Shown here: in pieces, positions 1 to 64,000 of the stretch | Layout of the letters: each line of letters begins with the position of its first letter | Numbering within the stretch: position 1 is the first letter of the stretch | Assembly: GCF_013167455.1 (NCBI RefSeq) | Contig: NZ_CP038328.1 | From: Escherichia coli O157:H7 | GTDB taxonomy: Bacteria; Pseudomonadota; Gammaproteobacteria; Enterobacterales; Enterobacteriaceae | Direction: 5' to 3' (one strand) | DNA length: 64,000 nt | Translations under genes and position numbers: made by a program | The notes under the pieces: model-generated | Database searches by the model: none | What the model saw: only the letters and a program-made list of their open reading frames with translations | What the model was told of the DNA's origin: nothing

Positions 1-57
1 ATATACGGTATCCGTGATAGCTTCTACCGAGGTCACTTTACAGCTTAAGGTTGTCAT
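1..57 (-). CDS. fre: NAD(P)H-flavin reductase Fre, 5' end only (gene runs off the window start)
   Basis: Reverse complement of 1-57 reads ATG ACA ACC TTA AGC TGT AAA GTG ACC ... = MTTLSCKVTSVEAITDT, the Fre N-terminus as I remember it; lies downstream of ubiD as in E. coli. Confidence 0.8.
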   Translation of the reverse strand, partial: MTTLSCKVTSVEAITDTVY

Positions 58-102
58 GCGCTTTCTCTGTCGGATCGATAAATAGGGCAAAACAAACGCG
101 CA

Positions 103-1596
103 TCAGGCGCTTTTACCGTTGTTAAAAATAGCCAGTTCATCCCAGATGGCGTCAATATGTGCGACAACATCTGGATCTTTTTTGATGGGACGTCCCCATT
201 CACGCTGGGTTTCCCCCGGCCATTTATTCGTGGCATCCAGCCCCATTTTTGAACCCAGCCCGGAGACAGGCGAGGCAAAATCCAGATAATCAATAGGCGT
301 ATTTTCTACCAGAACAGTATCCCGCGCTGGGTCCATACGGGTGGTAATCGCCCAAATCACATCGTTCCAGTCGCGTGCGTTAACGTCATCATCGCAAACG
401 ATCACAAATTTAGTGTACATAAACTGGCGTAAGAACGACCAGACGCCCATCATGACGCGCTTCGCGTGTCCGGCGTACTGTTTTTTGATTGTCACTACCG
501 CCAGGCGATAAGAGCAGCCTTCCGGCGGCAGGTAAAAATCGACAATTTCCGGGAACTGCTTTTGCAGAATGGGAACAAATACTTCGTTCAACGCCACTCC
601 CAGTACCGCGGGTTCATCTGGCGGACGCCCGGTATAGGTGGAATGGTAAATCGCATCTTCACGCTGGGTAATATGCGTCACGGTAAATACCGGGAAACTA
701 TCGACTTCGTTATAGTAACCAGTGTGGTCACCATACGGTCCTTCTGGCGCCATTTCGCCTTGTTCGATATACCCTTCCAGCACAATCTCCGCACTGGCGG
801 GCACTTCGAGATCATTGGAAATACACTTCACTACTTCGGTTTTGGTGCCACGTAGCAATCCGGCAAAGGCGTATTCCGACAAAGTATCTGGTACTGGTGT
901 GACTGCACCGAGAATGGTTGCCGGATCAGCGCCCAACGCCACAGAGATCGGGAAACGTTCACCTGGATGCGCCGCACACCACTCCTGATAATCCAGCGCG
1001 CCGCCGCGATGCGACAGCCAACGCATAATCAGCTTGTTTTTACCAATCAGTTGCTGGCGATAAATGCCCAGATTCTGTCGCTCTTTATGAGGGCCACGTG
1101 TAACGGTTAGCCCCCATGTAATCAGCGGCGCGGCATCTTCCGGCCAACAGGTCATAATGGGAATACGGTTGAGATCGACGTCATCGCCAGAGACGATTTT
1201 TTGTTGGCAGGGTGCACCGCGCAGTCGCTTTGTCGGCATGTTTAACACCTGCTTAAACTGCGGCAGCTTATCAAACAGATCGCGAAAACCTTTTGGCGGC
1301 TCTGGTTCTTTCAGAAATGCTAATAATTTACCGACTTCACGCAGTGCTGAAACATCTTCCTGGCCCATACCCATCGCTACGCGCTTTGGCGTACCGAACA
1401 AGTTGCACAGCACCGGCATTGAGTACCCTTTAGGGTTTTCAAACAACAGCGCAGGCCCACCAGCACGCAGCGTGCGGTCAGCAATTTCAGTGATTTCCAG
1501 ATGCGGGTCCACCGGGAGCGTGATACGTTTTAGCTCACCCTGCTGTTCAAGCAACGTCAAGAAGTCGCGTAAATCGTTATATTTCATGGCGTCCAT
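103..1596 (-). CDS. ubiD: 3-octaprenyl-4-hydroxybenzoate decarboxylase (ubiquinone biosynthesis)
   Basis: 497-aa [28 protein letters not shown]... recognised as UbiD; fre-ubiD-rfaH gene order. Confidence 0.95.
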
Positions 1597-1717
1597 TGTA
1601 GCCTCTTAATCTGCGCCCATTATACGGCGTTCATCTTTGCGATGCTGTAAATTTGTTAAATTAGCGTGAACTCTGACGGTATAACGCAAACCGGGGAATA
1701 TAATTAACTTAGCGTAA

Positions 1718-3030
<1,313 letters not shown>

Positions 3031-3071
3031 CCTGTACTCCATATGACAACCGCCCTGACGGGCGGTTGAAT

Positions 3072-3848
3072 TTATTCTTCAGTTTTTTCGCTTTCTGCTT
3101 CAGCGTCGTTTTCCTCTTCCCGATTTCGCCCTTTACCAACGTAAAAGCGTGAGAAGAAGACACCGATTTCAAACAGACAGTACATCGGGATCGCCAACAG
3201 CGTTTGCGAGAAGACATCCGGCGGCGTCAGCAACATCCCGACAACGAATGCACCAACCAGCACATACGGGCGTTTTTTGCGTAAGTCTTCTGGCGAGGTA
3301 ATCCCCATCCAGCACAGCAGCACAATTGCCACCGGCACTTCAAAGGAGACACCAAACGCCATAAACAGCGCCATAACGAAGCTTAAATAGCTGGCGATGT
3401 CGGTGGATACCTGCACCCCTTCCGGCGCGGTATTGGCAAGGAAGCCAAATGCCAGCGGAAAGACCACAAAGTAGGCGAACGCCATGCCGATATAAAATAG
3501 CAGAGAGCTGGAAACCAGCAGCGGCACCACCAGGCGACGTTCATGCTTATACAGCGCTGGGGCGATAAATGCCCACACCTGATAGAGAATCACCGGCGCT
3601 GACAGAATCAGCGACACCATAAAGGTCAGCTTGATCGGCGTAAAGAACGGCGAGGCCACGTCGGTGGCGATCATCGTTGAACCTTGCGGCAACTGCTTGA
3701 TCAATGGCGCGGATACCAGGTGATAGATGTCATTGGCGAAATAGACCAGACACAGGAATATCACGATCACCGCGATAATGCAGTTCAGCAGACGCTTACG
3801 CAGCTCAATCAGATGCGTGATAAGCGGTTGAGTATCTTCTACAGACAT
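3072..3848 (-). CDS. tatC: Twin-arginine translocase subunit TatC
   Basis: 258-aa polytopic membrane [23 protein letters not shown]...; tatABCD order. Confidence 0.95.
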
Positions 3849-3850
3849 GT

Positions 3851-4366
3851 TTACGGTTTATCACTCGACGAAGGGGAAGGTGCAGCGGTTTTCGGTTCAG
3901 CGTCCGCAGCAGGTTTTACCACCGGCTCTGGCGTGGTTTCTGGCTTCTGTTCCGGCGAACTGGCCTGCGTTTGTGCAGCGGCAGGCGTTACACCCTCATG
4001 CGCAGCTTCATTATCTTTCACCACCGGGTTATGGATGGTGTGCGCTTCATCGCTCGCCTTTTCAGGATCGTTTGCAACGTAGGAACGCTTCATCGACTCC
4101 GCGGCCTGGCGTAGTTCATCCATCGACGCTTTCAGTTCGGGCGTCAGGTTAGTGAGGCTCGCCTTTTCAACCTTTTTCAGACTGTCCTGAAACTCCTGGA
4201 GTTTTAACTCCTGGGTCAGTTCGTTCTGCACCGTTGTCGCCAGTGAACGCAACGCGCGAATCCAGCCCGCTACCGTTTTTACCGCCACAGGCAGTCGTTG
4301 CGGCCCCAGAACGACGAGGCCGATGATGAACACCAATAGCAGTTCGCTAAAACCGATATCAAACAC
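3851..4366 (-). CDS. tatB: Twin-arginine translocase subunit TatB
   Basis: 171-aa [29 protein letters not shown]... Confidence 0.95.
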
Positions 4367-4369
4367 GGA

Positions 4370-4639
4370 TTACACCTGCTCTTTATCGTGGCGCTTCGCG
4401 TCTTCTGTTTTAGCCTGTTCCTGATTCGTATCCGCCTGCTTATCGGCGATAGTTTTCGCAGTAAAATCAGCATCCTGACTGGTTTTATCCTGCTTTGGTT
4501 CATCATCGCTCATTGCTTTTTTAAAGCCTTTGATCGACGCACCAAGATCGGAACCGATGGAGCCGAGCTTTTTGGTGCCAAAAAGCAGTACAACGATGAC
4601 GGCAATAATCAATAACTGCCAAATACTGATACCACCCAT
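4370..4639 (-). CDS. tatA: Twin-arginine translocase subunit TatA
   Basis: ORF track gives 103 aa; the known TatA start [25 protein letters not shown] is the internal Met (89 aa), so the start is set at 4639. Confidence 0.9.
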
Positions 4640-4717
4640 ACATGTTCCTCTGTGGTAGATGATGATTAAACAAAGCCGCATTATACGTTACACGGCCCGC
4701 CTTGAGCGATGAAAAAA

Positions 4718-6960
<2,243 letters not shown>

Positions 6961-6973
6961 TTCCGGTCTCCTG

Positions 6974-7729
6974 TCAGAACTTATAACCACGATGCAGCGC
7001 CACAACCCCTGCCGTCAGATTGTAGTAGTCGACACTTTCGAATCCGGCATCCTGCATCATGGCTTTCAGGGTATCCTGATCGGGATGCATACGGATGGAT
7101 TCTGCCAGATAACGGTAGCTGTCGGCGTCGTTCGCGACCAGTGAGCCAATACGCGGCAGCACATGGAAGGAGTATGCATCATAGGCTTTGCTCAGCGGCT
7201 CGATAATTGGCTTCGAGAACTCAAGCACCAGCAGGCGGCCGCCGGGTTTCAGCACGCGATACATTGAACGCAGTGCTTTATCTTTGTCGGTGACGTTACG
7301 CAGACCAAACGAAATGGTGATGCAATCAAAGGTGTTATCCGGGAACGGCAGCGCCTCAGCGTTCGCCTGAACATACTCAACGTTGCCAATCACACCGATA
7401 TTACGCAGCTTCTCGCGGCCCATTTTGAGCATGGATTCATTGATATCAGCAAGGACCACTTTGCCAGTTTCTCCGACCAGGCGGGAGAATTTCGCTGTCA
7501 GGTCGCCGGTGCCACCAGCCAGATCCAGCACGGTCTGCCCACGGCGTACGCCGCTGCAATCAATCGTGAATCGCTTCCACAAACGATGAATACCAAATGA
7601 CATCAAATCATTCATGACATCGTATTTTGATGCCACGGAATGGAAAACGTGGGCGACCATATCCGCTTTTTGTTCCTTCGCGACGGTCTGAAAACCAAAG
7701 TGCGTCGTTTCTTGTGACTTATCCACCAT
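6974..7729 (-). CDS. ubiE: Ubiquinone/menaquinone C-methyltransferase UbiE
   Basis: 251-aa ORF with SAM-methyltransferase glycine-rich motif ([11 protein letters not shown]); recognised as UbiE. Confidence 0.95.
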
Positions 7730-7823
7730 CTCAATGCCTGCTCATCAAAAAATTGTTCCAGAAGTGTAACAGATTGGGCGTCGATGCCCTAGATTTCTAC
7801 CCGGCTTAACTACTCCCAATGGG

Positions 7824-9251
7824 CTAGCGCGACTGCTGATTATATTCATCATCGCGTTGATAAGCTTCATCATTCGGCTGCTCCGGAACCGACCGAAGTC
7901 GATACTCTTCATCCTGGCTCACCGCCTGTTCAGCCAAATCCGGATTAATCTCGCGTTTAATTTCTACTCCTAAACCGCGAAACGCTTCTGCCTGCGCCAG
8001 CACATTTCCGCGCCCTGAAGAGAGTTTTTTCATTGCCTGCCGATAGTTATCCTGCGCTTTGTCGAGACTTTGACCAATCGCGGACATGTCATCGATGAAC
8101 AAACGCATCTTGTCGTACAGCTTGCTGGCACGATCGGCGATTTGCTGGGCGTTGCGGCTTTGATGCTCATAACGCCACAGGTTGGCGATAGTGCGCAGCG
8201 CCACCAGCAGCGTAGTCGGGCTAACCAGCATGATATTGTTTTTCAACGCTTCGGTGATCAGCTCCGGCTGGCGGTCAAGCGCCAGTAAAAAAGCGGGTTC
8301 AACGGGAATAAACATCAGCACGTAATCCAGAGTTCGCAGCCCCGGCAGCTGTTGATAATCTTTGCGTCCCAGCAAACGGATATGGTTACGCACCGACGCG
8401 ATATGTTCCTGTAGCGCGCTTTCGCGGGTGTAGTCGTCTTCGGCGTTAAAATAGCGTTCATAGGCGACCAGCGTCATTTTGGCGTCGATCACCACATCTT
8501 TTCCCTGCGGCAGCCGCACGATGACATCCGGCTGCATCCGCGAGCGGGCGTCATTTTCGATGCTGACCTGGGTTTCATATTCATACCCTTCACGCAGACC
8601 GGAAGCCTCCAGCACCCGCGTCAATACTACCTCGCCCCAGTTGCCCTGGGTTTTATTGTCGCCTTTCAGCGCGCGCGTCAGGTTGATCGCTTCCTGGGCC
8701 ATTTGCGCGTTGAGTTGCTGGAGATTGCGAATTTCGTGGGTCAGGGTATGGCGTTCTTGTGCTTCTTTACCGAAGCTGTCCTGAACCTGACGGCGGAAAC
8801 CGTCCAGTTGTTCACGTAGCGGCGACAACAGGCTGTTCAGACTCTGACGGTTTTGCTCATCAACCCGGCGATTGCTGTGCTCAAAAATACGGTTGGCGAG
8901 GTTTTCAAACTGCTCACTGAGGCGCTGCTCGCTGTTAATCATCTGGCGAATTTTATCGTCAGCATGTTGCTGTGCGGCTTCCATCCGCGTGGTTACTTCA
9001 CGCAGATCGGCCTCCAGAGAGGTGTTAATACTTTGCAGGCTGCGCACTTCGTTATTGAGTAACTCGCACTCTGCACGCCAGTGCTCGCTTTGGGTAATTT
9101 GTTGTTTTACCGCGCTTAACTCCGCGACCATCTCTTCACGTTCAGCTAATTGCTCGGCTTTTTGCTGCGCATGTTGATAACTGGCAAACAGCCAGCCAAT
9201 TGCCACACCCACCAACGCAATAACTGCGTAAACCATGATTGAGAAATCCAC
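7824..9251 (-). CDS. rmuC: DNA recombination protein RmuC
   Basis: 475-aa ORF with N-terminal membrane anchor and long coiled-coil region; position between udp and ubiE. Confidence 0.9.
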   Translation of the reverse strand: MDFSIMVYAVIALVGVAIGWLFASYQHAQQKAEQLAEREEMVAELSAVKQQITQSEHWRAECELLNNEVRSLQSINTSLEADLREVTTRMEAAQQHADDKIRQMINSEQRLSEQFENLANRIFEHSNRRVDEQNRQSLNSLLSPLREQLDGFRRQVQDSFGKEAQERHTLTHEIRNLQQLNAQMAQEAINLTRALKGDNKTQGNWGEVVLTRVLEASGLREGYEYETQVSIENDARSRMQPDVIVRLPQGKDVVIDAKMTLVAYERYFNAEDDYTRESALQEHIASVRNHIRLLGRKDYQQLPGLRTLDYVLMFIPVEPAFLLALDRQPELITEALKNNIMLVSPTTLLVALRTIANLWRYEHQSRNAQQIADRASKLYDKMRLFIDDMSAIGQSLDKAQDNYRQAMKKLSSGRGNVLAQAEAFRGLGVEIKREINPDLAEQAVSQDEEYRLRSVPEQPNDEAYQRDDEYNQQSR

Positions 9252-9391
9252 AACGCCTCCTGACGCAACAACTTACCCGCACAAAATAGAATTGTGCTGT
9301 ACAAACGTCCAGTTGGAAAGGCATTTCCTGCGAGGCGCTACGCAAAAATACAAAAGGCCGAACGCGTCGGCCTTCAGACAGGAGAAGAGAA

Positions 9392-10153
9392 TTACAGCAG
9401 ACGACGCGCCGCTTCCACCACGATTTTCACCGCTTGGCTTTCAGTTTGTTTCATCGTCTCAGCATTCGGGATCTCTTGCTGGGTGCGGTTAACGATAACA
9501 CCCGCTACCATACCGGCACGCAGGCCCTGACTTGCACACATGGTCAGCAGGGTTGCAGATTCCATTTCATAGTTCATTACGCCCATCGCCTGCCACTCTT
9601 CCATAGAACCTTTAAAGTGACGAACTACGCGACCAGAGTAAGTATCGTAACGTTCCTGACCTGGGTAGAAGGTATCAGAAGAAGCTGTCACGCCAACGTG
9701 AGTTGTCGCGCCAATGGATTTCGCAGCTTCAACCAGCGCAGTCGTACATTCGAAATCAGCGACAGCCGGGAATTCCAGCGGTGCGAAGTGCAGGCTCGCG
9801 CCATCCAGACGGACAGACGCCGTGGTAACCAGGACATCACCCACATTAATATGCGGCTGAATAGCGCCCGTTGTACCGATACGCAGGAAGGTGCGAATGC
9901 CCAGCTGTGCCAGCTCTTCAACAGCAATAGAGGTAGACGGGCCGCCGATACCGGTAGAGCAGACGATAACAGGTTTACCATCCAGCTCTGCACGCCAGGT
10001 AGTGAATTCGCGGTGAGATGCCAGCTTAACCGGCTTATCCATCAGCGCGGCGATCTTTTCCACACGATCCGGGTCGCCAGGGACGATGGCAAGCGTAGCC
10101 CCTTGTAAATCGTTTTTAGTGAGGCCGAGATGAAAAACATCAGACTTGGACAT
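9392..10153 (-). CDS. udp: Uridine phosphorylase
   Basis: Recognised Udp sequence ([31 protein letters not shown]...); start at second Met of the ORF (253 aa). Confidence 0.95.
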
Positions 10154-10414
10154 ATACAACTCCTCTGTGAATCGGTTTAGTCAGAAGAAGCAAAAAGACA
10201 CTTTACCGAAGGGTTTAACATTTTTTCGTGATACTCATCACCATGACGCAAATGCGTTGCATAAATTTACCCACCAAAGGTGATGCAAATCACATAAATC
10301 ACTCTTCATTCTGCAGGACTGCATAAAAGATGAGCCGATTCAGGCAATGTGATTTGTTGCATGCTGACTATAGTTAACATTGCGCAACATTTTTATAAGG
10401 GTACGGAGAATACC

Positions 10415-11230
10415 ATGGCAACAACACAACAATCTGGATTTGCACCTGCTGCATCGCCTCTCGCTTCGACCATCGTTCAGACCCCGGACGACGCGATTGT
10501 GGCGGGCTTCACCTCTATCCCTTCACAAGGGGATAACATGCCTGCTTACCATGCCAGACCAAAGCAAAGCGATGGCCCACTGCCAGTGGTCATTGTAGTG
10601 CAGGAAATTTTTGGCGTGCATGAACATATCCGCGACATTTGTCGCCGTCTGGCGCTGGAGGGGTATCTGGCTATCGCACCTGAACTTTACTTCCGCGAAG
10701 GCGATCCGAATGATTTTGCCGATATCCCCACGTTGCTTAGCGGTCTGGTAGCAAAAGTGCCTGACTCGCAGGTGCTGGCCGATCTCGATCATGTCGCCAG
10801 TTGGGCTTCCCGCAACGGCGGCGATGTTCATCGTTTAATGATCACCGGATTCTGCTGGGGTGGACGTATCACTTGGCTGTATGCCGCGCATAATCCACAG
10901 CTAAAAGCCGCAGTGGCGTGGTACGGCAAACTGACGGGCGATAAGTCGCTGAATTCACCGAAACAACCTGTTGATATCGCAACCGATCTTAACGCGCCGG
11001 TTCTCGGCTTATATGGCGGTCTGGATAACAGTATTCCGCAGGAGAGCGTTGAAACCATGCGCCAGGCGCTGCGGGCTGCTAATGCGAAAGCAGAGATTAT
11101 CGTGTACCCGGACGCCGGGCATGCATTCAACGCTGATTATCGCCCGAGCTATCATGCCGCATCTGCAGAAGATGGCTGGCAGCGTATGCTGGAATGGTTT
11201 AAGCAGTATGGTGGGAAGAAGTCGCTGTAA
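10415..11230 (+). CDS. ysgA: Dienelactone hydrolase-family protein (carboxymethylenebutenolidase-like)
   Basis: Start at MATTQQSGF... with GGAGAA ribosome-binding site just upstream (271 aa); alpha/beta-hydrolase GFCWGG motif. Confidence 0.85.
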
Positions 11231-11237
11231 TGAGAAA

Positions 11238-11270
11238 AGACCGGGTGGTATTACCACCCGGTTTGGATTT
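11238..11270 (+). terminator. Hairpin terminator between convergent ysgA and metE
   Basis: Inverted repeat accgggtgg / ccacccggt followed by a T-rich run on the + strand, immediately after the ysgA stop. Confidence 0.5.
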
Positions 11271-13531
11271 TACCCCCGACGCAAGTTCTGCGCCGCCTGC
11301 ACCATGTTCGCCAGTGCCGCGCGGGTTTCTGGCCAGCCGCGCGTTTTCAGGCCACAGTCCGGGTTGACCCACAGGCGCTCTGCCGGAATGCGTTTTGCCG
11401 CTTTCTTCAGCAAGGCTTCAATCCATTCCACGCTCGGTACGTTTGGCGAGTGAATGTCATAGACGCCTGGACCGATTTCATTCGGATAATCAAACTCTTC
11501 GAACGACTCCAGCAACTCCATGTCAGAACGCGAGGTTTCGATGGTGATGACGTCTGCGTCCAGTGCCGCAATCGAATCCATGATGTCGTTGAACTCGCAA
11601 TAACACATGTGAGTGTGGATTTGTGTGTCATCTTTCGCCACGGCGGCGTTGATACGGAAGGCCTCCACGCCCCACTGGAGATATGCATCCCAGTCGCTAC
11701 GACGCAGCGGTAAACCTTCGCGCAGCGCCGGTTCATCAATCTGGATGATGCCAATTCCTGCGGCTTCCAGGTCCGCCACTTCATCACGCAGCGCCAGCGC
11801 AATTTGTTTGGCGATGGTTTCACGGCTGACATCTTCACGCGGGAACGACCAGCAGAGAATGGTCACCGGGCCAGTCAGCATCCCTTTCACCGGTTTATCA
11901 GTCATAGATTGCGCATACTTCGCCCACTCCACGGTAATCGGTGCCGGGCGACTAACGTCACCAATAACAATCGGTGGCTTCACGCAGCGGGAACCGTAGC
12001 TCTGTACCCAACCGTTTTGCGTAAAGACAAACCCGTCGAGGTGCTCGCCAAAGTATTCCACCATGTCATTACGCTCGGCCTCGCCATGTACCAGCACATC
12101 CAGTCCCAAACGTTCCTGTTCAACAATGGCCTGCCTGATATGTTCCGCAATGCCCGTGCGGTAGTTATTGGCGTCGAGATTGCCCTTTTTGAAATCCAGA
12201 CGCAGGGTACGAATTTCCGTGGTTTGCGGGAAGGAACCAATCGTGGTGGTCGGCCACGCTGGCAGTTTAAAACGCGCACGCTGGGCTTCAGCACGCACTT
12301 CATAGACATTCGCACGCTGGCTGTCCTGGGCGGTGATCGCCGCCAGACGCTTTTCTACCGCCGGATTATGTACACGAGTAGAGTGACGACGCGCCTGAAT
12401 TGGGGCGCTCCACTCTGCCAGAGCTGCCGTGTCACCACTGTTCAGCGCATCGCGCAGCAGTGCCAGTTCATGGCATTTTTGTAGGGCGAAGGCAAACCAG
12501 CTTTTCACTTCTGCATCAAGACGCGTTTCCACGCTCAGGTCGATGGGGCTGTGCAGCAACGAGCAGGAAGATGCCACCCACAAATCACGTTTGCCGACAA
12601 TGTCCTTAATTTGCACATATTTCTCAGTAAGATCGGCGCGCCAGACGTTACGACCATTGATCAGACCCGCAGACAGCAGCCAGTCAGAAGGCAGGCGCTT
12701 GTGCAGTTCAACAACGTCATCTTTACCATGTACAAGGTCCACATGCAGCCCCTGAACAGGCAGCGCAGTAATCGTGTCGAGATTTGGCGTTACGCCTTCA
12801 AAATAGGTGGTCAGCAGCAGTTTCACCTGTCCCTGGAGCGCGTCGTAAGCGGGTTTGTATGCGTCCAGCCACGCCTGTGGTAGTTCCAGTACCAGCGCGG
12901 GTTCATCAATCTGTACCCACTCGATGCCACGTTTCGCCAGTTCTGCCAGCACTTGCTGATAAACCGGCAGAATGTCGTTCAGCAGGCTCAGGCGGTCAAA
13001 CTGTTCACCTTTCACTTTCCCCAGCCACAGCCAGGTAATCGGCCCCAGCAGCACAGGTTTCACCTTGTGGCCCAGCGCCAGCGCCTCGTCCACTTCGTCC
13101 AGCAGCTGCGTCCAGGTCAGTTTGAACTGTTGGCCTTTAACGAACTCCGGCACCATGTAGTGATAGTTGGTGTTAAACCATTTGGTCATTTCCGCTGCCG
13201 CCGCAGGTTCGCCAGTCGGCGCACGTCCACGACCAATACGGAACAGGGTGTCGATATCTACCGAACCATCTTTGTTCTGATGACGCGCCGGAACGTTACC
13301 CAGCAGCAGACTGGTGGTCAGTACATGATCGTACCAGGCAAAATCGCCCACCGGCAGCAGGTCGATACCCGCTTGCTTTTGTTGATCCCAGTGACGAGCA
13401 CGCAATTCACGCCCTACCGCCAGCAGTTCTTCACGCGTGGAGTTCCCCGCCCAATAACTCTCTTGCGCTTTTTTCAGCTCGCGACGCAGGCCAACGCGAG
13501 GGAAACCGAGGGTGTGATTCAATATTGTCAT
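11270..13531 (-). CDS. metE: Cobalamin-independent methionine synthase
   Basis: 753-aa [33 protein letters not shown]... recognised as MetE. Confidence 0.97.
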
Positions 13532-13766
13532 TTTTCTTCCTCTAATTATATGTAAATCCTATGGATTTTGAATTTAGGGAAGGCGGCAAGTTTATTCATC
13601 CCCGGGAGCTTACTGAAGTAAGTGACCGGGGTGGAGAAACGCAGCCAACGCACCATAAATTTAAAAGACGAAGGATTTTAGCCGTCCAGATGTTTACACA
13701 TCCATAATTGGCGGTTACTGTATATTCCTCAAGCGCAAATTATTCATGCCGAAGTGAAGGACTTTC
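13532..13766. promoter_or_regulatory. Divergent metE/metR control region
   Basis: 235-bp AT-rich spacer between divergent metE and metR; in E. coli this region is known to carry MetR and MetJ operators; a met-box-like stretch agatgtttacacatcc lies near 13688-13703. Confidence 0.5.
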
Positions 13767-14720
13767 ATGATCGAAGTAAAACACCTGAAAACGCTACAAG
13801 CGTTGCGGAACTGCGGCTCTCTCGCAGCCGCTGCGGCGACGTTGCATCAAACGCAATCCGCCCTGTCTCACCAGTTTAGCGATCTGGAACAACGCCTTGG
13901 CTTCCGGCTATTTGTGCGTAAGAGCCAGCCGCTACGCTTTACTCCACAGGGGGAAATCCTGTTGCAACTGGCAAACCAGGTGCTGCCGCAAATTAGCCAG
14001 GCGCTGCAAGCCTGCAATGAACCGCAACAGACGCGCCTGCGCATTGCCATTGAGTGCCATAGCTGTATTCAGTGGCTGACGCCCGCATTAGAAAATTTCC
14101 ATAAGAACTGGCCGCAGGTGGAGATGGATTTTAAATCGGGCGTAACGTTTGACCCGCAGCCTGCGTTGCAGCAGGGCGAGCTGGATCTGGTGATGACCTC
14201 CGATATTCTGCCGCGTAGTGGCCTGCATTATTCGCCGATGTTCGACTATGAAGTGCGTCTGGTGTTAGCACCTGACCATCCACTGGCGGCGAAAACGCGA
14301 ATCACGCCGGAAGATCTCGCCAGCGAAACGCTGTTGATTTATCCGGTGCAGCGTAGCCGACTGGATGTCTGGCGGCATTTTCTCCAGCCCGCAGGCGTTA
14401 GCCCGTCGCTGAAAAGCGTCGATAACACCTTATTGTTGATTCAGATGGTTGCCGCGCGGATGGGTATTGCCGCGCTACCACATTGGGTAGTAGAGAGTTT
14501 TGAGCGCCAGGGTCTGGTGGTGACCAAAACCCTGGGCGAAGGCTTGTGGAGCCGACTGTACGCCGCCGTGCGCGATGGCGAGCAGCGTCAGCCAGTTACG
14601 GAAGCGTTTATTCGCTCAGCGCGCAATCACGCCTGCGATCATCTGCCGTTTGTGAAGAGCGCGGAGCGACCCACTTACGATGCACCCACAGTGAGGCCAG
14701 GATCACCAGCGCGCCTGTAA
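13767..14720 (+). CDS. metR: LysR-family regulator of methionine biosynthesis MetR
   Basis: 317-aa ORF with N-terminal helix-turn-helix ([28 protein letters not shown]); recognised as MetR. Confidence 0.95.
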
Positions 14721-15507
14721 TAAACGTTGGCCAGTGCGGCTGTTGGTGCCAGATAGCCAGGTTAACCAGCAGCCCTGCCGGAACGTGCATATTATTCATA
14801 ATGCCCAGCGTTCCGGCGTCTACTTGGGTTGCGCCGTAGTTCCACATAAAGTAGCCAATCCCGGAAGCCACCACGCCAAGAAACACCAGAATGCCCCATT
14901 GCAACGTGGTTTGCGGCATTTTCTGCGCATTTCCCAGCAAGAACCATGCAATTACCGCCACCAGGAACGCGCCAAGATAGAACCACGCAAAGGCGTTATG
15001 CTGCGGCATCGGGCGAGTTTCCATCAGGCGTTTGTAACCCACCATGCCGATGGCAAAAGTGATATTGGAGAGTTGCACCAGCAACAAGCCAGTCCAGAAA
15101 TGGTCGGTGACCTGATCATAGCGAATAATCCCGGCACCAATCACCGCCAACAAGGCACTAAAAGCATATCCCCAGCGCAGACGGCGCTTACTCATGATGT
15201 CATAAATCAGCGTGATGTAGAGCGGCGTCAGTACGGTGAACAGCAGCAGTTCGGAAACCGTCAGGTAGAGATAAGCGCGGAAACTCAGCATATACATCAC
15301 GCCGAGCTGCATCGCGCCCACCAGCATATACAGGCCGACTGTTTTCAGGCTATTGCCACGGGTACGCAGAAACGGCAGAAAAACGAGTGCCGCCAGGCCA
15401 ACGCGCACCAGCACCGCAAAATAGCTATCGACGTGCCCCGCAAGGTACTCGCCATAAAAGCTAAAGGAGAAGGCCCACAGAATCGTGGTGATGATAAGTA
15501 GCGCCAC
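14608..15507 (-). CDS. yigM: EamA-family inner-membrane transporter YigM
   Basis: 299-aa polytopic membrane ORF; 3' end overlaps the metR 3' end by 113 bp. Confidence 0.85.
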
Positions 15508-15582
15508 AATGGAAAACTCTTTGATTAACGAGTATCCATTGTAGCGAAGTATCAGGTTGACAACTGACCAAATAAAGAACGA

Positions 15583-16383
15583 TTACGATAAATAGAGTTT
15601 ACGCAGATAATGCGGCACCGCGTCGTCGGCATTAGTACCAATCACTTCCAGCTCGGGATGAAGGTCTTTCAGACGCTGGTGCGCACTGCCCATAATGCAG
15701 CCTTTCCCCGCCATCGACAGCATTTCGGCATCGTTCATCCCGTCACCAAACGCAATACAATCCTTCAGGCTGTAGCCCAGTTTCTTCGCCACCGCTTCCA
15801 GCGCATGGCCTTTTGAAACGCCGCCCGCCATCACTTCCAGACAGGTTAAGGTAGAGAAACTGACGTTGACGCGATCGCCCCAACGAGCGTTAATCGCCTG
15901 CTCCAGCGGCAGCAGTTGTTCATGGGAATCGCAGGTGAAGAACACTTTGCTGACGCCTTCCGGCTCCAGTAATCCAGGCTCATACAGCGCATATTTGAAC
16001 ACCGCTTCTTTAAAAAAGCGCATCTCTTCCGGGCGATGGCGATTCATAAACCATTCGTCGTCGCGATAAACGTTAGTAATGATGTCCGGATTGTCGTTGA
16101 CTACGCCAAACAGATCGCTGGCAATGTCGCGATCCAGGTTATGAGCAAAAATCAGATTACCATCCAGATCGTGAACGCGCGCACCATTGGAGGTAATCAT
16201 GTAAGACTTAATCTCCAGATTATCGCGAATTTGCCCCACATCAACGTGGTGACGACCGGTCGCAAACACAAAGTTGATGCCGCGCGCGGTGAGCAGCTTC
16301 AGGGGTTCTTTGGCGTAAGGGGATAATGTATGGTCGGGAGAAAGTAACGTGCCATCTAAATCAGACGCAACAACCTGGTACAT
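15583..16383 (-). CDS. yigL: HAD-superfamily sugar phosphatase YigL (Cof-like)
   Basis: Start set at internal Met MYQVVASDLDGTLL (HAD motif I DxDGT), 266 aa; the ORF track's upstream extension overlaps pldB. Confidence 0.85.
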   Translation of the reverse strand: MYQVVASDLDGTLLSPDHTLSPYAKEPLKLLTARGINFVFATGRHHVDVGQIRDNLEIKSYMITSNGARVHDLDGNLIFAHNLDRDIASDLFGVVNDNPDIITNVYRDDEWFMNRHRPEEMRFFKEAVFKYALYEPGLLEPEGVSKVFFTCDSHEQLLPLEQAINARWGDRVNVSFSTLTCLEVMAGGVSKGHALEAVAKKLGYSLKDCIAFGDGMNDAEMLSMAGKGCIMGSAHQRLKDLHPELEVIGTNADDAVPHYLRKLYLS

Positions 16384-16390
16384 AAGAAAT

Positions 16391-17413
16391 TTAAACCTCT
16401 GTAGAGCGGTTTCCGCTGGGTGAGTTATGCCTGTTGAAAAAATCAACGATGGCGTGGAGCGCAACTGAGCGCATTGCGTCCTTTTCAAAAAGGATCTCAT
16501 GGTACGCACCTTTAATTACCAGCGGTCGTCCCCCTTCGACAGGATGGCCCGCGGCGGTGCGGAGTTCACAAAAACGGTCATGAATGCGGTTATCCACCAC
16601 GCGTTCCTCTTCAGCCTGCAAGAGAAGCGTTGGCGTGGCGTCATCACCCGCACCGGCTAACACCTGTTCGCCAGCCAGAATACTTTCGCGTACCCAATGG
16701 TAGGTCGGCCCACCGACGCGAATCGTTGGGTCATCAGCATAGAAGCGTAAGTTACGTCGATATCGCTGTCTGCTGTGGGTCAGTACGTTGATAGCAAACG
16801 GCAACGCGCGCCAGCGCCCGGTGCCTATTGCATAGCCATCACGGAAACGTGGATGCGCTTCGGCCCAGTTGAGGATCTGCCGTGCCATAAATGACGGCAT
16901 ACGAATCACGATCCCAAACATTGGCGCAGTTAGCGCAATGGCGTCACATACACCTGGATGGCGTTGCAGAAATAATGTGGAGATCGCACCGCCCATCGAA
17001 TGTGCCAGTATATAGCGTTTACGCCACGGACCGGGCTGGACCTCCTGTTGCCAGAATGCCGCCAGATCATCAACATAATCATTAAAGCGATTAACATGCC
17101 CGAGATGCGGATCGGCTAACAGGCGACCGGAACGTCCCTGCCCGCGATGGTCGATGATTAAGACATCAAACCCCAAATGGAACAAATCGTAGGCCAGTTC
17201 CGCATATTTTACGTAACTCTCAATACGCCCCGGGCAGATGACTACCACCCGGTCATGGTGCTGTGCGCGAAAACGGACAAAGCGCACCGGAATGTCATCC
17301 ACACCAGTAAACTCTGCTTCATCACGCTGACGCCAGAAATCAGTCAGCGGTCCCATGGTAAAAGCAGCAAACGCGTTTTCTCTTGTTTCCCAGTCTTTTT
17401 GCTGCTGAAACAT
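16391..17413 (-). CDS. pldB: Lysophospholipase L2
   Basis: 340-aa ORF with alpha/beta-hydrolase GxSxG motif (AHSMGG); pldB-yigL order. Confidence 0.9.
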   Translation of the reverse strand: MFQQQKDWETRENAFAAFTMGPLTDFWRQRDEAEFTGVDDIPVRFVRFRAQHHDRVVVICPGRIESYVKYAELAYDLFHLGFDVLIIDHRGQGRSGRLLADPHLGHVNRFNDYVDDLAAFWQQEVQPGPWRKRYILAHSMGGAISTLFLQRHPGVCDAIALTAPMFGIVIRMPSFMARQILNWAEAHPRFRDGYAIGTGRWRALPFAINVLTHSRQRYRRNLRFYADDPTIRVGGPTYHWVRESILAGEQVLAGAGDDATPTLLLQAEEERVVDNRIHDRFCELRTAAGHPVEGGRPLVIKGAYHEILFEKDAMRSVALHAIVDFFNRHNSPSGNRSTEV

Positions 17414-17523
17414 CGGGTAATCTGCCTCTTAAACCACGTAAAATCGTTTTTTTTAGCGTGCCTGACACAACGCTGCGACAGTAGCGTATTGTGGCACAAA
17501 AATAGACACACCGGGAGTTCATC

Positions 17524-18144
17524 ATGACCTTAGAATGGTGGTTTGCCTACCTACTGACATCAATCATTTTAAGCCTGTCGCCAGGCTCTGGTGCAATCAA
17601 CACTATGACCACCTCGCTCAACCACGGTTATCGCGGCGCGGTGGCGTCTATTGCCGGGCTTCAGACCGGACTGGCGATTCATATTGTGCTGGTTGGCGTG
17701 GGGTTGGGGACGCTATTTTCCCGCTCAGTGATTGCGTTTGAAGTGTTGAAGTGGGCAGGCGCGGCTTACTTGATTTGGCTGGGAATACAGCAATGGCGCG
17801 CCGCTGGCGCAATTGATCTTAAATCGCTGGCCTCTACTCAATCGCGTCGACATTTGTTCCAGCGCGCAGTTTTTGTGAATCTCACCAATCCCAAAAGTAT
17901 TGTGTTTCTGGCGGCGCTATTTCCGCAATTCATCATGCCGCAACAGCCGCAACTGATGCAGTATATCGTGCTCGGTGTCACCACTATTGTGGTCGATATT
18001 ATTGTGATGATCGGTTACGCCACCCTTGCTCAACGGATTGCTCTATGGATTAAAGGACCAAAGCAGATGAAGGCGCTGAATAAGATTTTCGGCTCGTTGT
18101 TTATGCTGGTGGGAGCGCTGTTAGCATCGGCGAGGCATGCGTGA
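17524..18144 (+). CDS. rhtB: LysE-family homoserine/homoserine-lactone exporter RhtB
   Basis: 206-aa membrane ORF recognised as RhtB. Confidence 0.9.
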
Positions 18145-18152
18145 AAAATAAT

Positions 18153-18182
18153 GTCGGATGCGGCGTAAACGCCTTATCCGAC
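18153..18182. repeat. REP (repetitive extragenic palindrome) element
   Basis: gtcggatgcggcgtaaacgccttatccgac matches the E. coli REP consensus; lies between convergent rhtB and rhtC. Confidence 0.8.
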
Positions 18183-18205
18183 TTACTCTGAAGACGCGTC
18201 TGGCA

Positions 18206-18826
18206 TTACCGCGAAATAATCAAATGAATGCCAAATCCGGCAAATAACGCCCCGGCAAAACCATCAATCCACTTCGCCAGACGTTGATAACCACGGCGCA
18301 TTTGCGGCAGGGCAAACAGGCTGGCCACCACAGTAAACCACGCCAGCGTTTCGACAATAATCAACGCGAAAATGCCCCAGCGCGCGGTAGTGCCAACGTT
18401 ATCACCGACAAACAATGAGAACACCGAGCCAAAGTAGATAATCGCTTTCGGATTAGCGAGATTGGTCAGTAAACCTTTCAGGAAACTGCGCCCACTTTTC
18501 GCCAGCTCGACCTGTGGCGCAGGTGCAGAAACCGCCTCTTTTTTCAGCGCGCCGCGCAGCATCTGGTAACCCATCCAGCAGAGATACAGGCCACCGCCAA
18601 CCATAATCAGCGTATGCAGCCAGGCCATTTTTTCGATAATCAAATGCAGGCCAAGCAACGCAATCCCTGCCCAAACCATAACGCCGCAGGTAATACCCAG
18701 CACGCCCATCATCGCTTCTTTACGGGAACGACTGACAGCGGTCTGAGAGACAAAAAAGAAATCGGGACCGGGACTCATAAGCGCCACAATGTGCACCATG
18801 GCGACGGTGAGAAATAACATCAACAT
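18206..18826 (-). CDS. rhtC: LysE-family threonine exporter RhtC
   Basis: 206-aa membrane ORF recognised as RhtC. Confidence 0.9.
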   Translation of the reverse strand: MLMLFLTVAMVHIVALMSPGPDFFFVSQTAVSRSRKEAMMGVLGITCGVMVWAGIALLGLHLIIEKMAWLHTLIMVGGGLYLCWMGYQMLRGALKKEAVSAPAPQVELAKSGRSFLKGLLTNLANPKAIIYFGSVFSLFVGDNVGTTARWGIFALIIVETLAWFTVVASLFALPQMRRGYQRLAKWIDGFAGALFAGFGIHLIISR

Positions 18827-18889
18827 ACATTTGACTCGCGGGGGAAACGTTTACGGAGTCTTCATCCTGGCACTTTTTTATGCTGCTGA

Positions 18890-20725
18890 CTACTCTTCGT
18901 CGTCGCCATCGACATGCGCACGAATCAGCGCCATAAACGGTTTACCAAAGCGTTCCAGCTTGCGCATCCCAACGCCGTTAACGCTGAGCATTTCGCTGGC
19001 GGTGATCGGCATCTGTTCAGCCATCTCAATCAAGGTTGCGTCGTTAAACACCACGTACGGCGGGACATTACTTTCATCGGCAATCGATTTACGCAGTTTG
19101 CGTAATTTGGCGAACAGTTTGCGATCATAGTTGCCGCCGAACGATTTCTGCATCGCTTTCGGTTTGAGCGCCACGATACGCGGCACGGCAAGTTGTAAAG
19201 AGGATTCGCCGCGCAGCACCGGGCGCGCGGCCTCTGTCAGTTGTAGGGCAGAATGCTGGGCAATATTTTGCGTCACCAGGCCGAGGTGAATCAGCTGGCG
19301 GATCACGCTCACCCAATGTTCATGGCTTTTATCACGGCCCATGCCATAGACTTTCAGTTTGTCATGACCATAGTCGCGGATACGCTGGTTATTAGCACCA
19401 CGAATCACTTCCACCACATAACCCATCCCAAACCGCTGATTCACACGACCAATGGTGGAAAGGGCAATCTGAGCATCGGTTGAACCGTCGTACTGTTTCG
19501 GCGGATCGAGGCAGATATCGCAGTTCCCGCACGGCTCCTGACGCCCTTCGCCAAAATAGTTCAGCAATACCAGACGACGGCAAGTTTGCGCTTCGGCAAA
19601 CGCGCCCATCGCATTGAGTTTGTGGCGCTCGATATCCTGCAACTGCCCCTGCGGCTTCTCTTCCAGACAACGGCGCAGCCACGCCATATCAGCTGGATCG
19701 TAAAACAACATCGCTTCCGCAGGCAGGCCATCACGCCCGGCGCGACCGGTTTCCTGATAATAGGATTCGATATTGCGCGGAATATCAAAGTGGACCACGA
19801 AGCGAACGTTTGGTTTATTGATGCCCATGCCGAACGCCACCGTCGCCACCACAATTTGCAGGTCATCGCGCTGGAATTTCTCCTGCACGTCGGCGCGGAC
19901 ATTATTTTCCAGCCCGGCATGATAGGCCGCCGCGCTAATACCCTTGCTTTGCAGGCGCGCAGCGGTGTCTTCTACTTTCGCCCGGCTGTTGCAGTAGATA
20001 ATGCCGGACTTACCGCGCTGTTCCTGCACGTAGCGCATCAACTGATCGAGCGGTTTGAATTTCTCCATCAGCATGTAGCGAATATTCGGACGGTCAAAAC
20101 TGCTGATTTGAATCAGCGGATCGTTCAGCCCCAGCAGGCGCACGATATCCTGGCGCGTGGTGTCGTCGGCTGTGGCGGTCAGCGCCATAAACGGCAGCGT
20201 CGGGAACCGCTGGCGCAACTGACCGAGCGCGGCATATTCCGGGCGGAAATCGTGGCCCCATTGGGAGATACAGTGCGCTTCATCAACGGCTAATAACACC
20301 GGATTCCAGTGCGCCAGATGCTCAAGAAAGTTATCCAGCATCAGGCGTTCCGGGGCGATATAAAGCAGACGAATTTGCCCGGTGCGGCAGCCTGTCATCA
20401 CTTCAAGTTGCTGTTCGCGGGTTTGCGTCGAGTTAAGGCACGCCGCCGCCACGCCGTTGGCTTGCAGTTGATCCACCTGATCTTTCATCAACGAAATCAG
20501 CGGTGAAACAACCACGGTAAGGCCGTTTAGCAATAAGGCAGGAATTTGATAGCAAAGGGATTTTCCGCCACCGGTGGGCATGACGACCAGGCAATCGCGA
20601 CCGGAAAGCACAGTGTCGATAATTTCTTCCTGGCCGGGGCGAAACTGTTGGTAGCCAAAGGTTTCTTGTAAAACCTGTTTAGCTCCGGACTCCAGATTCA
20701 ACACTTCCGCCTGCGCCACATTCAC
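18890..20725 (-). CDS. recQ: ATP-dependent DNA helicase RecQ
   Basis: Helicase motifs present (Walker [16 protein letters not shown] box [14 protein letters not shown]), zinc-binding cysteines and C-terminal HRDC region; ORF starts at GTG, and the true start may be the GTG two codons downstream (20719). Confidence 0.95.
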
Positions 20726-20740
20726 CCCGATTGCCTGAAA

Positions 20741-20768
20741 TAAAAACAGGCGCTATTTTCAGCGCCTG
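20741..20768 (-). terminator. Intrinsic terminator downstream of pldA
   Basis: 8-bp stem caggcgct / agcgcctg followed by a T-run on the minus strand. Confidence 0.55.
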
Positions 20769-20851
20769 CGCGAGAAACTGCAATGCTTTTAGTCTCTGAG
20801 AGGGTAATCCTGGATGCTGGATTCCAGATTTGCCAACCACTCAACCGTTCA

Positions 20852-21721
20852 TCAAAACAAATCGTTTAGCATAACCCCCACACCGACACGGGTCTGGTTG
20901 AAGTTATAGTCGATGAGCGATTCGCCATAGCCGCTGTAAACCTGAGTATAAAGGCGCACATGTTTGGTGATCGGGTAACTTAAGCCTAACTCCGCGCCGC
21001 CGTAGCCGGTGTTCCAGTTGTACTGTCCTTTCGCACTGAGCACCGCATCACCGAGGTGATAGCCGATTTTAAGCTGGTAGTAACCCATATATTTGGTGAT
21101 ATCCGGGTTATCGTCAGTATTACCCACCACATACCACGGCTTCACTTCTACCAGCCAGTTACCGTTTTCTGCCATCAGGCGAGTATAAAGGCGGTTCCAG
21201 CTGCGGGAGGTCGGGTCTGAACGCCCGTTAGAGTCGTGGTTATACCCCATCTCCACATCGCGCAGCGTCCAACCTGCAAAACGGTAATCGGTGGCAAAAC
21301 CGAGGAACAATTGCGGTTCGTAGTTGGTTTCACGAAACGGTGAAGACTCTTCGCTATTGGACAGTTGCCACCAGGATTTTTGCGTATAAGACGCACCCAA
21401 CACCGAGTTCGGGCCTAAAATCCCACGCCACAGCGGAAATGCCAGGCTCAACTGAAACTTTACTTCATCCTTACGCGCATTTTCCGCCCAGTCGTAACTG
21501 GCAATCGCTTCTTTGTTCAGATCGCTGGTTTGGGTGTAGATGAGGTAGTTGGTGTCATAAGGATAGAGCGTGAACGGATTGTCATGCTCCTGCAGCATAT
21601 TGGCGATAATACTGCCACGCACCGCTGGCGCGTCATGCACCTCTTTCACCGTTGCCTCTTGTGCATATACTGCCATAGGCAACATAAACACCGGCAACAA
21701 CCAGCCCTGCAGAGTCCGCAT
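20852..21721 (-). CDS. pldA: Outer-membrane phospholipase A
   Basis: 289-aa ORF with signal peptide (MRTLQGWLLPVFMLPMAVYAQE); recognised as PldA. Confidence 0.95.
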   Translation of the reverse strand: MRTLQGWLLPVFMLPMAVYAQEATVKEVHDAPAVRGSIIANMLQEHDNPFTLYPYDTNYLIYTQTSDLNKEAIASYDWAENARKDEVKFQLSLAFPLWRGILGPNSVLGASYTQKSWWQLSNSEESSPFRETNYEPQLFLGFATDYRFAGWTLRDVEMGYNHDSNGRSDPTSRSWNRLYTRLMAENGNWLVEVKPWYVVGNTDDNPDITKYMGYYQLKIGYHLGDAVLSAKGQYNWNTGYGGAELGLSYPITKHVRLYTQVYSGYGESLIDYNFNQTRVGVGVMLNDLF

Positions 21722-21885
21722 CGGTCGTGTTCTCCGTAACGAATTATTGATAAGGTGAATGTTTTTCTGCGGGGTATTTTACATACTTAACTCCATTGCC
21801 GTTAGTTATCCCTTCCTAAAGTAGAAACCAACAACAAAGAATCATAAAATCAACATTTCATTAACCAATGAAGTGTAAGGATGAT

Positions 21886-22353
21886 ATGTCTGCCGTACTG
21901 ACCGCTGAACAAGCCCTGAAATTAGTGGGTGAGATGTTTGTTTATCACATGCCATTTAACCGCGCATTGGGGATGGAACTGGAGCGTTACGAAAAAGAGT
22001 TCGCACAGCTGGCCTTTAAAAATCAGCCAATGATGGTGGGCAACTGGGCGCAAAGCATTTTGCACGGCGGGGTCATTGCGTCGGCGCTGGATGTCGCCGC
22101 CGGTCTGGTGTGCGTAGGAAGTACCTTAACCCGCCACGAAACCATCAGTGAAGATGAACTACGCCAGCGGCTATCGCGGATGGGGACCATTGATCTTCGC
22201 GTCGATTATCTGCGCCCAGGCAGAGGCGAGCGTTTTACTGCTACCAGTAGCCTGTTGCGTGCAGGCAATAAAGTCGCCGTCGCCCGCGTTGAATTACACA
22301 ATGAAGAACAGCTTTATATTGCCAGTGCCACCGCCACCTATATGGTAGGTTGA
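21886..22353 (+). CDS. yigI: Hotdog-fold thioesterase YigI
   Basis: Start at internal Met [18 protein letters not shown] (155 aa); position between pldA and rarD. Confidence 0.8.
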
Positions 22354-22404
22354 AGACATAAAAGCAGGTAAACTGCTGTTACCAATTAAAAATGAGTATT
22401 CCCG

Positions 22405-23292
22405 ATGGATGCAAAACAAACGCGGCAGGGCGTATTACTCGCTCTTGCCGCTTATTTTATTTGGGGTATAGCCCCAGCGTACTTCAAGTTGATTTACTAC
22501 GTGCCCGCCGATGAGATCCTGACGCATCGCGTGATCTGGTCGTTTTTCTTTATGGTGGTGCTGATGAGCATTTGCCGCCAGTGGTCCTATTTAAAAACGC
22601 TGATTCAGACGCCACAGAAAATTTTTATGCTGGCAGTCTCTGCCGTGCTGATTGGTGGCAACTGGCTACTGTTTATCTGGGCGGTGAACAATCACCATAT
22701 GCTGGAAGCGAGCCTTGGTTACTTTATTAACCCGCTGGTGAACATTGTGCTGGGGATGATTTTCCTCGGCGAGCGATTCCGCCGGATGCAATGGCTGGCG
22801 GTGATTCTGGCGATATGTGGCGTGTTAGTCCAGCTGTGGACTTTTGGTTCGCTACCTATTATCGCGCTGGGGCTGGCATTTAGTTTTGCCTTCTACGGCC
22901 TGGTGCGCAAGAAGATTGCGGTAGAAGCACAAACCGGCATGTTAATTGAAACCATGTGGCTGCTGCCCGTGGCGGCGATTTACCTGTTTGCTATTGCCGA
23001 CAGCTCAACCAGCCATATGGGGCAAAACCCGATGTCGCTGAATTTACTGCTGATCGCCGCCGGTATTGTCACTACCGTACCGCTGTTGTGTTTTACCGCC
23101 GCTGCCACGCGCCTTCGTCTCTCAACGTTAGGCTTTTTCCAGTACATTGGCCCGACGCTGATGTTCCTGCTGGCTGTGACGTTTTATGGTGAAAAACCGG
23201 GTGCCGATAAGATGGTGACTTTCACCTTTATTTGGGTGGCGCTGGCAATTTTTGTGATGGATGCGATTTATACGCAGCGTAGAAAAAGTTAA
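22405..23292 (+). CDS. rarD: EamA/DMT-family transporter RarD
   Basis: 295-aa polytopic membrane ORF MDAKQTRQGVLLALAAYFIWGIAPAYFKL... recognised as RarD. Confidence 0.9.
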   Translation: MDAKQTRQGVLLALAAYFIWGIAPAYFKLIYYVPADEILTHRVIWSFFFMVVLMSICRQWSYLKTLIQTPQKIFMLAVSAVLIGGNWLLFIWAVNNHHMLEASLGYFINPLVNIVLGMIFLGERFRRMQWLAVILAICGVLVQLWTFGSLPIIALGLAFSFAFYGLVRKKIAVEAQTGMLIETMWLLPVAAIYLFAIADSSTSHMGQNPMSLNLLLIAAGIVTTVPLLCFTAAATRLRLSTLGFFQYIGPTLMFLLAVTFYGEKPGADKMVTFTFIWVALAIFVMDAIYTQRRKS

Positions 23293-23338
23293 GAATTAAC
23301 ATGGGTAGGCCGTTTAAAGAGCCTACCCACTGACTTAT

Positions 23339-23653
23339 TTATCTTTTTTTGAAAAAAATTAAGATAAGAAAAAGAACAATATTTGTTACAGGAAATCCCC
23401 CCAAAACTCCCCAGTACTTACTCCATCCTAGAGACATCGTATATCTACCAAGGATTTGACAAAACCCAAAACTTAACCCTATACCTATACTTCTTAAATT
23501 TAATGTCGTAGTCAGGCTTAAAATAAATAGAACAAGGATGGTAATAGCCCACCACAATAACCATGCCTTAACAAAATCAGATTTTTTGCTGTAAGGTTCT
23601 TTACCCAAGAACAACTGCCAAAAGTTACCATTTCCCATATAGAATCCATTCAC
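23339..23653 (-). CDS. Hypothetical small membrane protein (104 aa)
   Basis: ORF in AT-rich DNA with two clear hydrophobic segments (WLLWWAITILVLFILSL; FPVTNIVLFLILIFF); no family recognised; this is where E. coli K-12 has yigG, but I cannot confirm equivalence. Confidence 0.45.
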   Translation of the reverse strand: MNGFYMGNGNFWQLFLGKEPYSKKSDFVKAWLLWWAITILVLFILSLTTTLNLRSIGIGLSFGFCQILGRYTMSLGWSKYWGVLGGFPVTNIVLFLILIFFKKR

Positions 23654-23853
23654 CCAAGATATTGTTTATAGAATAAAAATACATTCCAATTATATTTAAT
23701 TAAAATATACCCCATCAATAAAAACTTACACACTCTAAATTACTACTGTATAGTTATCAATGCAAAGACTGCTATATTGCATATATATATGCAAACCACA
23801 TAATTCAGGTAATATATATTCAAAACAATTATATATATAAAACAATGTAAAAA

Positions 23854-24240
23854 ATGTTCAAATCATCCATCAGAAATATATTCTACCCATCCAAGCTTGA
23901 GCGTTTATCACGCTTTCAGTTCATAATCTATACATTAACATCATGGTCAATATTAATAACTTTGAATGATATCAACCTGGCTTTGAGTTTTATTCTGGTT
24001 ATTAATAATACCTATGTAAATATCAATATTGGAGCAAAAAGAATAAGAGATACTGGATGTAAGGCAATCTACTTTGTATTGATTTCATTGGGTTTGACAC
24101 TTTTTTCTATTATCTCTGCAGCAATTGAAGGGGTGAGATGTGAGTCATTAAGCGTCCAACTCAACGTGGCATGGATATTATTCACAACAATTATGTTATC
24201 TGCGATTCCCTCTGCTAAAATGTCGCTGTCAGCACACTAA
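23854..24240 (+). CDS. Small inner-membrane protein, DUF805-like (possible yigF/yigG equivalent)
   Basis: 128-aa ORF in AT-rich DNA; motifs LERLSRFQF and KRIRDTG...IYFVL resemble the N-terminal R-rich and RRLHDxxxSxWW signatures of DUF805 proteins as I remember them; tentative. Confidence 0.55.
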   Translation: MFKSSIRNIFYPSKLERLSRFQFIIYTLTSWSILITLNDINLALSFILVINNTYVNINIGAKRIRDTGCKAIYFVLISLGLTLFSIISAAIEGVRCESLSVQLNVAWILFTTIMLSAIPSAKMSLSAH

Positions 24241-24264
24241 CTTACTCACAGCGACATCGTATAG

Positions 24265-24408
24265 TTACAGCCAGTTCTTGCGCTTAAAGTACAGATACGG
24301 TGCCAGGCCCGCGAGGATCATAAAGATAATCGCGCCTGGGTAGCCGAAACTCCACTTCAGTTCTGGCATAAACTCAAAGTTCATGCCATAGCTGGAGGCA
24401 ATCGGCGT
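24265..24408 (-). pseudogene. Orphan duplicate of the corA 3' end (last ~44 codons, including stop)
   Basis: 24265-24384 is near-identical (about 2 mismatches in 120 bp) to 25976-26095, the 3' end of intact corA, and encodes [44 protein letters not shown]; similarity decays over the next ~25 bp. ORF track shows this as part of a 67-aa ORF 24265..24468. Confidence 0.85.
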
Positions 24409-24597
24409 AGGAAAAAGTTTCCTAATCGGTAAATTCAATATTTTGTTATTAACAATGAGCAAGACCAATCATTAACGACGTTCTCTTCAGAGATGTAATG
24501 AAAAAATGTGAAGTGTACTTCTTTTTTAAATATTTTTTTACCCTAGCATTTGTTCTCAAATTGATATTGAGCTTAAATATAACCAAGGAAAATGTAA

Positions 24598-25446
24598 ATG
24601 AATAACACATTACTTCCATCAATTAATATTCCCTGTACACTTTTCGAAACTATTAGTTTATTTGATAATTATTCTGCTGATGATATGCAATATGGTGATA
24701 TGGTAGAACAAGATTTTCTCTCACTCGGCCTAAGCGATATCTCAGCAAAAGTTGATCCTTACAGACTTATTAAATACCATTTCCCTGGCCCAGGTTCTAT
24801 TAATGTTGCTTTTAGTGCCTCAAGTTCCGGAACAAAAATATCACAACGTGAATGCACTGATATTTTATTTGCAGAAATGAAAGAACTAGCAAAAATGTTT
24901 TCCTTTTTTGGACAATATAAAACACTTATCGAAGATCTGATTGAACATTTTAGATATGGAAATGGCAGCAATTTTCATAGCCAACAATTAAATTTATCTT
25001 TTCATGAAAAAATAAATAAATATGGTTATAATAGTCCAATACGAATAATCAAAGAATGTATCGAAAATGGCATTAATTCAACTCCCTCGACAGGATACCA
25101 ACCTCTTATCCTGCAAAGCATTAAAACCAAATTACTTTCATCAAGACTAAATAAATTTAATGACTTCGAGGACAGTTTTAATGGCTTAGGAATCAGTGTT
25201 CATGATATTTCAGCTCAAAAAATATCTCTTTTAAGTTTTCAAAAATACGCTATAGGATGGAGTGCAACAATTCATTTTGTAGCACAGGACCACTTCGGTC
25301 TTGATGTAACTGATATCAAAAACAAGACTTACAGCAAATATAGATTTTTTCGCATATGGTTCTTTTTACAACGGCATAAAGACTTTGCTTTCAAACCTTT
25401 TTTCACCAATTTTAACACTATCGAAAGAATCGAAAATTATCTATGA
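24598..25446 (+). CDS. Hypothetical protein, 282 aa, no export signal, family not recognised (cassette gene A)
   Basis: Long ORF in strongly AT-rich DNA (by eye about 30-35% G+C; not computed), where chance long ORFs are unlikely; AAGGA Shine-Dalgarno about 8 nt upstream of the ATG; stop overlaps the start of the next ORF (ATGA at 25443-25446); no N-terminal hydrophobic segment. Confidence 0.75.
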   Translation: MNNTLLPSINIPCTLFETISLFDNYSADDMQYGDMVEQDFLSLGLSDISAKVDPYRLIKYHFPGPGSINVAFSASSSGTKISQRECTDILFAEMKELAKMFSFFGQYKTLIEDLIEHFRYGNGSNFHSQQLNLSFHEKINKYGYNSPIRIIKECIENGINSTPSTGYQPLILQSIKTKLLSSRLNKFNDFEDSFNGLGISVHDISAQKISLLSFQKYAIGWSATIHFVAQDHFGLDVTDIKNKTYSKYRFFRIWFFLQRHKDFAFKPFFTNFNTIERIENYL

Positions 25447-25934
25447 AAAGCAAACTCCAAAAAATTATATTATGTTTATTTCTTCTATGCTGCATCTATA
25501 ATTTATGGACATTGCGTCCTGTACAGATTTTGTATACATACTCTGATGCTGGCAATTCAGTCTTTCTGGTCGTTGATCATCTGCCATGGACTGACAGCGA
25601 TAAAATAAATTGGTATCTGAAGCATCAGAATGAAATTAAAAATCAACATCCCCTACCAGAAGGTAGTTGGCATACCTGGTATGTCATTGATATCGGTAAT
25701 GGCTTCACTGACTATAAAAAATATATCGAAGGGCCGTATGAAGATCTCTACTGTTTCCCGACAATTAAGAGCAATGATAATTGCATCACGAAAAATTACT
25801 TAATGGTTATTAATGAATACCCTTATCGTAACACTCATATTGGTATTAACGATTTTACTGAGTATCAATTAACACAAGAAAATAAAATAGAGCAAGTTTT
25901 CAATCCGCATAACTTTAAAAAAGACAATTTTTAG
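25443..25934 (+). CDS. Hypothetical exported or membrane-anchored protein, 163 aa (cassette gene B)
   Basis: ATG overlaps the stop of gene A (translational coupling); N-terminus MKSKLQKIILCLFLLCCIYNLW has a basic n-region and about 15-residue hydrophobic core (signal peptide or signal anchor); same low G+C as gene A; family not recognised. Confidence 0.7.
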   Translation: MKSKLQKIILCLFLLCCIYNLWTLRPVQILYTYSDAGNSVFLVVDHLPWTDSDKINWYLKHQNEIKNQHPLPEGSWHTWYVIDIGNGFTDYKKYIEGPYEDLYCFPTIKSNDNCITKNYLMVINEYPYRNTHIGINDFTEYQLTQENKIEQVFNPHNFKKDNF

Positions 25935-25940
25935 AAATAA

Positions 25941-25968
25941 GCCGGATAAAAAAATAGCTTTATCCGGC
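25941..25968 (-). terminator. Hairpin terminator immediately downstream of corA
   Basis: 10-bp inverted repeat gccggataaa / tttatccggc with 8-nt loop; on the minus strand it is followed by a T-rich tract, so it reads as the corA terminator; on the + strand it follows cassette gene B without a T-run. Confidence 0.6.
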
Positions 25969-25975
25969 ACTCATA

Positions 25976-26926
25976 TTACAACCAGTTCTTCCGCTTAAAG
26001 TACAGATACGGTGCCAGGCCCGCGAGGATCATAAAGATAATCGCGCCTGGGTAGCCGAAACTCCACTTCAGTTCTGGCATAAACTCAAAGTTCATCCCGT
26101 AGCTGGAAGCAACCAGCGTTGGCGGCAGGAACACGACGGATACCACCGAGAAAATTTTGATGATGCGGTTCTGCTCGATGTTGATAAAACCCATTGCCGC
26201 CTGCATCAGGAAGTTCACCTTCTGGAACAGGGATTCGTTATGCGGCAGCAGGGATTCGATATCTCGCAGGATTTCACGCGCCTGCTCCAGTTGCCCACCC
26301 GGTAAGCGTGCTTTACGTACCAGGAAGTTGAGCGCGCGCTGGGTATCCATCAGACACAGGCGCACTTTCCAGCCGATATCTTCCAGTTCCGCCAGAGTGG
26401 AGAGCGCCTCGTCGTACTCATCGCCCTGATGCCCTTCCATAATCACCCGGCTCAATTGCTCCAGGTCGCTATAGATATTTTCAATTTCATCTGCCAACTG
26501 TTCGATTTTGGTTTCGAACAGATCCAGCAGCAACTCGTAGGCGTTACCGTCTACCATCGACTGGCTACGGGCACGCATACGATACAGACGAAAAGCGGGC
26601 AGTTCACGCTCACGCAGAGTAAACAGACGACCATCACGGATGGTAAATGCCACAGTGGAGTTACCGGCGTGATCTTCCGCATCTTCAAAGAAGAAGAAGG
26701 AGTGAATATGCAGGCCGTCATCGTCTTCAAAGAAACGTGCCGATGCTTCGATGTCTTCCAGTTCCGGGCGGGTTGCCAGGCTCTGGCCAAGTTCAGATTG
26801 TACGCGCAGTCGCTCGTCGTCGTCCGGTTCGACAAGATCAATCCATACTGCATTTACAAGGGGTTGTGACTCTTCGACTTCCAGCCGGGTCAGTCGGTTA
26901 TTTTCCAGTTGAAATGCGCTCAGCAT
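25976..26926 (-). CDS. corA: Magnesium/cobalt transport protein CorA
   Basis: Recognised CorA sequence ([31 protein letters not shown]... [11 protein letters not shown] ...KRKNWL, 316 aa); start at internal Met of the 321-aa ORF. Confidence 0.95.
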
Positions 26927-27295
26927 GACCGGGACTCCCAATGCTTAAAATATCGGACAGTTCGGTGGGCACACAGAAACAAATTGGGTTTCAGACCATT
27001 AAACAGCCTGACTCAGCGCGACGGGAAAAATTGAGGTCGCTGACAACCGCTAAGGCTATCAGCAAAAAGGGATAGCCTTAGGAGTTGATCCTGGATGACA
27101 GGATAGTGAGCCAGTATCTACTGGGTGTGTCCAAGGCGAATGTCCTCTTAGAGTGATCGTGCGCGCATGTTACGCCAGCAAAATTTTGCCGTCAACACGC
27201 AACAGAACACCACAGAACAATAGTTGAACTTCGCGCTTTTTGGTACTCGTCAAGGTCGCTAACAGGATAAAAAAATCCCACATCCAGGACCTATA

Positions 27296-28060
27296 ATGGC
27301 GCATCGGCTACTCATTGGTAAAGGAATGATCACCTTGAATCTCAAACGGATTTTTCTCGCCCTCACCTTACTTCCCTTGTTTGCTGTTGCCGCTGATGAT
27401 TGCGCACTCTCAGATCCAACGCTGACCGTACAGGCGTATACCGTTAATCCTCAAACAGAGCGGGTGAAAATGTACTGGCAAAAAGCCAATGGCGAAGCGT
27501 GGGGAACTTTACATGCTCTGCTGGCGGATATGAATAGTCAGGGTCAGGTGCAGATGGCGATGAACGGCGGCATCTATGATGAAAGCTATGCGCCGCTCGG
27601 TTTGTACATCGAAAACGGTCAGCAGAAGGTGGCGTTAAATCTCGCTTCAGGTGAAGGGAATTTCTTTATCCGTCCTGGCGGCGTGTTTTATGTCGCGGGA
27701 GATAAAGTCGGCATCGTTCGTCTGGATGCCTTCAAAACCAGTAAAGAGATTCAGTTTGCGGTGCAGTCAGGGCCAATGTTGATGGAAAACAGTGTAATTA
27801 ATCCGCGTATTCATCCCAACGTCGCCTCACGTAAAATTCGTAACGGTGTTGGAATTAATAAACATGGGAATGCCGTGTTTTTGTTGAGCCAGCAGGCGAC
27901 AAATTTTTATGATTTTGCCTGTTATGCCAAAGCGAAACTGAACGTTGAGCAGCTGCTTTATCTTGATGGCACGATTTCACATATGTATATGAAAGGCGGG
28001 GCAATCCCGTGGCAACGCTATCCTTTTGTCACCATGATTTCCGTCGAGCGGAAAGGTTAA
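27296..28060 (+). CDS. yigE: Uncharacterised exported protein YigE
   Basis: 254-aa ORF with N-terminal signal-like segment (LKRIFLALTLLPLFAVAADD); matches E. coli YigE as I remember it; divergent from corA. Confidence 0.85.
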   Translation: MAHRLLIGKGMITLNLKRIFLALTLLPLFAVAADDCALSDPTLTVQAYTVNPQTERVKMYWQKANGEAWGTLHALLADMNSQGQVQMAMNGGIYDESYAPLGLYIENGQQKVALNLASGEGNFFIRPGGVFYVAGDKVGIVRLDAFKTSKEIQFAVQSGPMLMENSVINPRIHPNVASRKIRNGVGINKHGNAVFLLSQQATNFYDFACYAKAKLNVEQLLYLDGTISHMYMKGGAIPWQRYPFVTMISVERKG

Positions 28061-28142
28061 GCATTGTACACTCGAGGAGGCCAGACAAACTGGGGCTGGC
28101 TACACAGCTGGAAAATCATCAGATAAATGAAGGGAAACAAAA

Positions 28143-29045
28143 ATGAAAAAAACGCTCGCAACGTTATTTTTATTAACGTGTCTGGGATCATCATCCGCTT
28201 ATGCGGATAACGCTTTGATTTTACAAACTGATTTTAGCCTGAAAGATGGTGCCGTCTCGGCGATGAAAGGGGTCGCATTCGGTGTTGACCATAATCTTAA
28301 AATATTTGATTTAACACACGAAATTCCACCGTATAACATCTGGGAAGGCGCTTACCGCCTGTATCAGACCGCCAGTTACTGGCCGCAAGGTTCGGTATTT
28401 GTCAGTGTGGTCGATCCGGGCGTAGGCACTGACCGTAAATCGATAGTGCTGAAAACCAAAAACGGTCAATACTTCGTTTCACCGGATAACGGTACGCTCA
28501 CTTTGGTGGCGGAATCGCTGGGTATTGAGAGCGTCCGGGAAATCGACGAAAAAGCTAACCGCCTGAAAGGTTCTGAAAAGTCATATACCTTCCACGGTCG
28601 TGACGTGTATGCCTACACCGGTGCACGTCTGGCTTCCGGGGCGATCACGTTCGAGCAGGTGGGGCCTGAGCTTCCTGCAAAGGTTGTCGAACTTTCTTAT
28701 CAGAAAGCAAAAGCAACAAAAGGTGAAGTGAAGGGCAATATCCCGATTCTCGATATTCAGTACGGCAACGTCTGGAGCAATATCAGCGACGAGTTGCTGA
28801 ATCAGGCGGGGATCAAACTCAACGACACGTTGTGTGTGACCATTTCCGAAGGTTCCCGGCAAAAATACGCAGGGAAAATGCCGTATGTCGCAAGCTTCGG
28901 CGATGTGCCGGAAGGACAGCCGATGGTGTATCTGAACAGCTTATTGAATGTTTCCGTGGCGCTGAATATGGATAATTTCGCGCAGAAACATCAGGTTGCG
29001 TCTGGTGCTGACTGGAATATTGATGTGAAGAAATGTGATAAGTAA
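28143..29045 (+). CDS. Exported SalL/DUF62-family protein (SAM-dependent halogenase / SAM hydroxide adenosyltransferase-like)
   Basis: 300-aa ORF with Sec-type signal peptide MKKTLATLFLLTCLGSSSAYA; mature region aligns by eye with the chlorinase SalL: LILQTDFS~IAFLSDVG, MKGVAFGV~CKGVMYGV, IFDLTHEI~IVDITHDV, YGNVWSNI~FGNVWTNI, SFGDVPEGQPMVYLNS~TFGEVDEGQPLLYLNS; GAAGGGA ribosome-binding site upstream. Confidence 0.8.
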   Translation: MKKTLATLFLLTCLGSSSAYADNALILQTDFSLKDGAVSAMKGVAFGVDHNLKIFDLTHEIPPYNIWEGAYRLYQTASYWPQGSVFVSVVDPGVGTDRKSIVLKTKNGQYFVSPDNGTLTLVAESLGIESVREIDEKANRLKGSEKSYTFHGRDVYAYTGARLASGAITFEQVGPELPAKVVELSYQKAKATKGEVKGNIPILDIQYGNVWSNISDELLNQAGIKLNDTLCVTISEGSRQKYAGKMPYVASFGDVPEGQPMVYLNSLLNVSVALNMDNFAQKHQVASGADWNIDVKKCDK

Positions 29046-29055
29046 GGTGCTGATG

Positions 29056-29084
29056 CCGGATGCGGTGTGGCGCACCGCATCCCG
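29056..29084. terminator. Hairpin between convergent DUF62-family gene and uvrD (terminator or REP-like)
   Basis: 10-bp inverted repeat ggatgcggtg / caccgcatcc with 5-nt loop, between the 29045 stop and the uvrD stop at 29090. Confidence 0.45.
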
Positions 29085-29089
29085 CAACG

Positions 29090-31252
29090 TTATACCGTCT
29101 CCAGCCGGGCGTATGCCGCCACCAGCCATTTAATACCCTGGCCCTGGAATGCCACCTGCAAACGGCTATGCTCGCCGCTGCCTTCCATATTGACGATAGT
29201 GCCTTCACCAAACTTAGCGTGGCGTACACGCTGGCCGAGCTTGTAGCCGCTGTCGTTCTCGACCATCGGCGTACCCATACGCTGATGGCTGACCGGGCGG
29301 CTTACCGTGGCGCGCAGGCGCACCTCTTCCACACACTCTTCCGGCAACTCACCGATAAAGCGCGACGGGCGATGGTAAACCTCTTTGCCATACAGACGGC
29401 GAGTTTCCGCGTAGGTCAGCGTCAGTTTCTGCATCGCGCGGGTTACACCAACGTAGGCCAGACGGCGTTCTTCTTCCAGACGTCCGCCTTCATCCAGCGA
29501 CATCTGGCTTGGGAACATGCCCTCTTCCATACCGACGATAAACACCTGCGGGAACTCCAGGCCTTTCGCCGAGTGCAGCGTCATCAACTGCACTGCATCC
29601 TGCCAGGTATCCGCCTGCCCCTCGCCCGCTTCCAGCGCCGCATGGGAGAGGAACGCCTGCAGCGGCATTAAATCTTCGTCTTCTTCGTTGTAGCTGAATT
29701 GGCGCGTTGCCGTCACTAGTTCCTCTAAGTTTTCGATACGCGTCTGACCTTTTTCGCCCTTCTCCTGCTCGTACATGGTACGCAGGCCGGAGTCTTTAAT
29801 TACCCGGTCAGTCTGTACATGCAGCGGCATATCGGCAGTTTCCTGCGCTAAGGCGTCGATCAGTTCCATAAACCGCTGTAAGGCGCTGGCAGCACGTCCG
29901 GCGAGGGCTTTTTCCTGCAACAGTTCACGACATGCCTGCCAGAGTGTTAACTGGCGATCGCGCGATGTCTGACGTACCACGTCCAGCGTCCGGTCACCAA
30001 TACCCCGCGTTGGCGTATTCACCACACGCTCAAAGGCCGCGTCGTCGTTGCGGTTGGCAATCAGGCGCAGATACGAGAGCGCATCTTTGATTTCCTGGCG
30101 TTCGAAGAAGCGCATCCCGCCGTAAATACGGTACGGCATACTGGCCTGCAATAACGCCTCTTCGAGCACCCGCGACTGGGCGTTGCTGCGGTAGAGAATG
30201 GCGCACTCGGCGAGCGCCCCACCGTTGTCCTGCCAGGTTTTGATGCGGTTAACGACAAAACGCGCTTCATCGAGTTCGTTAAAAGCGCAATAGAGGGAAA
30301 TAGGCTCACCGTCCGCGCCATCGGTCCACAGTTTTTTACCCAGACGCCCGTTGTTGTTTTCAATCAGGGCGTTCGCGGCGCTCAGAATGTTACTGGTAGA
30401 ACGATAGTTCTGCTCCAGACGGATAGTTTCGGCACCGGGGAAATCATTGAGGAAACGCTGAATATTCTCCACCTGCGCCCCGCGCCAGCCGTAGATTGAC
30501 TGGTCGTCATCACCGACGATCATCACTTTGCCGGTGTCGCCCGCCAGCAGGCGGATCCACGCGTACTGAATGTTGTTGGTATCCTGGAATTCGTCCACCA
30601 GGATGTTGGTAAAACGTTCGCGGTAGTGTTGCAGGATATGCGGCTTGTTAAGCCACAACTCGTGAGCGCGCAGCAGCAGCTCGGCGAAGTCCACCAGGCC
30701 TGCACGATCGCACGCTTCCTGATACGCCTGATACACCTTCTGCCAGGTCTGCTCCACCGGATTACCGTAGCTTTGAATATGATGCGGACGCAGGCCTTCA
30801 TCTTTCTGGCTGTTGATGTACCACATTGCCTGGCGCGGCGGCCACTGCTTCTCGTCGAGGTTCATGGCTTTGATCAGACGCTTAAGCAGGCGTAGCTGGT
30901 CTTCGCTATCGAGGATCTGGAAATCCTGCGGCAGATTGGCGTCCATATGGTGCGCACGCAGCAAACGGTGCGCCAGCCCGTGGAAGGTGCCGACCCACAT
31001 GCCGCCCTGGCTGGTGCCCATCAGTTGCCCGATACGATGACGCATCTCCGCCGCCGCTTTGTTGGTAAACGTCACAGCCATAATCGAGTATGGCGAGCAG
31101 TTTTCCACGCTCATCAGCCAGGCGATACGATGCACCAGTACGCGCGTCTTACCACTGCCCGCGCCCGCCAGCACCAGAAGGTTGCTGCGCGGCGCGGCCA
31201 CCGCTTCGCGCTGTTTGTCATTAAGGCTGTCGAGCAGGTAAGAAACGTCCAT
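29090..31252 (-). CDS. uvrD: DNA helicase II UvrD
   Basis: Start set at MDVSYLLDSLNDKQREAV (720 aa); Walker A GAGSGKT; recognised as UvrD. Confidence 0.95.
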   Translation of the reverse strand: MDVSYLLDSLNDKQREAVAAPRSNLLVLAGAGSGKTRVLVHRIAWLMSVENCSPYSIMAVTFTNKAAAEMRHRIGQLMGTSQGGMWVGTFHGLAHRLLRAHHMDANLPQDFQILDSEDQLRLLKRLIKAMNLDEKQWPPRQAMWYINSQKDEGLRPHHIQSYGNPVEQTWQKVYQAYQEACDRAGLVDFAELLLRAHELWLNKPHILQHYRERFTNILVDEFQDTNNIQYAWIRLLAGDTGKVMIVGDDDQSIYGWRGAQVENIQRFLNDFPGAETIRLEQNYRSTSNILSAANALIENNNGRLGKKLWTDGADGEPISLYCAFNELDEARFVVNRIKTWQDNGGALAECAILYRSNAQSRVLEEALLQASMPYRIYGGMRFFERQEIKDALSYLRLIANRNDDAAFERVVNTPTRGIGDRTLDVVRQTSRDRQLTLWQACRELLQEKALAGRAASALQRFMELIDALAQETADMPLHVQTDRVIKDSGLRTMYEQEKGEKGQTRIENLEELVTATRQFSYNEEDEDLMPLQAFLSHAALEAGEGQADTWQDAVQLMTLHSAKGLEFPQVFIVGMEEGMFPSQMSLDEGGRLEEERRLAYVGVTRAMQKLTLTYAETRRLYGKEVYHRPSRFIGELPEECVEEVRLRATVSRPVSHQRMGTPMVENDSGYKLGQRVRHAKFGEGTIVNMEGSGEHSRLQVAFQGQGIKWLVAAYARLETV

Positions 31253-31335
31253 TGGCACCGCCGCGTAAAAATAGGTTGGGCGGAGAAGCGCAACGCCCTC
31301 CGCCAAAAAGCTGGGTATATATACAGATTTGCTGA

Positions 31336-32052
31336 TTATATCAGCGAGGTCAGAGATGCCAACCGGGAAATTTCCAGATGCGGGAGTAAACGGCTATCCC
31401 AGGTTTGCATCAGATCGCCATTTTCCGGTCTGATCCAACAGGCCTGCATTCCGCTGCGAATTGCCCCACCCACGTCAGTGGTGAGATCGTCACCTACATG
31501 TAAGATCTCGCCGATCGGCACGTTGAGTTTTTCCGCCGCCAGGAAGTACATATCGCTGAACGGTTTCGAGCGCCCGTGCGGGCCAGCGCGCAGCACAAAC
31601 TCAAAATAATCCCCCAAACCAAACAGTTCCGGCTGAGCGTTACCGTTGGTGATCGCCACCAGCGGCCATTTCTTCGCCAGCTGTTTTAAGGTGTCGTGGG
31701 TTTGCTGCGGGACGTCGATCCTGCTGCGCCATTTAGCAAAGTTGATCATTGCCGCGTGTGCGCCTGCACTGGCTTCTTCCGCGCTCAATCCGGCGTCAAG
31801 CATCGCTTGTTCTATTGAGCGAAAACGCCAGCGCGTCACGTCGTGATAAATCTCGGGTTCCGCTTCCCGTACCGCCTGGCGCAGGCGTTGCAGATCTTCA
31901 TTCTGGAAGCTGCGCAGCGCCGGATGGTAATTTTGCACAAAGGTAAGCGCCTCCTGCTCGGTGCGCAAAATCACCGGACGGTTATCGTAAAGGGTATCAT
32001 CCAGGTCAAAGGTGAGCGCCGAGATGCGCCCCAAAGGCCGGTAAAAACGCAT
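31336..32052 (-). CDS. yigB: HAD-family phosphatase YigB
   Basis: 238-aa ORF with HAD motif I (FDLDDTL); xerC-yigB-uvrD order. Confidence 0.9.
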
Positions 32053-32948
32053 TATTTCCCCCGTTTGGCGCGTGGATGCGCCGCATCGTACACCGAGGCA
32101 AGGTGTTGAAAATCAAGATGAGTATAGATTTGCGTGGTGGAGAGGTTGGCATGACCCAGCAGCTCCTGCACACCACGAAGATCGCCGCTCGACTCCAGCA
32201 TATGCGTAGCGAACGAGTGACGTAATTTATGCGGGTGAACGTGATTATTCAGCCCTTGTTTTATGCCCCATTCGGCAAAGCGTTTCTGCACATTACGCGC
32301 GGAGATACGCTTGCCCAGTTTCGACAGAAAAAGCGCGTCGTCTTCGCTACCAAACAGGTCGCGCAAATCAAGCCAGTGCTCAATCCATGACAAAGCGTTA
32401 CGACCAATCGGCAGGCGGCGCTCTTTGCTGCCTTTCCCCATCACCCACACTTCGCCGGACTCCAGGTCGAGGTGTTTGATGTCCAGCCCCACCAGCTCGG
32501 AAAGACGCAGGCCCGCGCCGTACATCACTTCCAGCATTGCACGGTCGCGCACAGCGAGGGGATCGTTGATATCAATATCCAACAGGCGATTTATATCATC
32601 GACGTCGATATTTTTCGGCAGATGACGTGGCGTTTTCGGTGCCGAAACACCTTTCGCCGGGTTAGCTTTGAGTTCGTTCTGGCTGACCAGCCAGTCAAAA
32701 AAGCTACGTAGCGCAGAGAGGCGTAATGCGAGGCTTGCCGCGCCCAGCCCTTTACGGCGACTGCGTACAGCAAAATTGCGCACCATCGCTGCATCGCATT
32801 GCTGCCAGTTTTGCAGGCCGTTTTCGCTGGCAAAATTGATGATCGCCTCAAGCTGTCGCTGGTAGTTAAGCAGAGTTATCGGACTAAGCTGCCGCTCCAC
32901 GCTCAGATAACGTAGGTAGCGTTCTACATCGGTGTGTAAATCGGTCAT
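32052..32948 (-). CDS. xerC: Tyrosine site-specific recombinase XerC (chromosome dimer resolution)
   Basis: 298-aa ORF recognised as XerC; C-terminal catalytic region HxxR...Y ([12 protein letters not shown] ... TTQIYTHL); chromosomal housekeeping recombinase, not a mobile-element integrase. Confidence 0.95.
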
Positions 32949-33652
32949 ACGCGTTCAATCCAACGCTCCAGAAGCTCCGGCAACATCAGCGCAATTTCAT
33001 GAAGTAACTGCGTTCCCTGCCCTTGTTGATAGTGACTGGCATCGCGGCTGGTGAACAGCACCACGCCTAAATCAGCATCGCTTCCCAGCATCGACATCGC
33101 CACCGATCCCACCGCTTTCGCTTCCGGTAGTACCACCAGCAGCTCCGGTCCGTTAAGCGGCCCCAGATAATGCTGCTCCTGCCCCAGACGCTGAATACGC
33201 AGCGGTTCGAAAGACTGACGGCTTAATGCCAGATGAGTGTGGTTCGACGGCGCACCTAAGCGCCAGCGATCCGGAAACAGGCGCAGACTCGCACCTGCCA
33301 GGCCGAGATCACGCGCCCAGCGGTGAAAGCGCATCAGCATATCATCAAGACTGCTGGCGGCGGTGAGACTGCGCTGCAGGTAGAGTAAGCGATAAAACAG
33401 GCCTTCGTTGGCGATAGCCTGTTCCATCAACAGCGCCATGTTCTCTTCCAGAACATGAATATGATTACGTGCGCGGGCCATGTGCCACTCGACCAACGAA
33501 ACGGTACCGCGTACCGGATGCGGCACACGTATCGCTTCTACTGCGCGCGCATTGCGGATAAAAAACTCAGGATTTTTAATCAGATAATCGACAACCACCC
33601 GGTCATCAAGCTCCGTGAGTGTTTCCTGCAGTTCTTCCCCTGGTTGCTTCAT
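32945..33652 (-). CDS. yigA: DUF484-family protein YigA
   Basis: 235-aa ORF in the dapF-yigA-xerC-yigB operon position; overlapping start/stop with neighbours. Confidence 0.85.
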
Positions 33653-34473
33653 AGATGAATAAATCCGTCGTAGACATGTACCGCCGGGCCAGTCATATAT
33701 AACGGGTGACCCGGACCTTTCCAGGCGATATCAAGACGACCGCCTGGGAGTTCCACGCGTACTTCTTCGGCCAGCAAACCTTGCTGAATCCCTACTGCAA
33801 CCGCCGCACATGCGCCGCTGCCGCAGGCCTGGGTTTCTCCTGCCCCACGCTCATAAACGCGTAAACGAATATGCTCGCGCTTAACCACTTGCATAAAACC
33901 GATATTGGCGCGCTCCGGAAAACGCTCGTGGCTTTCCAGAACAGGCCCCAGTGTTTCTACCGCCGCAGTATCGACATCATCGACCTGAATCACGCAATGT
34001 GGATTTCCCATCGACACCACGCCGCATAAGATTGTCTGCTCGGCGGCGCGCATAATATAGGTCTTTTCCGCTTTGTTAGCGCGAAACGGCACGGCAGAAG
34101 GTTCGAAGTTGGGTTCGCCCATATTTACGCGGACCAGATCATCATCGGTGACGGTAAGAACCATCCGCCCGTTGGCGGTGCTGACGCGGATATCGCGCTT
34201 ATTGGTCAGCCCTTTCAGACGCACAAAACGGGCAAAGCAGCGTGCGCCGTTGCCGCACTGCGCCACTTCACTGCCATCAGCATTGAAAATGCGATAGTGA
34301 AAATCCAGTTCAGGATCATACGGCGGCTCAACCACCAGCAGTTGGTCAAACCCTACCCCCAGGTGCCGATCAGCTAGGCGACGAATCAGCTCCGGTGAAA
34401 AAAAGACATTCTGCGTTACCGCGTCGACGACCATAAAATCGTTGCCAAGGCCATGCATTTTCGAGAACTGCAT
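33649..34473 (-). CDS. dapF: Diaminopimelate epimerase
   Basis: Recognised DapF ([17 protein letters not shown]..., 274 aa, start at second Met of the ORF). Confidence 0.95.
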
Positions 34474-34509
34474 CATTTACTCCAATCACGCGGGTACAGA
34501 AACTGACTT

Positions 34510-34713
34510 TTAGTAATTCACCTGGGATGGACCATCGCCAGTGGCGCGATCGTTTTTATCCGGCACCGTGGATTGCGTTTGCGTCTCTACCGGTTTGGTC
34601 GGCGGCGGTGCATTTTTATCTGCAGGCGGGAAATAGAGCGGACCTTTCAGACCGCAGCCCGTCAGGCTGAAGAGAGTAAGTAATACAGTGAGTGCCTTAA
34701 ACACGTTTTTCAT
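34510..34713 (-). CDS. yifL: Small lipoprotein YifL
   Basis: 67-aa ORF with lipobox LTGC in MKNVFKALTVLLTLFSLTGC; immediately upstream of dapF. Confidence 0.85.
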   Translation of the reverse strand: MKNVFKALTVLLTLFSLTGCGLKGPLYFPPADKNAPPPTKPVETQTQSTVPDKNDRATGDGPSQVNY

Positions 34714-35175
34714 TATGGATTGCCTGTAAAGTTCATCGCTTTCTGCTTTCTATCATCGCAGGAGAAGGCGTAAAAGCAAGCGTTTAGCGACTCTTTATGA
34801 AGTCTGAAAAGTGAGGAAATGCTGCGAGTATAACGCTTACTCGTGAGGATTTATGTTCTGCTGGCAGTTTCGTGATCAACACCTCACGCCAGGATGGCTT
34901 TATGCACTATCGCAATGTGGTTTGTTTGTTGGCTTTTTTAGTTCCGTCAGCGTGAGGATGCTCGCTCGGTAAACCTGATCATAATGTTTACCAGAAACAG
35001 GGAAAGGCGTGGTGTAACTGCGCCCTAATGAAGAGACAAATCTTTCGCTACACAGAGACATCATTATTCCGGTGACGGATGAATCATGCCGTAACGCAGC
35101 CGCAGAGGTGCAAACTTTGAAGCCCTGACCCCATGCCGCTATACTGCCGCCATCACTTAAAAACAGGATACAACA

Positions 35176-35496
35176 ATGAACGACAGTGAATTTCATCGCC
35201 TGGCTGATCAACTGTGGCTGACCATTGAAGAGCGTCTGGACGACTGGGATGGCGACAGCGATATCGACTGCGAAATCAACGGCGGCGTGCTGACCATTAC
35301 CTTTGAGAATGGCAGCAAAATCATTATCAACCGCCAGGAACCGCTGCACCAGGTATGGCTGGCAACCAAACAAGGCGGCTACCATTTTGATCTGAAAGGC
35401 GATGAGTGGATTTGCGATCGCAGCGGCGAAACCTTCCGGGATTTGCTGGAACAGGCGGCGACGCAGCAGGCGGGTGAAACAGTCAGTTTCCGCTAA
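35176..35496 (+). CDS. cyaY: Frataxin homologue CyaY
   Basis: 106-aa [36 protein letters not shown]... recognised as CyaY. Confidence 0.95.
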
Positions 35497-35535
35497 GATT
35501 GCATGCCGGATAAGCCTCGCTTTCCGGCACGTTCA

Positions 35536-38082
35536 TCACGAAAAATACTGCTGTAATAGCGGCGTATCGTGATCCTGATTGGCAGGCGGCATGTTACCGA
35601 TAGATTTTGTGCGGAACGGAATCACCTGTTCACGACCATCAACCTTCACAATCTGATAGAACTGCGGCAGGTTGAAGTTGATGAAGCTTGAGCCGTAGGT
35701 AAAACGGTCATGCGATGACGAGTAGAAGCGACTGACGTCACGTACCAGCTCCTCTTTGCTGCCTTCGCAGTGGTGATACACCTCAACCCGATTGCTTTCG
35801 TCGAGAATGTAGATATTAAAGCCATTCTCATCTTGCGTTTCTTCGAAAAAGAACTGGATGATCCCTTCGCTGGCAAAGCCGTCCACCACCGCCGGTAATT
35901 TGACGTGATTGGTTTCAACCTGCACTGACAGGCCGTGCAGTTTGTTATGCGAAATAGCGCCATAAAACTCGATGGCGTTCTCCAGTTTCTGTACCGATAC
36001 ATTCAGGCGTTCGAAGAACAAGCCCCAGGTTTGACCAGAAACGCGCAGCGCCTTGAAACGCCCGGTTTCCTGGCGGGTGCTGGAAAGACGCAATTCAATA
36101 CACTCAGAAACCAGTTGCTGCACGCGAGTACGAATTAAGCCGCGCAGATGCTGGCTATAACAGAAGACTTCCACGCTATCTGGCGGTGCGGCGTCCTGAT
36201 GCATTTTGCCGAGAATAGTTTTCAGGGCTTCGATCATCGATTGCTCGCCGTTGAAGTGCAGCGTACGCACTTCATTCCACGAGTTGCGATACAGCAGGTC
36301 AACGCTACCTACCAGGCAATTTTGATTCTCGCCAAAGCTGAAGACATCCAGCTTACGGAAATCAAAATGCACCACCTGATTGCGGAACGCAGCTGTCGGG
36401 TCATATTCCAGGTTAACGATAATCGCCAGATGGCGGATCTCACACGGGCTGTAGAGCGCCTTCGGTGTCGGTGCAGGTAAGCGCAACGGGAAATGGTGCG
36501 ACACGTCGGCGACCATCTCCTGCAACTTAGGCAAATCGACAATGCCGTTACCTTTAATATACAAGCGGGTGCGCGAGGTCAGCAGGCCGTTAAACCATGC
36601 CCACGCCACCAGTTTATTCAGGTAACGGTTATATTCCAGCGGCTGATGGCTGATGATCGACTCAATATTTGGCGCGCGGTTATACAGATACCAACCTGAA
36701 CGGTTAGCCCGGCCCGGCGGCACATAAATAAAGGTCAGATTCGGTTCCGAGAGATCGGGTGAAATCTGCGGGTTTACCAGCGTCACTTTACCTGGTAATG
36801 CTTCAAACGCGGCATACAGCTTACGCGTCAGCACGCCGATATCCTGCGGACTGGCGGAGACGCTAAGGTTATTGCGACGCGCAAAGCGGATCAGATTACG
36901 GTAGCTCTGCATCATCGCGTCGAGCAACTCGTTGTGCGCCTCACGCACCTGATCAATCTTCCAGTTAGCGCGGTTATCGAGCATTGCCAGACGAGCTTCG
37001 TCCCACCCCCACTCGCTCACTAACTGGCTCAACACTGCGCGACGCCAGCCTACGCAGGCGCGTTCACGGCTGAGCTTTTCGCACACTTTTAAATAGAAGC
37101 AGCGACGTACTAAATCCAGACGGGTGAAATCTTCAATCGCCGTCAGGTATTCAGTAACACGCTCCAGCATCATGCAGTAAGGATCGAGGCCAAACGATAC
37201 AATCTCGCCGTCGTGCAAACGCTGTTTGATATCTTTCGCCAGCAGGCGTGGGTTCGGGTATTCCCAGGAATAGGCTTCCAGCAGCAGTGTCTTCAGCACC
37301 GCTTTGTATGGAGAATCGATACTCTTGTAGAGTTGCCAAAGGCTGGCACCGAAGTATTCTTCAGCGGAAAGCGAGCTTAAGCCGCCGAGATCCAGCCATT
37401 CATTTGGCGTCAGCACGCCTTGTGCGTAGAGCGTCATTACGTAGTCATCGTAATGCTCTTCTTCGTCGCACGGCACCATATTCCACAGAATACGCTTACC
37501 GGCGAGACGCACGGCGGTACGATAAAATTCATCAAGCAGCAGTATATGCTGGGTGGAGCCACAATCTTCGCCCCCCAGACTGCCACTCTCGTTGTGGCGA
37601 AAACGGTTTTCATCAATCAGGAAGAAGCTAACTTCCACACCCAGCGAGGCGGCCCAGCTTTCCAGCAGGCTGCATTTACGTTGTAGCAACTGGCGCTCTT
37701 CGCTATCGAGCCAGGATTGATGACAGACCCAGATATCCAGGTCAGAGGAACAACTTTGCCCTACGGACGAGGTGCTGCCCATGGTGTATACACCAGTAAT
37801 TGGAAGCTCACCTTTCGGCGGGTCCTGTACTGACATTCCACGATACAGTTCAAGCTCGTTCAGGTAGTGGCGTTGAGTTTCATCAGGCGTGTAAAGGCAA
37901 ATGCCTTTGGGAACGTTACCATCAAGGTAACCCGGCATTAGCGGATGGTGATAGTGCAACAATGTCGGCAGTAGACTGTAGACCTGTTGGAATGCAGGCC
38001 CCATAGCAGCAAGCGCGCGATCCACACGCAATTGATTTATGGCATCCAGTCTCTGTTTCAGAGTCTCAATATAGAGGTACAA
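35536..38082 (-). CDS. cyaA: Adenylate cyclase (class I)
   Basis: 848-aa ORF recognised as CyaA; the start codon at 38080-38082 is TTG on the coding strand, as is known for E. coli cyaA. Confidence 0.95.
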
Positions 38083-38468
38083 GACGTATCGCCTGATTTG
38101 CTACCCGTCATGACTGTGATTCCGCCAACATCAACGGTAACACGCGGCATTCGGGATATTTCGTATGTCAAAGGTAACCGTTACCACTTTTCGCGCCTGG
38201 TTTTTTTAGTTTCACGACGAAAAAATGGTCTAAAACGTGATCAATTTAACACCTTGCTGATTGACCGTAAAGAAAGATGCGCTACATACAAGTGTAGCAC
38301 CGTTTATTCTCTGTAAATTCCTTATTACGACGGCGTGAAACGCCTGTCAGGATCCACTGCCAGACCTCATTTTACGGTTTGCGCAGGCGTCTACGTTTCA
38401 CCACAACACTGACATCACTCTGGCAAGGATGTTAGGATGGACCACGGATGATAATGACGGTAACAAGC

Positions 38469-39410
38469 ATGTTAGACAATGTTTTAAGAATTGCCACACG
38501 CCAAAGCCCACTTGCACTCTGGCAGGCACACTATGTCAAAGACAAGTTGATGGCGAGCCATCCGGGCCTGGTCGTTGAACTGGTACCGATGGTGACGCGC
38601 GGCGATGTGATTCTTGATACGCCGCTGGCGAAAGTCGGCGGAAAAGGCTTATTTGTAAAAGAGCTGGAAGTCGCGCTCCTCGAAAATCGCGCCGATATCG
38701 CCGTACATTCAATGAAAGATGTGCCGGTTGAATTCCCGCAAGGTCTGGGCCTGGTCACTATTTGTGAGCGTGAAGATCCTCGCGATGCCTTTGTGTCCAA
38801 TAACTATGACAGTCTGGATGCGTTACCGGCAGGCAGTATCGTCGGGACGTCCAGTTTACGTCGCCAGTGCCAACTGGCTGAACGCCGCCCGGATCTGATT
38901 ATCCGCTCCCTGCGCGGCAACGTCGGCACTCGCCTGAGCAAACTGGATAACGGCGAATACGATGCCATCATTCTTGCCGTAGCCGGACTAAAACGTTTAG
39001 GTCTGGAGTCCCGCATTCGCGCCGCGTTGCCACCCGAGATTTCTCTTCCGGCGGTAGGACAAGGTGCAGTCGGTATTGAATGCCGCCTTGATGATACACG
39101 CACTCGCGAGCTGCTTGCCGCGCTGAATCACCACGAAACTGCACTGCGCGTTACCGCAGAACGCGCCATGAATACCCGTCTCGAAGGTGGATGTCAGGTG
39201 CCAATTGGTAGCTACGCCGAGCTTATTGATGGCGAAATCTGGCTGCGTGCGCTGGTCGGCGCGCCGGACGGTTCGCAGATTATTCGCGGTGAACGCCGCG
39301 GTGCGCCGCAAGATGCCGAACAAATGGGGATTTCGCTGGCAGAAGAGCTACTGAATAACGGCGCGCGCGAGATCCTCGCTGAAGTCTATAACGGAGACGC
39401 CCCGGCATGA
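38469..39410 (+). CDS. hemC: Porphobilinogen deaminase (hydroxymethylbilane synthase)
   Basis: Start at [20 protein letters not shown] (313 aa); recognised HemC. Confidence 0.95.
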
Positions 39411-40147
39411 GTATCCTTGTCACCCGCCCGTCTCCCGCTGGAGAAGAGTTAGTGAGCCGTCTGCGCACACTGGGGCAGGTGGCCTGGCATTTTCCGCTGA
39501 TTGAGTTTTCTCCGGGTCGACAATTACCGCAACTTGCTGATCAACTGGCAGCGCTGGGGGAGAGCGATCTGTTGTTTGCCCTCTCGCAACACGCGGTTGC
39601 TTTTGCCCAATCACAGCTACATCAGCAAGATCGTAAATGGCCCCGACTACCTAATTATTTCGCCATTGGACGCACCACCGCACTGGCACTACATACCGTA
39701 AGCGGACAGAAGATTCTCTACCCGCAGGATCGGGAAATCAGCGAAGTCTTGCTACAATTACCTGAATTACAAAATATTGCGGGCAAACGTGCGCTGATAT
39801 TACGTGGCAATGGCGGTCGTGAGCTAATTGGGGATACCCTGACGGCGCGCGGTGCTGAGGTCACTTTTTGTGAATGTTATCAACGATGCGCAATCCATTA
39901 CGATGGTGCAGAAGAAGCGATGCGCTGGCAATCCCGCGAGGTGACGACGGTCGTTGTTACCAGCGGTGAAATGTTGCAGCAACTCTGGTCGCTGATCCCA
40001 CAATGGTATCGTGAGCACTGGTTACTACACTGTCGACTATTGGTCGTCAGTGAGCGTTTGGCGAAACTCGCCCGGGAACTGGGCTGGCAAGACATTAAGG
40101 TCGCCGATAACGCTGACAACGATGCGCTTTTACGGGCATTACAATAA
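39407..40147 (+). CDS. hemD: Uroporphyrinogen-III synthase
   Basis: 246-aa ORF overlapping the hemC stop by 4 bp; hemCDXY operon order. Confidence 0.9.
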
Positions 40148-40168
40148 CTCTCATAACAGGAAGCCATA

Positions 40169-41428
40169 ATGACGGAACAAGAAAAAACCTCCGCCGTGGT
40201 TGAAGAGACCAGGGAGGCCGTGGACACCACGTCACAACCTGTCGCAACAGAAAAAAAGAGTAAGAACAATACCGCATTGATTCTCAGCGCGGTGGCTATC
40301 GCTATTGCTCTGGCGGCGGGCGTCGGTTTGTATGGCTGGGGTAAACAACAGGCCGTCAATCAGACCGCCACCAGCGATGCCCTGGCTAACCAACTGACGG
40401 CATTGCAAAAAGCCCAGGAGAGCCAAAAAGTCGAGCTGGAAGGCATTATTAAGCAACAAGCTGCACAGCTTAAGCAGGCGAATCGTCAGCAAGAAACGCT
40501 GGCAAAACAGTTGGATGAAGTCCAACAAAAGGTCGCCACCATTTCCGGCAGCGATGCTAAAACCTGGCTGCTGGCTCAGGCCGATTTTCTGGTGAAACTC
40601 GCCGGACGGAAGCTGTGGAGCGATCAGGACGTCACGACCGCTGCAGCGTTGCTGAAAAGTGCAGACGCCAGCCTGGCGGATATGAATGACCCGAGTCTGA
40701 TTACCGTTCGTCGGGCAATTACCGATGATATCGCCAGCCTTTCTGCAGTATCGCAGGTGGATTATGACGGCATCATCCTTAAGCTTAATCAGCTTTCAAA
40801 TCAGGTAGATAACCTGCGTCTGGCCGATAATGACAGCGATGGTTCGCCGATGGATTCCGACGGTGAAGAGCTTTCCAGTTCCATCAGCGAATGGCGTATC
40901 AATCTGCAAAAAAGCTGGCAGAACTTTATGGACAACTTCATTACGATTCGCCGTCGTGATGACACCGCCGTACCGCTGTTAGCGCCAAATCAGGATATCT
41001 ATCTGCGCGAAAATATTCGCTCTCGCCTGCTGGTCGCAGCACAAGCTGTACCGCGTCACCAGCAAGAGACTTATCGCCAGGCGCTGGAGAACGTCTCCAC
41101 CTGGGTACGTGCTTACTACGATACTGATGATGCCACCACCAAAGCGTTCCTCGACGAGGTAGACCAGTTAAGCCAGCAAAATATCTCGATGGATCTTCCG
41201 GAAACCCTGCAAAGCCAGGCGATGCTGGAAAAACTGATGCAGACTCGCGTGCGTAACCTGCTGGCACAACCGGCAGCGGGGACAACGGAAGCTAAACCTG
41301 CACCTGCACCTGCACCTGCACCTGCACCTGCACCTGCACCTGCACCTGCACCTGCACCTGCACCTGCACCTGCACCTGCACCTGCACCGCAAGCTGATAC
41401 TCCGGCAGCCGCGCCGCAAGGAGAATAA
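40169..41428 (+). CDS. hemX: HemX membrane protein, with (Pro-Ala)15 tract near the C-terminus
   Basis: 419-aa ORF with N-terminal membrane anchor and coiled-coil region; recognised as HemX; longer than the ~393 aa I recall for K-12 because of the PA repeat. Confidence 0.9.
41297..41386 (+). repeat. Perfect hexanucleotide tandem repeat (CCTGCA)x15 within hemX
   Basis: 15 uninterrupted copies of cctgca, in frame, encoding (PA)15. Confidence 0.95.
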
Positions 41429-41430
41429 CC

Positions 41431-42627
41431 ATGCTAAAAGTGTTATTGCTCTTTGTGTTGCTGATTGCGGGGATCGTGGTTGGCCCGATGATTGCCGGTC
41501 ATCAGGGTTATGTGCTGATCCAGACCGACAACTACAATATCGAAACCAGCGTCACGGGCCTGGCGATCATATTGATTCTGGCGATGGTAGTGCTGTTTGC
41601 CATTGAGTGGCTACTGCGGCGGATCTTCCGCACTGGCGCGCACACCCGTGGGTGGTTTGTCGGGCGTAAGCGTCGCCGTGCACGTAAGCAGACCGAACAG
41701 GCGCTGCTGAAACTGGCGGAAGGCGATTATCAGCAAGTTGAAAAGCTGATGGCGAAAAATGCCGATCACGCTGAACAACCGGTGGTGAACTATCTACTGG
41801 CTGCCGAAGCCGCGCAACAACGTGGTGATGAAGCGCGCGCCAACCAACATCTGGAACGCGCAGCGGAGCTGGCCGGCAATGACACCATTCCGGTAGAAAT
41901 CACCCGTGTACGTCTGCAACTGGCCCGTAATGAAAACCATGCTGCACGCCACGGCGTGGATAAGCTGCTGGAAGTTACGCCACGCCATCCGGAAGTATTA
42001 CGTCTGGCGGAACAGGCGTATATCCGCACAGGTGCATGGAGTTCGCTGCTGGATATTATCCCATCAATGGCGAAAGCCCATGTTGGTGATGAAGAACATC
42101 GTGCAATGCTGGAACAACAGGCATGGATTGGCCTGATGGATCAGGCGCGTGCCGATAACGGTAGCGAAGGTTTGCGTAACTGGTGGAAAAACCAAAGCCG
42201 GAAAACGCGTCATCAGGTAGCGTTGCAGGTGGCAATGGCGGAACATCTTATTGAATGTGACGATCATGATACTGCCCAGCAAATTATCATCGATGGCCTG
42301 AAACGCCAGTACGACGATCGCCTACTGCTGCCGATTCCTCGACTGAAAACAAACAATCCGGAACAGCTGGAAAAAGTGCTGCGCCAGCAAATCAAAAACG
42401 TCGGCGATCGCCCGCTGTTGTGGAGCACACTGGGCCAGTCACTGATGAAGCACGGAGAATGGCAGGAAGCATCGCTCGCCTTCCGCGCAGCGCTGAAACA
42501 ACGTCCGGACGCCTACGATTACGCATGGCTTGCCGACGCGCTGGACAGACTGCACAAGCCGGAAGAAGCTGCAGCGATGCGTCGCGACGGTTTGATGTTA
42601 ACGTTGCAGAACAACCCACCACAGTAG
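41431..42627 (+). CDS. hemY: HemY (TPR-containing inner-membrane protein)
   Basis: 398-aa ORF starting 2 bp after the hemX stop; recognised HemY. Confidence 0.95.
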   Translation: MLKVLLLFVLLIAGIVVGPMIAGHQGYVLIQTDNYNIETSVTGLAIILILAMVVLFAIEWLLRRIFRTGAHTRGWFVGRKRRRARKQTEQALLKLAEGDYQQVEKLMAKNADHAEQPVVNYLLAAEAAQQRGDEARANQHLERAAELAGNDTIPVEITRVRLQLARNENHAARHGVDKLLEVTPRHPEVLRLAEQAYIRTGAWSSLLDIIPSMAKAHVGDEEHRAMLEQQAWIGLMDQARADNGSEGLRNWWKNQSRKTRHQVALQVAMAEHLIECDDHDTAQQIIIDGLKRQYDDRLLLPIPRLKTNNPEQLEKVLRQQIKNVGDRPLLWSTLGQSLMKHGEWQEASLAFRAALKQRPDAYDYAWLADALDRLHKPEEAAAMRRDGLMLTLQNNPPQ

Positions 42628-42674
42628 TTCCTTCTCACCCGGAGGCAAGCACCTCCGGGACCTTCCTGACACAT

Positions 42675-42881
42675 AAAAAAACGCCTGCTCTTATTACGGA
42701 GCAGGCGTTAAAACAGGTCTGTATGACAACAAGTGGGTGCTTCACTCAACGTTGTGTCCATGGTGTCTGATGAGGCATAAGCGACATCTGTCAGTGGACG
42801 ATAAGCACCGTAAACGGCTCTGCGTCATTCCGGAGTTTATGAGGCACTAAGGCGAACATAAGAGATGGAATGAGCATCTAC
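42675..42881 (-). ncRNA. glmZ: GlmZ small regulatory RNA
   Basis: Reverse complement begins GUAGAUGCUCAUUCCAUCUCUUAUGUUCGCCUUAGUGCCUCAUAAACUCCGGAAUGACGCAGAGCC... and ends in a terminator hairpin AACGCCUGCUCCGUAAUAAGAGCAGGCGUUUUUUU, matching GlmZ as I recall it, in its known hemY-aslA intergenic position; the same hairpin on the + strand sits 50 bp after the hemY stop. Confidence 0.8.
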
Positions 42882-43305
42882 TCGTTTATTATGCCACAGA
42901 GAATCGGGAAATAACATCCCTTAACACTTGTTATGAGATAATTCTGTAATCCTCTTTGCTTCCTGAGTAATAACTTCCTGAGTGAATATTTAACCTGAGC
43001 TTGATCCTACACATACTTATTATGAATGATAAAATTCATTCAATTAATAACACATATATTAATTGCCGTTAAAACTAAAAACAGCATCAATAATCAACGC
43101 GATATAATAAACCTGCCTTACATATCAACTGCGCCAGAGGTAGGATTGAAAACGCTCTCCTGATTTTTAAATTCATTTCTTGGATAAATAAATAATTTAT
43201 TTTTATCACTATTATTTATGTAATCATCCTGTCAGGGAGAGGGATCTCAATTATCAATGCTTAATTACGTCATCATTTTGTTGACATGAAACCGGAGCAT
43301 TTTGC

Positions 43306-44961
43306 ATGGAATTTTCGTTTTCACCCAAACTTCTTGTTGTTGCTGTCGCCGCCGCTCTTCCTCTCATGGCCAGCGCAGCAGATACCCCGTCAACTGCCAC
43401 CGCGCGCAAAGGCTTTGCCGGATACGATCACCCAAACCAGTATCTGGTTAAACCGGCGACCACTATTGCCGACAACATGATGCCAGTAATGCAGCATCCG
43501 GCGCAGGATAAAGAACCCCAGCAGAAGCTGGCAGAACTTGAGAAAAAAACCGGTAAGAAACCGAATGTGGTTGTTTTCTTGCTGGACGATGTGGGCTGGA
43601 TGGACGTCGGTTTTAACGGTGGCGGCGTGGCGGTGGGTAACCCTACACCAGATATCGACGCCGTTGCCAGCCAGGGGCTGATTTTAACTTCGGCGTATTC
43701 TCAACCAAGCTCTTCCCCAACCCGCGCCACCATTCTCACCGGACAATACTCCATCCACCACGGCATTCTGATGCCGCCAATGTACGGGCAACCGGGCGGG
43801 CTGCAAGGGTTAACCACGCTGCCGCAGTTGCTGCACGATCAGGGCTACGTCACTCAGGCCATCGGGAAATGGCATATGGGGGAAAACAAAGAGTCGCAGC
43901 CGCAGAACGTTGGCTTTGATGATTTCCGTGGCTTTAACTCGGTGTCTGATATGTACACCGAATGGCGCGACGTTCACGTCAATCCGGAAGTGGCCCTGAG
44001 TCCGGACCGTTCTGAATACATCAAGCAATTACCATTTAGCAAAGATGACGTTCATGCGGTGCGCGGCGGCGAACAACAGGCCATTGCCGACATTACGCCG
44101 AAATATATGGAAGATCTGGATCAACGCTGGATGGAATATGGCGTTAAGTTCCTCGACAAGATGGCGAAGAGTGATAAGCCTTTCTTCCTCTATTACGGCA
44201 CTCGCGGCTGTCACTTCGATAACTACCCGAACGCCAAATATGCGGGTAGCTCTCCGGCACGCACCTCGTATGGCGACTGCATGGTGGAAATGAACGATGT
44301 GTTCGCTAATCTGTATAAAGCACTGGAGAAAAACGGTCAGCTTGATAACACGCTGATTGTCTTTACCTCCGATAACGGACCGGAAGCCGAAGTACCGCCG
44401 CACGGACGCACACCGTTCCGTGGTGCGAAAGGATCTACCTGGGAAGGCGGCGTTCGCGTACCGACTTTCGTTTACTGGAAAGGCATGATCCAACCGCGTA
44501 AATCTGACGGTATTGTTGATCTGGCAGATCTCTTCCCAACAGCACTGGATCTGGCGGGGCATCCTGGTGCGAAAGTGGCGAATTTAGTGCCGAAAACCAC
44601 CTTTATCGATGGTGTGGACCAGACATCTTTCTTCCTGGGAACAAATGGTCAGTCTAACCGTAAGGCCGAGCACTACTTCCTCAACGGTAAACTCGCTGCT
44701 GTGCGTATGGATGAATTCAAGTATCACGTCCTGATTCAGCAACCTTACGCTTATACCCAGAGCGGATATCAGGGTGGATTCACCGGCACAGTAATGCAAA
44801 CAGCCGGATCGTCGGTGTTTAACCTCTACACCGATCCGCAGGAGAGCGACTCTATCGGCGTGCGCCATATTCCGATGGGTGTACCGCTACAGACCGAAAT
44901 GCACGCGTATATGGAGATCCTGAAAAAGTATCCACCACGCGCGCAGATTAAATCTGATTAA
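43306..44961 (+). CDS. aslA: Arylsulfatase-like protein AslA (Ser-type sulfatase)
   Basis: 551-aa ORF with signal peptide and sulfatase signature [12 protein letters not shown] (Ser at the formylglycine position). Confidence 0.95.
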
Positions 44962-44989
44962 GCCGGCGCTATCGCTGAGATCTGCCTTT

Positions 44990-45093
<104 letters not shown>

Positions 45094-45128
45094 AATCAAC
45101 CGCAGGCGACCACAAAATGGCCGCTTTT

Positions 45129-46364
45129 TTACTTACTCACCACCAGCAAATGCGCCTGCATAATGTCGCTGGCCGGGCGACCGTGCGCCAGCAAATCAGC
45201 CATTGCTTTAAGATATGGCGGTAGATGGCGGAAATAACGCTGATACCCGGCACACAAATAATTCAGTCCCGGTTTGCCGCTGGCATCGAGCATGAAGCGG
45301 TGTTTCGGGCAGCCTCCCCAACATGCTTTTAACACGTTACAACTGCGACACTGCGCCGGTAATTGCTTAAATTTATCTTCACCAAACACCTGCTGTTGCG
45401 GGGAATCGATCATTTCTGCAATTGTTTGCTGGTGCATATTCCCCAGTCGATATTGCGGATAAACATAGTGATCGCAGGCGTAAACGTCGCCATTGTGCTC
45501 AACAATCACCGAGCGCCCACAGGTTGGCTGATGATGGCAAACCGCACCCGGCGCACCGACAAAATTGGCAAACGCCCATTCGATATTCATCACGAAAATC
45601 TTGCCGACGTCGCGTTTAATCCAGTGGTCGAATATCGCCACCAGAAATTCACCAAATTCATCGGGGCGCACAGACCATTCCGTCAGTTCCCCCTGAATAT
45701 CACCAGGCGCATGTAGTTTCAGTCCTTCGCGGGCAGTCGTTTCATCAGCCAGGCGCTCGACCACCGGAATAAACTGGATGAATTCGACTCCCGCATCGCA
45801 CAAAAAATCATAAACCTGTAACGGTTGCTGCGCGCTGGTGCGGTTGACGCAGACCAGCACGTTATAGTCGACATGATGTTTTTGCAGGAGCGTCAGGGCA
45901 CGCATCACCAGTTTATGCGTGGGTCTGCCGCCTTTTGTCACGCGATATTGATTGTGGATCTCAGCCGGACCATCCAGCGATAACCCAACAAGAAAATGAT
46001 TTTCTGCCAGAAATGCACACCATTCATCATCGAGCAGTACGCCGTTAGTCTGGAAGCTGTTACTTATCTTCCTGCCAGCACCATATTTCGCCTGTAGCGC
46101 CACGGCACGGCGGTAAAACTCCAGCCCGAGTAGCGTTGGTTCGCCGCCCTGCCAGGTAAAAGCCACTTCGTTTTGCGGTTCGCTGGCAGCGATATAGTGA
46201 CGGACATACGCTTCCAGCGTGTCATCGTCCATATGCGTGACTGGCTTTTCGCGGTAAAGGGATTGTTTTTCGAGATAAAAACAGTAGTCACAGTTCAGAT
46301 TACAATCGGAACCGCTCGGTTTCGCCATCACATGAAAAGCACGCGTTGGAACCTGTTGCAGCAT
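45129..46364 (-). CDS. aslB: Anaerobic sulfatase-maturating enzyme homologue (radical SAM)
   Basis: Start at MLQQVPTRAFHVMAKPSGSDCNLNCDYC (411 aa); CxxxCxxC radical-SAM cluster motif. Confidence 0.95.
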   Translation of the reverse strand: MLQQVPTRAFHVMAKPSGSDCNLNCDYCFYLEKQSLYREKPVTHMDDDTLEAYVRHYIAASEPQNEVAFTWQGGEPTLLGLEFYRRAVALQAKYGAGRKISNSFQTNGVLLDDEWCAFLAENHFLVGLSLDGPAEIHNQYRVTKGGRPTHKLVMRALTLLQKHHVDYNVLVCVNRTSAQQPLQVYDFLCDAGVEFIQFIPVVERLADETTAREGLKLHAPGDIQGELTEWSVRPDEFGEFLVAIFDHWIKRDVGKIFVMNIEWAFANFVGAPGAVCHHQPTCGRSVIVEHNGDVYACDHYVYPQYRLGNMHQQTIAEMIDSPQQQVFGEDKFKQLPAQCRSCNVLKACWGGCPKHRFMLDASGKPGLNYLCAGYQRYFRHLPPYLKAMADLLAHGRPASDIMQAHLLVVSK

Positions 46365-46474
46365 GGTCGCTCCTTGCCTGAAGTCATCCTTCAATACGTT
46401 AAGGGCGAAATCATACCGTGGGGCAATGAGTTATTACGGGCGTTTATTGCGAAGGGAGGGTGACGAAATGCACA

Positions 46475-46502
46475 GAAAACAAAAAACCCCGCCGAAGCGG
46501 GG
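46475..46502 (-). terminator. Intrinsic terminator of the tRNA operon
   Basis: On the minus strand: hairpin ccccgc-uucg-gcgggg followed by a run of T residues, just downstream of tRNA-Pro. Confidence 0.8.
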
Positions 46503-46510
46503 TTCAAAAT

Positions 46511-46587
46511 TGGTCGGCGAGAGAGGATTCGAACCTCCGACCCACTGGTCCCAAACCAGTTGCGCTACCAAGCTGCGCTACTCGCCG
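46511..46587 (-). tRNA. proM: tRNA-Pro (anticodon UGG)
   Basis: Reverse complement = CGGCGAGTAGCGCAGCTTGGTAGCGCAACTGGTTTGGGACCAGTGGGTCGGAGGTTCGAATCCTCTCTCGCCGACCA; full cloverleaf, encoded CCA. Confidence 0.95.
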
Positions 46588-46629
46588 AAATACTGCTTTT
46601 TGAATTTTTAGTTCAATTCTTTAAAGTCG

Positions 46630-46716
46630 TGGTGCGAGGGGGGGGACTTGAACCCCCACGTCCGTAAGGACACTAACACCTGAAGCTAGCGCGTCTACCA
46701 ATTCCGCCACCTTCGC
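46630..46716 (-). tRNA. leuT: tRNA-Leu (anticodon CAG), copy 1
   Basis: Reverse complement = GCGAAGGTGGCGGAATTGGTAGACGCGCTAGCTTCAGGTGTTAGTGTCCTTACGGACGTGGGGGTTCAAGTCCCCCCCCTCGCACCA. Confidence 0.95.
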
Positions 46717-46735
46717 ATTGTCACAACTTCTAATA

Positions 46736-46812
46736 ATGGGGTGGCTAATGGGATTCGAACCTCCGACCCACTGGTCCCAAACCAGTTGCGCTACCAAGCT
46801 GCGCTACTCGCC
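46736..46812 (-). pseudogene. Hybrid pseudo-tRNA: tRNA-Pro 5' portion fused to tRNA-His 3' portion
   Basis: Minus-strand sequence is identical to proM from the 5' end through the 5' T-stem (CGGCGAG...GGGUCGGAGG) and then continues as the hisR T-loop, 3' T-stem and 3' acceptor strand (UUCGAAUCCCAUUAGCCACCCCA); the acceptor stem (CGGCGAG vs UAGCCACC) and T-stem (GGAGG vs CCCAU) cannot pair. Confidence 0.85.
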
Positions 46813-46854
46813 GAAATACTGCTTTTTGAATTTTTAGTTCAATTCTTTAAAGTC

Positions 46855-46941
46855 GTGGTGCGAGGGGGGGGACTTGAACCCCCACGTCCGTAAGGACACT
46901 AACACCTGAAGCTAGCGCGTCTACCAATTCCGCCACCTTCG
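46855..46941 (-). tRNA. leuT: tRNA-Leu (anticodon CAG), copy 2
   Basis: Identical to copy 1; part of the tandem duplication. Confidence 0.95.
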
Positions 46942-46962
46942 CATTGTCACAACTTCTAATAA

Positions 46963-47039
46963 TGGGGTGGCTAATGGGATTCGAACCCACGACAACTGGA
47001 ATCACAATCCAGGGCTCTACCAACTGAGCTATAGCCACC
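46963..47039 (-). tRNA. hisR: tRNA-His (anticodon GUG)
   Basis: Reverse complement = GGTGGCTATAGCTCAGTTGGTAGAGCCCTGGATTGTGATTCCAGTTGTCGTGGGTTCGAATCCCATTAGCCACCCCA. Confidence 0.95.
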
Positions 47040-47096
47040 ACTACAAATCTTGTTACGCGGTATTACTACCACCGCAGCTCAAGCGCCGGGACTAAA

Positions 47097-47173
<77 letters not shown>

Positions 47174-47275
47174 TTAGCGCCGTTGCGGGGGTGGATAATA
47201 CGGACTTCCCCCCCCTCTGTCTAGTCCCTTTTTAAATAAATTGCGCGTTTGGTTACGGTTTGTGCGTTTTGCTGC

Positions 47276-48661
47276 TTATTCCTCCAGTTTATGCGCTTTC
47301 CCGTGGCGATTAAGGCCAAAAACTTTATAAATCGCCGTCACCGCCAGCATAAAGATGATGCCAACAAACAGCGACATACGCGTATCTTCATTAAAGTACA
47401 TGCCGATCAAAACGCAAATCAGGAATGCCATTGTTACGTAGTTGGCCCACGGGAACAGGATTGAGCGGAACGGATGGCTGGCAATCGCCGCTTTATGTGC
47501 ACGCCGAAAACGCAGCTGGCTTATCAATATCACAAACCATGGCACCATCCCCGGAAGCACGCTGGCACTGTAGACGTAGACAAACACACGCTGCGGATTG
47601 GGAATGATGTAGTTCAGGCATGAGCCAATTAGCAGAATAGCAATAGATACTGCCACACCCGCAACCGGTACGCCGTGACGGGAAACTTTCGCCATCGCCG
47701 CCGGTAACTGACGGTTTTTCGCCAGTGCGTAGAGCATACGTCCGCAACTGTACATGCCGCTGTTACAGCCAGAGAGCGCAGCCGTCAGCACCACAAAGTT
47801 GATAATGCCCGCCGCTGCGGTAATACCGATTTTGGCAAAAGTCAGTACGAACGGGCTGCCGTTGCTGCCTATTTCATTCCACGGGAAGATGGTGACGATA
47901 ACGAAAATCGCGCCAACGTAGAAAATCAGGATCCGCCACAGCACCTTGCCTACGGCACTGCGCAGCGTCACCTGCGGATTCTTCGCTTCACCGGCAGTAA
48001 TGCCAATCAGCTCCACGCCCTGGTAGGACGCCACCACAATACACAGCGCGGTCAGGAACCCTTTCCAGCCACCCGCAAAGAAACCGCCATGCTCTGTGAG
48101 ATTGCTAAAACCAATCGACTGCCCGCCATTGCCAAAGCCAAAGAAAATCACGCCCAGGCCAATGACAATCATCACGATAATCGTGGTGACTTTGATCATC
48201 GCGAACCAGAACTCGATTTCGCCGTACAACCGCACCGCTGCCAGATTCGCCAACGCCACCAGCGCCACTGCGATCAATGCGGGTATCCACTGCGCCATCT
48301 CCGGGAACCAGAACTGGACATAAACGCCAATGGCGGTGATTTCAGAGATCCCCACCGCCATCCACATAAACCAGTAAGACCAGGCGGTGAGATAGCCAAA
48401 GAACGGGCTCATATAACGATGCGCATAAACGGCGAACGAACCGGTAACCGGTTCGAGGAACAACATTTCGCCCATTGAACGCATGATGAAAAAGACGAAC
48501 AGCCCGGCGATGATATAGGCCAACAATACGGATGGCCCGGCCCATTTCAGGGTACTGGCGGCCCCCATAAACAGGCCGACGCCAATGGTGCCCCCCAGGG
48601 CGATGAGTTCGATATGTCGAGCTTCCAGCCCACGCTGTAGCTCTGGTTTGTTATCTGCCAT
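47276..48661 (-). CDS. yifK: APC-family amino-acid permease YifK
   Basis: 461-aa polytopic membrane [36 protein letters not shown]... recognised as YifK. Confidence 0.9.
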
Positions 48662-48851
48662 AAATCCTCGTGTTGTGTTTGCATGCTTTCCGGTGTTACC
48701 GGTTATCGTTATGGGTACATCGAGTGTTGCGAATGTTTTCGTAATTCAGGAGAAATGGCAAATAAAGCATTAAAAATTTGAATGCTTTGTGTAATAAAAA
48801 AGCAGACAGGCGACGGAGTGACCACTCCGTCGCTTTACAAAGAGAGGAAAA

Positions 48852-49592
48852 TCAGAGGTTGCCGGTGTAATGCCAGCGTAAATAACGCAGCAAACGAAGC
48901 TGACGCTTAATGCGGCTCGGCTGCGAAAGCAGGCGGTAGAGCCACTCCAGCCCCAGCGTTTGCCAGATTTTCGGTGCGCGTTTTACGTGACCGGTGAAAA
49001 CATCGTAAGTCCCGCCAACGCCCATATACAGCGCATCTGGATGCACCAGACGGCAGTCGCGCATGAAGATCTCCTGCTTTGGCGATCCCATCGCAACGGT
49101 GACGATTTGCGCTCCGCTGGCATGAATGCGTTCAAACAGCGCCTGACGCTGCTCGGGTTTAAAATAACCATCCTGACTGCCAACGATATTCACATTCCAC
49201 TGGTTGCGCAGTTTAGCTTCAGTTTGCGCCAGCACTTCAGGTTTACCGCCCACAAGAAATACCGTCGTCCCTTCTTTGCCTGCGCGCGCCATCAGCTCTT
49301 CCCAGAGATCGGCACCGGCAACGCGGGAAACCTGCGCCTGCGGGTACTTTTTACGTACTGAACGTACAACGCTGATGCCATCCGCATATTTAAATTCGGC
49401 AGCGTTAATTAACTCCCTGACCTCGGCGTTCTCTTCAATGGTCAGCATTTTTTCAGCATTAATGGCAACCAGCGTTCCCTGCTTAAGCTGCCCGTCAGCA
49501 AACAGATAATCGAGGGCATGCTGCATATCACGCCAACCAATCAACTGTAAGCCACGCAGCGTATAGGTCGGTGCCGTGGTGTTGTTATTCAT
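48852..49592 (-). CDS. wecG: UDP-N-acetyl-D-mannosaminuronic acid transferase (ECA biosynthesis)
   Basis: 246-aa ORF; last gene of the wec (enterobacterial common antigen) cluster. Confidence 0.9.
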
Positions 49593-49594
49593 TG

Positions 49595-50947
49595 TTATCC
49601 TTCAACCTGCGTCCGGAGCGATGATTTTGTACGTTTATGAATGAGTCCGGCGCTTTCAAAAAGCCAGTACAACAGTTTTGCGATCATCAGACATGCGCCG
49701 AAGACCACGATAAAAAAGACCACGCGTGAGACAAACGAATCCAGCCCTTCACGCGCCAGCACGATCATATTGAAGATCGCCCCAAAGCAGAAACTGTGCA
49801 ATATCGCAGCCTTATAGCGATTAGTTTCGCGGTTGCCCAGCTCATACAGCCAGTCGAACCATTTGATGATCAGTCCAACCACAATCGCCCCGAGCGGGAT
49901 GAACAACGCGCCGCCCATCACCACCAGTGAGCCTATAAGCGTAGGCGAGATCGCCAGTCCGGAGTGGTTATTCAGCACTTCCCAGGTAAAGTAGTTGGCT
50001 GAGTTCAGCACCATACTCGGGCGACCCGGCCACAGCCAGGAAGGGATAAAGACATAGAAATCGCGGACAATTGGCGCCAGGCCCTGGAAGTCGATGTTGT
50101 CGTAGTTCTGCAACAGCAACGCCAGATTCTCCCACGGCGAGAAGGTGTCGCGAGTGAGATAGAGAAACGTATAGAACGCTTCATCGCCGCTCACATTCAT
50201 TCCATAGCGTTTTAGCGCCAGCCAGAACATGCCAACAATCCCCAGCACGCCCGCCGCCGCCAGCATCCACAACGAAATCCAGCCGCGAATAATGCCAATA
50301 AACAGGAAGATAGCGAATGCGATGATGATATTGGCGCGAGTGCCGCCGACAATCATATAAGTCAGCAAGCCAAAGGCGACCGTGCTGACGAGGAAAAACA
50401 GCCACGCTTTGCTGTCCTGGCGCAGAAAGTAGACCACCAGCATCGCCGGGATGAAAAAGTAAAAGAAGCGTTTTAACGCCACGCCGGAGACTTCACTGGA
50501 AAAGATCTGACTGTAGGAGTTAAGCCGGAACAGCAAAAAGCCGTTGTGCATGAAGAAGATGCCGACGCTTACCAGCGCGATACCCATCAGGATCACCCAC
50601 GTAAGATTGGTTTCCACGCGGTTCATGGTAAACAGCGGACGGCGCGGTACATCAGCAACGCGTTTGCGTAGGCGGGTTTTGTAGGTGACGTAGTAAACCG
50701 CGTAGAAGCAGCCCGCAGAAAGCAACGCCTGCAACAGGATTTCTGGCGGCGCGACACCAACATCAAAGCGAAACACCAGCACGCTGGTCAGCGGGAAGCC
50801 AAAGAAAAAGGTGAGCAGAAACAGCAATGAAAAGAATACATTGAAGTTAAAGCGCACACGACGAAACTCAAACCAGGTCAGCGTGGCAATAAACAGCGTG
50901 CAGAGCAGCCAGACAACAAACAGGCCACTGAATTGCAGCAGACTCAT
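49595..50947 (-). CDS. wzyE: ECA polymerase
   Basis: 450-aa polytopic membrane ORF between wecF and wecG. Confidence 0.9.
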
Positions 50948-52023
50948 GCGACCTCCCCGGCGGCAATCGCCAACGCCCGCTGCCAGCCTTGTAGATAGTT
51001 AGGGCTAAAGAAGGCAATGGTGTTTTTATCCACCGACGCCAACTGGCGCTGCGCTTCACGCACAATATCCTCGTTGAGATCGTCGGTAGTAAACAGCACC
51101 GGTAAATGCTGTTCCGTCATATCCTGCCAGAACGGATTTTCCCGGTTAAGCACACAAGGAATGCCCGCCTGAATCAGTAAGCACAGCGTACCAATGCCCT
51201 GCTGGCGGGCAAAAATAAAGTAACCAAGATCGCACTGACGAAGTAGCGTCAGATAGGCGTCAAATTCCAGTTTTTCACTCAGAACTTGCAGATTTTCTTC
51301 GCTGAATAACTCCAGCCCCGCCTGACGAACTTCCTCGATGTACGCTTCGTTATGAGGCGGATATCCCATCGGCACCACCACTTTTACCGTATCGCCAAAT
51401 TGCTGATGAACGGCGCGCAAGGCAGCAATATGCTCATTGCTGCGGTCGCCGGAGTTCCCCACCAGAATGGTCATTTTCCCTTCACGTTGCCGATCGTTCG
51501 CCATCGTATTGAGAGAAGCATCCATCCGCGTCGGGAAGTACAGCAGTTCGCCCCGCACCTTTGGGTGCGTTTTGGCAAAAAAGCTCAAATCACCACGGGT
51601 GGCAAATACACAGCCGACTCGCTTTTGCGCCAGGCGACGTAGTGGGTAAAAAAGCTTATATCTCAAGCCACTGGAAAGCTCGTACAGGTCTGCCCCCCAG
51701 ATATGCCAGTAAAACTGGCTGGGCTTAATGCCACCACTCAGCAGAGCCAGCCACAGTGTGGGATTGAACTGACCGTGGAAGAAAAAACGCTGCTGACGGT
51801 TAGCTTTTGCTTTCGCGATGACCGCTTCCGCCAGCGATTTTTTCCCAGGGAAAAATTGCACAGAAAGCGCCGGACAGCTATCACTTAAGCCGTCGTCCTT
51901 GCCAACAACCATAAACTCGCGCGCGTGCTCGCTCGTCGCGGCCAGCGCGTCATTGAAAAACCGCAAAACGGTTCGGTTATGGTGAGGGATATCCGATCCC
52001 AGTACGTGAATCAGTACAGTCAT
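50944..52023 (-). CDS. wecF: TDP-Fuc4NAc:lipid II Fuc4NAc transferase
   Basis: 359-aa [26 protein letters not shown]...; wec cluster order. Confidence 0.9.
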
Positions 52024-53270
52024 GCCCGCCTACGCCAGAGTAAAAACACGCCACAACAAAGAGAAAAATAGACGATATAGGTTGCCATATATGCCTGTGC
52101 CGCGCCCAGCGCGCCGTGCGTAGGGATTAGCCAGTGGGCAAATACCATCAATAAAGTGAACTGGCTGACTTCCGCCAGAATATAAAACCGCAGTGAAGCT
52201 TTGGCGATCACCAGATAACCAAAGACATAAGCGCCCACTTTTAACACATCACCCACCAACTGCCAGGCAAAGAGATCGCGCATAGCGGTAAATTTATTCG
52301 ACAACAGCAGCCAGATAGCAAAATCACGCAGCAACCAGACGGTAAAACTCGCCGCCGCCACTGCCGGTAAGACGAATTTCAGCGATTTAACCACTTCCCG
52401 GGTGATATCGCGCTTTTCCGTTAGCCGCGACAACGTGGGCAGCAAATATACGCTGAACGATGCCGTAATAAATTGCAGGTAGGCATCGGAAATACTGCTC
52501 ACCCCTTGCCAGATCCCCACCTCATCCCAGCTATACTGCGCCGCCAGCAGTTTACGCATCATGATGTAAGCAACAGGCAAGGTCACCGACGTAATCAACG
52601 TCATGAGCGTAAATTTGCTCAACTGCCCTGCCAGACCGTTATCCCAGCTGGGTTTCAGATAGCTTAACGGGATAGCACCACGCTTAATTAACATGACGGC
52701 GGCAGGAATCACCACCAGCGCGGGAATCAACGCCAGACCCAGCAACGCCCCTTCATATCCGCCCAAACGGTAACTGACGTAGTACGCAAGAACGCCAATC
52801 AAGCTGCCAACAATCAGAGATAACGCATTACCTGCGGCATCGCGAAAGCCTTTCATCAACGCCAGTAACAGGTTGCCCCAGGCGATCCCCATTTGCACCA
52901 GCGCCACTAAACGCACCAGCCCCTGATAGTCGTGATTACCAAACAATCCCAAGCTGATTGGCGCAGCTGCCAGCACAAAAACCAGCGCCATCAGCGTAGA
53001 GAAGCCAAGTACCATCGCTGATGAAGTGCCGACCACGCGGCGCAGCTGTTGCGGATTATCATGGTACTGGGCAACGTATTTGGTTACACCGTTAAAGATG
53101 CCAGCCCCGGCAAGCACGCCGAGCACGGTAATCAACTGGCGGAAATTTGCCGCCAGCCCAAGCCCCGCCGGACCAAATGACACCGCCAGCAACTTACCGA
53201 CCAGTAACCCGGCACCAATCTTGACCAGTGTACTGGCCGCCGTCCACAAGGACGCTTTTGCCAACGACAT
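52020..53270 (-). CDS. wzxE: ECA lipid III flippase
   Basis: 416-aa polytopic membrane ORF; wec cluster order. Confidence 0.9.
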
Positions 53271-53271
53271 A

Positions 53272-54402
53272 TCAGGAGAAGTAGTTCAACAAAGTCGCAA
53301 TTACCGTACGCTGATTGACGGGCGACAGGTTGTAGAACAGCGGCAGGCGCAGCAGGCGCTCGCTCTCTTTGGTGGTGTAGCGATCTTCACCGTGGAACTC
53401 ACCAAAGCGTTCCCCCGCAGGGCAACCGTGCAGCGGAATGTAATGGAACACCGCCATGATTTCCGCTTCTTTCAGAAAGTTAATCAACGCGCTCCGGTCA
53501 CCAATATCCCGCAGTTTAATGTAAAACATATGCGCGTTCTGCAAGCAGCCATCGGGAATCGACGGCAGCTCGATACGCCCGGCTTTCGCCAGAGGTGCTA
53601 ACGCATCGTAGTAGTTTTGCCACAGCGCCAGACGTTGCTGGTTGATACGATCCGCTGCTTCCAGTTGCGCCCACAGGTACGCAGCTTGCAGATCGGACAT
53701 CAAATAGCTGGAGCCGATATCGCGCCAGGTATATTTATCGACCTGACCACGGAAGAACTGGCTGCGGTTTGTGCCTTTTTCACGGATGATCTCGGCTCGT
53801 TCGATCAACGCTTTATCGTTAATCAGCGTCGCGCCGCCTTCACCGCCCGCCGTGTAGTTTTTGGTTTCATGGAAGCTAAAGCAGCCAATATGACCAATGG
53901 TTCCCAGTGCACGCCCTTTGTAAGTGGACATCACGCCCTGAGCAGCATCTTCCACCACAAACAGATTATGCTTTTTCGCCAACGCCATAATGGTGTCCAT
54001 TTCGCAGGCCACGCCCGCGTAATGCACCGGCACGATAACGCGCGTTTTGTCGGTGATCGCCGCTTCAATCAACGTTTCGTCGATGTTCATGGTGTCCGGG
54101 CGAACATCCACAAAAACGATTTTTGCGCCACGCAGCACAAAGGCATTGGCGGTGGAGACAAAGGTGTAGCTCGGCATGATCACTTCATCGCCAGGCTGGA
54201 TATCGAGCAGCAGCGCCGCCATCTCCAGCGAAGCGGTGCAGGACGGCGTCAGTAACACTTTGGCGCTGCCAAAACGTTGCTCCAGCCACTGCTGGCAGCG
54301 ACGGGTAAAACCGCCATCGCCACACAGTTTGCCGCTACCCATTGCCGACTGCATATAGTCGAGTTCGGTTCCCACCACCGGCGGTGCGTTAAATGGAATC
54401 AT
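53272..54402 (-). CDS. wecE: dTDP-4-amino-4,6-dideoxygalactose transaminase
   Basis: 376-aa ORF of the DegT/aminotransferase type; wec cluster order. Confidence 0.9.
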   Translation of the reverse strand: MIPFNAPPVVGTELDYMQSAMGSGKLCGDGGFTRRCQQWLEQRFGSAKVLLTPSCTASLEMAALLLDIQPGDEVIMPSYTFVSTANAFVLRGAKIVFVDVRPDTMNIDETLIEAAITDKTRVIVPVHYAGVACEMDTIMALAKKHNLFVVEDAAQGVMSTYKGRALGTIGHIGCFSFHETKNYTAGGEGGATLINDKALIERAEIIREKGTNRSQFFRGQVDKYTWRDIGSSYLMSDLQAAYLWAQLEAADRINQQRLALWQNYYDALAPLAKAGRIELPSIPDGCLQNAHMFYIKLRDIGDRSALINFLKEAEIMAVFHYIPLHGCPAGERFGEFHGEDRYTTKESERLLRLPLFYNLSPVNQRTVIATLLNYFS

Positions 54403-54406
54403 GTGA

Positions 54407-55081
54407 TCACCTGTATAACCAGTACGCGGTGCTTTCTACATTCGCACCACTTTGTATGTATCGTTTAAGCGCGGCGGTGTTGCCCATTTGGGTCGCCACC
54501 CGCAAAGTTGTTTTACCGCGAGCATACGCCCAGTTTAGCGCCGTTTGCATCAGCTCAGCACCTGCACCGCGTCCAGCCAGCAGGCCAATTCGCGCATCTG
54601 TAGCATTGAGTTCCCGTAAAGAGACATAACCGCGAATATCGCCGGACGCCGCACGTAAAATCAGACATTGATGATCAAAGGTGCCGCGCACGGCATTTTC
54701 AATCCACTGTGCATAAAAGCGACTGCTGGCGTCAGGCGCATACCACGGCGCACGAAAACGGCTTTGCGCAAATGCGGCGCTGGCTAACTGACGTAATGCG
54801 GGAATATCGGTCTCTTGTGCCACTACAGCACCGCTATCACTGGCATTGTTCACGGGTAGCGCCAAATCAACTTCACCTTCTACCAGGGAGAATCCCAGCT
54901 GTTGCAGGGCATCCAGTTCCCCCGTATTTGATGCCGCAATTTTGGCCTGCACCCGTGACCACGGCGCTAACGCGTCTGGCGTCAGGAACGGTGCTTCAGA
55001 CGTAATGCGCACGATGGCGCTGTTAACACCAAAGAAGGCGTTTTCCCAGGTTAGTGGCTCAATACTGGCGCGGACGGGCAC
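54407..55081 (-). CDS. wecD: dTDP-fucosamine acetyltransferase
   Basis: 224-aa ORF in the wec cluster; start overlaps the rffH 3' end by 23 bp, so the exact start is uncertain. Confidence 0.8.
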
Positions 55082-55940
55082 GAAGTAACTCCAGCAGATA
55101 TTGGCCGTAGCCAGTTTTCGCTAATGAACTGGCAGCACGCTTCACACCCTCGTCATCGAGCCAGCCGTTACGCCAGGCGATCTCTTCCAGGCAGGCAATC
55201 TTAAAGCCCTGGCGTTTTTCCACCGTCTGTACAAAGGTGCTGGCTTCAATCAGGCTGTCGTGAGTGCCAGTGTCCAGCCAGGCAAATCCGCGCCCGAGCA
55301 GTTCAACGGTCAGGTTGCCCGCCTCGAGGTACATCTGGTTGATGGAGGTAATCTCCAGTTCACCACGCTCCGACGGCTTCACCTGCTTTGCGTACTCCAC
55401 GACTTTACTGTCGTAGAAATAAAGCCCGGTCACCGCCCAGTTTGATTTCGGCTGTTTTGGCTTTTCTTCCAGCGAGATAGCGCGGAAATTATCGTCAAAC
55501 TCCACCACGCCAAAGCGTTCCGGGTCCATCACCTGATAGCCAAAAACCGTCGCCACTTCCGTGCGCGCCGCAACATGACGCAGCTTCGGACTGAAGCCCT
55601 GACCGAAGAAGATGTTATCGCCCAGCACCAGACAAGAAGGTTCACCATTAAGGAAGGTTTCACCGATGATAAAGGCCTGCGCCAGACCGTCCGGGCTGGG
55701 CTGTTCGGCATATTCCAGCTGGATACCGAACTCACTACCATCGCCCAGCAGGCGCTGGAAATAACCTTTATCTTCCGGCGTAGTGATGATGAGAATTTCG
55801 CGGATACCGGCCAGCATCAGCACCGACAGCGGATAGTAAATCATTGGCTTATCGTAAATCGGCAACAGTTGCTTCGATACGCCGCGCGTAATCGGATGCA
55901 ATCGGGTACCGGAACCGCCCGCCAGGATAATACCTTTCAT
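55059..55940 (-). CDS. rffH: Glucose-1-phosphate thymidylyltransferase 2
   Basis: 293-aa [42 protein letters not shown]... (RmlA-type). Confidence 0.95.
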
Positions 55941-55958
55941 GTTTGCCTCCGCTGAAAA

Positions 55959-57026
55959 TTAGCCTTTCAGACCTAAACGCTCGCCCTGATAGCTGCCGTC
56001 CTGCACCTGCTTCCTCCAGCTTTCATTAGCCAGATACCACTGCACCGTTTTACGCATTCCACTTTCAAAGGTTTCCTGCGGCAGCCAGCCAAGTTCACGG
56101 GCAATTTTCGAAGCATCAATGGCATAGCGCAGATCATGCCCCGGACGGTCAGCGACAAAGGTGATCAAGTCACGATAATGCACCACGCCTTGCGGCTTGT
56201 TCGGAGCCAGTTCTTCCAGCAGCTCGCAAATGGTTTCCACAACATCGAGATTCTTACGCTCGTTGTGACCACCAATATTATAGGTTTCACCGACTTTCCC
56301 GGTGGTCGCCACGCAATACAGCGCGCGGGCGTGATCTTCAACATACAGCCAGTCACGGATTTGCTGCCCGTTGCCATATACCGGTAGCGGTTTACCCGCC
56401 AGCGCGTTGAGGATCATCAGCGGGATCAGTTTTTCCGGAAAGTGGTAAGGACCGTAGTTATTCGAGCAGTTGGTGATAAGCGTTGGCAGACCATAGGTTC
56501 GCAGCCAGGCGCGCACCAGATGGTCGCTGCTGGCTTTTGACGCGGAATAAGGGCTGCTCGGCGCATACGGCGTGGTTTCGGTGAAGAAATCATCCGTCGA
56601 GTGCAGGTCACCATATACTTCGTCAGTGGAGATATGATGAAAACGGAACGCTGATTTTTTATCTTCCGTCAGCGCATTCCAGTAAGCCCGCGCCGCTTCA
56701 AGCAATGTATAAGTCCCGACAATGTTGGTTTCAATAAACGCTGCCGGGCCGTCAATAGAACGGTCAACATGGCTTTCGGCTGCCAGATGCATGACACAGT
56801 CTGGCTGATGCTCAGTGAATACGCGCGCCAGTTCTGCCCGATCGCAGATATCAACTTTCTCAAAGGCAAAGCGCTCGCTTTGCGCGACCGGTGCCAGCGA
56901 CATCAGGTTTCCGGCGTAGGTCAGCTTATCGACCACTACCACCGCGTCGCTCGTTTCGTTGATGATATAACGCACCAGCGCCGAGCCAATAAACCCGGCA
57001 CCGCCTGTTATCAGAATCTTTCTCAT
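55959..57026 (-). CDS. rffG: dTDP-glucose 4,6-dehydratase 2
   Basis: 355-aa ORF with NAD-binding GGAGFIGS motif. Confidence 0.95.
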
Positions 57027-58288
57027 CAGCGCCAGACTCCTTTAGCATCGACGACATACTGCTGATGGACATTGTCGCCATTGATAACTTTGAACTGACT
57101 ATGATCGACCAGCATCACCAGCACGTCTGCCGTTGCCAGCGCCTCGTCAAGCTGCGCCAGAGTACAAAGCCCGGTCAGTTTTTTCGGCAACTGGTGGATG
57201 TTAGGCTCAACAACCAGAGTTTCGCCGCTATGCCACTGGGCGATCAGTTCAGCGATTTCCATCGCCGGGCTTTCGCGCAGGTCATCAATATTCGGTTTAA
57301 ACGCCAGACCAAAGCAGGCGATTTTCAGTTCACTGGCGCGTTTATCGGTAGCCGCCAGGCAATCAGCCACCGCCGCTTTCACCTGATCGATAACCCAGAA
57401 CGGTTTGTGATCGTTCACTTCGCGCGCGGTACGGATAAGCCGCGCCTGCTGGGGGTTCTGTGCCACGATAAACCACGGATCAACAGCAATGCAGTGACCG
57501 CCCACGCCAGGGCCAGGCTGAAGAATATTAACGCGAGGGTGACGATTCGCCAGGCGAATCAGTTCCCAGACGTTAATCCCCTGATCGGCACAAATCAGCG
57601 ACAATTCATTAGCAAAAGCGATATTCACATCGCGGAAGCTGTTTTCGGTGAGCTTACACATTTCCGCCGTCCGCGAGTTAGTGACGACACACTCACCTTC
57701 GAGGAAAATTTTGTACAGTTCGCTGGCGCGGGCCGAACAAACCGGCGTCATACCACCAATCACGCGATCGTTTTTAATCAGCTCGACCATAACCTGGCCC
57801 GGTAACACGCGTTCCGGGCAGTAAGCAATGTTGACGTCCGCCTGCTCGCCCACCTGCTGTGGGAAAGTGAGATCCGGACGCATCTCTGCTAACCATTCTG
57901 CCATCTTCTCGGTTGACCCCACCGGCGAGGTGGATTCAAGGATCACCAGCGCGCCTTTTTTCAGCACTGGCGCAATGGAGCGAGCAGCCGATTCAACGTA
58001 GGTCATATCTGGCTCATGATCGCCTTTAAACGGCGTGGGTACAGCAATCAGCCAGGCATCCGCTTCAACTGGCGTCGTGCTCGCTCGTAAAAAACCGCCT
58101 TCTACGGCAGTTTTTACTACGCTCGCCAAATCAGGCTCGACGATATGGATTTCGCCACGATTGATGGTATCAACCGCGTGTTGGTTGATATCGACACCAA
58201 TCACCTGTTTTTGCCGTGAGGCAAACGCTGCTGCTGTAGGCAGCCCGATGTAACCCAGTCCGATAACAGAAATGGTCGCAAAACTCAT
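57026..58288 (-). CDS. wecC: UDP-N-acetyl-D-mannosamine dehydrogenase
   Basis: 420-aa ORF with N-terminal NAD-binding GLGYIG motif. Confidence 0.95.
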
Positions 58289-59415
58289 AGTGATATCCGA
58301 TTATTTTTTAACGCTTCCAGAATGCGAGAGCATGCCTGACCATCACCATACGGGTTATGGGCGCGGCTCATAGTTTGATATTCGTTTTCGTCTTTTAAAA
58401 GACGCGTCACTTCCTCGACAATTCGCTGCTTATCCGTGCCTACCAGACGCACCGTACCCGCCGTCACCGCTTCCGGACGCTCAGTGGTATCGCGCATCAC
58501 CAGCACCGGTTTCCCCAGCGAAGGCGCTTCTTCCTGAATGCCGCCTGAGTCGGTCAAAATCAGCCAGGCGTGGTTCATCAGCCAGACAAACGGTAAATAC
58601 TCCTGAGGATCGATCAGAATGACATTTTTCACATGCCCCAGAATGCGATTGACCGGCTCTCTGACGTTCGGGTTGAGATGCACCGGATAGACAATCTGGA
58701 TGTCCTGGTGCGTGGTGGCGATGTCTGCCAGCGCGTGGCAGATTTCTTCAAAGCCACGACCGAAGCTTTCACGCCTGTGACCGGTCACCAGAATCATCTT
58801 TTTATCGGGGTCGATAAACGGGTAATTTGCCGCAAGTTCTGAACGCAGCGTGTCGCTGCTCATCACCTGGTCACGCACCCATAACAGTGCATCAATGACT
58901 GTATTACCGGTAATGAAGATTCGGCTATCTGCAACGTTTTCACGCAGCAAGTTTTGCCGGGAAGTTTCGGTTGGAGAGAAATGATACATCGCCAGATGCC
59001 CGGTCAATGTACGGTTAGCCTCTTCCGGCCACGGCGAATAGAGATCGCCCGTGCGTAAACCAGCCTCAACGTGACCAACAGGAATACGCTGATAAAACGC
59101 CGCCAGGCTGGTTGCCAGCGTCGTCGTTGTGTCGCCGTGAACCAGCACGACGTCTGGTTTGAACTCGGCAAGAATAGGTTTTAGCCCTTCCAGAATCCGA
59201 CAGGTTATCTCTGTCAGGCCCTGTCCTGGCTGCATTATGTTGAGATCGTAGTCAGGTACAATGGAAAAGAGTTTCAGCACCTGATCGAGCATCTCCCGAT
59301 GCTGCGCAGTGACGCAAACTTTAGCCTCAAAAAAAGGATCTTTTGCCAACGCATGCACCAACGGAGCCATCTTGATGGCTTCCGGGCGCGTACCAAATAC
59401 AGTCAGTACTTTCAC
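58285..59415 (-). CDS. wecB: UDP-N-acetylglucosamine 2-epimerase
   Basis: Known WecB N-terminus (M)[19 protein letters not shown] begins at a GTG at 59413-59415 (376 aa); the ORF track extends to 59457. Confidence 0.9.
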
Positions 59416-59470
59416 ATCGATTCTCTTCGAATAAGCGGCGAGCGCCTTTGCGCTCACCGCAGCAGTGTTG

Positions 59471-60517
59471 CTATTTCGAGCAACGGCGGGTTAATGCGAC
59501 ACCAGCCCCGATCAGCCCCCCGACAATGCCCCACATAATCATCAGGAAGGCACGACGTGGGCTATCGCGTTTTACCGGTTCTTCCGGCGTACGCAAATAG
59601 CGATAGGTCTGAAAACGCGGATCCAGGGTTGGACCAACATTCAGGGTGTTTAACATGGCCCGATTCTGATCATAGTCGAGATCAAAGGCCGGACCGACGG
59701 CCTGTAAATTTTCCAGTCGAGCCTGGAGCATTGGACGCCCAAGCAGGAACATTTCTGAATCAGGTAATTCCTCGGCAGGCACATCTGTCGCACTGCGCGA
59801 AATATTATGCTGCTCAGCAATTTTCAGCGCCTGCTCAATGCTGTTCATCCGGCGGTCGTAGATGGCTTTCGCCACCTCTTCCTGACGCTTCACCTGTGCT
59901 TTCATCTGGATGGTACGCGCCGCCCATGCGCCTTTCAGCTCATCATTCAGATGGCTGGCTGCACGCTGGCTGGCAAAAGCAACATACTGACGTAACAGGT
60001 TATTAGCGTCAGGCGCGGTTTCGGCAATAAGCTTCACGCTGTCATTGACCGCGCGGGTAAAGTCTCCGGGGATAAACTGGATGTTGTTAATCATTTCATC
60101 CAGCAACGCCGCATCGGCTTTGCTGTTGCCCACCATCCGCTGCTTGTAATAGTCGGTTTGCAGCCAGAACTCTCTGCGGGTATCCCACGAGGCCAGTTGC
60201 ATAACAAACTCTTTATAGGCTTCGTCCATGACCGATGGTTGGTCGGCAGAAGCCATGTTTGAACGGACATCCAGGTTACGCAAAAATTGCTGCTGCGAGT
60301 AATATCCCCCCAGCATATTCACCGTTGGACGATCGGTAATCGCCGTCGAGCTCCACTCCTGACGAGCAAAAAACGTATACGCCAGCGCGATTAACGCAAA
60401 CGCCAGCCCCATGCCAATAATCCATAGCTTCCCAGCCCACAAGGTACGAAACAACCCACGAATATCCAGTTCATTTTCAGCGTCTTCGGCCGGTTTCCCA
60501 GGCATTGGTTGTGTCAT
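59471..60517 (-). CDS. wzzE: ECA polysaccharide chain-length modulator
   Basis: 348-aa ORF with TM segments at both ends (Wzz topology). Confidence 0.9.
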
Positions 60518-60528
60518 CACATCCTCAT

Positions 60529-61632
60529 TTATTTGGTTAAATTGGGGCTGCCACCACGATTTCTACGCAGTCTGCGTTTTACGCGCTTAATAAAGCGAGC
60601 AACTTTCCAGGCACGCTTAATGCAATATCCATAGAGGAGGAATGCTAGCAAAAAGAGCACCAACATGACCCACTCCGGGACAAAATGAGAATATTCTGCC
60701 AGCACGCCAATGGAAGCGAGCAGTGCTGCGGCAAGGGTAATCAGCACAAACGCCTGGCGGGAAGTAAACCCGGCACGCATGATCAAATGGTGAATATGCT
60801 GACGGTCAGGAGAGAATGGGCTCATGCCTTTACGCAGGCGACGGTACATAATCGCCACCATATCCATTAGCGGAATGGCGATTATCCACAAAGCGGTAAC
60901 CGGGCTGATGGGATGGGTTTTGCCTTGGGTCGTTTCGAGCAGGATCCAGATCACGGTAAAACCAATCAGCGTACTGCCCGCATCACCCATAAAGACTTTG
61001 TAGCGGCGACCCAGGATACCAAGGTTAAGCATGATATATGGCAGGATGGCGGCGATCATCGCAAAGCACCAGATTGCGAGGCTGGTTTGCCCGTCGAACC
61101 ACAAAATCATACCGATTGCTGCAAACGAGACGCAGGACAACCCGCCCAGCAAGCCATCAATGCCATCAACCATGTTGAACGCATTAATGGCCGCCCAGAC
61201 GGCAAATAGCGTCAGGAAGTAACCAAACGGTCCGAGCACCATCTCCCAGGAGCCAAAGATATAACCCAGGCTACTGAGATAAAGGTTGCCAAACACCATC
61301 ATAACAATGCCAACAGCGGCCTGTATGGTGGCACGGATTTTTACGCTGATATCAAAACGGTCATCCAGCGCGCCAATGAAAACAAGCACACCGGCACAAG
61401 CGAGATAGAGAGATGCATGCGGAATATAGTAATCGACAATTCCGAACGTGAAGCAAATCCCTGCGTAAACCGAAATACCCCCAACGAGTGGTATCAACCC
61501 CTGGTGACGTTTGCGGAAGTTTGGTTTATCCACTAAACCGACTTTTTTTGCCACCTTACGGGCAAAAAACAGAAACAGTGTCGTGAATAAAAAAATACTG
61601 ATGAGATCAGTACTCACTGTCAGTAAATTCAC
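60529..61632 (-). CDS. wecA: UDP-GlcNAc:undecaprenyl-phosphate GlcNAc-1-phosphate transferase
   Basis: 367-aa polytopic membrane ORF (MraY/WecA family); first gene of the wec cluster. Confidence 0.95.
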   Translation of the reverse strand: MNLLTVSTDLISIFLFTTLFLFFARKVAKKVGLVDKPNFRKRHQGLIPLVGGISVYAGICFTFGIVDYYIPHASLYLACAGVLVFIGALDDRFDISVKIRATIQAAVGIVMMVFGNLYLSSLGYIFGSWEMVLGPFGYFLTLFAVWAAINAFNMVDGIDGLLGGLSCVSFAAIGMILWFDGQTSLAIWCFAMIAAILPYIMLNLGILGRRYKVFMGDAGSTLIGFTVIWILLETTQGKTHPISPVTALWIIAIPLMDMVAIMYRRLRKGMSPFSPDRQHIHHLIMRAGFTSRQAFVLITLAAALLASIGVLAEYSHFVPEWVMLVLFLLAFLLYGYCIKRAWKVARFIKRVKRRLRRNRGGSPNLTK

Positions 61633-61824
61633 AATGCATGCTCTCAGAGAAAATTATTAGCAGAAGTATAACCACGAAGACCTTTATTCAGAAGGGAAAG
61701 TCCGTTCCGAACCCACCAGTCCTGTGCAAAAATTAACCATTTGATATGCAAATTGCATAACATGCCAGCAAATTCCAGGAATTTTCCTAACATCGCCAGC
61801 GCGGCATTAAGATTACAGATATAA

Positions 61825-61860
61825 AAGCAAAACGCCACGTAAACACGTGGCGTTTTTGGC
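61825..61860 (-). terminator. Intrinsic terminator downstream of rho (bidirectional hairpin)
   Basis: 10-bp stem aacgccacgt / acgtggcgtt with 4-nt loop, flanked by T/A runs on both strands, 12 bp after the rho stop. Confidence 0.8.
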
Positions 61861-61871
61861 ATAAGACAAAT

Positions 61872-63131
61872 TTATGAGCGTTTCATCATTTCGAAGAAAT
61901 CGTCATTGGTCTTGGTCATTGCCAGTTTATTAATGAGGAATTCCATTGCATCGATTTCGCCCATCGGGTGAATGATTTTGCGCAGGATCCACATTTTCTG
62001 CAGTTCTTCCTGAGTCGTGAGCAGCTCTTCTTTACGGGTACCGGAACGGTTGTAGTCGATAGCCGGGAAGACGCGTTTTTCAGCGATCTTACGAGAGAGG
62101 TGCAGTTCCATGTTGCCTGTACCTTTAAACTCTTCGTAAATAACTTCGTCCATTTTAGAACCGGTATCGATAAGCGCCGTCGCGATAATGGTCAGGCTGC
62201 CGCCCTCTTCCACGTTACGCGCCGCACCGAAGAAGCGTTTCGGACGATGCAGGGCGTTGGCATCCACACCACCGGTCAACACTTTACCTGACGCCGGAAC
62301 AACGGTGTTGTAAGCGCGCGCCAGACGAGTGATGGAGTCGAGCAGAATGATAACGTCTTTCTTGTGCTCAACCAGGCGTTTCGCCTTCTCGATCACCATT
62401 TCCGCAACCTGAACGTGGCGAGATGCGGGTTCGTCAAAGGTAGAAGCAACAACTTCACCTTTTACCAGTCGCTGCATCTCGGTTACTTCTTCCGGACGTT
62501 CGTCGATCAGCAGAACCATCAGCACACAATCCGGGTGGTTGTAAGCAATGCTCTGAGCAATGTTCTGCAGCAGCATGGTTTTACCGGCTTTCGGCGGTGC
62601 CACAATCAGACCACGCTGACCACGACCGATAGGTGATGCCAGATCCAGTACGCGAGCGGTTAAATCTTCAGTAGAACCGTTACCACGTTCCATACGCAGA
62701 CGAGAGTTTGCGTGCAGCGGGGTTAAGTTCTCAAAGAGGATTTTGTTGCGGGCGTTTTCAGGTTTGTCGAAGTTAACTTCGTTAACTTTCAGCAGCGCAA
62801 AATAGCGTTCACCTTCTTTCGGCGGGCGAATCTTACCAGAGATGGTATCACCAGTGCGGAGGTTGAAACGGCGGATTTGGCTAGGGGAAACGTAGATGTC
62901 ATCAGGACCGGCGAGGTAGGAGCTGTCTGCGGAACGGAGGAAACCAAATCCATCCTGCAATATCTCCAGTACGCCATCACCAAAGATATCTTCGCCACTC
63001 TTTGCGTGCTGCTTCAGGATGGCAAAAATAATGTCCTGCTTACGCATACGAGCCAGGTTTTCCAGCCCCATATTTTCGCCGAGAGTGATCAGCTCAGAAA
63101 CCGGCGTATTCTTTAATTCGGTAAGATTCAT
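61872..63131 (-). CDS. rho: Transcription termination factor Rho
   Basis: Recognised Rho sequence starting [36 protein letters not shown] (419 aa); the ORF track's 24-codon upstream extension is not part of Rho. Confidence 0.97.
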
Positions 63132-63215
63132 AGTGGTGTGAGTTCTTAAACTTGGGGTAAATCTCGAACTTAATGTTGTGAATGGTATGGCAGGATCATC
63201 CATGCCTGTTTACGG

Positions 63216-63317
63216 TCATCGACTCATGTCTTTTCGCTGCCTGGTCACAGGAGAGTACGCAGAACTGAAACGACAAGACGGATTGAGTGACGAGCCAGAA
63301 ATCTGTTCACTTCGCAT
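63216..63317 (-). CDS. rhoL: rho operon leader peptide
   Basis: Minus-strand ATG at 63315-63317 opens a 33-codon ORF MRSEQISGSSLNPSCRFSSAYSPVTRQRKDMSR ending at a TGA; matches RhoL as I recall it; too short for the ORF track. Confidence 0.75.
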   Translation of the reverse strand: MRSEQISGSSLNPSCRFSSAYSPVTRQRKDMSR

Positions 63318-63457
63318 TTAAGATAAAACGGGAAGCGTTGGAAATTACAAGATTCAAACTTAATAAGGTATGTTTAATACGAAGTCAACACTAAGTTAGC
63401 ATGACTCACGCCGGGCGTCCAGTTTTTAGCGACGGGGCACCCGAACATGAAATTCCC

Positions 63458-63787
63458 TTACGCCAGGTTAGCGTCGAGGAACTCTTTCAACTGACCTTTA
63501 GACAGTGCGCCCACTTTGGTTGCCGCCACTTCACCGTTTTTGAACAGCAGCAGAGTCGGGATACCACGGATGCCATATTTCGGCGCAGTGCCAGGGTTTT
63601 GATCGATGTTCAGTTTTGCAACGGTCAGTTTGCCCTGATATTCGTCAGCGATTTCATCCAGAATCGGGGCGATCATTTTGCACGGACCGCACCACTCTGC
63701 CCAGAAATCGACGAGGATCGCCCCGTCCGCTTTGAGTACATCCGTGTCAAAACTGTCGTCAGTCAGGTGAATAATTTTATCGCTCAT
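63458..63787 (-). CDS. trxA: Thioredoxin 1
   Basis: Recognised TrxA ([41 protein letters not shown]..., 109 aa, CGPC active site); start at internal Met of the 144-aa ORF. Confidence 0.97.
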
Positions 63788-63918
63788 ATATAACTCCACA
63801 GGAATAAGCCTGGCGTGTTGGTTTCGTTGTTGGTGTAACATTAACCAACTAAAGGTTGACTTTATTTCACCGGATACGCTTTCGTAAAGCAATAGTAAGC
63901 TGATATTCTACCACACTA

Positions 63919-64000
63919 TGAGCAAAACACATTTAACAGAACAGAAGTTTTCCGACTTCGCCCTGCATCCGAAGGTTGTAGAAGCCCTTGAAAAAAAAGG
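63919..64000 (+). CDS. rhlB: ATP-dependent RNA helicase RhlB, 5' end only (runs off the window end)
   Basis: ATG at 63919 followed by codons for [27 protein letters not shown], the RhlB N-terminus; divergent from trxA. Confidence 0.8.

Follow-up and report, generated by a model that had tools for sequence, protein, structure and literature searches.

The convergent genes metR and yigM (also named bioP) of Escherichia coli O157:H7 share 113 bp at their 3' ends, and this overlap is genuine and ordinary: it is the standard E. coli arrangement, already annotated and published. As to its origin, we consider it very probable that the overlap is an ancient by-product of two short 3' run-ons of unrelated housekeeping genes, and not a regulatory device. 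Both-frame conservation is limited to positions 14656-14672, and the remainder of the shared DNA follows one frame at a time. All positions are those of the window, the whole stretch of 64,000 nucleotides that was analysed.

The overlapping genes and their distribution

The locus comprises the following features.

13767-14720, + strand: metR coding sequence, LysR-type regulator of 317 aa (ORF, Pfam, NCBIfam, RefSeq)
14608-15507, - strand: yigM = bioP coding sequence, EamA/DMT biotin transporter of 299 aa (ORF, Pfam, TIGR00950, RefSeq)
14608-14720, both strands: metR–yigM/bioP convergent overlap, 113 bp shared (ORF list and sequence)

The original prediction had named both genes, placed them and given their overlap as 113 bp, all of which is borne out by the ORF list, the sequence, RefSeq and family models. 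MetR contains an HTH_1 domain (PF00126, residues 5-63, E = 4e-18) and a LysR_substrate domain (PF03466, residues 86-288, E = 3e-48). It scores 741.4 bits against the NCBIfam MetR equivalog NF011950 (cutoff 382), in a match that pairs residues 1-317 with profile positions 1-317, and it is identical over residues 1-92 to the MetR DNA-binding domain in PDB 5fo5. The gene starts at 13767 (+), divergent from metE (11270-13531, -), and ends in a TAA at 14718-14720, with another in-frame TAA directly behind it at 14721-14723. On the opposite strand, yigM runs from a GTG start at 15507 to a TAA stop at 14610-14608 (TTA on the + strand, 14608-14610). Its product matches EamA (PF00892) twice, the last match ending at residue 275, scores 309.9 bits against TIGR00950 (cutoff 230.2), and bears the RefSeq product name 'bioP: biotin transporter'. 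YigM had no match among PDB sequences, and its AlphaFold model, built from an 11-sequence alignment, is uninformative (mean pLDDT 45). Genetic work places YigM in biotin transport, as a yigM deletion shows synthetic lethality with bioA and makes cells more sensitive to MAC13772, an inhibitor of BioA; deleting metR also abolishes YigM-dependent biotin uptake (PMC5120140). The overlap and its effect on deletion mutants were described in the same study (Côté et al. 2016, PMC5120140).

Both stops lie inside the partner's ORF and the gene lengths agree with those of orthologues, as in a genuine convergent overlap. Because both ends of the overlap are stop codons, start-codon choice can neither make nor abolish it. 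It had been guessed that the layout would match the reference arrangement, and indeed RefSeq gives identical coordinates and a 113 bp overlap in a 100%-identical O157:H7 genome, and 113 bp in K-12 too. The same two RefSeq proteins (WP_000573621.1 and WP_001196238.1) occur in O157:H7 and K-12. In K-12 (NC_000913.3), bioP (yigM, b3827) occupies 4011076-4011975 and metR (b3828) 4011863-4012816, leaving an overlap of 4011863-4011975; the order is the same, with metE, metR and bioP converging, yigL and pldB, and there is no structural difference. The prediction had also allowed that metR or yigM might end sooner than its ORF; neither does so in E. coli. A 1.9-kb stretch across the locus is 100% identical to the O157:H7 chromosome, shows 97.2% DNA identity with K-12, and was found in 5,425 of 5,426 complete E. 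coli genomes.

Two observations concern neighbouring annotation and a single strain. The mechanical yigL ORF (15583-16509, 308 aa, GTG start) exceeds the annotated 266-aa yigL (15583-16383) and enters the 3' end of pldB (16391-17413); this apparent overlap is a matter of start-codon choice and is not real. Separately, in E. coli Z135-6 (NZ_CP159632.1) the metR-bioP stretch is split into two matching pieces that together cover only 42% of the query, and the annotation there reads 'hypothetical protein | LysR family transcriptional regulator'; this pattern of matches suggests a natural disruption of metR.

Beyond E. coli, a scan taking one genome per species yielded 80 Enterobacteriaceae loci, or 82 with two annotated E. 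coli records. The overlap is kept in all 82, at 113 bp in 72, 116 bp in seven, 98 bp in two and 68 bp in one; the 72 loci combine the 113-bp overlap with protein lengths of 299 and 317 aa. Among the 80 species genomes alone it measures 113 bp in 70 and otherwise 68-116 bp. Two further divergent Enterobacterales contigs have overlaps of 113 and 98 bp. In Proteus mirabilis (Morganellaceae), where MetR is 69% and YigM 67% identical, the overlap is 86 bp because yigM stops nine codons sooner. The overlap is absent in Aeromonas caviae and Neisseria gonorrhoeae, where yigM is not adjacent and MetR is shorter (296 and 306 aa), and no YigM homologue of 51% identity or less adjoins metR. Judged by this distribution, the overlap is ancient and spans at least two families of Enterobacterales.

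The search for outgroups had two by-products. The yigL-yigM-metR-metE loci in Logan assemblies SRR18107612 and SRR18107614 were rejected as a divergent outgroup, having 30% GC, systematic G-to-A changes and many in-frame stops; these contigs look like assemblies of bisulfite-converted reads. PLSDB files whole chromosomes as plasmids, including NZ_OL790811.1 (Proteus mirabilis, 4.08 Mb), NZ_AP026896.1 (Aeromonas caviae, 4.94 Mb), NZ_CP119142.1 (N. gonorrhoeae, 2.17 Mb) and several E. coli records. Such records served as outgroups here, but they can easily mislead statistics on plasmids.

We also asked what chance alone would produce. In the overlap's antisense phase, the window's genes have 0.044 stops per codon, which gives a 37-codon open run a probability of about 0.17 per gene and about 0.03 for both, and a 15-codon run-on an unremarkable 0.49 or so. 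The window has seven convergent pairs, and the six others stand at -4, +39, +41, +44, +61 and +167 bp. Another convergent pair of long ORFs, at 2248-2251, shows a 4-bp overlap of the common short stop-stop kind.

Partition of constraint between the two frames

In the overlap, metR codon position 1 faces yigM position 1, position 2 faces position 3, and position 3 faces position 2, as follows from the coordinates. Substitution patterns were taken from an ungapped alignment of 70 species and expressed as entropies per codon position in each frame; the species are phylogenetically related and so are not independent samples, and the entropies carry no phylogeny correction. Three segments can be told apart.

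14608-14655, metR-ruled zone: MetR 281-296 (end of the fold, conserved) against the variable YigM tail, 285-299 plus stop
14656-14672, doubly constrained core of about 17 nt: YigM W279-V-A-P-R-S284 opposite MetR R297-S-A-E-R-P302
14673-14720, yigM-ruled zone: YigM 263-278 (last transmembrane helix, WVHR motif) against the variable MetR tail, 303-317 plus stop

Per-codon tables give MetR 281-302 and YigM 263-284 as conserved, and MetR 303-317 and YigM 285-299 as variable. Over 14608-14672, metR wobble sites have a mean entropy of 0.56, against 0.09-0.12 at the other two positions, and variation in the metR-ruled zone sits at metR wobble sites, that is, at yigM position 2. Over 14673-14717 the pattern is that of the other gene, with an entropy of 1.03 at yigM wobble sites and 0.26-0.28 elsewhere. 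Across the core, nearly all three codon positions are invariant in the 70 species; even the third bases of metR CGA (R301) and CCC (P302), opposite yigM V280 and W279, are invariant in 70/70. Both CGA and CCC are seldom used in E. coli. The original prediction had stated that the overlap constrains both reading frames, and this is right for the roughly 17-nt core at 14656-14672; elsewhere it fails, with one gene dictating while the tail of the other drifts. On these patterns, the dual coding of the 113 bp appears mostly nominal.

Structural and comparative data point the same way for the tails. In the AlphaFold model of MetR (mean pLDDT 77) order ends at about residue 301, and residues 302-317, at a pLDDT of about 37 and without secondary structure, are predicted to be disordered. 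The regulatory-domain structure of N. meningitidis MetR (4ab5) aligns to E. coli MetR 87-296 only. Natural truncations occur in both proteins. YigM has 284 or 285 aa in a gut Enterobacteriaceae lineage and in Salmonella Gaminara, in variants that represent 42 and 66 member sequences, respectively, and it has 290 aa in Proteus; since the 284- and 285-aa forms end directly after the conserved WVAPRS motif, they are consistent with a dispensable tail. In three lineages MetR is 312 aa long. GTT and GTC, either of which would shorten MetR, are avoided at the yigM V268 codon, yet two lineages carry that very truncation. Going by these natural truncations, both tails appear largely dispensable.

If instead both C-terminal tails were functional, the whole 113 bp would be dual-coding DNA under selection in both frames, which we regard as unlikely. 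Overlap length is strongly conserved (113 bp in 72/82 loci), and a few tail residues are near-invariant across the 70 species: D305, P307, P311 and S313 in MetR, and E299, R291 and R293 in YigM. The retention of the three YigM residues leaves room for weak selection on that tail. P307, however, is dictated by YigM W274 and V275, and at most tail positions residues change freely, the underlying substitutions being synonymous for the partner gene. Wobble sites speak on both sides. Under the YigM tail, metR wobble entropy is about 0.72 once the 17-nt core is set aside (a hand average), mildly lower than the 0.91 of the adjacent metR-only stretch and the roughly 1.0 of most ten-codon blocks gene-wide; under the MetR tail, yigM wobble entropy is unreduced (1.03 versus 1.06 in yigM beyond the overlap). 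The existence of truncated forms of each protein also counts against functional tails, as does the MetR tail itself, which is predicted to be disordered and is missing from Aeromonas and Neisseria MetR. The mild reduction in metR wobble variation and the few near-invariant residues suggest that weak selection may act on both tails.

The reading we favour, passive run-on of two unrelated genes, would work as follows. The conserved cores would end at MetR P302 and at about YigM S284 and would abut, sharing about 17 nt. Past its core, each frame would read 15 further codons through the antisense of the partner's core until it met a stop. The yigM stop lies within the invariant metR codons F281-I282 and the metR stop within yigM codons 263-264, so that each TAA would be fixed by conserved codons of the partner, with the second metR TAA as a backup. 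The 15-residue tails would then drift passively, altered by each synonymous change in the partner. As each dispensable tail overlies the partner's essential end, a long antisense overlap would be nearly cost-free, and the arrangement could persist.

Transcript ends and RNA structure

Since both coding regions span 14608-14720, the two mRNAs are complementary over at least 113 nt. Between 14300 and 15100 no intrinsic terminator was found near either stop, the sole match (14321-14333, +) lying inside metR at chance level, and the region between metR and yigM did not show the GC-rich hairpin with A-tract and U-tract of a bidirectional terminator. A promoter scan around the overlap and upstream of yigM gave nothing relevant. 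Within the overlap itself, RNA folding on neither strand departs from that of shuffled sequences (z = -0.03 and +0.61), and an Rfam scan of 13400-15700 at a permissive E-value found nothing in the overlap. The metE-metR intergenic region (13552-13726, +) gave two Rfam matches below threshold: Ysr49, at 27.7 bits (gathering 95), and the Vibrio V_AS5, at 26.7 (96). They probably reflect chance or a shared regulatory region.

Given the lack of an intrinsic terminator, Rho-dependent ends are most likely, with Rho ending transcription once ribosomes leave each stop. For the bioP strand, this is in line with published bicyclomycin data. Supplementary file 2 of Adams et al. 2021 lists a Rho termination region on that strand with its peak at K-12 position 4011704 (+), about 14879 in the window, and a Rho score of 5.07, at a resolution of 800-nt windows; coverage at the peak falls from 98 to 21 when bicyclomycin is absent, against a change from 300 to 326 when it is present. 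For the metR strand, on which Adams et al. 2021 list no Rho region, we infer the same. The Term-seq tables of Adams et al. contain no entry for metR or yigM, nor do the supplements of the p19 dsRNA capture study and the transcript-termini (TRS) study. Base composition past each stop offers two stretches as possible Rho loading regions.

14400-14600, - strand: C-over-G stretch in bioP-sense RNA past its stop (+ strand GC skew +0.14 to +0.27)
14800-14950, + strand: C-over-G stretch in metR-sense RNA, 80-230 nt past the metR stop (GC skew -0.21 to -0.22)

These features bear on whether the overlap is kept because it couples the two genes, by convergent transcription or mRNA pairing, in mutual repression that would set methionine regulation against biotin uptake. 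The original prediction had the overlap imply transcriptional interference or antisense effects; data in support of either were looked for and not found, the Rho region on the bioP strand being the one experimental hint. In favour of coupling, the two mRNAs cannot avoid being complementary over 14608-14720, the arrangement persists from Escherichia to Proteus, the genes have no insulating intrinsic terminator between them, and Rho appears to limit the bioP-strand transcription that enters metR. Yet synteny, together with stops locked by the partner's conserved codons, fully accounts for the conservation, and overlap length ranges from 68 to 116 bp with no compensation seen. Moreover, the p19 dsRNA supplements list neither gene, the literature yielded no report of reciprocal expression, and there is no obvious physiological need for anticorrelation. 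We therefore hold coupling to be very unlikely, and passive run-on remains our preferred account of the overlap.

Structured RNA is found outside the overlap, 3' of the bioP stop, where two candidate stem-loops lie antisense to metR.

14552-14595, - strand: candidate stem-loop A in bioP-sense RNA, 13-56 nt 3' of the bioP stop, antisense to metR codons 262-277
14504-14537, - strand: candidate stem-loop B (CCAGGGUUUUGGUCACCACCAGACCCUGG) in bioP-sense RNA, antisense to metR codons 246-257, no U-tract after it

The 120 nt at 14488-14608 (-), antisense to metR codons 241-281, have a mean z of -3.4 over 16 species, with 94% of values below -2, and no other window or strand across 14368-14928 approached this mean in those species. 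In Proteus the same region has z = -4.5 on the bioP-sense strand versus -1.1 on the opposite one. Pairing is kept in 93.7% of cells on the bioP-sense strand versus 80.9% on the opposite strand for stem-loop A, and in 94.9% versus 86.4% for stem-loop B. Under codon-preserving shuffles, z for 14488-14608 is about -1.7, with control windows at -0.8 to +0.5; covariation in both stem-loops is weak and metR wobble entropy is barely lowered, indicating that the conserved MetR protein sequence accounts for much of the signal. What is left hints at some selection on RNA. It is possible, though doubtful, that the stem-loops form a selected RNA element. Such an element might shield the 3' end of a bioP mRNA terminated by Rho or, as structured antisense RNA, modulate metR; the 3' UTR of the neighbouring gene would then shape codon choice in metR. 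As Dar and Sorek reportedly described in 2018, Rho-terminated mRNAs are trimmed at the 3' end back to a protective stem-loop. The bioP strand resembles such mRNAs in having a Rho-dependent region and conserved stem-loops without a U-tract, but differs in that its candidate stem-loops sit within the coding sequence of another gene.

Structure on the + strand past the metR stop was dropped as a candidate, since its z of -3.7 in E. coli falls to a mean of about -1.3 across species. A near-perfect inverted repeat at 14776-14818 (GCCGGAACG ... CGTTCCGGC), in yigM codons 231-245, an invariant motif, contributes to the z of -3.7 of 14700-14820 (+) in E. coli; across species this excess of structure is not maintained.

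Related arrangements and deletion phenotypes

The metR–bioP pair is of the same type as the long convergent overlaps already catalogued (Rogozin et al. 2002; PMC2478687), being tail-to-tail, longer than 60 bp and formed by well-characterised genes. Long overlaps have been judged credible in the convergent orientation only, and most long convergent ones are conserved among very close species only (Pallejà et al. 2008, PMC2478687). Unlike those cases, the metR–bioP overlap reaches at least two Enterobacterales families; the pair is not in the supplementary overlap lists of Pallejà et al. There is practically no chance that a frameshift or sequencing error lengthened the 3' end of one ORF: long overlaps in annotations arise most often from such artefacts (Pallejà et al. 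2008, PMC2478687), which counts in favour, but comparative data refute this one, as the stops are identical in about 5,400 E. coli genomes and 80 other species, both proteins match full-length curated family models, convergent overlaps are independent of start-codon choice, and metR deletion knocks out YigM function (PMC5120140).

Excludons and bidirectional terminators (ExcludonFinder, PMC12288877; RNAP collision model, bioRxiv 2022.10.23.513370) likewise involve convergent genes, with transcripts that must overlap, as those of metR and bioP must. The present locus differs in that the coding regions themselves overlap and no hairpin-plus-U-tract bidirectional terminator is found. An excludon would call for overlapping transcripts with reciprocal effects on expression, typically dependent on RNase III. 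The locus offers a clean textbook case of a long, conserved antisense overlap, and one that would not surprise a specialist.

Its practical consequence lies in genetics. Single-gene deletion of metR or yigM damages the neighbour: metR knockouts behave as biotin-transport mutants (PMC5120140), and yigM knockouts made to the Keio deletion design would be expected to lack MetR residues 289-317. Because deletions hit the neighbour, phenotypes assigned to metR or yigM in genome-wide screens need care.

Follow-up and report, generated by a model that had tools for sequence, protein, structure and literature searches.

Prophage e14 and phage 21 reportedly enter the 3' end of icd and supply an element-borne replacement for that end. 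Prophage e14 encodes an integrase and excises site-specifically, and the duplicated length of icd is about 165 nt. Partial duplications are also known from E. coli conjugation, where 109-950 bp of the homologous locus were duplicated in 56 of 60 integrants by a single crossover with a circular molecule carrying truncated homology (PMC3240628). A further process is homology-facilitated illegitimate recombination (HFIR; de Vries & Wackernagel 2002; Prudhomme et al. 2002; Meier & Wackernagel 2003), proposed as the way in which T6SS effector-immunity modules turn over in Vibrio cholerae (PMC5361080) and Rhs C-termini are displaced. T6EC1/T6IC1 is a pair of a DUF3289 (colicin M-like) toxin and a DUF943 immunity protein; toxicity of a family member and rescue by its partner were shown, while T6SS-dependent secretion was not shown according to the authors (PMC11148199). 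DUF3289-DUF943 pairs have also been tied to Klebsiella T6SS loci (PMC12469244).

The locus described here lies in a window of 64,000 nt from Escherichia coli O157:H7, the whole stretch of DNA that was analysed (contig NZ_CP038328.1; Table 1). A repeat search of this window returned a direct repeat of 147 nt with 95% identity and a period of 1,711 nt, formed by two copies of the 3' end of corA. The arms differ at nt 6 and 16 within the first 120 nt and then at nt 121, 124, 133, 138, 140 and 145. The mismatches are thus confined to both edges, six of them in the last 27 nt, and leave an identical core of 104 nt. Past nt 147 the similarity is at chance level: the left arm stops there against a linker that is unrelated to corA (4/17 matches), was the same in five of five remnant-bearing genomes aligned and constitutes a non-homologous (illegitimate) joint. 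The arms are separated by 1,564 nt (24412-25975), which hold two overlapping ORFs, for a DUF3289 and a DUF943 protein, and one terminator-like hairpin. A preliminary description of this DNA had reported the repeat, with about 2 mismatches in 120 bp and a decay over about 25 bp, and an intervening ~1.57 kb containing a two-gene cassette and a hairpin that reads as the corA terminator. Our data agree with it on both points.

Table 1. Features of the corA locus in the window
Feature	Position	Strand	Remarks
Left spacer allele	23293..24264		Lineage-specific; in place of K-12 yigG-yigF; context, outside the inserted cassette
99-aa hypothetical gene	23339-23638	-	Within left spacer
YigG-like ORF (ORF128)	23854-24240	+	Unannotated; within left spacer
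corA' remnant	24265..24411	-	Last 48 codons and stop of corA, no 5' part; left repeat arm
17-nt linker	24412..24428		Joins the end of corA homology to sequence common with remnant-less cassettes
Cassette leader	24429..24597	+	Non-coding; homology with state C starts here at GTAAATTCA
DUF3289 / YPO3983-family gene	24598..25446	+	282 aa; TIGR03034, PF11692; candidate T6SS toxin
DUF943 gene	25443..25934	+	163 aa; PF06092; candidate cognate immunity protein
Hairpin	25941..25968	- (corA strand)	GCCGGATAA...TTATCCGGC and T-run; sole terminator-like site in 24200-26100
Intact corA	25976..26926	-	Annotated, WP_000947159.1; last 147 nt (25976-26122) form the right repeat arm

The right arm belongs to an intact corA, whose protein is identical to that of K-12. 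The left arm appears in RefSeq (PGAP) as "CorA family divalent cation transporter, incomplete", and such a partial-CDS annotation arises from the remnant in about 1,700 finished genomes. The hairpin next to the intact copy is predicted to be its terminator and to have arrived with the cassette. A similar hairpin with the GCCGGATAA arm in common lies next to the corA stop of Salmonella arizonae and of E. coli genomes that have the cassette without the remnant, whereas the K-12 hairpin 3' of corA differs from that of the cassette. At gathering thresholds, Rfam gave no match in 22300-27400. The leader is 83-85% identical between the two haplotypes of the cassette. The spacer on the far side of the remnant has a GC content of 26-35% and occurs as the same allele in 1,430 genomes. 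Its ORF128 is 29% identical to K-12 YigG (E 3e-5), a link made by pairwise comparison only, and Pfam scans of both left-flank ORFs returned no significant family.

Judging from its protein families, the cassette encodes a candidate toxin-immunity pair of the published T6SS kind. The DUF3289 protein scored 439 bits with TIGR03034, above the model cutoff, and matched PF11692 over residues 10-278 of 282 (E 2e-84); the DUF943 protein matched PF06092 over residues 2-151 of 163 (E 2e-26), and its hydrophobic N-terminus is consistent with a putative membrane anchor. As in T6EC1/T6IC1, the two families occur in this order and the genes overlap: they are adjacent in the same orientation, with the DUF943 start overlapping the DUF3289 stop by 4 nt. 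The AF2 model of the DUF3289 protein was of moderate confidence (pLDDT 74.5). Its top PDB match was 9jdi_A (E 9e-11), the CTD of BtpeA, a T6SS effector toxin domain from B. fragilis that was solved together with its immunity protein. Colicin M and PaeM matched weakly (E 0.18-0.24, TM up to 0.24), so the colicin M relationship rests on the published analysis (PMC11148199). Unlike T6EC1/T6IC1, the E. coli pair is a free-standing orphan with no fused PAAR-type carrier domain, and no T6SS gene was found among the annotated neighbours from pldA to uvrD. PADLOC defence-system models matched neither of the cassette proteins and neither of the two left-flank ORFs.

We surveyed the locus in 5,426 complete E. 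coli genomes. Remnant and cassette occur together in 1,709 of them, with the remnant-cassette junction found once in each. Another 931 have the cassette without the remnant (state C); here yigG-yigF is replaced, and the order is rarD-cassette-corA with no duplication. In 24 genomes the left flank of the window is joined to a single corA, and the remaining ones, as sampled, are K-12-like and have no cassette. The two cassette-bearing classes sum to 2,640, compared with 2,636 cassette carriers. State D, in which remnant and cassette are combined with yigG-yigF (the BL21 lineage and 2014C-3075), was counted directly in 300 genomes, compared with about 303 predicted. This clear presence/absence polymorphism bears out the footprint of insertion or recombination at the corA 3' end that had been suggested for the window. 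No paper was found in the literature on corA with yigF and rarD. The same junction recurs in 1,709 of 5,426 genomes that many laboratories finished independently on many platforms, and it is matched by a partial CDS in RefSeq; an assembly artefact is thereby excluded as the origin of the second corA end. Beyond general caution about mis-assembled repeats nothing speaks for an error of assembly or sequencing, and 147 nt at 95% identity are far beyond chance similarity; we give both explanations practically no chance.

Outside E. coli, Salmonella enterica arizonae and diarizonae carry the cassette beside a single corA end and share the order cassette-hairpin-corA with state C. In Enterobacter and Trabulsiella, it is located elsewhere, beside fadH.

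All nine remnants examined end at one joint, GCAATC(C/G)GCGTAGG followed by AAAAAGTTTCCTAATCG and then GTAAATTCA. This shared inner junction, across which the 1,709 genomes match, indicates a single founding event. In state D, the stop codon of the intact corA abuts the cassette's own hairpin, and the remnant abuts the yigF-terminator sequence that lies 3' of corA in K-12. As it keeps this flank, the remnant is the displaced resident 3' end, just as the preliminary description had supposed. Remnants of other strains carry nonsynonymous changes (Tyr to Ser in FDAARGOS_944, Tyr to Asp in 2014C-3075), which marks the remnant as a pseudogene. The mismatches between the copies had been taken as a sign of different histories. 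This has to be qualified. The inner-edge differences at nt 121 and 124 do agree with a K-12-type corA allele; the outer ones at nt 6 and 16 have been exchanged between the copies, as discussed below.

These features are shared with prophage integration to a considerable degree. In e14 and phage 21, as at corA, a housekeeping 3' end is duplicated, the gene is kept intact by element DNA and the displaced end lies on the far side, and the ~165 nt of e14 are similar to the 147 nt found here. The insert could be imagined as an integrase-type element which, like e14 in icd, brought a mimic of the corA end and later lost its integrase and most of its genes. Its topology, with corA completed by element DNA, would fit, as would the foreign-looking GC content of the cassette (29-36%, compared with about 50% in the flanks) and its occurrence at fadH in other genera. 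However, the duplicated 3' end, the completion from the element side and the precise empty sites are all present here without discriminating between the models, because recombination predicts the same. In all states examined, the insert and the DNA next to it are free of integrase and recombinase genes. The absence of an integrase had already been noted for the window, where the 1.56-kb insert consists wholly of the two genes, leader and hairpin and the neighbours are core genes (pldA-yigI-rarD on one side, corA-yigE-uvrD on the other). In addition, and again unlike e14, the cassette adjoins corA without any duplication in the 931 state C genomes and in two Salmonella subspecies. The cassette copies at other loci, when checked for gene-end duplication, had none; that of Enterobacter asburiae is flanked by 143-nt repeats built of 68-nt extragenic repeat units, and at the Trabulsiella locus the immunity genes are duplicated. 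The arms also swap SNPs along their length, as general recombination predicts. We therefore consider an integrase-type origin very improbable. With no integrase and with the Salmonella cassette beside corA lacking a duplication, recombination at corA is the better reading than site-specific integration. The preliminary description had offered a decayed element or homologous recombination, of which the latter fits better.

Two other vehicles were considered and rejected. For a transposon or IS element, a transposase ORF is missing and the 147-nt duplication compares with an expected 2-14 bp; among the 15 inverted-repeat pairs found, none formed terminal inverted repeats bounding the insert. Plasmid carriage was searched for by tblastn in PLSDB, where the E. 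coli-type protein was present only in two mislabelled chromosome-sized records and thus absent from genuine plasmids, a result that also speaks against an integrative element. The other matches were 24-38% identical homologues from other genera, in two cases located under a gene with a PAAR domain-containing annotation.

We think it likely that one ancestral recombination event put the 1.56-kb cassette at the 3' end of corA, with corA itself as homology anchor. We infer a donor chromosome in which corA would already have been followed immediately by the cassette, the arrangement of state C E. coli and Salmonella arizonae. The incoming DNA would have included the cassette with its hairpin and no less than the final ~147 nt of corA. 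Such a fragment may have closed to a circle of ~1.71 kb, in which corA nt ~147 was linked to a position ~190 nt upstream of DUF3289, and then entered the resident corA by a single homologous crossover of the Campbell type. Alternatively, a linear fragment may have recombined homologously inside corA and been joined illegitimately at nt 147 of the resident gene, as in HFIR. By either route, the functional corA would end in cassette-side DNA with the cassette hairpin as terminator, the resident 147-nt end would be stranded as a pseudogene beside its old downstream sequence, and the resulting sequence footprint would be the same. The composite would then have spread between lineages by ordinary homologous recombination, and its left module would have been swapped, giving yigG-yigF in state D and the YigG-like allele in the window.

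Both routes have described counterparts. As in the conjugation experiments, a partial gene is duplicated directly around the insert (147 nt, compared with 109-950 bp), one arm ends non-homologously, no dedicated recombinase is involved and a crossover between the arms reverses the event (PMC3240628). That system was a laboratory plasmid construct, whereas the cassette at corA is natural and chromosomal, is fixed in roughly one in three finished E. coli genomes, and has a circular intermediate that we infer. In the HFIR cases of Vibrio and Rhs, as at corA, a conserved gene beside a toxin-immunity module serves as one-sided anchor, the other end is illegitimate and displaced resident sequence survives as an orphan fragment. 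The anchor there belongs to the toxin or T6SS locus itself, and an immunity gene or toxin tip is orphaned, whereas in our case corA, an unrelated housekeeping gene for a transporter, provides the anchor and 147 nt of it are left as the orphan.

An attempt to trace the donor tract inside corA by SNP linkage failed, with corA alleles following the strain background and not the cassette state. PBP8 (state C), for example, equals JJ2434 (state A) at all variable sites in the first 200 nt except nt 6, and no remnant-free donor of the remnant-linked haplotype came to light.

The order of the locus states could also be the reverse. State C, instead of being the source of state D, could derive from it by a later deletion from inside yigG to 17 nt past the remnant; this would alter only the history given above and leave the nature of the footprint as it is. 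Cassette homology has exactly the same left limit (GTAAATTCA) in states C and D, for which a deletion needs no coincidence, and the yigG 5' stub kept in state C means that state C descends from a yigG-bearing chromosome. However, the left ~900 nt of the C and D cassettes are 83-86% identical, a divergence far exceeding that among the cassettes of states D and B, so any D-to-C deletion would be ancient. The remnant-less arrangement in the Salmonella subspecies is a further argument against it. Moreover, the 17-nt linker matches the equivalent yigG segment of state C at 11/17 positions (p about 0.002 by shuffles to 0.008 for the local AT-rich background), as expected if state D came from a C-like molecule. 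The linker may be a relic of the yigG stub, and its similarity is suggestive evidence against the D-to-C order, which we regard as rather unlikely.

Since the two corA copies still recombine, the cassette is occasionally lost cleanly. Crossing-over between the arms deletes it precisely and leaves a single chimeric, wild-type-coding corA. Such products could be observed in two cases. The O157-like strain 7784 has lost the cassette and combines the flank of the remnant and remnant-type bases at nt 6 and 16 with intact-copy SNPs from nt 121 on, so its crossover maps within nt 17-120; 24 genomes share this architecture. AS19 has likewise lost the cassette and retains the remnant flank of BL21 and the yigG internal stop, but carries intact-type SNPs at nt 76, 85 and 87, which places the crossover within nt 1-75. 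As the two intervals overlap, both crossovers may formally have occurred at one fixed point.

Gene conversion likewise shifts silent variants between pseudogene and corA in both directions. G16 is absent from the corA genes sampled in state A (6/6) and state C (2/2), whereas it is present in remnants and also in the intact copies of BL21 and FDAARGOS_944. Conversely, the 2014C-3075 remnant carries the intact-type A6/C16. Because nt 6 and 16 have been exchanged by gene conversion, the two copies evolve in concert and not independently. A more far-reaching idea is that the cassette is an integrase-free, RecA-driven mobile module whose 1,711-bp loop-out circle could re-enter any corA by a single crossover. 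We find this doubtful; if true, it would account for the spread over two left contexts and several E. coli lineages, and, as a by-product, silent variants would pass from the stranded pseudogene to the functional corA.

The corA locus documents in detail an event of a known type and leaves current concepts unchanged. It provides a natural, well-resolved case of a toxin-immunity cassette that enters and leaves a core site without mobile-element machinery, through the homology of a neighbouring gene. All intermediates survive in sequenced genomes: the empty site, the cassette without scar, the cassette with scar and the re-emptied chimeric site. The repeat constitutes a built-in route of clean cassette loss, as seen in O157-like strains and AS19, and variants can pass from the pseudogene fragment into an important transporter gene. 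Strains derived from BL21, a common host for toxicity assays, natively carry the DUF3289/DUF943 pair. The locus thus offers a concrete place at which to measure the homology-anchored gain and loss of competition genes.

A repeat search of the window returned a direct repeat of 147 nt (24265-24411 and 25976-26122) with 95% identity and a spacing of 1,711 nt. The right arm is the end of the intact corA gene and the left arm is a stranded remnant, corA'. They differ at repeat nt 6, 16, 121, 124, 133, 138, 140 and 145, the identical core is 104 nt long, and past nt 147 the arms match only at chance level (4/17). Between them lie a linker, a leader, a DUF3289/DUF943 gene pair (the cassette, a candidate T6SS toxin with its immunity protein) and one terminator-like hairpin, with a GC content of 29–36% in the insert versus about 50% in the flanks. 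The preliminary description of the duplicated corA end was accurate in every detail of repeat, mismatches and insert content.

Features of the corA locus and its surroundings in window coordinates
Feature	Position	Strand	Remarks
99-aa hypothetical gene	23339-23638	-	opposite strand to the 128-aa ORF
128-aa YigG-like ORF	23854-24240	+	without RefSeq annotation
corA' remnant	24265-24411		5'-truncated copy; annotated in RefSeq as incomplete CorA-family CDS
Linker	24412-24428		between arms; 17 nt
Leader			between arms; 169 nt
DUF3289/YPO3983 gene	24598-25446	+	overlaps DUF943 gene
DUF943 gene	25443-25934	+	overlaps DUF3289 gene
Terminator-like hairpin	25941-25968	corA strand	between arms
Intact corA	25976-26926	-	3' end is the right arm; protein identical to that of K-12
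SAM hydrolase / SAM-dependent halogenase family gene	28143-29045	+	between yigE and uvrD

Using junction-specific queries, we scored the arrangement of the rarD-corA interval (states A to E) in 5,426 complete E. coli genomes. State A, rarD-yigG-yigF-corA without a cassette, is found in K-12 and the five other cassette-free genomes sampled. Its lower bound is 2,156 genomes, in which a chimeric query of yigF flank and corA was covered to at least 80%; subtraction of the other states leaves about 2,760. O157-type genomes such as 2017C-4109 are identical to the window, which represents state B, rarD-[99-aa hypothetical, YigG-like ORF]-corA'-cassette-corA, the left segment of which occurs in 1,430/5,426 genomes. 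State C (931 genomes, including ST2747 and PBP8) has the order rarD-yigG 5' stub-cassette-corA and no remnant. State D, rarD-yigG-yigF-corA'-cassette-corA, was directly counted in 300 genomes, among them BL21 derivatives, 2014C-3075 and F11, while state E (24 genomes) combines the left segment of state B with a single intact corA and no cassette. The remnant-cassette junction is present in single copy in each of 1,709 genomes; adding the 931 of state C gives 2,640 versus 2,636 cassette carriers, and 1,709 - (1,430 - 24) predicts 303 state D genomes versus the 300 counted. Since none of the 5,426 genomes had two copies of the junction, no tandem amplification of the cassette was seen. Z1323CEC0015 (NZ_CP148423.1 4264522-4264574), which is not state C, matches only the cassette-side half of the junction query and may represent another rearrangement of the locus.

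In state D, the stop codon of the remnant adjoins the hairpin-containing sequence found 3' of K-12 corA (...GGCTTAGCC..CTAAGCCACCGC..TTTTT followed by TTA), and the stop codon of the intact gene adjoins the cassette's own hairpin (GCCGGATAA...TTATCCGGC). Because the K-12 downstream sequence follows the remnant and the cassette hairpin follows the intact gene, the remnant is the displaced resident end, and the functional corA now ends in cassette-side DNA. The locus had been read as an insertion footprint with the original end stranded on the far side, and both points were right. Every remnant examined, in both left-hand contexts, has the same joint and the same 17-nt linker. This identity points to a single founding event followed by spread, and to a later swap of the left-hand module, for which homologous recombination via crossovers in rarD and the remnant is the simplest route.

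No integrase, transposase or terminal inverted repeat was found at the locus among ORFs, repeats and annotation. A target-site duplication caused by transposition could be ruled out, as 147 nt is far too long. Salmonella enterica subsp. arizonae and diarizonae display the order recQ-pldA-yigI-rarD-DUF3289-DUF943-corA-uvrD with a single corA end and, at the corA stop, a similar hairpin with the GCCGGATAA arm in common; cassette-hairpin-corA thus exists without any duplication in another genus. Given this arrangement and the lack of an integrase, the integrative element proposed earlier is not supported, while the other proposal, placement by homologous recombination, is supported in the form of homology-anchored recombination.

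The structure is the expected outcome of a homology-anchored insertion. A donor chromosome with cassette-hairpin-corA would have given DNA that included ~147 nt or more of the corA 3' end. This DNA could have entered resident corA by one homologous crossover as a 1,711-bp circle, with a closing joint between corA nt 147 and the linker, or in linear form by homologous recombination inside corA and an illegitimate join at resident nt 147. The circle has a direct precedent in an E. coli conjugation assay built to detect homology-facilitated illegitimate recombination, in which 56/60 integrants instead had duplications of 109–950 bp of the homologous locus, each produced when a circular molecule bearing a truncated homology segment entered by a single crossover (PMC3240628). 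The linear route, homology-facilitated illegitimate recombination, is the mechanism put forward for the turnover of T6SS effector-immunity modules in Vibrio cholerae and for Rhs loci (PMC5361080). Both routes would fit, and sequence alone cannot separate them. The corA alleles track strain background rather than cassette state, so no donor tract is traceable. State C may have given rise to state D or may derive from it by deletion, and there are points on both sides: deletion from D would fit the left limit of cassette homology common to both states, whereas a C-like ancestor is favoured by the remnant-less Salmonella arrangement, by the deep haplotype divergence and by the likeness of the linker to the yigG stub (11/17, p about 0.002-0.008).

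The direct repeat is still active. The O157-like strain 7784 has no cassette and a single corA with the remnant's flank. This gene carries remnant-type G6/G16 and then intact-copy bases from nt 121 on, as a crossover inside the identical core would produce, and six further genomes match the designed chimera equally well (99.4%). AS19-RrmA- has BL21's exact remnant-side flank, the same yigG internal stop and a single corA with BL21 intact-type bases at nt 76, 85 and 87. AS19 is an E. coli B derivative, a background that the markers common with BL21 fit, and it is a second loop-out in a separate lineage. The crossover intervals overlap (nt 1-75 in AS19, nt 17-120 in strain 7784). Because the first 44 remnant codons specify the same amino acids as the gene, loop-out recombinants encode wild-type CorA (same protein accession).

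The silent variant G16 was seen in 0/6 state A and 0/2 state C genes sampled, whereas remnants and the intact corA of both BL21 and FDAARGOS_944 carry it; the 2014C-3075 remnant, conversely, has intact-type A6/C16. This sharing probably reflects gene conversion in both directions. Differences between the arms cluster at both repeat edges, as expected if conversion homogenises the centre, and remnant-specific substitutions are concentrated in the last 15 nt. Some remnants harbor nonsynonymous changes (Tyr to Ser, Tyr to Asp, GMN-motif region), so selection is not acting on the fragment as a protein.

An alignment of seven sequences revealed that the cassette is a mosaic. Its left ~900 nt form two haplotypes (83–86% identical), one per junction type. 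Over the central ~450 nt, 7/7 sequences are 97–99.6% identical. At the right end there are two alleles (~83% identity), distributed independently of junction type: the 2014C-3075 (state D) allele recurs in PBP8 (state C), and that of ST2747 (state C) matches the window's. Within 24598-25934, the C-terminal third of DUF3289, with the invariant motif AQDHFGLD...FFRIW..LQR, and the N-terminal two-thirds of DUF943 are near-invariant across E. coli (alignment columns 905-1350). The N-terminal two-thirds of DUF3289 and the C-terminal third of DUF943 (columns 187-905 and 1350-1567) each have two alleles, 14–17% apart, which may reflect delivery or immunity specificity.

Further polymorphisms surround the cassette. 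The rarD-corA spacer of the window lineage is a third allele that replaces yigG-yigF (GC 26–35%). Its 128-aa ORF is distantly homologous to YigG (29% identity over full length, E 3e-5) with a sub-threshold match to NF008474 (NCBIfam) and, in Pfam, only a non-significant match to DUF805 (E 0.32). The SAM hydrolase/halogenase gene is absent from K-12 and strain SMN152SH1 and thus constitutes a second presence/absence polymorphism ~2 kb from corA. An internal stop in yigG is found in a BL21 derivative (T7Express), AS19 and F11, and FDAARGOS_944 has an IS4 inserted in yigE (locus 6067-7901). In NCTC9104 (NZ_LR134152.1 2957177-2964326), a complete corA and ysgD are flanked by a pair of IS1 copies within a set of P2-like prophage genes (replication endonuclease, tail proteins, recombinase); this corA has a different protein accession and ~93% nt identity at the 3' end, and the segment may be the result of capture or rearrangement by IS1.

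In Enterobacter asburiae and Trabulsiella guamensis, the cassette adjoins a gene read from its translation as fadH (2,4-dienoyl-CoA reductase), with no gene-end duplication at either copy. The E. asburiae cassette is flanked by 143-nt direct repeats of 94% identity (locus 4556-4698 and 6586-6728), which consist of 68-nt periodic GC-rich units with further copies nearby; the flanking repeats resemble a family of extragenic repeats more than gene ends and could also promote loop-out. T. guamensis has an array (locus 4989-9080) of a truncated DUF3289 ORF (225 aa vs ~282), three tandem DUF943 genes (159, 158 and 179 aa) and a second, full DUF3289 (290 aa), an orphan-immunity pattern typical of polymorphic toxin loci. 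A search of the plasmid collection found no E. coli-type cassette on genuine plasmids; two distant homologues in it lie under genes annotated as PAAR domain-containing.

DUF3289 and DUF943 have already been published as a toxin-immunity pair: in the E. coli periplasm, the family member T6EC1 is toxic and makes the cells round, an effect relieved by its DUF943 partner. The authors suggest that T6EC1 acts like colicin M and note that its T6SS-dependent secretion is still to be demonstrated (PMC11148199). Independently, a Klebsiella study ties both families to a T6SS locus (PMC12469244). For an AF2 model of the window's DUF3289 protein (9 sequences, pLDDT 74.5, pTM 0.73), the best PDB match in a fold search was 9jdi_A (E 9e-11), a crystal structure in which the toxin domain of BtpeA, a T6SS effector of Bacteroides fragilis, is in complex with its immunity protein; colicin M and PaeM matched weakly (E 0.18-0.24). 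No PADLOC model or Rfam family matched the region. BL21, the host of the published toxicity and rescue assay (PMC11148199), has derivatives that natively carry cassette and corA remnant (T7Express, locus 3501-5166; Nico21(DE3)). Its chromosomal immunity gene evidently gives no protection against the assayed toxin variant, or else is unexpressed.

No paper describing the corA cassette locus was found in the literature searched; neither the type of event nor the cassette family is new. The main value of the locus is that it offers an unusually complete natural series for the study of integrase-free gain and loss of competition genes.

Follow-up and report, generated by a model that had tools for sequence, protein, structure and literature searches.

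The 67-codon open reading frame (ORF) on the minus strand at 24265..24468 of the window (i.e., the whole 64,000-nt stretch of Escherichia coli O157:H7 contig NZ_CP038328.1 analyzed here) is best read as a non-functional duplication scar, built around a copy of the corA 3′ end, that marks the seam of a two-gene cassette and acts as a substrate for recombination; we put the probability of this reading at roughly 0.88. The corA fragment (also referred to below as the stump, or corA′) is ordinary, and its status as a pseudogene is already on record; the PGAP annotation of all fragment-bearing genomes that we opened flags it as such, with the description [quoted passage not shown]. This truncated 147-nt copy lies 1,711 bp from its intact parent gene, and the two are represented in the window by the following features:

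24265..24468, minus strand: corA′-containing ORF of 67 codons (ORF listing).
24265..24411, minus strand: pseudogene derived from the corA 3′ end, with 48 codons and a stop codon; left copy of a direct repeat of 147 nt (repeat search, alignment, PGAP).
24412..24468, minus strand: 19-codon upstream extension of the fragment ORF with a TTG start, without corA origin (antisense of the DUF3289 upstream region).
25976..26122, minus strand: right copy of this repeat, forming the 3′ end of intact corA (repeat search and alignment).
25976..26926, minus strand: intact corA, 316 aa, WP_000947159.1 (annotation).

A sequence-only reading of this DNA had proposed a 67-aa minus-strand ORF at 24265–24468 whose C-terminal 44 residues equal the CorA C-terminus; the ORF is present at exactly these coordinates, and the 44 residues (YGMN motif, loop, and last transmembrane helix) are identical to those of the intact CorA encoded at 25976..26926. 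The same reading gave the ORF its own ATG, which we did not find. The start codon is a TTG at 24468, with TAA TGA immediately 5′ of it and a second TTG at 24462; codon 10, which is ATG in most other E. coli lineages, E. coli W and O104:H4 among them, is ATA in the O157 strain, where no in-frame ATG or GTG occurs upstream of the Met of the GMN motif. The 23 residues described as unrelated to CorA include 19 foreign codons, as proposed, but residues 20–23 (PTPI) are diverged CorA codons (PTLV in CorA). Against the Pfam CorA model (PF01544), the fragment aligns with positions 246–292 of 292 (E = 1.2e-12), and against TIGR00383 it aligns with positions 273–320 of 320 at 79.8 bits, below the equivalog cut-off of 200.75. 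While the conserved YGMN is retained in the O157 fragment, the full-length CorA architecture of ~316 aa is not; the N-terminal ~268 CorA residues, representing the cytoplasmic domain and almost all of the first transmembrane helix (TM1), are missing, and no TM1 codons are found upstream of codon 20. The ORF contains one hydrophobic segment of transmembrane length (residues ~41–61; Kyte–Doolittle 19-mer window > 1.4), which corresponds to CorA TM2. The fragment cannot form a channel. Its open frame needs no explanation; descent from a genuine coding sequence accounts for 147 nt, and an uninterrupted run of 19 additional codons has a probability of ~0.19 at the local composition.

The two copies of the 147-nt direct repeat (24265–24411 and 25976–26122) differ at eight positions; in O157, six of these mismatches lie within the initial 27 nt, the remaining two within the final 15 nt, and the central tract of 105 nt contains none. 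In other lineages, six internal differences separate the fragment from corA. The cluster of six mismatches at the start of the repeat may represent a gene-conversion edge effect or junction-associated mutation. Recent gene conversion was also considered as a source of the identity across the central 105 nt, and it is possible, as CCA at codon 44 is restricted to the O157 fragment and matches the O157 corA; a retained ancestral state explains the identity almost as well, and we make no claim on this point.

The sequence between the repeats (1.56 kb) contains exactly two genes, both on the plus strand and overlapping by 4 nt, and has a GC content of 26–38%, as compared to ~52% in the flanks. These genes and the other features surrounding the fragment are as follows:

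24598..25446, plus strand: DUF3289/YPO3983-family protein, 282 aa, colicin-M-like type VI secretion (T6SS) effector family (PF11692, E = 1.9e-84, 283.8 bits; TIGR03034, 439 bits, cut-off 156 bits).
25443..25934, plus strand: DUF943 protein, 163 aa, cognate immunity family (PF06092, E = 1.4e-26, 93.3 bits).
24469..24597, no strand assigned: intergenic region between the fragment ORF and DUF3289, AT-rich (26–29% GC) and conserved with fragment-free alleles.
24222..24255, minus strand: hairpin just past the fragment stop, with an 8-bp stem (GTCGCTGT/ACAGCGAC) and an 18-nt loop, followed by ATTTT; native corA-downstream sequence of the hyp128-type allele.
25941..25968, minus strand: terminator hairpin between the convergent DUF943 and corA genes (terminator scan).
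23854..24240, plus strand: 128-aa ORF (hyp128), a distant YigG homologue contiguous with the fragment (BLASTP against YigG, 29% identity, E = 3e-5; weak NF008474 match).

The DUF3289 and DUF943 genes are adjacent and co-oriented, and both exceed the Pfam/NCBIfam cut-offs, as expected for a T6SS effector/immunity pair. A DUF3289 protein has been found to be toxic in the E. coli periplasm, to have a colicin M-like structure, and to be neutralized by its DUF943 partner (Kanarek et al., PMC11148199), and an Aeromonas DUF3289 protein has been identified as a bona fide T6SS effector (Fridman et al., PMC12135965). The pair in the window is a predicted orphan T6SS effector/immunity cassette, with delivery and toxicity/neutralization known for homologues only; the intergenic region at 24469..24597 presumably holds the promoter and 5′ UTR of this effector operon. 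The hyp128 gene is part of an alternative “filler” that replaces yigG-yigF, and it directly adjoins intact corA in cassette-free strains. In three strains without the cassette (MS21-1, 2014C-3011, and O157:H7 Z1835), the hairpin sequence at 24222..24255 is located 3′ of the intact corA. The terminator sequence at 25941..25968 is also found 3′ of corA in UTI89-type and 300490-type alleles and moves with the cassette. No integrase or excisionase ORF was found in the 1.56-kb insert or next to it; the neighboring genes are rarD, hyp104, hyp128, corA, ysgD, and yigE.

Comparison with 5,426 complete E. coli genomes revealed several structural alleles of the interval between rarD and corA. Allele (a), rarD-yigG-yigF-corA, is the K-12 type. 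Allele (b), rarD-YPO3983-DUF943-corA, contains no fragment and is found in UTI89 and TUM14771, as well as in Salmonella enterica subsp. arizonae and diarizonae. Alleles (c) and (d) are stacked; the former (e.g., strain 300490) has the order rarD-yigG-yigF-corA′-YPO3983-DUF943-corA, and the latter, the O157 type, has the order rarD-hyp104-hyp128-corA′-DUF3289-DUF943-corA and is also found in E. coli W and O104:H4. Allele (e), rarD-hyp104-hyp128-corA, contains no cassette. A 3-kb query covering 23200–26200 of the window was 100% identical to O157:H7 strains Z1833 and 2017C-4109, and the fragment with its junction was present in 1,706 of the 5,426 genomes. At its 3′ end, the fragment invariably continues into the corA-downstream sequence native to the local filler (i.e., the K-12-type terminator plus yigF in 300490, and the MS21-1 hairpin in O157), and at its 5′ end it invariably meets one and the same point in the region upstream of the cassette, a region shared with the fragment-free alleles UTI89 and TUM14771. 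Specifically, the 19 foreign codons and a further 129 bp up to the start of DUF3289 are homologous, on the opposite strand, to the YPO3983 upstream region of fragment-free alleles. These 3′ and 5′ flanks indicate that the stump is the displaced tail of the resident corA, and that the N-terminus of the ORF is antisense promoter-region DNA.

We also considered whether the UTI89 allele carries a decayed corA remnant; in the distal part of its rarD-YPO3983 spacer, local alignment scores were below the shuffle mean for both the corA 3′ end (14 vs. 16.6 ± 2.2) and the O157 fragment region (15 vs. 16.8 ± 2.2). With no detectable corA remnant in this spacer, the idea was rejected, and the UTI89-type allele is not a decayed stacked allele. 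A scan of genome contigs for DUF3289 yielded nine loci, with the fragment found in only two contigs, both E. coli-derived and mis-binned into metagenome-assembled genomes; the stump therefore looks like an Escherichia-internal event. In genera other than Escherichia and Salmonella, the DUF3289-DUF943 pair is located elsewhere and not beside corA.

The gap between rarD and corA in E. coli is thus occupied by alternative gene pairs, namely yigG-yigF, the hyp104/YigG-like pair, or DUF3289-DUF943. In the model that we favor, the ancestral event would have joined DNA of the order (upstream region)-DUF3289-DUF943-terminator-corA to a chromosome with its own corA. On the corA side the join would have been homologous, in or beyond corA; the other join would have been illegitimate and, as judged from its product, would have connected a point ~186 bp upstream of DUF3289 to a point 147 nt before the corA stop. 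The incoming corA would then have become the working gene, leaving the last 147 nt of the resident corA attached to its own downstream sequence. The frame that leads back from this stump into the AT-rich upstream DNA of the cassette happens to be free of stops for 19 codons up to a TTG, giving the 67-codon ORF. Since the 5′ junction is identical in two downstream backgrounds, we infer that the junction arose once and was then spread by recombination; with its 147 nt of homology, the stump could allow the cassette to recombine in beside corA whatever lies downstream. The yigGF-type stump in the sampled genome L009 has the K-12-type codons CGG...TTG at its 3′ end, as a crossover within the stump would predict. 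Conversely, homologous recombination between the repeats deletes the 1.7-kb cassette precisely, with the 3′ end of the stump becoming the end of the intact corA.

Such loss could be traced with a synthetic query representing the repeat-to-repeat deletion (23700–24411 joined to 26123–26700), which matched exactly 25 genomes in one piece. The same number is obtained by subtraction, as the hyp104/hyp128 filler is present in 1,430 genomes and the complete stacked arrangement in 1,405. Seven of the 25 belong to the O157:H7 lineage and match at 99.5% identity, their six mismatches being the six diagnostic sites at the 5′ end. In one of these, Z1835, corA is chimeric; its 5′ side presents the O157 corA states at all six sites (CCA, CTG, GTT, GCT, TAC, and GGG), while its 3′ side presents the fragment states at both 3′ diagnostic sites (CGC...CTG), followed by the hairpin found downstream of the fragment, which places the crossover inside the 105-nt identical tract. 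The encoded CorA protein is unchanged (WP_000947159.1). The cassette-bearing Z1833 and the strains Z1835 and Z1836, which have lost the cassette, all belong to one series of O157:H7 isolates from UK cattle. Judged from these sequences, the seven cassette-free genomes of the O157:H7 lineage lost the cassette by recombination across the repeats, as seen in Z1835. The cassette-bearing state is probably ancestral in this lineage, and the deletion derived, because the exact 67-aa O157 ORF is also recorded in O55:H7 str. RM12579 and the vast majority of O157:H7 genomes carry the cassette. Others of the 25 genomes, such as MS21-1 (93% identity), look like carriers of an older cassette-free allele rather than deletions, and the cassette-free allele of 2014C-3011 may represent either the ancestral state or a deletion.

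Sequence evolution of the fragment was assessed in 12 loci representing seven haplotypes. Disruption of the frame in related strains, put forward by the sequence-only reading as evidence that would count against a functional ORF, did not occur, as none of the 12 loci had an interrupted frame. Toward the N-terminus of the ORF, the haplotypes are distinguished by L4P, I10M, and P22R, with three replacement and one synonymous difference in the 19 N-terminal codons; in the CorA-derived part, they are distinguished by Y27D (inside YGMN), S40G, A56T, and P57S. The motif thus reads DGMN in L009, and it reads SGMN in a deposited protein variant (P0038). The complete corA gene, compared among nine genomes spanning the alleles, presented 50 synonymous and no replacement differences, all encoding one identical protein. 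As compared to corA, the fragment-private changes (four replacement and four synonymous) differ (Fisher p = 1.6e-4; p = 0.08 if restricted to the same 45 codons), and neutrality of these changes was not rejected (P = 0.06–0.14; seven haplotypes, a small sample). In this small sample of seven haplotypes, the fragment thus appears to have lost the purifying selection that acts on its parent gene; a weak residual constraint may persist, because no locus has lost the frame and four of the eight fragment-private changes are silent. Amino acid variants in deposited protein clusters, which include at least 15 different replacements, were dropped as a test for selection, as such lists over-represent rare alleles.

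Several observations bear on whether the ORF is instead translated as a single-pass membrane microprotein of 58–67 aa (N-terminus out, TM2, and KRKNWL inside) that modulates Mg2+/Co2+ transport by associating with CorA protomers or by mimicry of the GMN loop. Small transmembrane peptides that regulate Mg2+ transporters do exist (e.g., MgtR and MgtS), and the ORF has a frame that is open throughout the loci sampled, a single clear hydrophobic helix with a basic C-terminus after it, in keeping with the positive-inside rule, and an in-frame ATG at codon 10 in most lineages. It has also been called repeatedly by gene callers; databases list it at 39, 58, 65, and 67 aa, either as “magnesium transporter CorA” or as “hypothetical protein”, among others in the original record of EDL933 (AAG59012.1), in O55:H7, and in Shigella sonnei. 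A weak promoter-like match (9/12) is present on the minus strand at 24559–24532. However, the O157 ORF lacks an ATG, and no Shine–Dalgarno sequence was found at any candidate start of the ORF; duplex energies with the anti-Shine–Dalgarno sequence at the four candidate starts were −2.9 (TTG at 24468), −2.2, +1.5, and −1.5 kcal/mol, as compared to a window background median of −2.4 and to −6.8 for corA and −5.4 for DUF3289. Promoter-like sites in the region were fewer than in shuffled sequences (8 vs. 11.8 ± 2.5), a scan that is uninformative in such AT-rich DNA. No structured RNA was found with Rfam at E ≤ 1 over 22000–28000. A text search of the supplements of the RIBOseq study of intergenic small genes in strain Sakai retrieved no entry naming CorA, magnesium, or the fragment peptide, which counts weakly against translation. 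The 19 N-terminal codons, besides being antisense promoter DNA, have accumulated mostly replacement differences (three, against one synonymous), and replacements in the CorA-derived part affect residues that are invariant in CorA, including Y-to-D and Y-to-S in YGMN. In published structures, TM1 and the cytoplasmic funnel hold the CorA pentamer together, and TM1 lines the pore; the fragment lacks both. Moreover, O157:H7 strains without a separate fragment are viable natural isolates. On this evidence, translation as a CorA-modulating microprotein is extremely unlikely, and we infer that the fragment is not expressed. The suggestion in the sequence-only reading of a membrane peptide interfering with CorA pentamers found support in nothing that we tested, while its preferred view of the ORF as an inert remnant agrees with the RefSeq/PGAP pseudogene flag, the lack of an ATG and a Shine–Dalgarno sequence, the antisense promoter N-terminus, and the presence of replacements never seen in CorA. 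It is likewise highly improbable that the stump gives rise to a ~58-aa single-pass membrane peptide with the CorA GMN loop and TM2 that tunes CorA or another Mg2+ system; the best candidate start for such a peptide would be the ATG at codon 10 of most non-O157 lineages. More modestly, the stump may be kept because it makes cassette excision reversible and harmless to corA.

Two further explanations concern the repeat as DNA. In the first, a site-specific integrative element would have inserted at the corA 3′ end, supplying a new 3′ end in its place and later losing its integrase, and the 147-nt copies would be its attL and attR, as in the case of prophage e14 in icd. In favor of this view, the foreign, low-GC DNA is bracketed by direct repeats, the insertion point is the 3′ end of a housekeeping gene that an element-borne copy keeps intact, and precise loss is found in nature. 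The insert, however, consists of effector and immunity genes only, without a recombinase; the cassette also occurs between rarD and corA without a repeat in UTI89, TUM14771, and Salmonella arizonae and diarizonae, which indicates an alternative chromosomal allele; 147 nt is long for an att core; and the deletion crossover falls within the 105-nt identical tract, as expected of RecA-type recombination. We therefore regard a former integrative element as very unlikely. In the second, the stump would be under selection as DNA, serving as a “spare 3′ end” and arm of homology through which the cassette could be gained and lost reversibly by recombination; this would fit the occurrence of the same 5′ junction in yigGF and hyp128 backgrounds, the K-12-type 3′ end (CGG...TTG) of the L009 fragment, the intact corA after precise loss, and the identity of the O157 fragment to corA over the central 105 nt. 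Any direct repeat, however, would produce all of these features by itself, and none of them demonstrates selection; loss is rare (no more than 25 genomes, as compared to 1,405 with the full arrangement, with some of the 25 probably carrying the ancestral cassette-free allele), and the repeat is decaying, with six internal differences between fragment and corA in other lineages. Such selection is thus unlikely, and a non-functional scar that provides homology for recombination is the reading that we prefer.

Read as a duplication scar, the fragment has little importance as a candidate protein, and older annotations already list a tiny “CorA”; database proteins of 39–67 aa named “magnesium transporter CorA” are to be read as the corA′ pseudogene. 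The stump matters as a marker of the seam at which, in about a third of E. coli genomes, an orphan colicin-M-like T6SS pair has been stacked on an older gene pair beside corA. It also illustrates, in a clean natural case within O157:H7, how a 147-nt repeat mediates the loss of such a cassette without leaving a scar. If they are near-isogenic, Z1833 (cassette present) and Z1835/Z1836 (cassette lost) may represent a natural pair in which the function of DUF3289/DUF943 and of the stump could be studied. Should the microprotein reading prove true, acquisition of a T6SS effector cassette would be linked to altered cation homeostasis.

The fragment is similar to the CorA channel (TIGR00383/PF01544) in its last 44 residues, which are identical and include YGMN, the periplasmic loop, and TM2, but differs from it in lacking the N-terminal ~268 residues. 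As a genomic arrangement, the locus resembles the insertion of prophage e14 in icd of E. coli K-12, where the icd′ (icdC) pseudogene represents the resident 3′ end (about 150–165 bp) orphaned beyond the insert. Like icd′/e14 and other displaced 3′ ends at att sites, the corA locus presents a replacement 3′ end that was brought in, an orphan pseudogene, and direct repeats, and loss of the insert restores the gene. Unlike icd′/e14, it contains no integrase or phage and only two cargo genes, and a repeat-free chromosomal allele of the cassette exists; its duplication is best explained by an illegitimate and a homologous join, and its loss by general homologous recombination. The locus also resembles the orphan arrays of polymorphic toxins (Rhs, CDI, and T6SS effectors), in which a short shared 3′ segment recombines and a truncated orphan is left beside a new effector/immunity pair; DUF3289 loci of Trabulsiella and Huaxiibacter present C-terminal DUF3289 stubs followed by extra DUF943 genes. 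In contrast to these arrays, the displaced stub in the window comes from a housekeeping neighbor, corA, and not from a toxin gene. The founding event, as reconstructed from its product only, would resemble homology-facilitated illegitimate recombination, with a homologous join on the corA side, an arbitrary join on the other side, and a short duplication of recipient DNA.

The 147-nt direct repeat formed by the corA stump (the orphan corA 3′ end, 24265–24411, minus strand) and the 3′ end of the intact corA gene (25976–26122) presented eight mismatches, including six in the first 27 nt beside the junction (24385–24411 vs. 26096–26122), two in the last 15 nt, and none in the central 105 nt. The minimal segment required for efficient pairing in E. 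coli recombination is approximately as long as these mismatch clusters at the repeat edges. This distribution of mismatches would be consistent with a possible gene conversion process acting to homogenise the central part of the repeat and unable to reach its edges.

The corA stump directly adjoins one of two filler open reading frames (ORFs):

23854–24240, plus strand: 128-aa ORF, directly adjoining the corA stump
23339–23653, minus strand: 100/104-aa ORF, the other half of the filler pair

This ORF pair replaces yigG-yigF in 1,430 genomes. PGAP leaves the 128-aa ORF unannotated in the examined O157:H7 genomes. Its product is distantly homologous to YigG (29% identity, E = 3e-5), and the motif N(I/M)N..(K/Q)R(I/L)RD(T/S)G is common to both proteins. 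On the corA side, the cassette encoding the DUF3289 (YPO3983) effector and the DUF943 immunity protein alters only the corA 3′ UTR and terminator, leaving the leader ORF untouched:

~27078–27134, minus strand: ysgD/corL leader ORF (18 codons), upstream of corA and annotated in matching RefSeq records

Searches of E. coli genomes with corA-locus queries also matched 19 places on plasmids; some E. coli plasmids therefore carry corA-related sequence.

Where yigG-yigF and the DUF3289-DUF943 cassette are stacked together, each of the sampled genomes (3/3) presented one broken gene:

L003 1691–2071 (strain 300490): yigG with an internal stop
L009 778–1158 (strain NRZ96052a): yigF with an internal stop
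L010 1530–2377 (strain 1008S19): YPO3983 with a frameshift

This breakage may be due to chance, or may hint at redundancy or incompatibility between the two gene pairs. A decayed form of the cassette locus was found in E. coli BS-04 (L027 1306–2068), where DUF943 is both frameshifted and interrupted by an internal stop. In this strain, the place expected for DUF3289 and the stump is occupied by a partial gene annotated as hypothetical; the cassette thus decayed here independently, by a route that differs from the clean repeat-mediated deletion.

The E. coli locus also occurs, at 98–100% protein identity, on two contigs from metagenome-assembled genomes assigned to "uncultured Alistipes sp." and "uncultured Clostridium sp."; mis-binning of E. 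coli contigs is the almost certain explanation. Salmonella enterica subsp. arizonae and diarizonae (L016 and L019) presented the gene order yigI-rarD-DUF3289-DUF943-corA, as found in E. coli UTI89, with an effector identity of only ~65%, as compared to 98% for CorA and 90% for RarD. Therefore, the rarD-corA gap may be an old hotspot for this cassette, common to E. coli and Salmonella. The diarizonae DUF3289 gene may be frameshifted, as its tblastn match is split into two overlapping segments. In Huaxiibacter chinensis and Trabulsiella guamensis (L018 6365–6918; L020 6642–7725), C-terminal DUF3289 stubs and additional DUF943-like genes lie after a DUF3289-DUF943 pair, and T. guamensis also carries a second full pair; polymorphic toxin loci typically show this orphan-module pattern.

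Follow-up and report, generated by a model that had tools for sequence, protein, structure and literature searches.

A DUF3289/DUF943 gene pair between rarD and corA of Escherichia coli O157:H7 is probably an orphan T6SS effector-immunity cassette

The DNA analysed here (the window) is a stretch of 64,000 nucleotides from the chromosome of Escherichia coli O157:H7 (GCF_013167455.1, NZ_CP038328.1). Its gene order is recQ-pldA-yigI-rarD, an AT-rich islet at positions 23300-25975, and corA-ysgD-yigE-uvrD. The islet holds two genes on the plus strand, gene A (24598-25446, 282 aa, Sakai ECs_4747) and gene B (25443-25934, 163 aa, Sakai ECs_5766), of the DUF3289/TIGR03034 (YPO3983) and DUF943 families, respectively; we predict that they encode a T6SS cargo toxin acting in the periplasm and its cognate immunity protein. 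Over the 2.9 kb around this cassette the sequence is 100% identical to that of the O157:H7 strain CDC#03-98, and positions 30001-55000 match many O157:H7 genomes at 100% identity.

An initial annotation of the window had described two open reading frames of 282 and 163 aa in DNA far richer in AT than its surroundings, and both points were borne out. The GC content is 31.4% in gene A and 32.9% in gene B against 51.6% for the window, and GC3 is 0.23 and 0.34 compared with 0.62 in corA. As had also been noted, gene A is preceded by a good Shine-Dalgarno sequence (AAGGA, 24586-24590, plus strand, 7 nt 5' of the ATG), and the two genes share an ATGA stop/start overlap (25443-25446, plus strand), implying that they are probably translationally coupled.

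Upstream of the cassette lies an AT-rich region (24412-24597, plus strand) that moves with it, such that homology to the B2 strain ATCC 25922 begins exactly at 24412. The promoter of the A-B operon is presumably located in this region; a consensus promoter scan yielded no site count above shuffle expectation, and because it did no better than shuffles we claim no promoter. Downstream, a GC-rich terminator-like hairpin (25941-25968) separates the stop codon of gene B from that of corA, which is convergent with it; the hairpin has an 11-bp stem followed by a T run when scored on the minus strand. The duplicated host-gene end reported in the initial annotation was confirmed as a 147-nt direct repeat: the last 147 nt of corA recur on the minus strand at 24265-24411, with 95% identity to the intact corA 3' end (25976-26122, minus strand). 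RefSeq annotates the upstream copy as a partial CorA pseudogene, and it appears to be the scar on the cassette's left side. Scanned against Rfam, positions 21000-29000 matched no family.

Two further small ORFs occupy the islet, both AT-rich and with multiple predicted transmembrane segments. The first (23339-23653, minus strand) is 104 aa long (99 aa in RefSeq) and is annotated in Sakai as ECs_4748, 'membrane protein'. The second (23854-24240, plus strand, 128 aa) carries no annotation in Sakai or CDC#03-98 and shows a weak NCBIfam match to PRK11371 (E 5.5e-6), far under the cut-off. They sit where K-12 has yigG-yigF, and BLASTP of both against K-12 YigF and YigG found no similarity; thus, as far as BLASTP can detect, they are not simply divergent yigF/yigG alleles. 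Separately, between yigE and uvrD we noted a 300-aa ORF with a signal-like N-terminus (28143-29045, plus strand), named in RefSeq as a 'SAM hydrolase/SAM-dependent halogenase family protein' and mislabelled in Sakai (ECs_4744) as 'acetolactate synthase'.

The cassette had been called undescribed, with neither protein matching any family. This proved incorrect on both counts. Gene A aligns with Pfam DUF3289 (PF11692) over model positions 2-270 of 272 (E 2.1e-84) and with NCBIfam TIGR03034 over positions 1-274 of 274, scoring 439.2 bits where the curated cut-off is 156.45 bits. Gene B aligns with Pfam DUF943 (PF06092) over positions 1-149 of 151 (E 1.7e-26). RefSeq already names both genes as DUF3289/DUF943 family members in every genome sampled, and in addition to the Pfam, NCBIfam and RefSeq entries there are three or more papers and PDB entries.

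Gene A contains no hydrophobic segment (maximum KD19 1.2), in agreement with the earlier statement that it lacks an export signal, and Pfam finds DUF3289 alone, without a PAAR domain, another recognised loading domain or any extra domain. To describe conservation we used a 42-sequence alignment of gene A relatives, with 11 invariant and 26 near-invariant columns listed by gene A's residue. The family signature comprises Q230-D-H-F-G-L-D-x-x-D239, W254, Q258, R259 and P267, and the conserved residues (QDHFGLDxxD, W..LQR, KPF) are intact in gene A. The N-terminal ~80 residues (24598-24837) carry the invariant acidic residues D24, D29 and D34 within a consensus 'DDYxADDMxxGD'. This region, D29 and D34 included, is confined to the TIGR03034 subgroup and is absent from long fused relatives, which keep residues ~83-280 of gene A alone and join them to SH3, peptidoglycan-hydrolase or M23-like modules. 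Residues ~83-280 would therefore define the toxin core, and the nature of the fusions fits a cell-wall theme, while the N-terminal ~80 residues could be a subgroup-specific subdomain for loading or catalysis.

An AlphaFold2 model of gene A, built from the same alignment, reached a pLDDT of 89 and a pTM of 0.85. It gave one strong PDB match, 9jdi_A (BtpeA CTD-BtpiA of Bacteroides fragilis; Foldseek E 1e-11), with which it has in common the signature DHFGLDxxD...FRxWFxLQ...KPF, and a profile search of the PDB with the gene A family returned DUF3289 entries only. The predicted folds of A and B match both chains of this solved T6SS effector-immunity complex.

For gene B, the initial annotation had proposed either a signal peptide or a signal anchor at the N-terminus. 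There is a hydrophobic segment at residues 5-27 (KD19 1.8), modelled by AF2 as a helix spanning residues 2-24, and the N-terminus contains neither a lipobox nor an AXA cleavage site, which argues for the anchor and against a cleaved signal peptide. Beyond the anchor (~2-24) follows a predicted periplasmic, beta-rich domain, and cysteines C104 and C114 are invariant. Gene B thus has the predicted topology of a DUF943 immunity protein, an anchor plus a periplasmic domain, and is encoded directly 3' of the toxin gene.

Both genes are real and under purifying selection. The dN/dS check that had been proposed for coding status, made between the O157 and B2 (ATCC 25922) alleles, returned 0.18 for gene A and 0.21 for gene B. 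In the same comparison dS in gene A (0.43) exceeds that in the flanking core genes (corA 0.09, rarD 0.19), the pattern expected of an effector-immunity locus that has long been polymorphic. As a side observation, between the window and strain 300490 (25443-25934 against L010 3680-4171) gene B differs by seven nonsynonymous changes and one synonymous change, and gene A by three and one; this is a hint of diversifying change in the immunity gene, from counts too small for a test.

The cassette was found in 2648 of the 5426 complete E. coli genomes (49%), a distribution drawn from search counts and sampled rows. It is always chromosomal and essentially single-copy, and alleles across E. coli are between ~89% and 100% identical. 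Throughout O157:H7 gene A is intact, with 100% conservation; in O55:H7 the figure is 99.9%.

Comparison of haplotypes shows how variable the rarD-corA slot is. K-12 has rarD-yigG-yigF-corA; strain 300490 has rarD-yigG-yigF-corA'-A-B-corA; the O157 window has rarD, two unrelated small membrane ORFs, then corA'-A-B-corA; and the B2 strain ATCC 25922 has rarD-A-B-corA without the corA remnant. From 24412 onward, across the cassette and into corA, the window and ATCC 25922 are 92.4% identical; between the O157-type and B2-type alleles the identity is 85% for A and 92% for B. Salmonella enterica subsp. houtenae and arizonae show the B2-like order in this slot, with a gene A that is 66% identical, and neither the B2 nor the Salmonella haplotypes contain the corA remnant. 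The initial annotation had read the AT-richness as a sign of horizontal origin. The AT-richness stands, whereas a recent foreign origin does not: occupation of the same slot in E. coli B2 and in Salmonella, and in 49% of E. coli, points to an old, recombining accessory locus and not to a recent foreign islet. The cassette thus appears to shift between lineages by recombination through corA, with corA' as the likely scar of one such event. The arrangement suggests that it came into yigF-bearing backgrounds together with a segment of corA, by one homologous and one illegitimate crossover. The remnant itself (24265-24411) is 96% identical to the corA end of K-12 and 95% identical to the resident corA end.

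A survey of presence, absence and neighbours across enteric bacteria had been recommended, and it placed the pair in the rarD-corA slot of E. coli and Salmonella, next to valS, with PAAR and in Enterobacter contexts. The homologous pair adjoining valS (L003, about 40-41% identity) has a DUF3289 gene followed by a DUF943 gene and keeps the 4-nt overlap, which is also kept in B2. Elsewhere, PAAR-DUF3289 fusions (34-39% identity to gene A) have DUF943 gene arrays downstream. One Enterobacterales locus (L002 5632-10682) contains two PAAR-DUF3289 genes, four DUF943 genes and a DUF3289 fragment, and another (L015 6499-9319) has two adjacent DUF3289-DUF943 pairs; tandem pairs also occur in Enterobacter. 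Such arrays are typical of effector-immunity diversification with orphan immunity genes.

Members of both families have been studied experimentally. Targeted to the periplasm of E. coli, the DUF3289 domain carried by a Yersinia pseudotuberculosis PAAR protein, which is encoded in a T6SS operon, is toxic and rounds the cells; they are rescued by the neighbouring DUF943 protein, which is periplasmic apart from a TM helix at residues 7-26 (Geller et al. 2024, PMC11148199). In the authors' proposal the cell wall is attacked in the manner of colicin M, and DUF3289/DUF943 should be re-annotated as toxin/immunity (PMC11148199). In Aeromonas jandaei, an orphan DUF3289 protein belongs to the T6SS-dependent secretome (Fridman et al. 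2025, PMC12135965); prey without the effector/immunity pair is killed in a T6SS-dependent manner, and the downstream gene restores protection (PMC12135965). A pan-genome study of Klebsiella found that DUF3289 and DUF943 clusters co-occur with T6SS. DUF3289 is also the C-terminal toxin of PIX-type orphan effectors and occurs beside VgrG in Enterobacter. In the literature we found no paper testing the E. coli allele of A/B and no biochemical demonstration of an enzymatic target for DUF3289.

Taken together, these results lead us to read the cassette as an orphan T6SS effector-immunity pair of the DUF3289/DUF943 family, with a probability of roughly 80%. The basis is family membership, the fold matches, the conserved pairing and overlap, the PAAR-fused relatives, purifying selection and the presence of a T6SS cluster in O157:H7. 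The effector/immunity idea put forward in the initial annotation is thereby strengthened, since the two families have been shown experimentally to act as toxin/immunity pairs, DUF3289 has been shown to be T6SS cargo, and the models match a solved complex. By analogy with these relatives we infer that the O157:H7 allele of gene A would be toxic and that of gene B protective, and likewise the enzymatic target and delivery by T6SS-2.

The following mechanism would account for the pair. Protein A, which lacks an export signal, would be synthesised in the cytoplasm and, where a working T6SS exists, be carried as cargo by the Hcp/VgrG/PAAR spike and fired into a neighbouring Gram-negative cell. There it would act in the periplasm, most likely against cell-wall synthesis; in the published proposal, a colicin-M-like cleavage of the lipid II precursor would cause cells to round up and lyse. 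Protein B would be held in the inner membrane by its N-terminal helix, with a periplasmic domain that would bind and block toxin arriving from sister cells.

A weak fold resemblance was seen between the gene A model and the catalytic domains of colicin M, pectocin M and PaeM. Membership of gene A in the colicin M family itself was rejected: hhalign of the DUF3289 family profile against ColM (its sequence checked against 2xmx) gave a probability of 0.3%, and the ColM catalytic motif DxYDx5HR is absent from gene A. Since no sequence or profile similarity to ColM is detectable, the lipid II target is a published hypothesis and not a demonstrated activity. The DHFGLDxxD motif together with D29/D34 is unlike the ColM catalytic motif, and hence another chemistry or envelope target is possible. 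We consider it rather unlikely that the chemistry or envelope target of this PAAR-less, TIGR03034-type protein differs from the colicin-M model, that the N-terminal subdomain is an unrecognised T6SS loading signal, or that the protein has a role beyond interbacterial attack. Such a role could be indicated by the fact that it is perfectly conserved in O157:H7 although the T6SS there is attenuated.

The secretion system itself is present in O157:H7 genomes: a T6SS-2 cluster lies at aspV and includes VgrG, two Hcp genes and Rhs. However, it carries lesions. tssA is annotated as frameshifted or as a pseudogene in Sakai (L006 13970-15381) and CDC#03-98, and the 5' end of tssM contains a 28-bp tandem repeat (2.3 copies; T6SS cluster L008 32859-37841, NZ_CP022689.1) that matches the degenerative lesion described in PMC12981562. 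The tssM lesion cuts secretion about 8-fold, and EHEC has no detectable antibacterial activity (Sun et al. 2026, PMC12981562). These lesions make delivery of A from O157:H7 uncertain. As the initial annotation had stated for the flanks, no secretion, Rhs or CDI gene lies nearby: the Sakai annotation lists no T6SS, Rhs or CDI gene over roughly 8,000-53,000 of the window, and in the annotated flanks no vgrG, hcp, PAAR or adaptor gene sits beside A/B or is fused to A. This missing linkage does not exclude membership, orphan effectors being an accepted class. T6SS delivery of a gene A product lacking PAAR has its one precedent in A. jandaei, by analogy with which it may occur here.

The attenuated T6SS raises the question of what the pair does in O157:H7 today. 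The effector may now be idle, with selection keeping gene B against the DUF3289 toxins of gut E. coli, Salmonella, Klebsiella and Enterobacter. This concerns current use and not identity, and it partly overlaps with our preferred explanation. The tssA frameshift and tssM insertion favour it, as do the silence of EHEC in antibacterial assays and the fate of the EHEC effector gene etse4, which is broken while its immunity gene is intact (Sun et al. 2026, PMC12981562). With DUF3289 effectors present in half of E. coli and in a number of other enteric bacteria, there are possible sources of incoming toxin, and orphan DUF943 arrays occur elsewhere. Against this, gene A is intact throughout O157:H7 and nearly invariant in O55:H7, unlike etse4, and residual Hcp secretion persists in EHEC (PMC12981562). 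The T6SS lesions are moreover recent, having arisen after acquisition of the stx2 phage, leaving too little time for decay of A to be informative. On balance we regard a purely defensive use as a possible reading that we hold only tentatively.

Neither of the explanations that dispense with the T6SS fared as well. Colicin M is countered by the immunity protein Cmi, which has an N-terminal anchor and a periplasmic domain, the same topology as B; one could therefore imagine that A is released, for instance by lysis, and enters targets like colicin M, with B acting as Cmi. The weak fold resemblance to the M-type bacteriocins and the lack of an adjacent T6SS gene point the same way. We regard this reading as very improbable. 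An anti-phage defence or abortive-infection toxin-antitoxin module, the other option raised in the initial annotation, would suit a small AT-rich cassette of two translationally coupled genes that occupies a variable slot. Scans of the four islet ORFs came back empty, with no match to any of 5027 PADLOC models (E <= 1) and none to PHROGs, so the defence and phage readings were dropped; A and B match the T6SS effector-immunity crystal complex instead. Furthermore, A would be synthesised in the cytoplasm and B anchored in the membrane with its domain in the periplasm. This would keep them apart in the producing cell, which fits immunity to an incoming toxin and not a toxin-antitoxin system. We give this last option next to no credence.

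In summary, the locus between rarD and corA is best explained as an orphan T6SS effector-immunity pair. The discovery value of this assignment is small: RefSeq already has names for the genes, and the literature covers the family, the way toxin and immunity protein work together, and a crystal complex. What the analysis adds is the picture of a long-standing, polymorphic effector-immunity locus in the rarD-corA slot; roughly half of E. coli and certain Salmonella subspecies carry it there, and it may contribute to strain-level competition in the gut. Looking forward, the coexistence in O157:H7 of an intact pair with a degenerating T6SS offers a way to ask whether orphan effector-immunity pairs persist because of immunity or because of attack; here the pair may be kept mainly for the immunity gene.

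Several characterised systems help to place the cassette. The colicin M family (ColM, pectocins M1/M2 and PaeM) consists of lipid II-cleaving bacteriocins that are imported via FhuA/TonB, whereas gene A lacks their receptor-binding or translocation domains and would be delivered by the T6SS. BtpeA-BtpiA of B. fragilis (PDB 9jdi, 9jg8, 9jg9; Li et al. 2025, Cell Host Microbe 33:1901, as cited in PMC13402684) supplies the structural match, at an identity of only 17-21% for A and 10% for B. BtpeA is 608 aa long, has an extended N-terminal region and depends on the adaptor BtapC, unlike the 282-aa gene A, and it has no sequence match to the first ~80 residues of gene A (D29, D34).

Another is the effector of A. 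jandaei DSM 7311 (WP_042032936.1; PLoS Biol, PMC12135965), an orphan DUF3289 protein whose gene lies apart from the T6SS genes and has a small immunity gene directly 3', like A/B. Its immunity protein differs from gene B, however, in being 95 aa long, with a signal peptide and three TM helices, and is not reported as DUF943. A further system is T6EC1/T6IC1 of Y. pseudotuberculosis IP32881 (Mol Syst Biol, PMC11148199), in which the same two Pfam families occur in the same order. T6EC1 forms the C-terminal part of a PAAR protein whose gene belongs to a T6SS operon, whereas gene A stands alone as a protein of 282 aa at an orphan locus. T6IC1 (157 aa) and gene B (163 aa) are similar in size, both having an N-terminal TM anchor and a periplasmic domain. 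By analogy, A and B would share the reading established for T6EC1, that of a toxin that works in the periplasm and is neutralised by the product of the neighbouring gene.

Follow-up and report, generated by a model that had tools for sequence, protein, structure and literature searches.

A predicted periplasmic DUF62 protein of the SAM-hydrolase type encoded between yigE and uvrD in Escherichia coli O157:H7

Between yigE and uvrD, the 64,000-nucleotide stretch of Escherichia coli O157:H7 DNA that was analysed here (the window) carries a gene whose product had been assigned both to the SalL/DUF62 family and, because of its N-terminus, to the exported proteins. This raises the question of which reaction such a protein would catalyse and what it would do outside the cytoplasm. 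The open reading frame of 300 residues was recovered with all of the sequence blocks that the original prediction had quoted (TDFS, MKGVAFGV, DLTHE, YGNVWSNI and SFGDVPEGQPMVYLNS), and it starts with MKKTLATLFLLTCLGSSSAYA followed by DNALILQTDFS. The features of the locus are collected in Table 1.

Table 1. Coordinates of the DUF62 gene, its functional sites and its surroundings in the window.
Feature	Position	Strand	Remarks
yigE, upstream neighbour	27296..28060	+	phosphodiester glycosidase / NAGPA family, PF09992 3.2e-17; signal-peptide-like N-terminus
Accessory segment, approximate	28061..29071		in O157:H7, B2 strains and Shigella; from an alignment of the window, K-12 and clone D i14 and from annotations
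Shine-Dalgarno-like GAAGGGA	28129..28135	+	8 nt before the ATG; read from the sequence
CDS of DUF62 / SAM-hydrolase type, predicted exported	28143..29045	+	300 aa and stop; Sakai ECs_4744, WP_000751612.1
Sec-type signal peptide, residues 1-21 (MKKTLATLFLLTCLGSSSAYA)	28143..28205	+	predicted cleavage between A-Y-A and D
Predicted mature protein, residues 22-300	28206..29042	+	alpha/beta N-domain 26-174, beta C-domain 198-291
Asp91 codon, triad member 1	28413..28415	+	PH0463 D68; SalL Tyr70 at the same place (PMC4859513)
Arg98 codon, triad member 2	28434..28436	+	PH0463 R75
His151 codon, triad member 3	28593..28595	+	PH0463 H127; SalL Tyr130
10-bp inverted repeat (GGATGCGGTG ... CACCGCATCC)	29058..29082		between the convergent ORF and uvrD

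The gene had been suspected to be accessory relative to K-12, and the comparison of genomes confirmed it. In E. coli, yigE is core, and the DUF62 gene lies at the yigE-uvrD site in 2293 of the 5426 complete genomes; K-12 is without it and has an unrelated REP-like spacer of 146 bp in place of the accessory segment. The window itself matches O157:H7 with 100% identity. The DUF62 ORF is a functional gene under strong purifying selection, omega being 0.06 both against the E. coli B2 allele and against H. pylori. The inverted repeat downstream lacks a T-run and resembles a REP element more than it does a canonical intrinsic terminator, and the terminator scan gave no match there. The 82 bp between the stop codon of yigE (28060) and the ATG were as first described, and co-transcription of the two genes had been raised. 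It is possible: the scan found no terminator-like site in the gap and one promoter-like match (9/12) within the 3' end of yigE, but such matches are no commoner than in shuffled sequence, so that the scan speaks neither for nor against it. A functional link between the two genes is without support: a yigE-like neighbour occurred in none of the 39 other exported loci, including those of H. pylori, Aeromonas and Rodentibacter, and functional coupling was rejected on the ground of this unconserved adjacency. Regulation by MetJ was also rejected, as no met-box arrays were found upstream of yigE or of the ORF (best match 10/16, equal to background; 17/24 in the positive control, the metE-metR intergenic region of the same window).

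The assignment to DUF62 was upheld by Pfam, where SAM_HAT_N (PF01887; residues 26-174, 2.6e-53) and SAM_HAT_C (PF20257; residues 198-291, 3.8e-18) were matched in the canonical order. Among the PDB sequences, matches were obtained to the T. maritima DUF62 protein 2zbu (1.3e-44) and to SalL (3.8e-36, 30% identity). The AlphaFold2 monomer model of the product (pLDDT 94.9), in which an alpha/beta/alpha domain precedes a beta domain, gave target-normalised Foldseek TM-scores of about 0.90-0.92, with 0.91 for 2zbu and 0.90 for SalL; PH0463 scored 0.88. The superfamily is marked by the conserved PxNGL and IDxxFGN motifs and by the ribose/adenine ligands D16 and N215 in fluorinase numbering (PMC4859513). 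In the E. coli protein, these motifs read P114-D-N-G-T and L203-D-I-Q-Y-G-N209, and the two ligands are D30 and N209.

Within this superfamily, an Asp-Arg-His triad discriminates the hydrolases from the halogenases (PMC10491745, PMC4859513). D91, R98 and H151 of the E. coli protein align with the D-R-H of T. maritima 2zbu, where SalL has Y/T/Y, and they are spaced by 7 and 53 residues compared to 7 and 52 in PH0463. Moreover, measured against the SAM-contacting residues of the fluorinase (PMC12080486, PMC4859513), the contacts are kept, with D30, D35, Y64, D204, Y207, N209 and F252 corresponding to D16, D21, W50, D210, F213, N215 and F254. The catalytic and SAM-binding residues, which had been singled out for checking, are thus conserved. 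Judged by its aligned active site, the product is a hydrolase (hydroxide adenosyltransferase) type of DUF62 and not a SalL-like halogenase; of the SalL/DUF62 label, the second half stood and the first did not. The methionine pocket may differ from that of the halogenases: Leu267 is found at the site of fluorinase/SalL R270, which binds the methionine carboxylate, and the T. maritima DUF62 protein has Ala there. Additionally, the product scored below the cut-offs of the NCBIfam equivalog models for (R)-SAM hydrolases (131.9 against 350 bits for NF058624 and 116.9 against 470 for NF053629), which is why its RefSeq name remains at the family level.

A classical Sec signal peptide had been proposed ahead of the DUF62 domain, and its anatomy is indeed recognisable. 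When the sequence was read for a positive n-region, an h-region of 7-15 residues and small residues at -3/-1 as the mark of a Sec/SPase I substrate, all three were present: MKK is followed by the 12-residue hydrophobic core TLATLFLLTCLG and by SSSAYA before the Asp, with A-x-A at -3/-1, and the best nine-residue Kyte-Doolittle average in the N-terminus is 2.32. Residues 1-21 lie outside the Pfam domain, and in the model they form a helix of low confidence (pLDDT 64). Cys13, with Thr before it, makes a poor lipobox, and the first in-frame ATG after the start is Met41, inside the DUF62 domain. Compared to H. pylori, the signal peptide has drifted (13 of 21 residues identical against 254 of 279 in the mature part) while its signal features were kept.

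The original prediction had called an exported member of this family unexpected. This did not hold, as signal peptides or lipoboxes were found in 49 of the 82 nearest full-length cluster representatives (about 60%), essentially in those from diderms, and in 10 relatives a lipobox replaces the signal peptide. All of the orthologs from H. pylori, Aeromonas, Rodentibacter, Bacteroidota, Planctomycetota, Oxalobacteraceae and Brachyspira carry one or the other; the homologs from Firmicutes and Actinobacteria begin directly at the DUF62 domain. Cys231 and Cys298 occur together in five of the five members of the closest subclade, Cys231 being found in no other relatives, and this co-occurrence fits a periplasmic disulfide. 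By these predicted N-termini, the exported DUF62 proteins make up a diderm subfamily that is large, old and uncharacterised. In the literature that was searched on the export of DUF62 proteins or SAM hydrolases, no paper describing an exported member was found, and nothing was found on ECs4744.

The neighbourhoods of the exported and of the cytoplasmic copies point to the salvage of an exogenous substrate, as far as gene context can suggest it. TonB-dependent receptors of one family adjoin the gene in nine of the 40 exported loci, which come from two phyla; in seven of them the gap is 2-129 bp, and in eight of the nine both genes run in the same direction. The remaining 31 loci had no informative neighbour, which speaks against salvage, and no recurrent theme emerged among the genes around four exported representatives from metagenomes (P0121-P0124). 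Large neighbours were considered as further TonB receptors and rejected, since they are leucyl-tRNA synthetase, a Ser/Thr kinase, a K+ channel protein and others. No riboswitches were detected at the Rfam gathering thresholds near the loci linked to TonB receptors or near the close gammaproteobacterial ones. The matches listed from the genome-collection scan leave out E. coli, H. pylori and any other Helicobacter species. The cytoplasmic homologs from Firmicutes, with 51-56% identity to the mature E. coli protein, head operons that include a dedicated ECF importer. An ECF S component follows 13-61 bp 3' of the DUF62 gene in 27 of 41 Firmicutes loci; 34 of the loci have a fused EcfA1A2 ATPase and 25 an EcfT. 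Eight T-box leaders were found in the 26 loci that were scanned, seven of them ahead of the DUF62 gene at a distance of 4-208 nt, and all have AUG (Met) as the specifier; these operons are therefore turned on by methionine starvation.

The H. pylori ortholog HP0709 (O25413) has 89% identity along all 300 aa and 92% in the mature part. It shares the design of the signal peptide and the Cys231/Cys298 pair with the E. coli protein, and its Shine-Dalgarno sequence, AAGGA, has the same spacing to the ATG. The two differ in their site, HP0709 lying between rsmH/HP0708 and homA, and also in their distribution: the gene is apparently near-core in H. pylori (its cluster holds 2579 sequences) and accessory in E. 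coli. HP0709 nests within a gammaproteobacterial clade, and this placement together with the 89% identity indicates a horizontal transfer of the gene. H. pylori requires methionine and is not known to make purines de novo, so that both products of a SAM hydrolase would be useful there. In the SS1 biofilm, the ortholog (labelled salL) was upregulated 2.87-fold together with metI (PMC6212823). HP0709 is otherwise known from a serology panel, from an outer-membrane-vesicle proteome, which bears only indirectly on translocation as it also holds many cytoplasmic proteins, and from a gastric-cancer GWAS SNP that its authors left uninterpreted, the annotations being in conflict (PMC6090961). In H. 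pylori, the ortholog is variously annotated as 'salL', 'adenosyl-chloride synthase' and 'acetolactate synthase'.

Compared with known systems, the E. coli protein is closest in design to the SAM hydrolases PH0463, M. jannaschii MJ1651, T. maritima 2zbu, Salinispora StDUF62 and the Sulfolobus/Haloferax SAMH. They have in common the two-domain fold, the Asp-Arg-His triad, PxNG, DxxYGN and the Asp and Asn that contact adenosine and methionine, although the identity to the solved DUF62 members is just 30-35%. The cleavable Sec signal peptide is missing from these hydrolases, and the E. coli protein is predicted to be in the periplasm, where proofreading of (R,S)-SAM makes no sense. For thermophilic archaea, there is support for a role in removing the inactive (R,S)-SAM epimer (bioRxiv 10.1101/2025.08.29.672840), but for bacteria this role was questioned (PMC12120602). 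The DUF62 proteins of the 'methionine-regulated ECF transporter' of Firmicutes (SEED MtsABC) have the same motifs and, like the exported ones, are tied to uptake from outside; however, they are cytoplasmic, receive their substrate via the importer and are preceded by Met T-boxes, whereas the E. coli gene has neither a T-box nor a MetJ box. This Mts system was reportedly named in a 2009 survey of ECF transporters. A functional analogy, by inference, may also be drawn to UshA, CpdB and AphA, which split a non-importable adenosine conjugate in the periplasm into importable parts; their folds are unrelated, and they hydrolyse phosphoesters rather than cleaving a C5'-S bond.

Our preferred interpretation, to which we give about an even chance, is that the gene encodes a periplasmic DUF62 hydrolase by which SAM from outside, or a closely related adenosyl-sulfonium compound, is split into adenosine and methionine for uptake. 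After Sec export and cleavage of the signal peptide behind AYA, the mature protein would be released into the periplasm, where it would presumably form the homotrimer of the DUF62 family, whose active sites lie at the subunit interfaces, and bind an adenosyl-sulfonium compound, most likely environmental S-adenosyl-L-methionine. Asp91, Arg98 and His151 would activate a water molecule for an SN2 attack at the ribose C5', by which adenosine and L-methionine would be released; both could then be imported by the ordinary nucleoside and methionine transporters. The enzyme would thus have a nutrient-scavenging role that is analogous to that of the periplasmic nucleotide-degrading enzymes. A different substrate, which the original prediction took export to imply, is not required, since the SAM-contacting residues are kept and the context suggests periplasmic salvage. 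Several observations weigh on the other side, among them the missing MetJ boxes near the gene, the missing riboswitches at the TonB-linked loci, Leu267, the missed NCBIfam cut-offs and the TTG at codon 25, which could in principle start a cytoplasmic form. The characterised DUF62 enzymes are also slow and favour the (R,S) epimer, and one group doubted SAM hydrolysis as their physiological role (PMC12120602); how much free SAM the gut or stomach offers is uncertain.

Among the alternatives, an exported hydrolase that acts on a 5'-substituted adenosine other than SAM is the most probable one, although we regard it as unlikely. Decarboxylated SAM, another adenosyl-onium compound, 5'-halo-5'-deoxyadenosine, an adenosine-containing antibiotic or siderophore-like nutrient entering via the TonB receptor, and adenosylcobalamin would be candidates. 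Leu267, which stands where fluorinase and SalL have an Arg for the methionine carboxylate (PMC12080486), would agree with this, as would the missed (R)-SAM hydrolase cut-offs, the scarce or bulky ligands that most TonB-dependent receptors serve and the argument that some DUF62 enzymes may have a different, unknown physiological function (PMC12120602). On the other hand, the Arg is also missing from the T. maritima protein, conservation extends to D35 and D204, the residues that form salt bridges with the methionine moiety in fluorinases, and the Met-specific T-boxes of the Firmicutes homologs tie the clade to the methionine supply; the chemistry also narrows the candidates to compounds with a good leaving group at C5'. 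Far less probable is a protein that binds adenosine or SAM in the periplasm without catalysis, for example as the partner of an uptake system. Such a role would accord with the TonB-dependent receptors that adjoin some exported loci and with the 19 of 49 exported relatives that lack at least one triad residue, so that some exported members may not be hydrolases, but the proteins from E. coli, H. pylori, Aeromonas and Rodentibacter keep all of the catalytic and ligand residues under strong purifying selection.

Just as improbable is a housekeeping enzyme that hydrolyses (R,S)-SAM in the cytoplasm as in archaea and Salinispora, with a non-functional signal peptide or a true start at the TTG of codon 25. 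The characterised family members are all cytoplasmic (bioRxiv 10.1101/2025.08.29.672840; PMC12120602), and a TTG25 start would yield M-ILQTDF..., which resembles the N-termini of the cytoplasmic homologs. However, a good Shine-Dalgarno sequence precedes the ATG in both E. coli and H. pylori, whereas there is none at the TTG, and the 21-residue extension retains the physico-chemistry of a signal across phyla despite its drift, gives way to a lipobox in 10 relatives and is absent from the monoderm homologs. A SalL-like halogenase making 5'-chloro-5'-deoxyadenosine, as implied by the Prokka-type labels in H. pylori, is scarcely credible and was rejected on the active-site residues. SalL and FlA share the superfamily, the fold and the SN2 chemistry at SAM C5' with the E. 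coli protein, the match to SalL is clear (30% identity, E about 4e-36), and Gly152 aligns with SalL Gly131. This is, however, the only match in the halide site: Asp91 replaces SalL Tyr70, Val94 replaces fluorinase Thr80, FlA Ser158 is replaced as well, and the triad that the halogenases lack (PMC10491745) is present. The TIGR04507 fluorinase model scored 84 against a cut-off of 400, triad-bearing hydrolases showed no halogenation (PMC4859513; PMC12120602), and the E. coli gene does not lie in a natural-product gene cluster.

Returning to periplasmic cleavage of external SAM, the existence of a large exported DUF62 subfamily is something that cytoplasmic proofreading cannot explain, and salvage of external SAM offers a concrete and cheaply testable alternative for the debated role of DUF62. 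The E. coli version of the gene is a mark of O157:H7, of B2 uropathogens and of Shigella and is missing from K-12. The right assignment would clear misleading labels such as 'acetolactate synthase', 'adenosyl-chloride synthase' and 'RNA polymerase delta subunit', and it could reveal a nutrient-acquisition trait that is common to two gut/stomach pathogens. More broadly, and as a tentative proposal that we consider possible but somewhat less than probable, DUF62 enzymes may form an unrecognised SAM-scavenging route for methionine and purine, in which diderms would combine a TonB receptor with a periplasmic hydrolase and Firmicutes a Met-T-box ECF importer with a cytoplasmic one. This would give DUF62 a role other than proofreading, and the version found in pathogenic E. 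coli lineages may have reached the ancestor of H. pylori and H. acinonychis from an Escherichia-like donor and become fixed there, plausibly through auxotrophy for both products.

In this analysis, the product of the ORF between yigE and uvrD was found to be, judged by its sequence, a DUF62 protein of the hydrolase type that can be placed at the family level but is no equivalog of an enzyme characterised so far. The original prediction had assigned it to DUF62, and this proved correct: Pfam matched both domains (SAM_HAT_N, residues 26-174, 2.6e-53; SAM_HAT_C, residues 198-291, 3.8e-18), a PDB sequence search recovered the T. maritima DUF62 protein 2zbu (1.3e-44), SalL (3.8e-36), P. horikoshii PH0463 (4.4e-34) and the fluorinases (about 1e-23), and the AlphaFold2 model (59-sequence alignment; mean pLDDT 94.9, with uncertainty confined to a lone helix at residues 1-20, pLDDT 64) gave target-normalised Foldseek TM-scores of 0.88-0.92 against 2zbu, SalL and PH0463. 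Because RefSeq already names the product at the family level ('SAM hydrolase/SAM-dependent halogenase family protein', WP_000751612.1), this membership was already known. The Asp-Arg-His triad, the presence of which clearly discriminates hydrolases from halogenases (PMC10491745, PMC4859513), is observed as D91, R98 and H151 within VVDPGVGTDRK and TFHGRD, and aligns with the D/R/H of T. maritima DUF62. The conservation of the SAM-binding residues was also checked, and those that hold SAM in fluorinases, D16, D21, W/F50, D210, F213, N215 and F254 (PMC12080486, PMC4859513), align with D30, D35, Y64, D204, Y207, N209 and F252. The sole difference is R270, which contacts the methionine carboxylate and is replaced by Leu267, with Ala in T. 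maritima DUF62. Since the triad and the SAM contacts are kept while the (R)-SAM hydrolase equivalog models of NCBIfam match far below their cut-offs (132 vs 350; 117 vs 470), the classification stops at the family level.

Positions of the ORF, its surroundings and related loci (L-numbers denote loci extracted around the DUF62 genes of relatives)
Feature	Position or loci	Strand	Remarks
ORF	28143-29045	+	uninterrupted, 300 codons
Cys231 codon	28833-28835	+	Cys298 codon at 29034-29036
yigE	27296-28060	+	upstream of the ORF; gap 82 bp
uvrD	29090-31306	-	convergent with the ORF
DUF3289 gene and overlapping DUF943 gene	24598-25934		between corA and rarD
Top MetJ-box array of the window	13672-13703		metE-metR intergenic region
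H. pylori gene	L004 6001-6903		
RNase T2/RNase I-like ORF	L008 6625-7452		Aeromonas lacus
Receptor-family loci	L016, L018, L021, L024, L029, L030, L035, L040, L041		BLASTP cluster
T-box loci (Firmicutes)	L039, L044, L045, L046, L048, L049, L069, L075		most about 4-270 nt 5' of position 5001
Tandem pairs of DUF62 paralogs (some Firmicutes loci)	L055, L062, L077, L082, L084		3-10 bp apart

The signal peptide that had been proposed was borne out, both in its anatomy and in its conservation. Residues 1-21 comprise MKK as the n-region, the hydrophobic core TLATLFLLTCLG and SSSAYA, then D, which reads as a textbook Sec/SPase I signal that appears to be real and ancient. Of 8803 representatives of clusters built at 50% identity, the best 150 were examined; 82 of them were full-length, and 49 of these carried a hydrophobic extension at the N-terminus that spans 15 residues or more, with a lipobox in 10/49 and a complete triad in 30/49. 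In a second survey of one genome per species, the presence or absence of a signal peptide divided by cell-envelope type among the matches listed: signal peptides occurred in Aeromonas, Rodentibacter, Neisseriaceae, Oxalobacteraceae, Bacteroidota and Planctomycetota as well as in Opitutae, Brachyspira, Synergistales, Calditrichia and Fervidobacterium, whereas the homologs from Bacilli, Clostridia, Streptococcus and Actinobacteria start 2-8 residues ahead of the TDFG motif. Between E. coli and H. pylori, 13/21 residues are identical in the signal region and 254/279 in the mature part; this faster drift is the pattern expected for a functional signal peptide. The pair Cys231/Cys298, suggestive of a candidate periplasmic disulfide, is shared by E. 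coli, H. pylori, Rodentibacter and two Aeromonas, which together form the closest subclade, and Cys231 is missing in the other 54 aligned homologs. We infer export and activity, and consider it very probable that the product is an exported hydrolase-type DUF62 enzyme.

The supposition that the gene is accessory relative to K-12 was confirmed using a 2-kb query that covered yigE, the ORF and the end of uvrD: 2293 of the 5426 complete E. coli genomes matched it in full, including O157:H7 and B2 strains (clone D i14 and F11, for example), while in the remainder, K-12 among them, the flanks alone matched. The yigE-uvrD interval of K-12 is a 146-bp REP-like spacer compared to approximately 1.0 kb in the window. 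The whole yigE-ORF-uvrD stretch is 100% identical to the window in O157:H7 genomes, and the Shigella proteins are 97% identical to the ORF product. When O157 is compared with a B2 strain, the ORF (95.6% identity, dS 0.18, omega 0.056) has diverged to a similar extent as the neighbouring uvrD (96.3%), which fits a gene long resident in E. coli that certain lineages would have lost, not a late acquisition. A second strain-variable islet lies beside the ORF, as K-12 carries yigF in place of the DUF3289 and DUF943 genes, near which the RefSeq annotation of an identical O157 strain has a CorA-family fragment pseudogene.

The best matches past Escherichia/Shigella were hundreds of proteins from H. 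pylori and H. acinonychis, exactly 300 aa long and 88-89% identical, and a single 90% cluster of the H. pylori type has 2579 member sequences. The H. pylori gene is aligned without gaps at a nucleotide identity of 83.5% (dS about 0.94, omega 0.064), and its position between rsmH/HP0708 and a homA-type outer-membrane protein gene identifies it as HP0709. The next relatives among the matches listed were Aeromonas, at 76-78% over the mature part, and Rodentibacter, at 76%, followed by others at about 65% and lower. The GC content of the E. coli ORF is 0.48 vs 0.516 for the window. Because Helicobacter is sister to Escherichia within a gammaproteobacterial group (Escherichia, Aeromonas, Rodentibacter) in the neighbour-joining tree, and because the H. 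pylori gene has a GC content of 0.43 vs 0.36 in its flanks, the gene's history is best read as an inter-phylum horizontal transfer from an Escherichia-like donor to the ancestor that H. pylori shares with H. acinonychis, with subsequent partial amelioration and strong purifying selection. HP0709 was reported in an outer-membrane-vesicle proteome, in a list that also held many ribosomal proteins (PMC8756444), serum antibodies against it are included in a gastric-lesion panel (PMC11394471), and 'salL' (HP0709) was upregulated 2.87-fold in biofilm along with metI (PMC6212823). Moreover, a D/N polymorphism at its nucleotide 145, which we mapped to codon 49, was a gastric-cancer GWAS hit, and the authors remarked on the conflicting annotations (PMC6090961). 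Such conflicts affect ECs_4744 (the Sakai copy of the ORF, wrongly labelled 'acetolactate synthase'), HP0709, S. suis SSUSC84_0347 and PDB 7ccg, and they misled the discussion of that hit.

To compare neighbourhoods, the non-overlapping ORFs lying up to 4 kb from the DUF62 gene at 40 exported and 41 cytoplasmic loci were clustered by BLASTP. In 9/40 exported loci, which belong to Chitinophaga, Flavobacterium, other Bacteroidota and two Oxalobacteraceae, the DUF62 gene adjoins one family of 835-961-aa proteins, at a gap of 2-129 bp in seven and co-directionally in eight. Its two annotated representatives are TonB-dependent receptors (plug and barrel matches to FepA, BtuB and SusC models), and since other TonB-like proteins of the same loci fall outside the cluster, the latter seems to represent one particular receptor family. 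An Rfam search detected no riboswitch at these receptor-linked loci. At the other exported loci, those of E. coli, H. pylori, Aeromonas and Rodentibacter among them, the adjacent genes are unrelated, and the majority of exported loci are uninformative. At the Aeromonas lacus locus only, an ORF 767 bp 3' of the DUF62 gene weakly matches the RNase T2/RNase I family (35 bits, far under the cut-off) and may encode a further periplasmic nucleic-acid scavenging enzyme.

Among the cytoplasmic loci, an ECF-transporter S component (NF010182, 238 bits vs a cut-off of 99) lies 13-61 bp 3' of the DUF62 gene in 27/41, a fused EcfA1-EcfA2 ATPase occurs in 34/41 and EcfT in 25/41. T-box leaders were found by Rfam in 8 of the 26 scanned loci, seven of them 4-208 nt 5' of the DUF62 gene. 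With the specifier position defined as GAA, 0-2 nt, codon, purine and closing helix, all eight read AUG-G, i.e., methionine, which implies that uncharged tRNA-Met, and hence methionine starvation, would induce these DUF62 and ECF importer operons. Six aligned T-box-linked enzymes share 51-56% identity with the E. coli protein in its mature form; the VxDPGVGxxR, FHGRD and DxxFGN motifs occur in five of them. A methionine-regulated ECF transporter was predicted earlier directly 3' of a gene named 'RNA polymerase delta subunit' (PMC9423846), the same wrong name that is borne by the DUF62 chlorinase 7ccg. Thus, the DUF62 branch of the ORF appears to be linked with the uptake of an external compound and with a requirement for methionine.

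The sole known reaction of triad-bearing DUF62 enzymes converts SAM to methionine and adenosine. On the simplest model, the ECF system of Firmicutes would import SAM or a close analogue for cleavage by the cytoplasmic enzyme, while in diderms the exported enzyme would cleave it in the periplasm, in some lineages following TonB-dependent uptake across the outer membrane, and methionine and adenosine would then enter via standard import systems. H. pylori depends on exogenous methionine and purines, and a SAM-salvage role would therefore be apt there. The data show the family, the fold, the catalytic residues, the anatomy and conservation of the signal peptide, selection and genomic context; export, activity, the identity of the substrate and the physiological role are inferred, and the full SAM-salvage statement has about even chances. 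Several observations cut the other way. No MetJ boxes were found at the E. coli ORF in a scan in which the metE-metR array, placed by coordinate mapping to Sakai, was the positive control (17/24 to three AGACGTCT repeats); the receptor loci had no riboswitch; the exported loci were mostly uninformative; Leu267 departs from the fluorinase contact; and the characterised enzymes work slowly and prefer the (R,S) epimer, with one group doubting that SAM hydrolysis is their real function (PMC12120602). The main rival, in which the same exported enzyme acts on another 5'-substituted adenosine, is unlikely but deserves weight, as Leu267 may change the amino-acid pocket.

Other explanations are far less probable. 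Initiation at the TTG of codon 25 could yield a form that stays in the cytoplasm, the apparent signal then being spurious, but this TTG has no Shine-Dalgarno sequence, unlike the ATG in both E. coli (GAAGGGA, 8 nt 5') and H. pylori, and the next in-frame ATG is Met41, within the domain and past the essential Asp30; such a form is very improbable. A non-catalytic binding protein, set beside the intact triad, is just as doubtful. The resemblance to SalL pointed out in the original prediction is real, but the presence of D91/R98/H151 speaks against the halogenase type. Halogenases lack the triad and hold the halide by Y70/G131 (SalL) or T80/S158 (fluorinase) (PMC10491745, PMC4859513); SalL has Y/T/Y at these columns, and the fluorinase model scored 84 vs a cut-off of 400. 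A halogenase is thus scarcely credible and was rejected.

In the searchable literature, we found no description of a large exported DUF62 subfamily, no report of the receptor, importer and T-box associations of these relatives, and no account of an Escherichia-Helicobacter DUF62 gene transfer. Through the ORF, the open question of the purpose of DUF62 hydrolases becomes directly testable by simple assays of growth and enzyme activity; the ORF also bears on an uninterpreted disease-association locus of H. pylori.

Follow-up and report, generated by a model that had tools for sequence, protein, structure and literature searches.

The TTG initiation codon of cyaA in Escherichia coli O157:H7 and its conserved, weak initiation region

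Does translation of the adenylate cyclase gene cyaA begin at the TTG with which its reading frame opens in Escherichia coli O157:H7, and is this a codon that keeps the enzyme scarce? Both points were raised by the original prediction for the 64,000-nt stretch of DNA analysed here (hereafter, the window), which set the start of the gene at a TTG and described it as a known weak initiator limiting CyaA synthesis. The first part of this claim is borne out by a direct read of the letters: the plus strand carries CAA at 38080..38082, so that the minus strand reads TTG from 38082 to 38080, and this triplet is codon 1 of an ORF of 848 codons. An ORF lister always takes the first ATG, GTG, or TTG past a stop, and a TTG call alone is therefore no proof that the codon is used. 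The coordinates of this and all other features considered below are collected in Table 1.

The product of the ORF was first placed within its protein family. Pfam assigned the N-terminal catalytic domain PF12633 to residues 5-200 (E = 1.2e-82) and the class I domain PF01295 to residues 228-825 (E = 3.2e-258). The NCBIfam equivalog NF006977 (class I adenylate cyclase) matched with 2050 bits (cutoff, 1761), residues 1-848 aligning with positions 1-848 of the profile. The nucleotidyltransferase-like catalytic motif, made up of G102-S103 and D114-x-D116-x-W118, is invariant in an alignment of 23 sequences that includes the window protein. As for the genomic context, the divergent hemCDXY genes lie on one side, with hemC adjoining, and cyaY is found downstream. 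These domain and equivalog matches, together with the hemC and cyaY flanks, show that the gene had been correctly named: the 848-codon ORF is cyaA and specifies a full-length class I adenylate cyclase for which cAMP synthesis is predicted. The encoded protein corresponds to the O157-type WP_000281680.1, not to the K-12 allele.

Several features in the surroundings of the gene were recorded in their own right. The mechanical hemC ORF (320 aa) opens at ATG 38448, and the hemC start in both K-12 and the RefSeq annotation is 38469, that is, 21 nt downstream, yielding a protein of 313 aa. The tRNA cluster comprises six genes in the order Arg-His-Leu-Pro-Leu-Pro, compared with five in the O157 reference annotation, and its middle tRNA-Pro scores just 34.6 bits in Rfam; this arrangement suggests a duplicated Leu-Pro pair, one copy of which is degenerate. 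Matches to the sRNAs GlmZ and Erse and to the trxA thermometer are ordinary for this E. coli chromosomal region.

Table 1. Features of the cyaA start region and of its surroundings, in window coordinates
Feature	Coordinates	Strand	Basis or remark
cyaA initiation codon TTG	38080..38082	-	Sequence read; same base as the K-12 MG1655 and O157 PV15-279 CDS starts
cyaA coding sequence, 848 codons plus stop	35536..38082	-	ORF list, Pfam, NCBIfam
In-frame TAG, six codons 5' of the cyaA TTG	38101..38103	-	Closes the frame
First in-frame ATG of cyaA, Met27	38002..38004	-	Internal codon; rejected as start
Weak Shine-Dalgarno-like AGGCGA	38089..38094	-	AGG nine nt before the TTG
15-nt translation-initiation block ATCAGGCGATACGTC	38083..38097	-	Conserved across Enterobacterales
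ATG out of the cyaA frame	38109..38111	-	29 nt before the TTG
18-codon upstream ORF	38058..38111	-	Overlaps the cyaA start
CRP-consensus-like site	38236..38251		2 mismatches; cyaA leader/promoter region
CRP-consensus-like site	38115..38130		2 mismatches; cyaA leader/promoter region
hemC, mechanical ORF	38448..39410	+	From ATG 38448
tRNA cluster	46511..47173	-	Six genes
Middle tRNA-Pro of the cluster	46739..46813		Rfam score
GlmZ sRNA	42675..42881	-	Rfam gathering-level match
Erse sRNA	6355..6606	-	Rfam gathering-level match
trxA 5' UTR thermometer	63758..63857	-	Rfam gathering-level match

The reading frame upstream of the TTG is short. Between the in-frame TAG and codon 1, the cyaA frame reads CAA ATC AGG CGA TAC GTC, with zero start codons among these six triplets, and the TTG is accordingly the first and only canonical start that follows the stop. 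With a TAG six codons upstream and no intervening ATG, GTG, or TTG, the ORF cannot be extended in the 5' direction. An upstream in-frame ATG that would lengthen the gene, which had been named as the finding that would speak against this start, was looked for and is absent, since the TAG at 38103..38101 shuts the frame. On the 3' side, further canonical in-frame starts occur at codons 18 (TTG), 20 (GTG), and 27 (ATG).

Comparison with curated cyaA annotation, the check proposed along with the original prediction, placed the reference starts exactly at the window TTG. In K-12 MG1655, the curated b3806 CDS begins at 3991153 with ttg, which equals the window start base, and the RefSeq CDS of O157 PV15-279 begins at the base equivalent to window position 38082. 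The region hardly varies within the species. Of 5425 complete E. coli genomes, 5418 agree at every one of the 60 nt from -30 to +30 of the start, and the single deviating sequence that was inspected carries a change at -24 that leaves the TTG untouched. A 761-nt segment covering the start and its upstream sequence has a counterpart in all but one of 5426 complete E. coli genomes (5425) and shows 100% identity to an O157:H7 chromosome.

Conservation beyond E. coli was assessed in a sample of one genome per species, retrieved with a degenerate pattern on the catalytic motif (cyaA codons 101-118). This pattern lies ~300 nt 3' of the start and does not include it, so that the sample cannot be biased by the start codon. 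It uncovered 120 loci in Gammaproteobacteria, 116 of them with enough upstream sequence (117 sequences with that of the window), and the homologous codon was then located by aligning the translated upstream-open regions. TTG occupies this position in 28 of 30 Enterobacterales (the window counted among them), in all 13 Vibrionaceae and all six Aeromonas, in three of five Shewanella/Moritella/Psychromonas genomes, and in one of two Pasteurellaceae. Neither ATG nor GTG occurs at this codon in any of the sampled Enterobacterales, Vibrionaceae, or Aeromonas. Overall, the named orders and families with a short N-terminus have TTG in 51 of 60 genomes, to which one unclassified metagenome-assembled genome is added. 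Among the sampled short-N-terminus loci, ATG appears at the homologous codon solely in two Orbaceae, and GTG takes the place of TTG in none of the 52 TTG-type lineages, which belong to several orders and range from Aeromonas to Escherichia. In 32 of these 52 loci, no other canonical start lies between the upstream stop and the TTG. The conserved leucines 8 and 24 of these sequences are encoded by TTG in only 7 of 90 cases (~8%), the others including 43 CTG, 19 CTT, and 16 TTA. Since TTG is rare at ordinary conserved leucine codons, the invariance of codon 1 indicates selection on the triplet and not on leucine. Judging from these alignments, strong purifying selection acts on the TTG and on the 15 nt that precede it.

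This 15-nt block has the consensus ATCAGGCGAnAyGTC over Enterobacterales genera, and the leaders beyond it are unalignable. From -15 to -1, the mean pairwise difference is ~0.07-0.37 at most sites and lacks codon periodicity; further upstream it amounts to ~0.72. The best duplex predicted between the Shine-Dalgarno-like element within the block and the 3' end of 16S rRNA has an energy of -2.9 kcal/mol. A single C-to-A change would convert AGGCG into AGGAG, a motif found in none of the cyaA leaders compared among Enterobacterales. The conservation of AGGCGA along with the absence of AGGAG suggests that the weak Shine-Dalgarno and the TTG are both held in place. RNA folding of the region from -50 to +60 yielded an energy no different from that of shuffled sequences (z = -0.48), and no unusual structure that would hide the TTG is predicted.

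Other sequences in the leader were noted separately. The ATG that lies out of the cyaA frame opens an 18-codon ORF overlapping the cyaA start; an ATGACGG motif occurs at equal distance before cyaA in Citrobacter sp. FP75 as well, and the other genera are devoid of it. This upstream ORF is probably fortuitous. The more distal of the two CRP-consensus-like sites, at 38236..38251, is similar to the CRP site described for promoter P2 of cyaA, and CRP-like matches across the window are not above chance. A promoter consensus scan of 38000..38500 returned two 9-of-12 matches, about the chance level, neither of them convincingly placed for cyaA.

How would such a start limit the enzyme? The UUG of the cyaA mRNA would be decoded by the initiator tRNA as (f)Met, and its poorer pairing with the initiator anticodon, relative to AUG, would let few ribosomes initiate; the weak Shine-Dalgarno AGGCGA would add to this poor initiation and keep the CyaA level low. 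The start-codon mutagenesis of 1985 was reportedly done with plasmid constructs. Its outcome, as cited in PMC5499595 (Reddy, Peterkofsky and McKenney 1985), was that UUG, GUG, and AUG yielded adenylate cyclase in a ratio of 1:2:6, which would set the output from UUG at ~1/6 of that from AUG. This ratio lends support to the second part of the earlier claim, namely that known weak initiation limits CyaA. PMC5499595 cites Roy et al. 1983 for the cyaA control region and also describes the UUG start in many Enterobacterales and other Gammaproteobacteria. Low translation may be the trait selected in the cyaA TTG: selection would keep initiation weak, and with it the levels of CyaA and hence of cAMP, excess adenylate cyclase or cAMP being harmful. 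Both the TTG start and its conservation are already published, the former known since the 1980s, and our data leave this picture unchanged.

Two alternative readings would place the start elsewhere. According to one of them, the TTG is simply what an ORF lister reaches when extending to the first ATG, GTG, or TTG past a stop, and translation truly begins at Met27 (38004..38002). This residue is conserved in 50 of the 52 TTG-type sequences, and the Shine-Dalgarno energy upstream of it at least equals that before the TTG (predicted duplexes of -3.1 and -2.9 kcal/mol, respectively), which means that these energies do not discriminate between both codons. In Enterobacterales, Vibrionaceae, and Aeromonas, however, the amino acids at positions 2-26 are conserved, and most changes at third codon positions are synonymous. 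Within Enterobacterales, pairwise differences over codons 2-26 are 0.10/0.02/0.40 at codon positions 1/2/3, whereas upstream of -18 they are saturated and devoid of periodicity (0.72/0.71/0.73); codon periodicity sets in right behind the TTG. R11, N16, R19, and R22 are nearly invariant, distant homologues included, the PF12633 match starts at residue 5 and the NCBIfam equivalog at residue 1, and the TTG is itself conserved together with the preceding 15 nt. Moreover, mutation of the UUG alters enzyme yield (PMC5499595). The coding constraint on codons 2-26 implies that translation must span them and excludes Met27 as the main start; we regard initiation from there as highly improbable. The other reading has the ORF run further 5' to an in-frame ATG preceded by a ribosome-binding site of its own. 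The ATG 29 nt upstream (38111..38109) is the candidate. In a draft contig of Escherichia albertii NBRC 107761, a 1-nt insertion relative to E. coli (tagcGaaatc), ~30 nt before the cyaA TTG, abolishes the in-frame TAG and brings this ATG into the cyaA frame, ten codons before the TTG. This insertion may be a draft-assembly error. In the window, by contrast, this ATG lies outside the cyaA frame and starts an ORF of just 18 codons, the TAG closes the cyaA frame, and the upstream sequence is not conserved from genus to genus and shows no coding periodicity. An upstream extension is therefore refuted for the window, and we give it a negligible probability. We are nearly certain that the minus-strand TTG at 38082..38080 is the real cyaA initiation codon and that it initiates weakly, keeping CyaA scarce.

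A further alternative accepts the TTG as the start and concerns the reason for its conservation, which might lie in UUG-specific regulation (relative insensitivity to ppGpp, IF2 limitation, and cold) and not merely in lower output. The proposal, made in PMC5499595, is that starved cells would in this way sustain their production of CyaA. UUG mRNA is reported there to stay competitive under such conditions, and the fact that GTG, also weaker than ATG, never replaces TTG in the 52 lineages is mildly favourable to this idea. Nonetheless, ATG is used by Orbaceae and by the Pseudomonas-type enzymes, and plain dosage limitation accounts for the same pattern, the weak Shine-Dalgarno being jointly conserved; we consider UUG-specific regulation unlikely. 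The joint freezing of the TTG, AGGCGA, and the exact 15-nt block could also be taken to mark the cyaA initiation region as a specific regulatory target, a reading to which we assign a low probability. If so, initiation may be tuned to the state of IF3, IF2, or ppGpp, the region may be a binding site for an unknown RNA or protein, or, in Escherichia and Citrobacter, initiation may be coupled to the overlapping out-of-frame upstream ORF.

With initiation at the TTG and limitation of enzyme dosage as the preferred explanation, the main use of these results is as an annotation check, for which the comparative data fix the cyaA start firmly. Gene callers that prefer ATG could cut CyaA back to Met27, and those faced with an open upstream frame, as in E. 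albertii, could wrongly extend the N-terminus; two proteins in our homologue search carried such an upstream extension. Biologically, the cyaA TTG is a classic case, in print since the 1980s, of a weak start codon that controls dosage.

The closest known system is cyaA of K-12 (b3806), whose sequence from -60 to +60 of the TTG (120 nt) is the same as that of the window and which likewise has 848 codons, a TTG start, and hemC and cyaY as neighbours; apart from the O157-type allele of the window protein, nothing relevant sets the two genes apart. Aiba et al. 1984 is reportedly among the sources for the UUG initiation codon of K-12 cyaA. The AUU starts of infC and pcnB are comparable to the cyaA UUG in that a non-AUG codon lowers initiation and is phylogenetically conserved (PMC5499595). 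In infC, however, the AUU serves as the sensor in an IF3 autoregulatory loop. We know of no such feedback for cyaA. Finally, the Pseudomonas-type class I adenylate cyclases (NCBIfam PRK09450.2 models) possess a homologous catalytic N-terminal domain and have the motifs MGS, Q, and SD-x-D-x-W in common with CyaA. They differ in an N-terminal extension of ~15 residues, whose first codon is ATG in 38 of 39 sampled Pseudomonadaceae loci, and at the position of the E. coli TTG they have an internal Asp codon, GAC or GAT.
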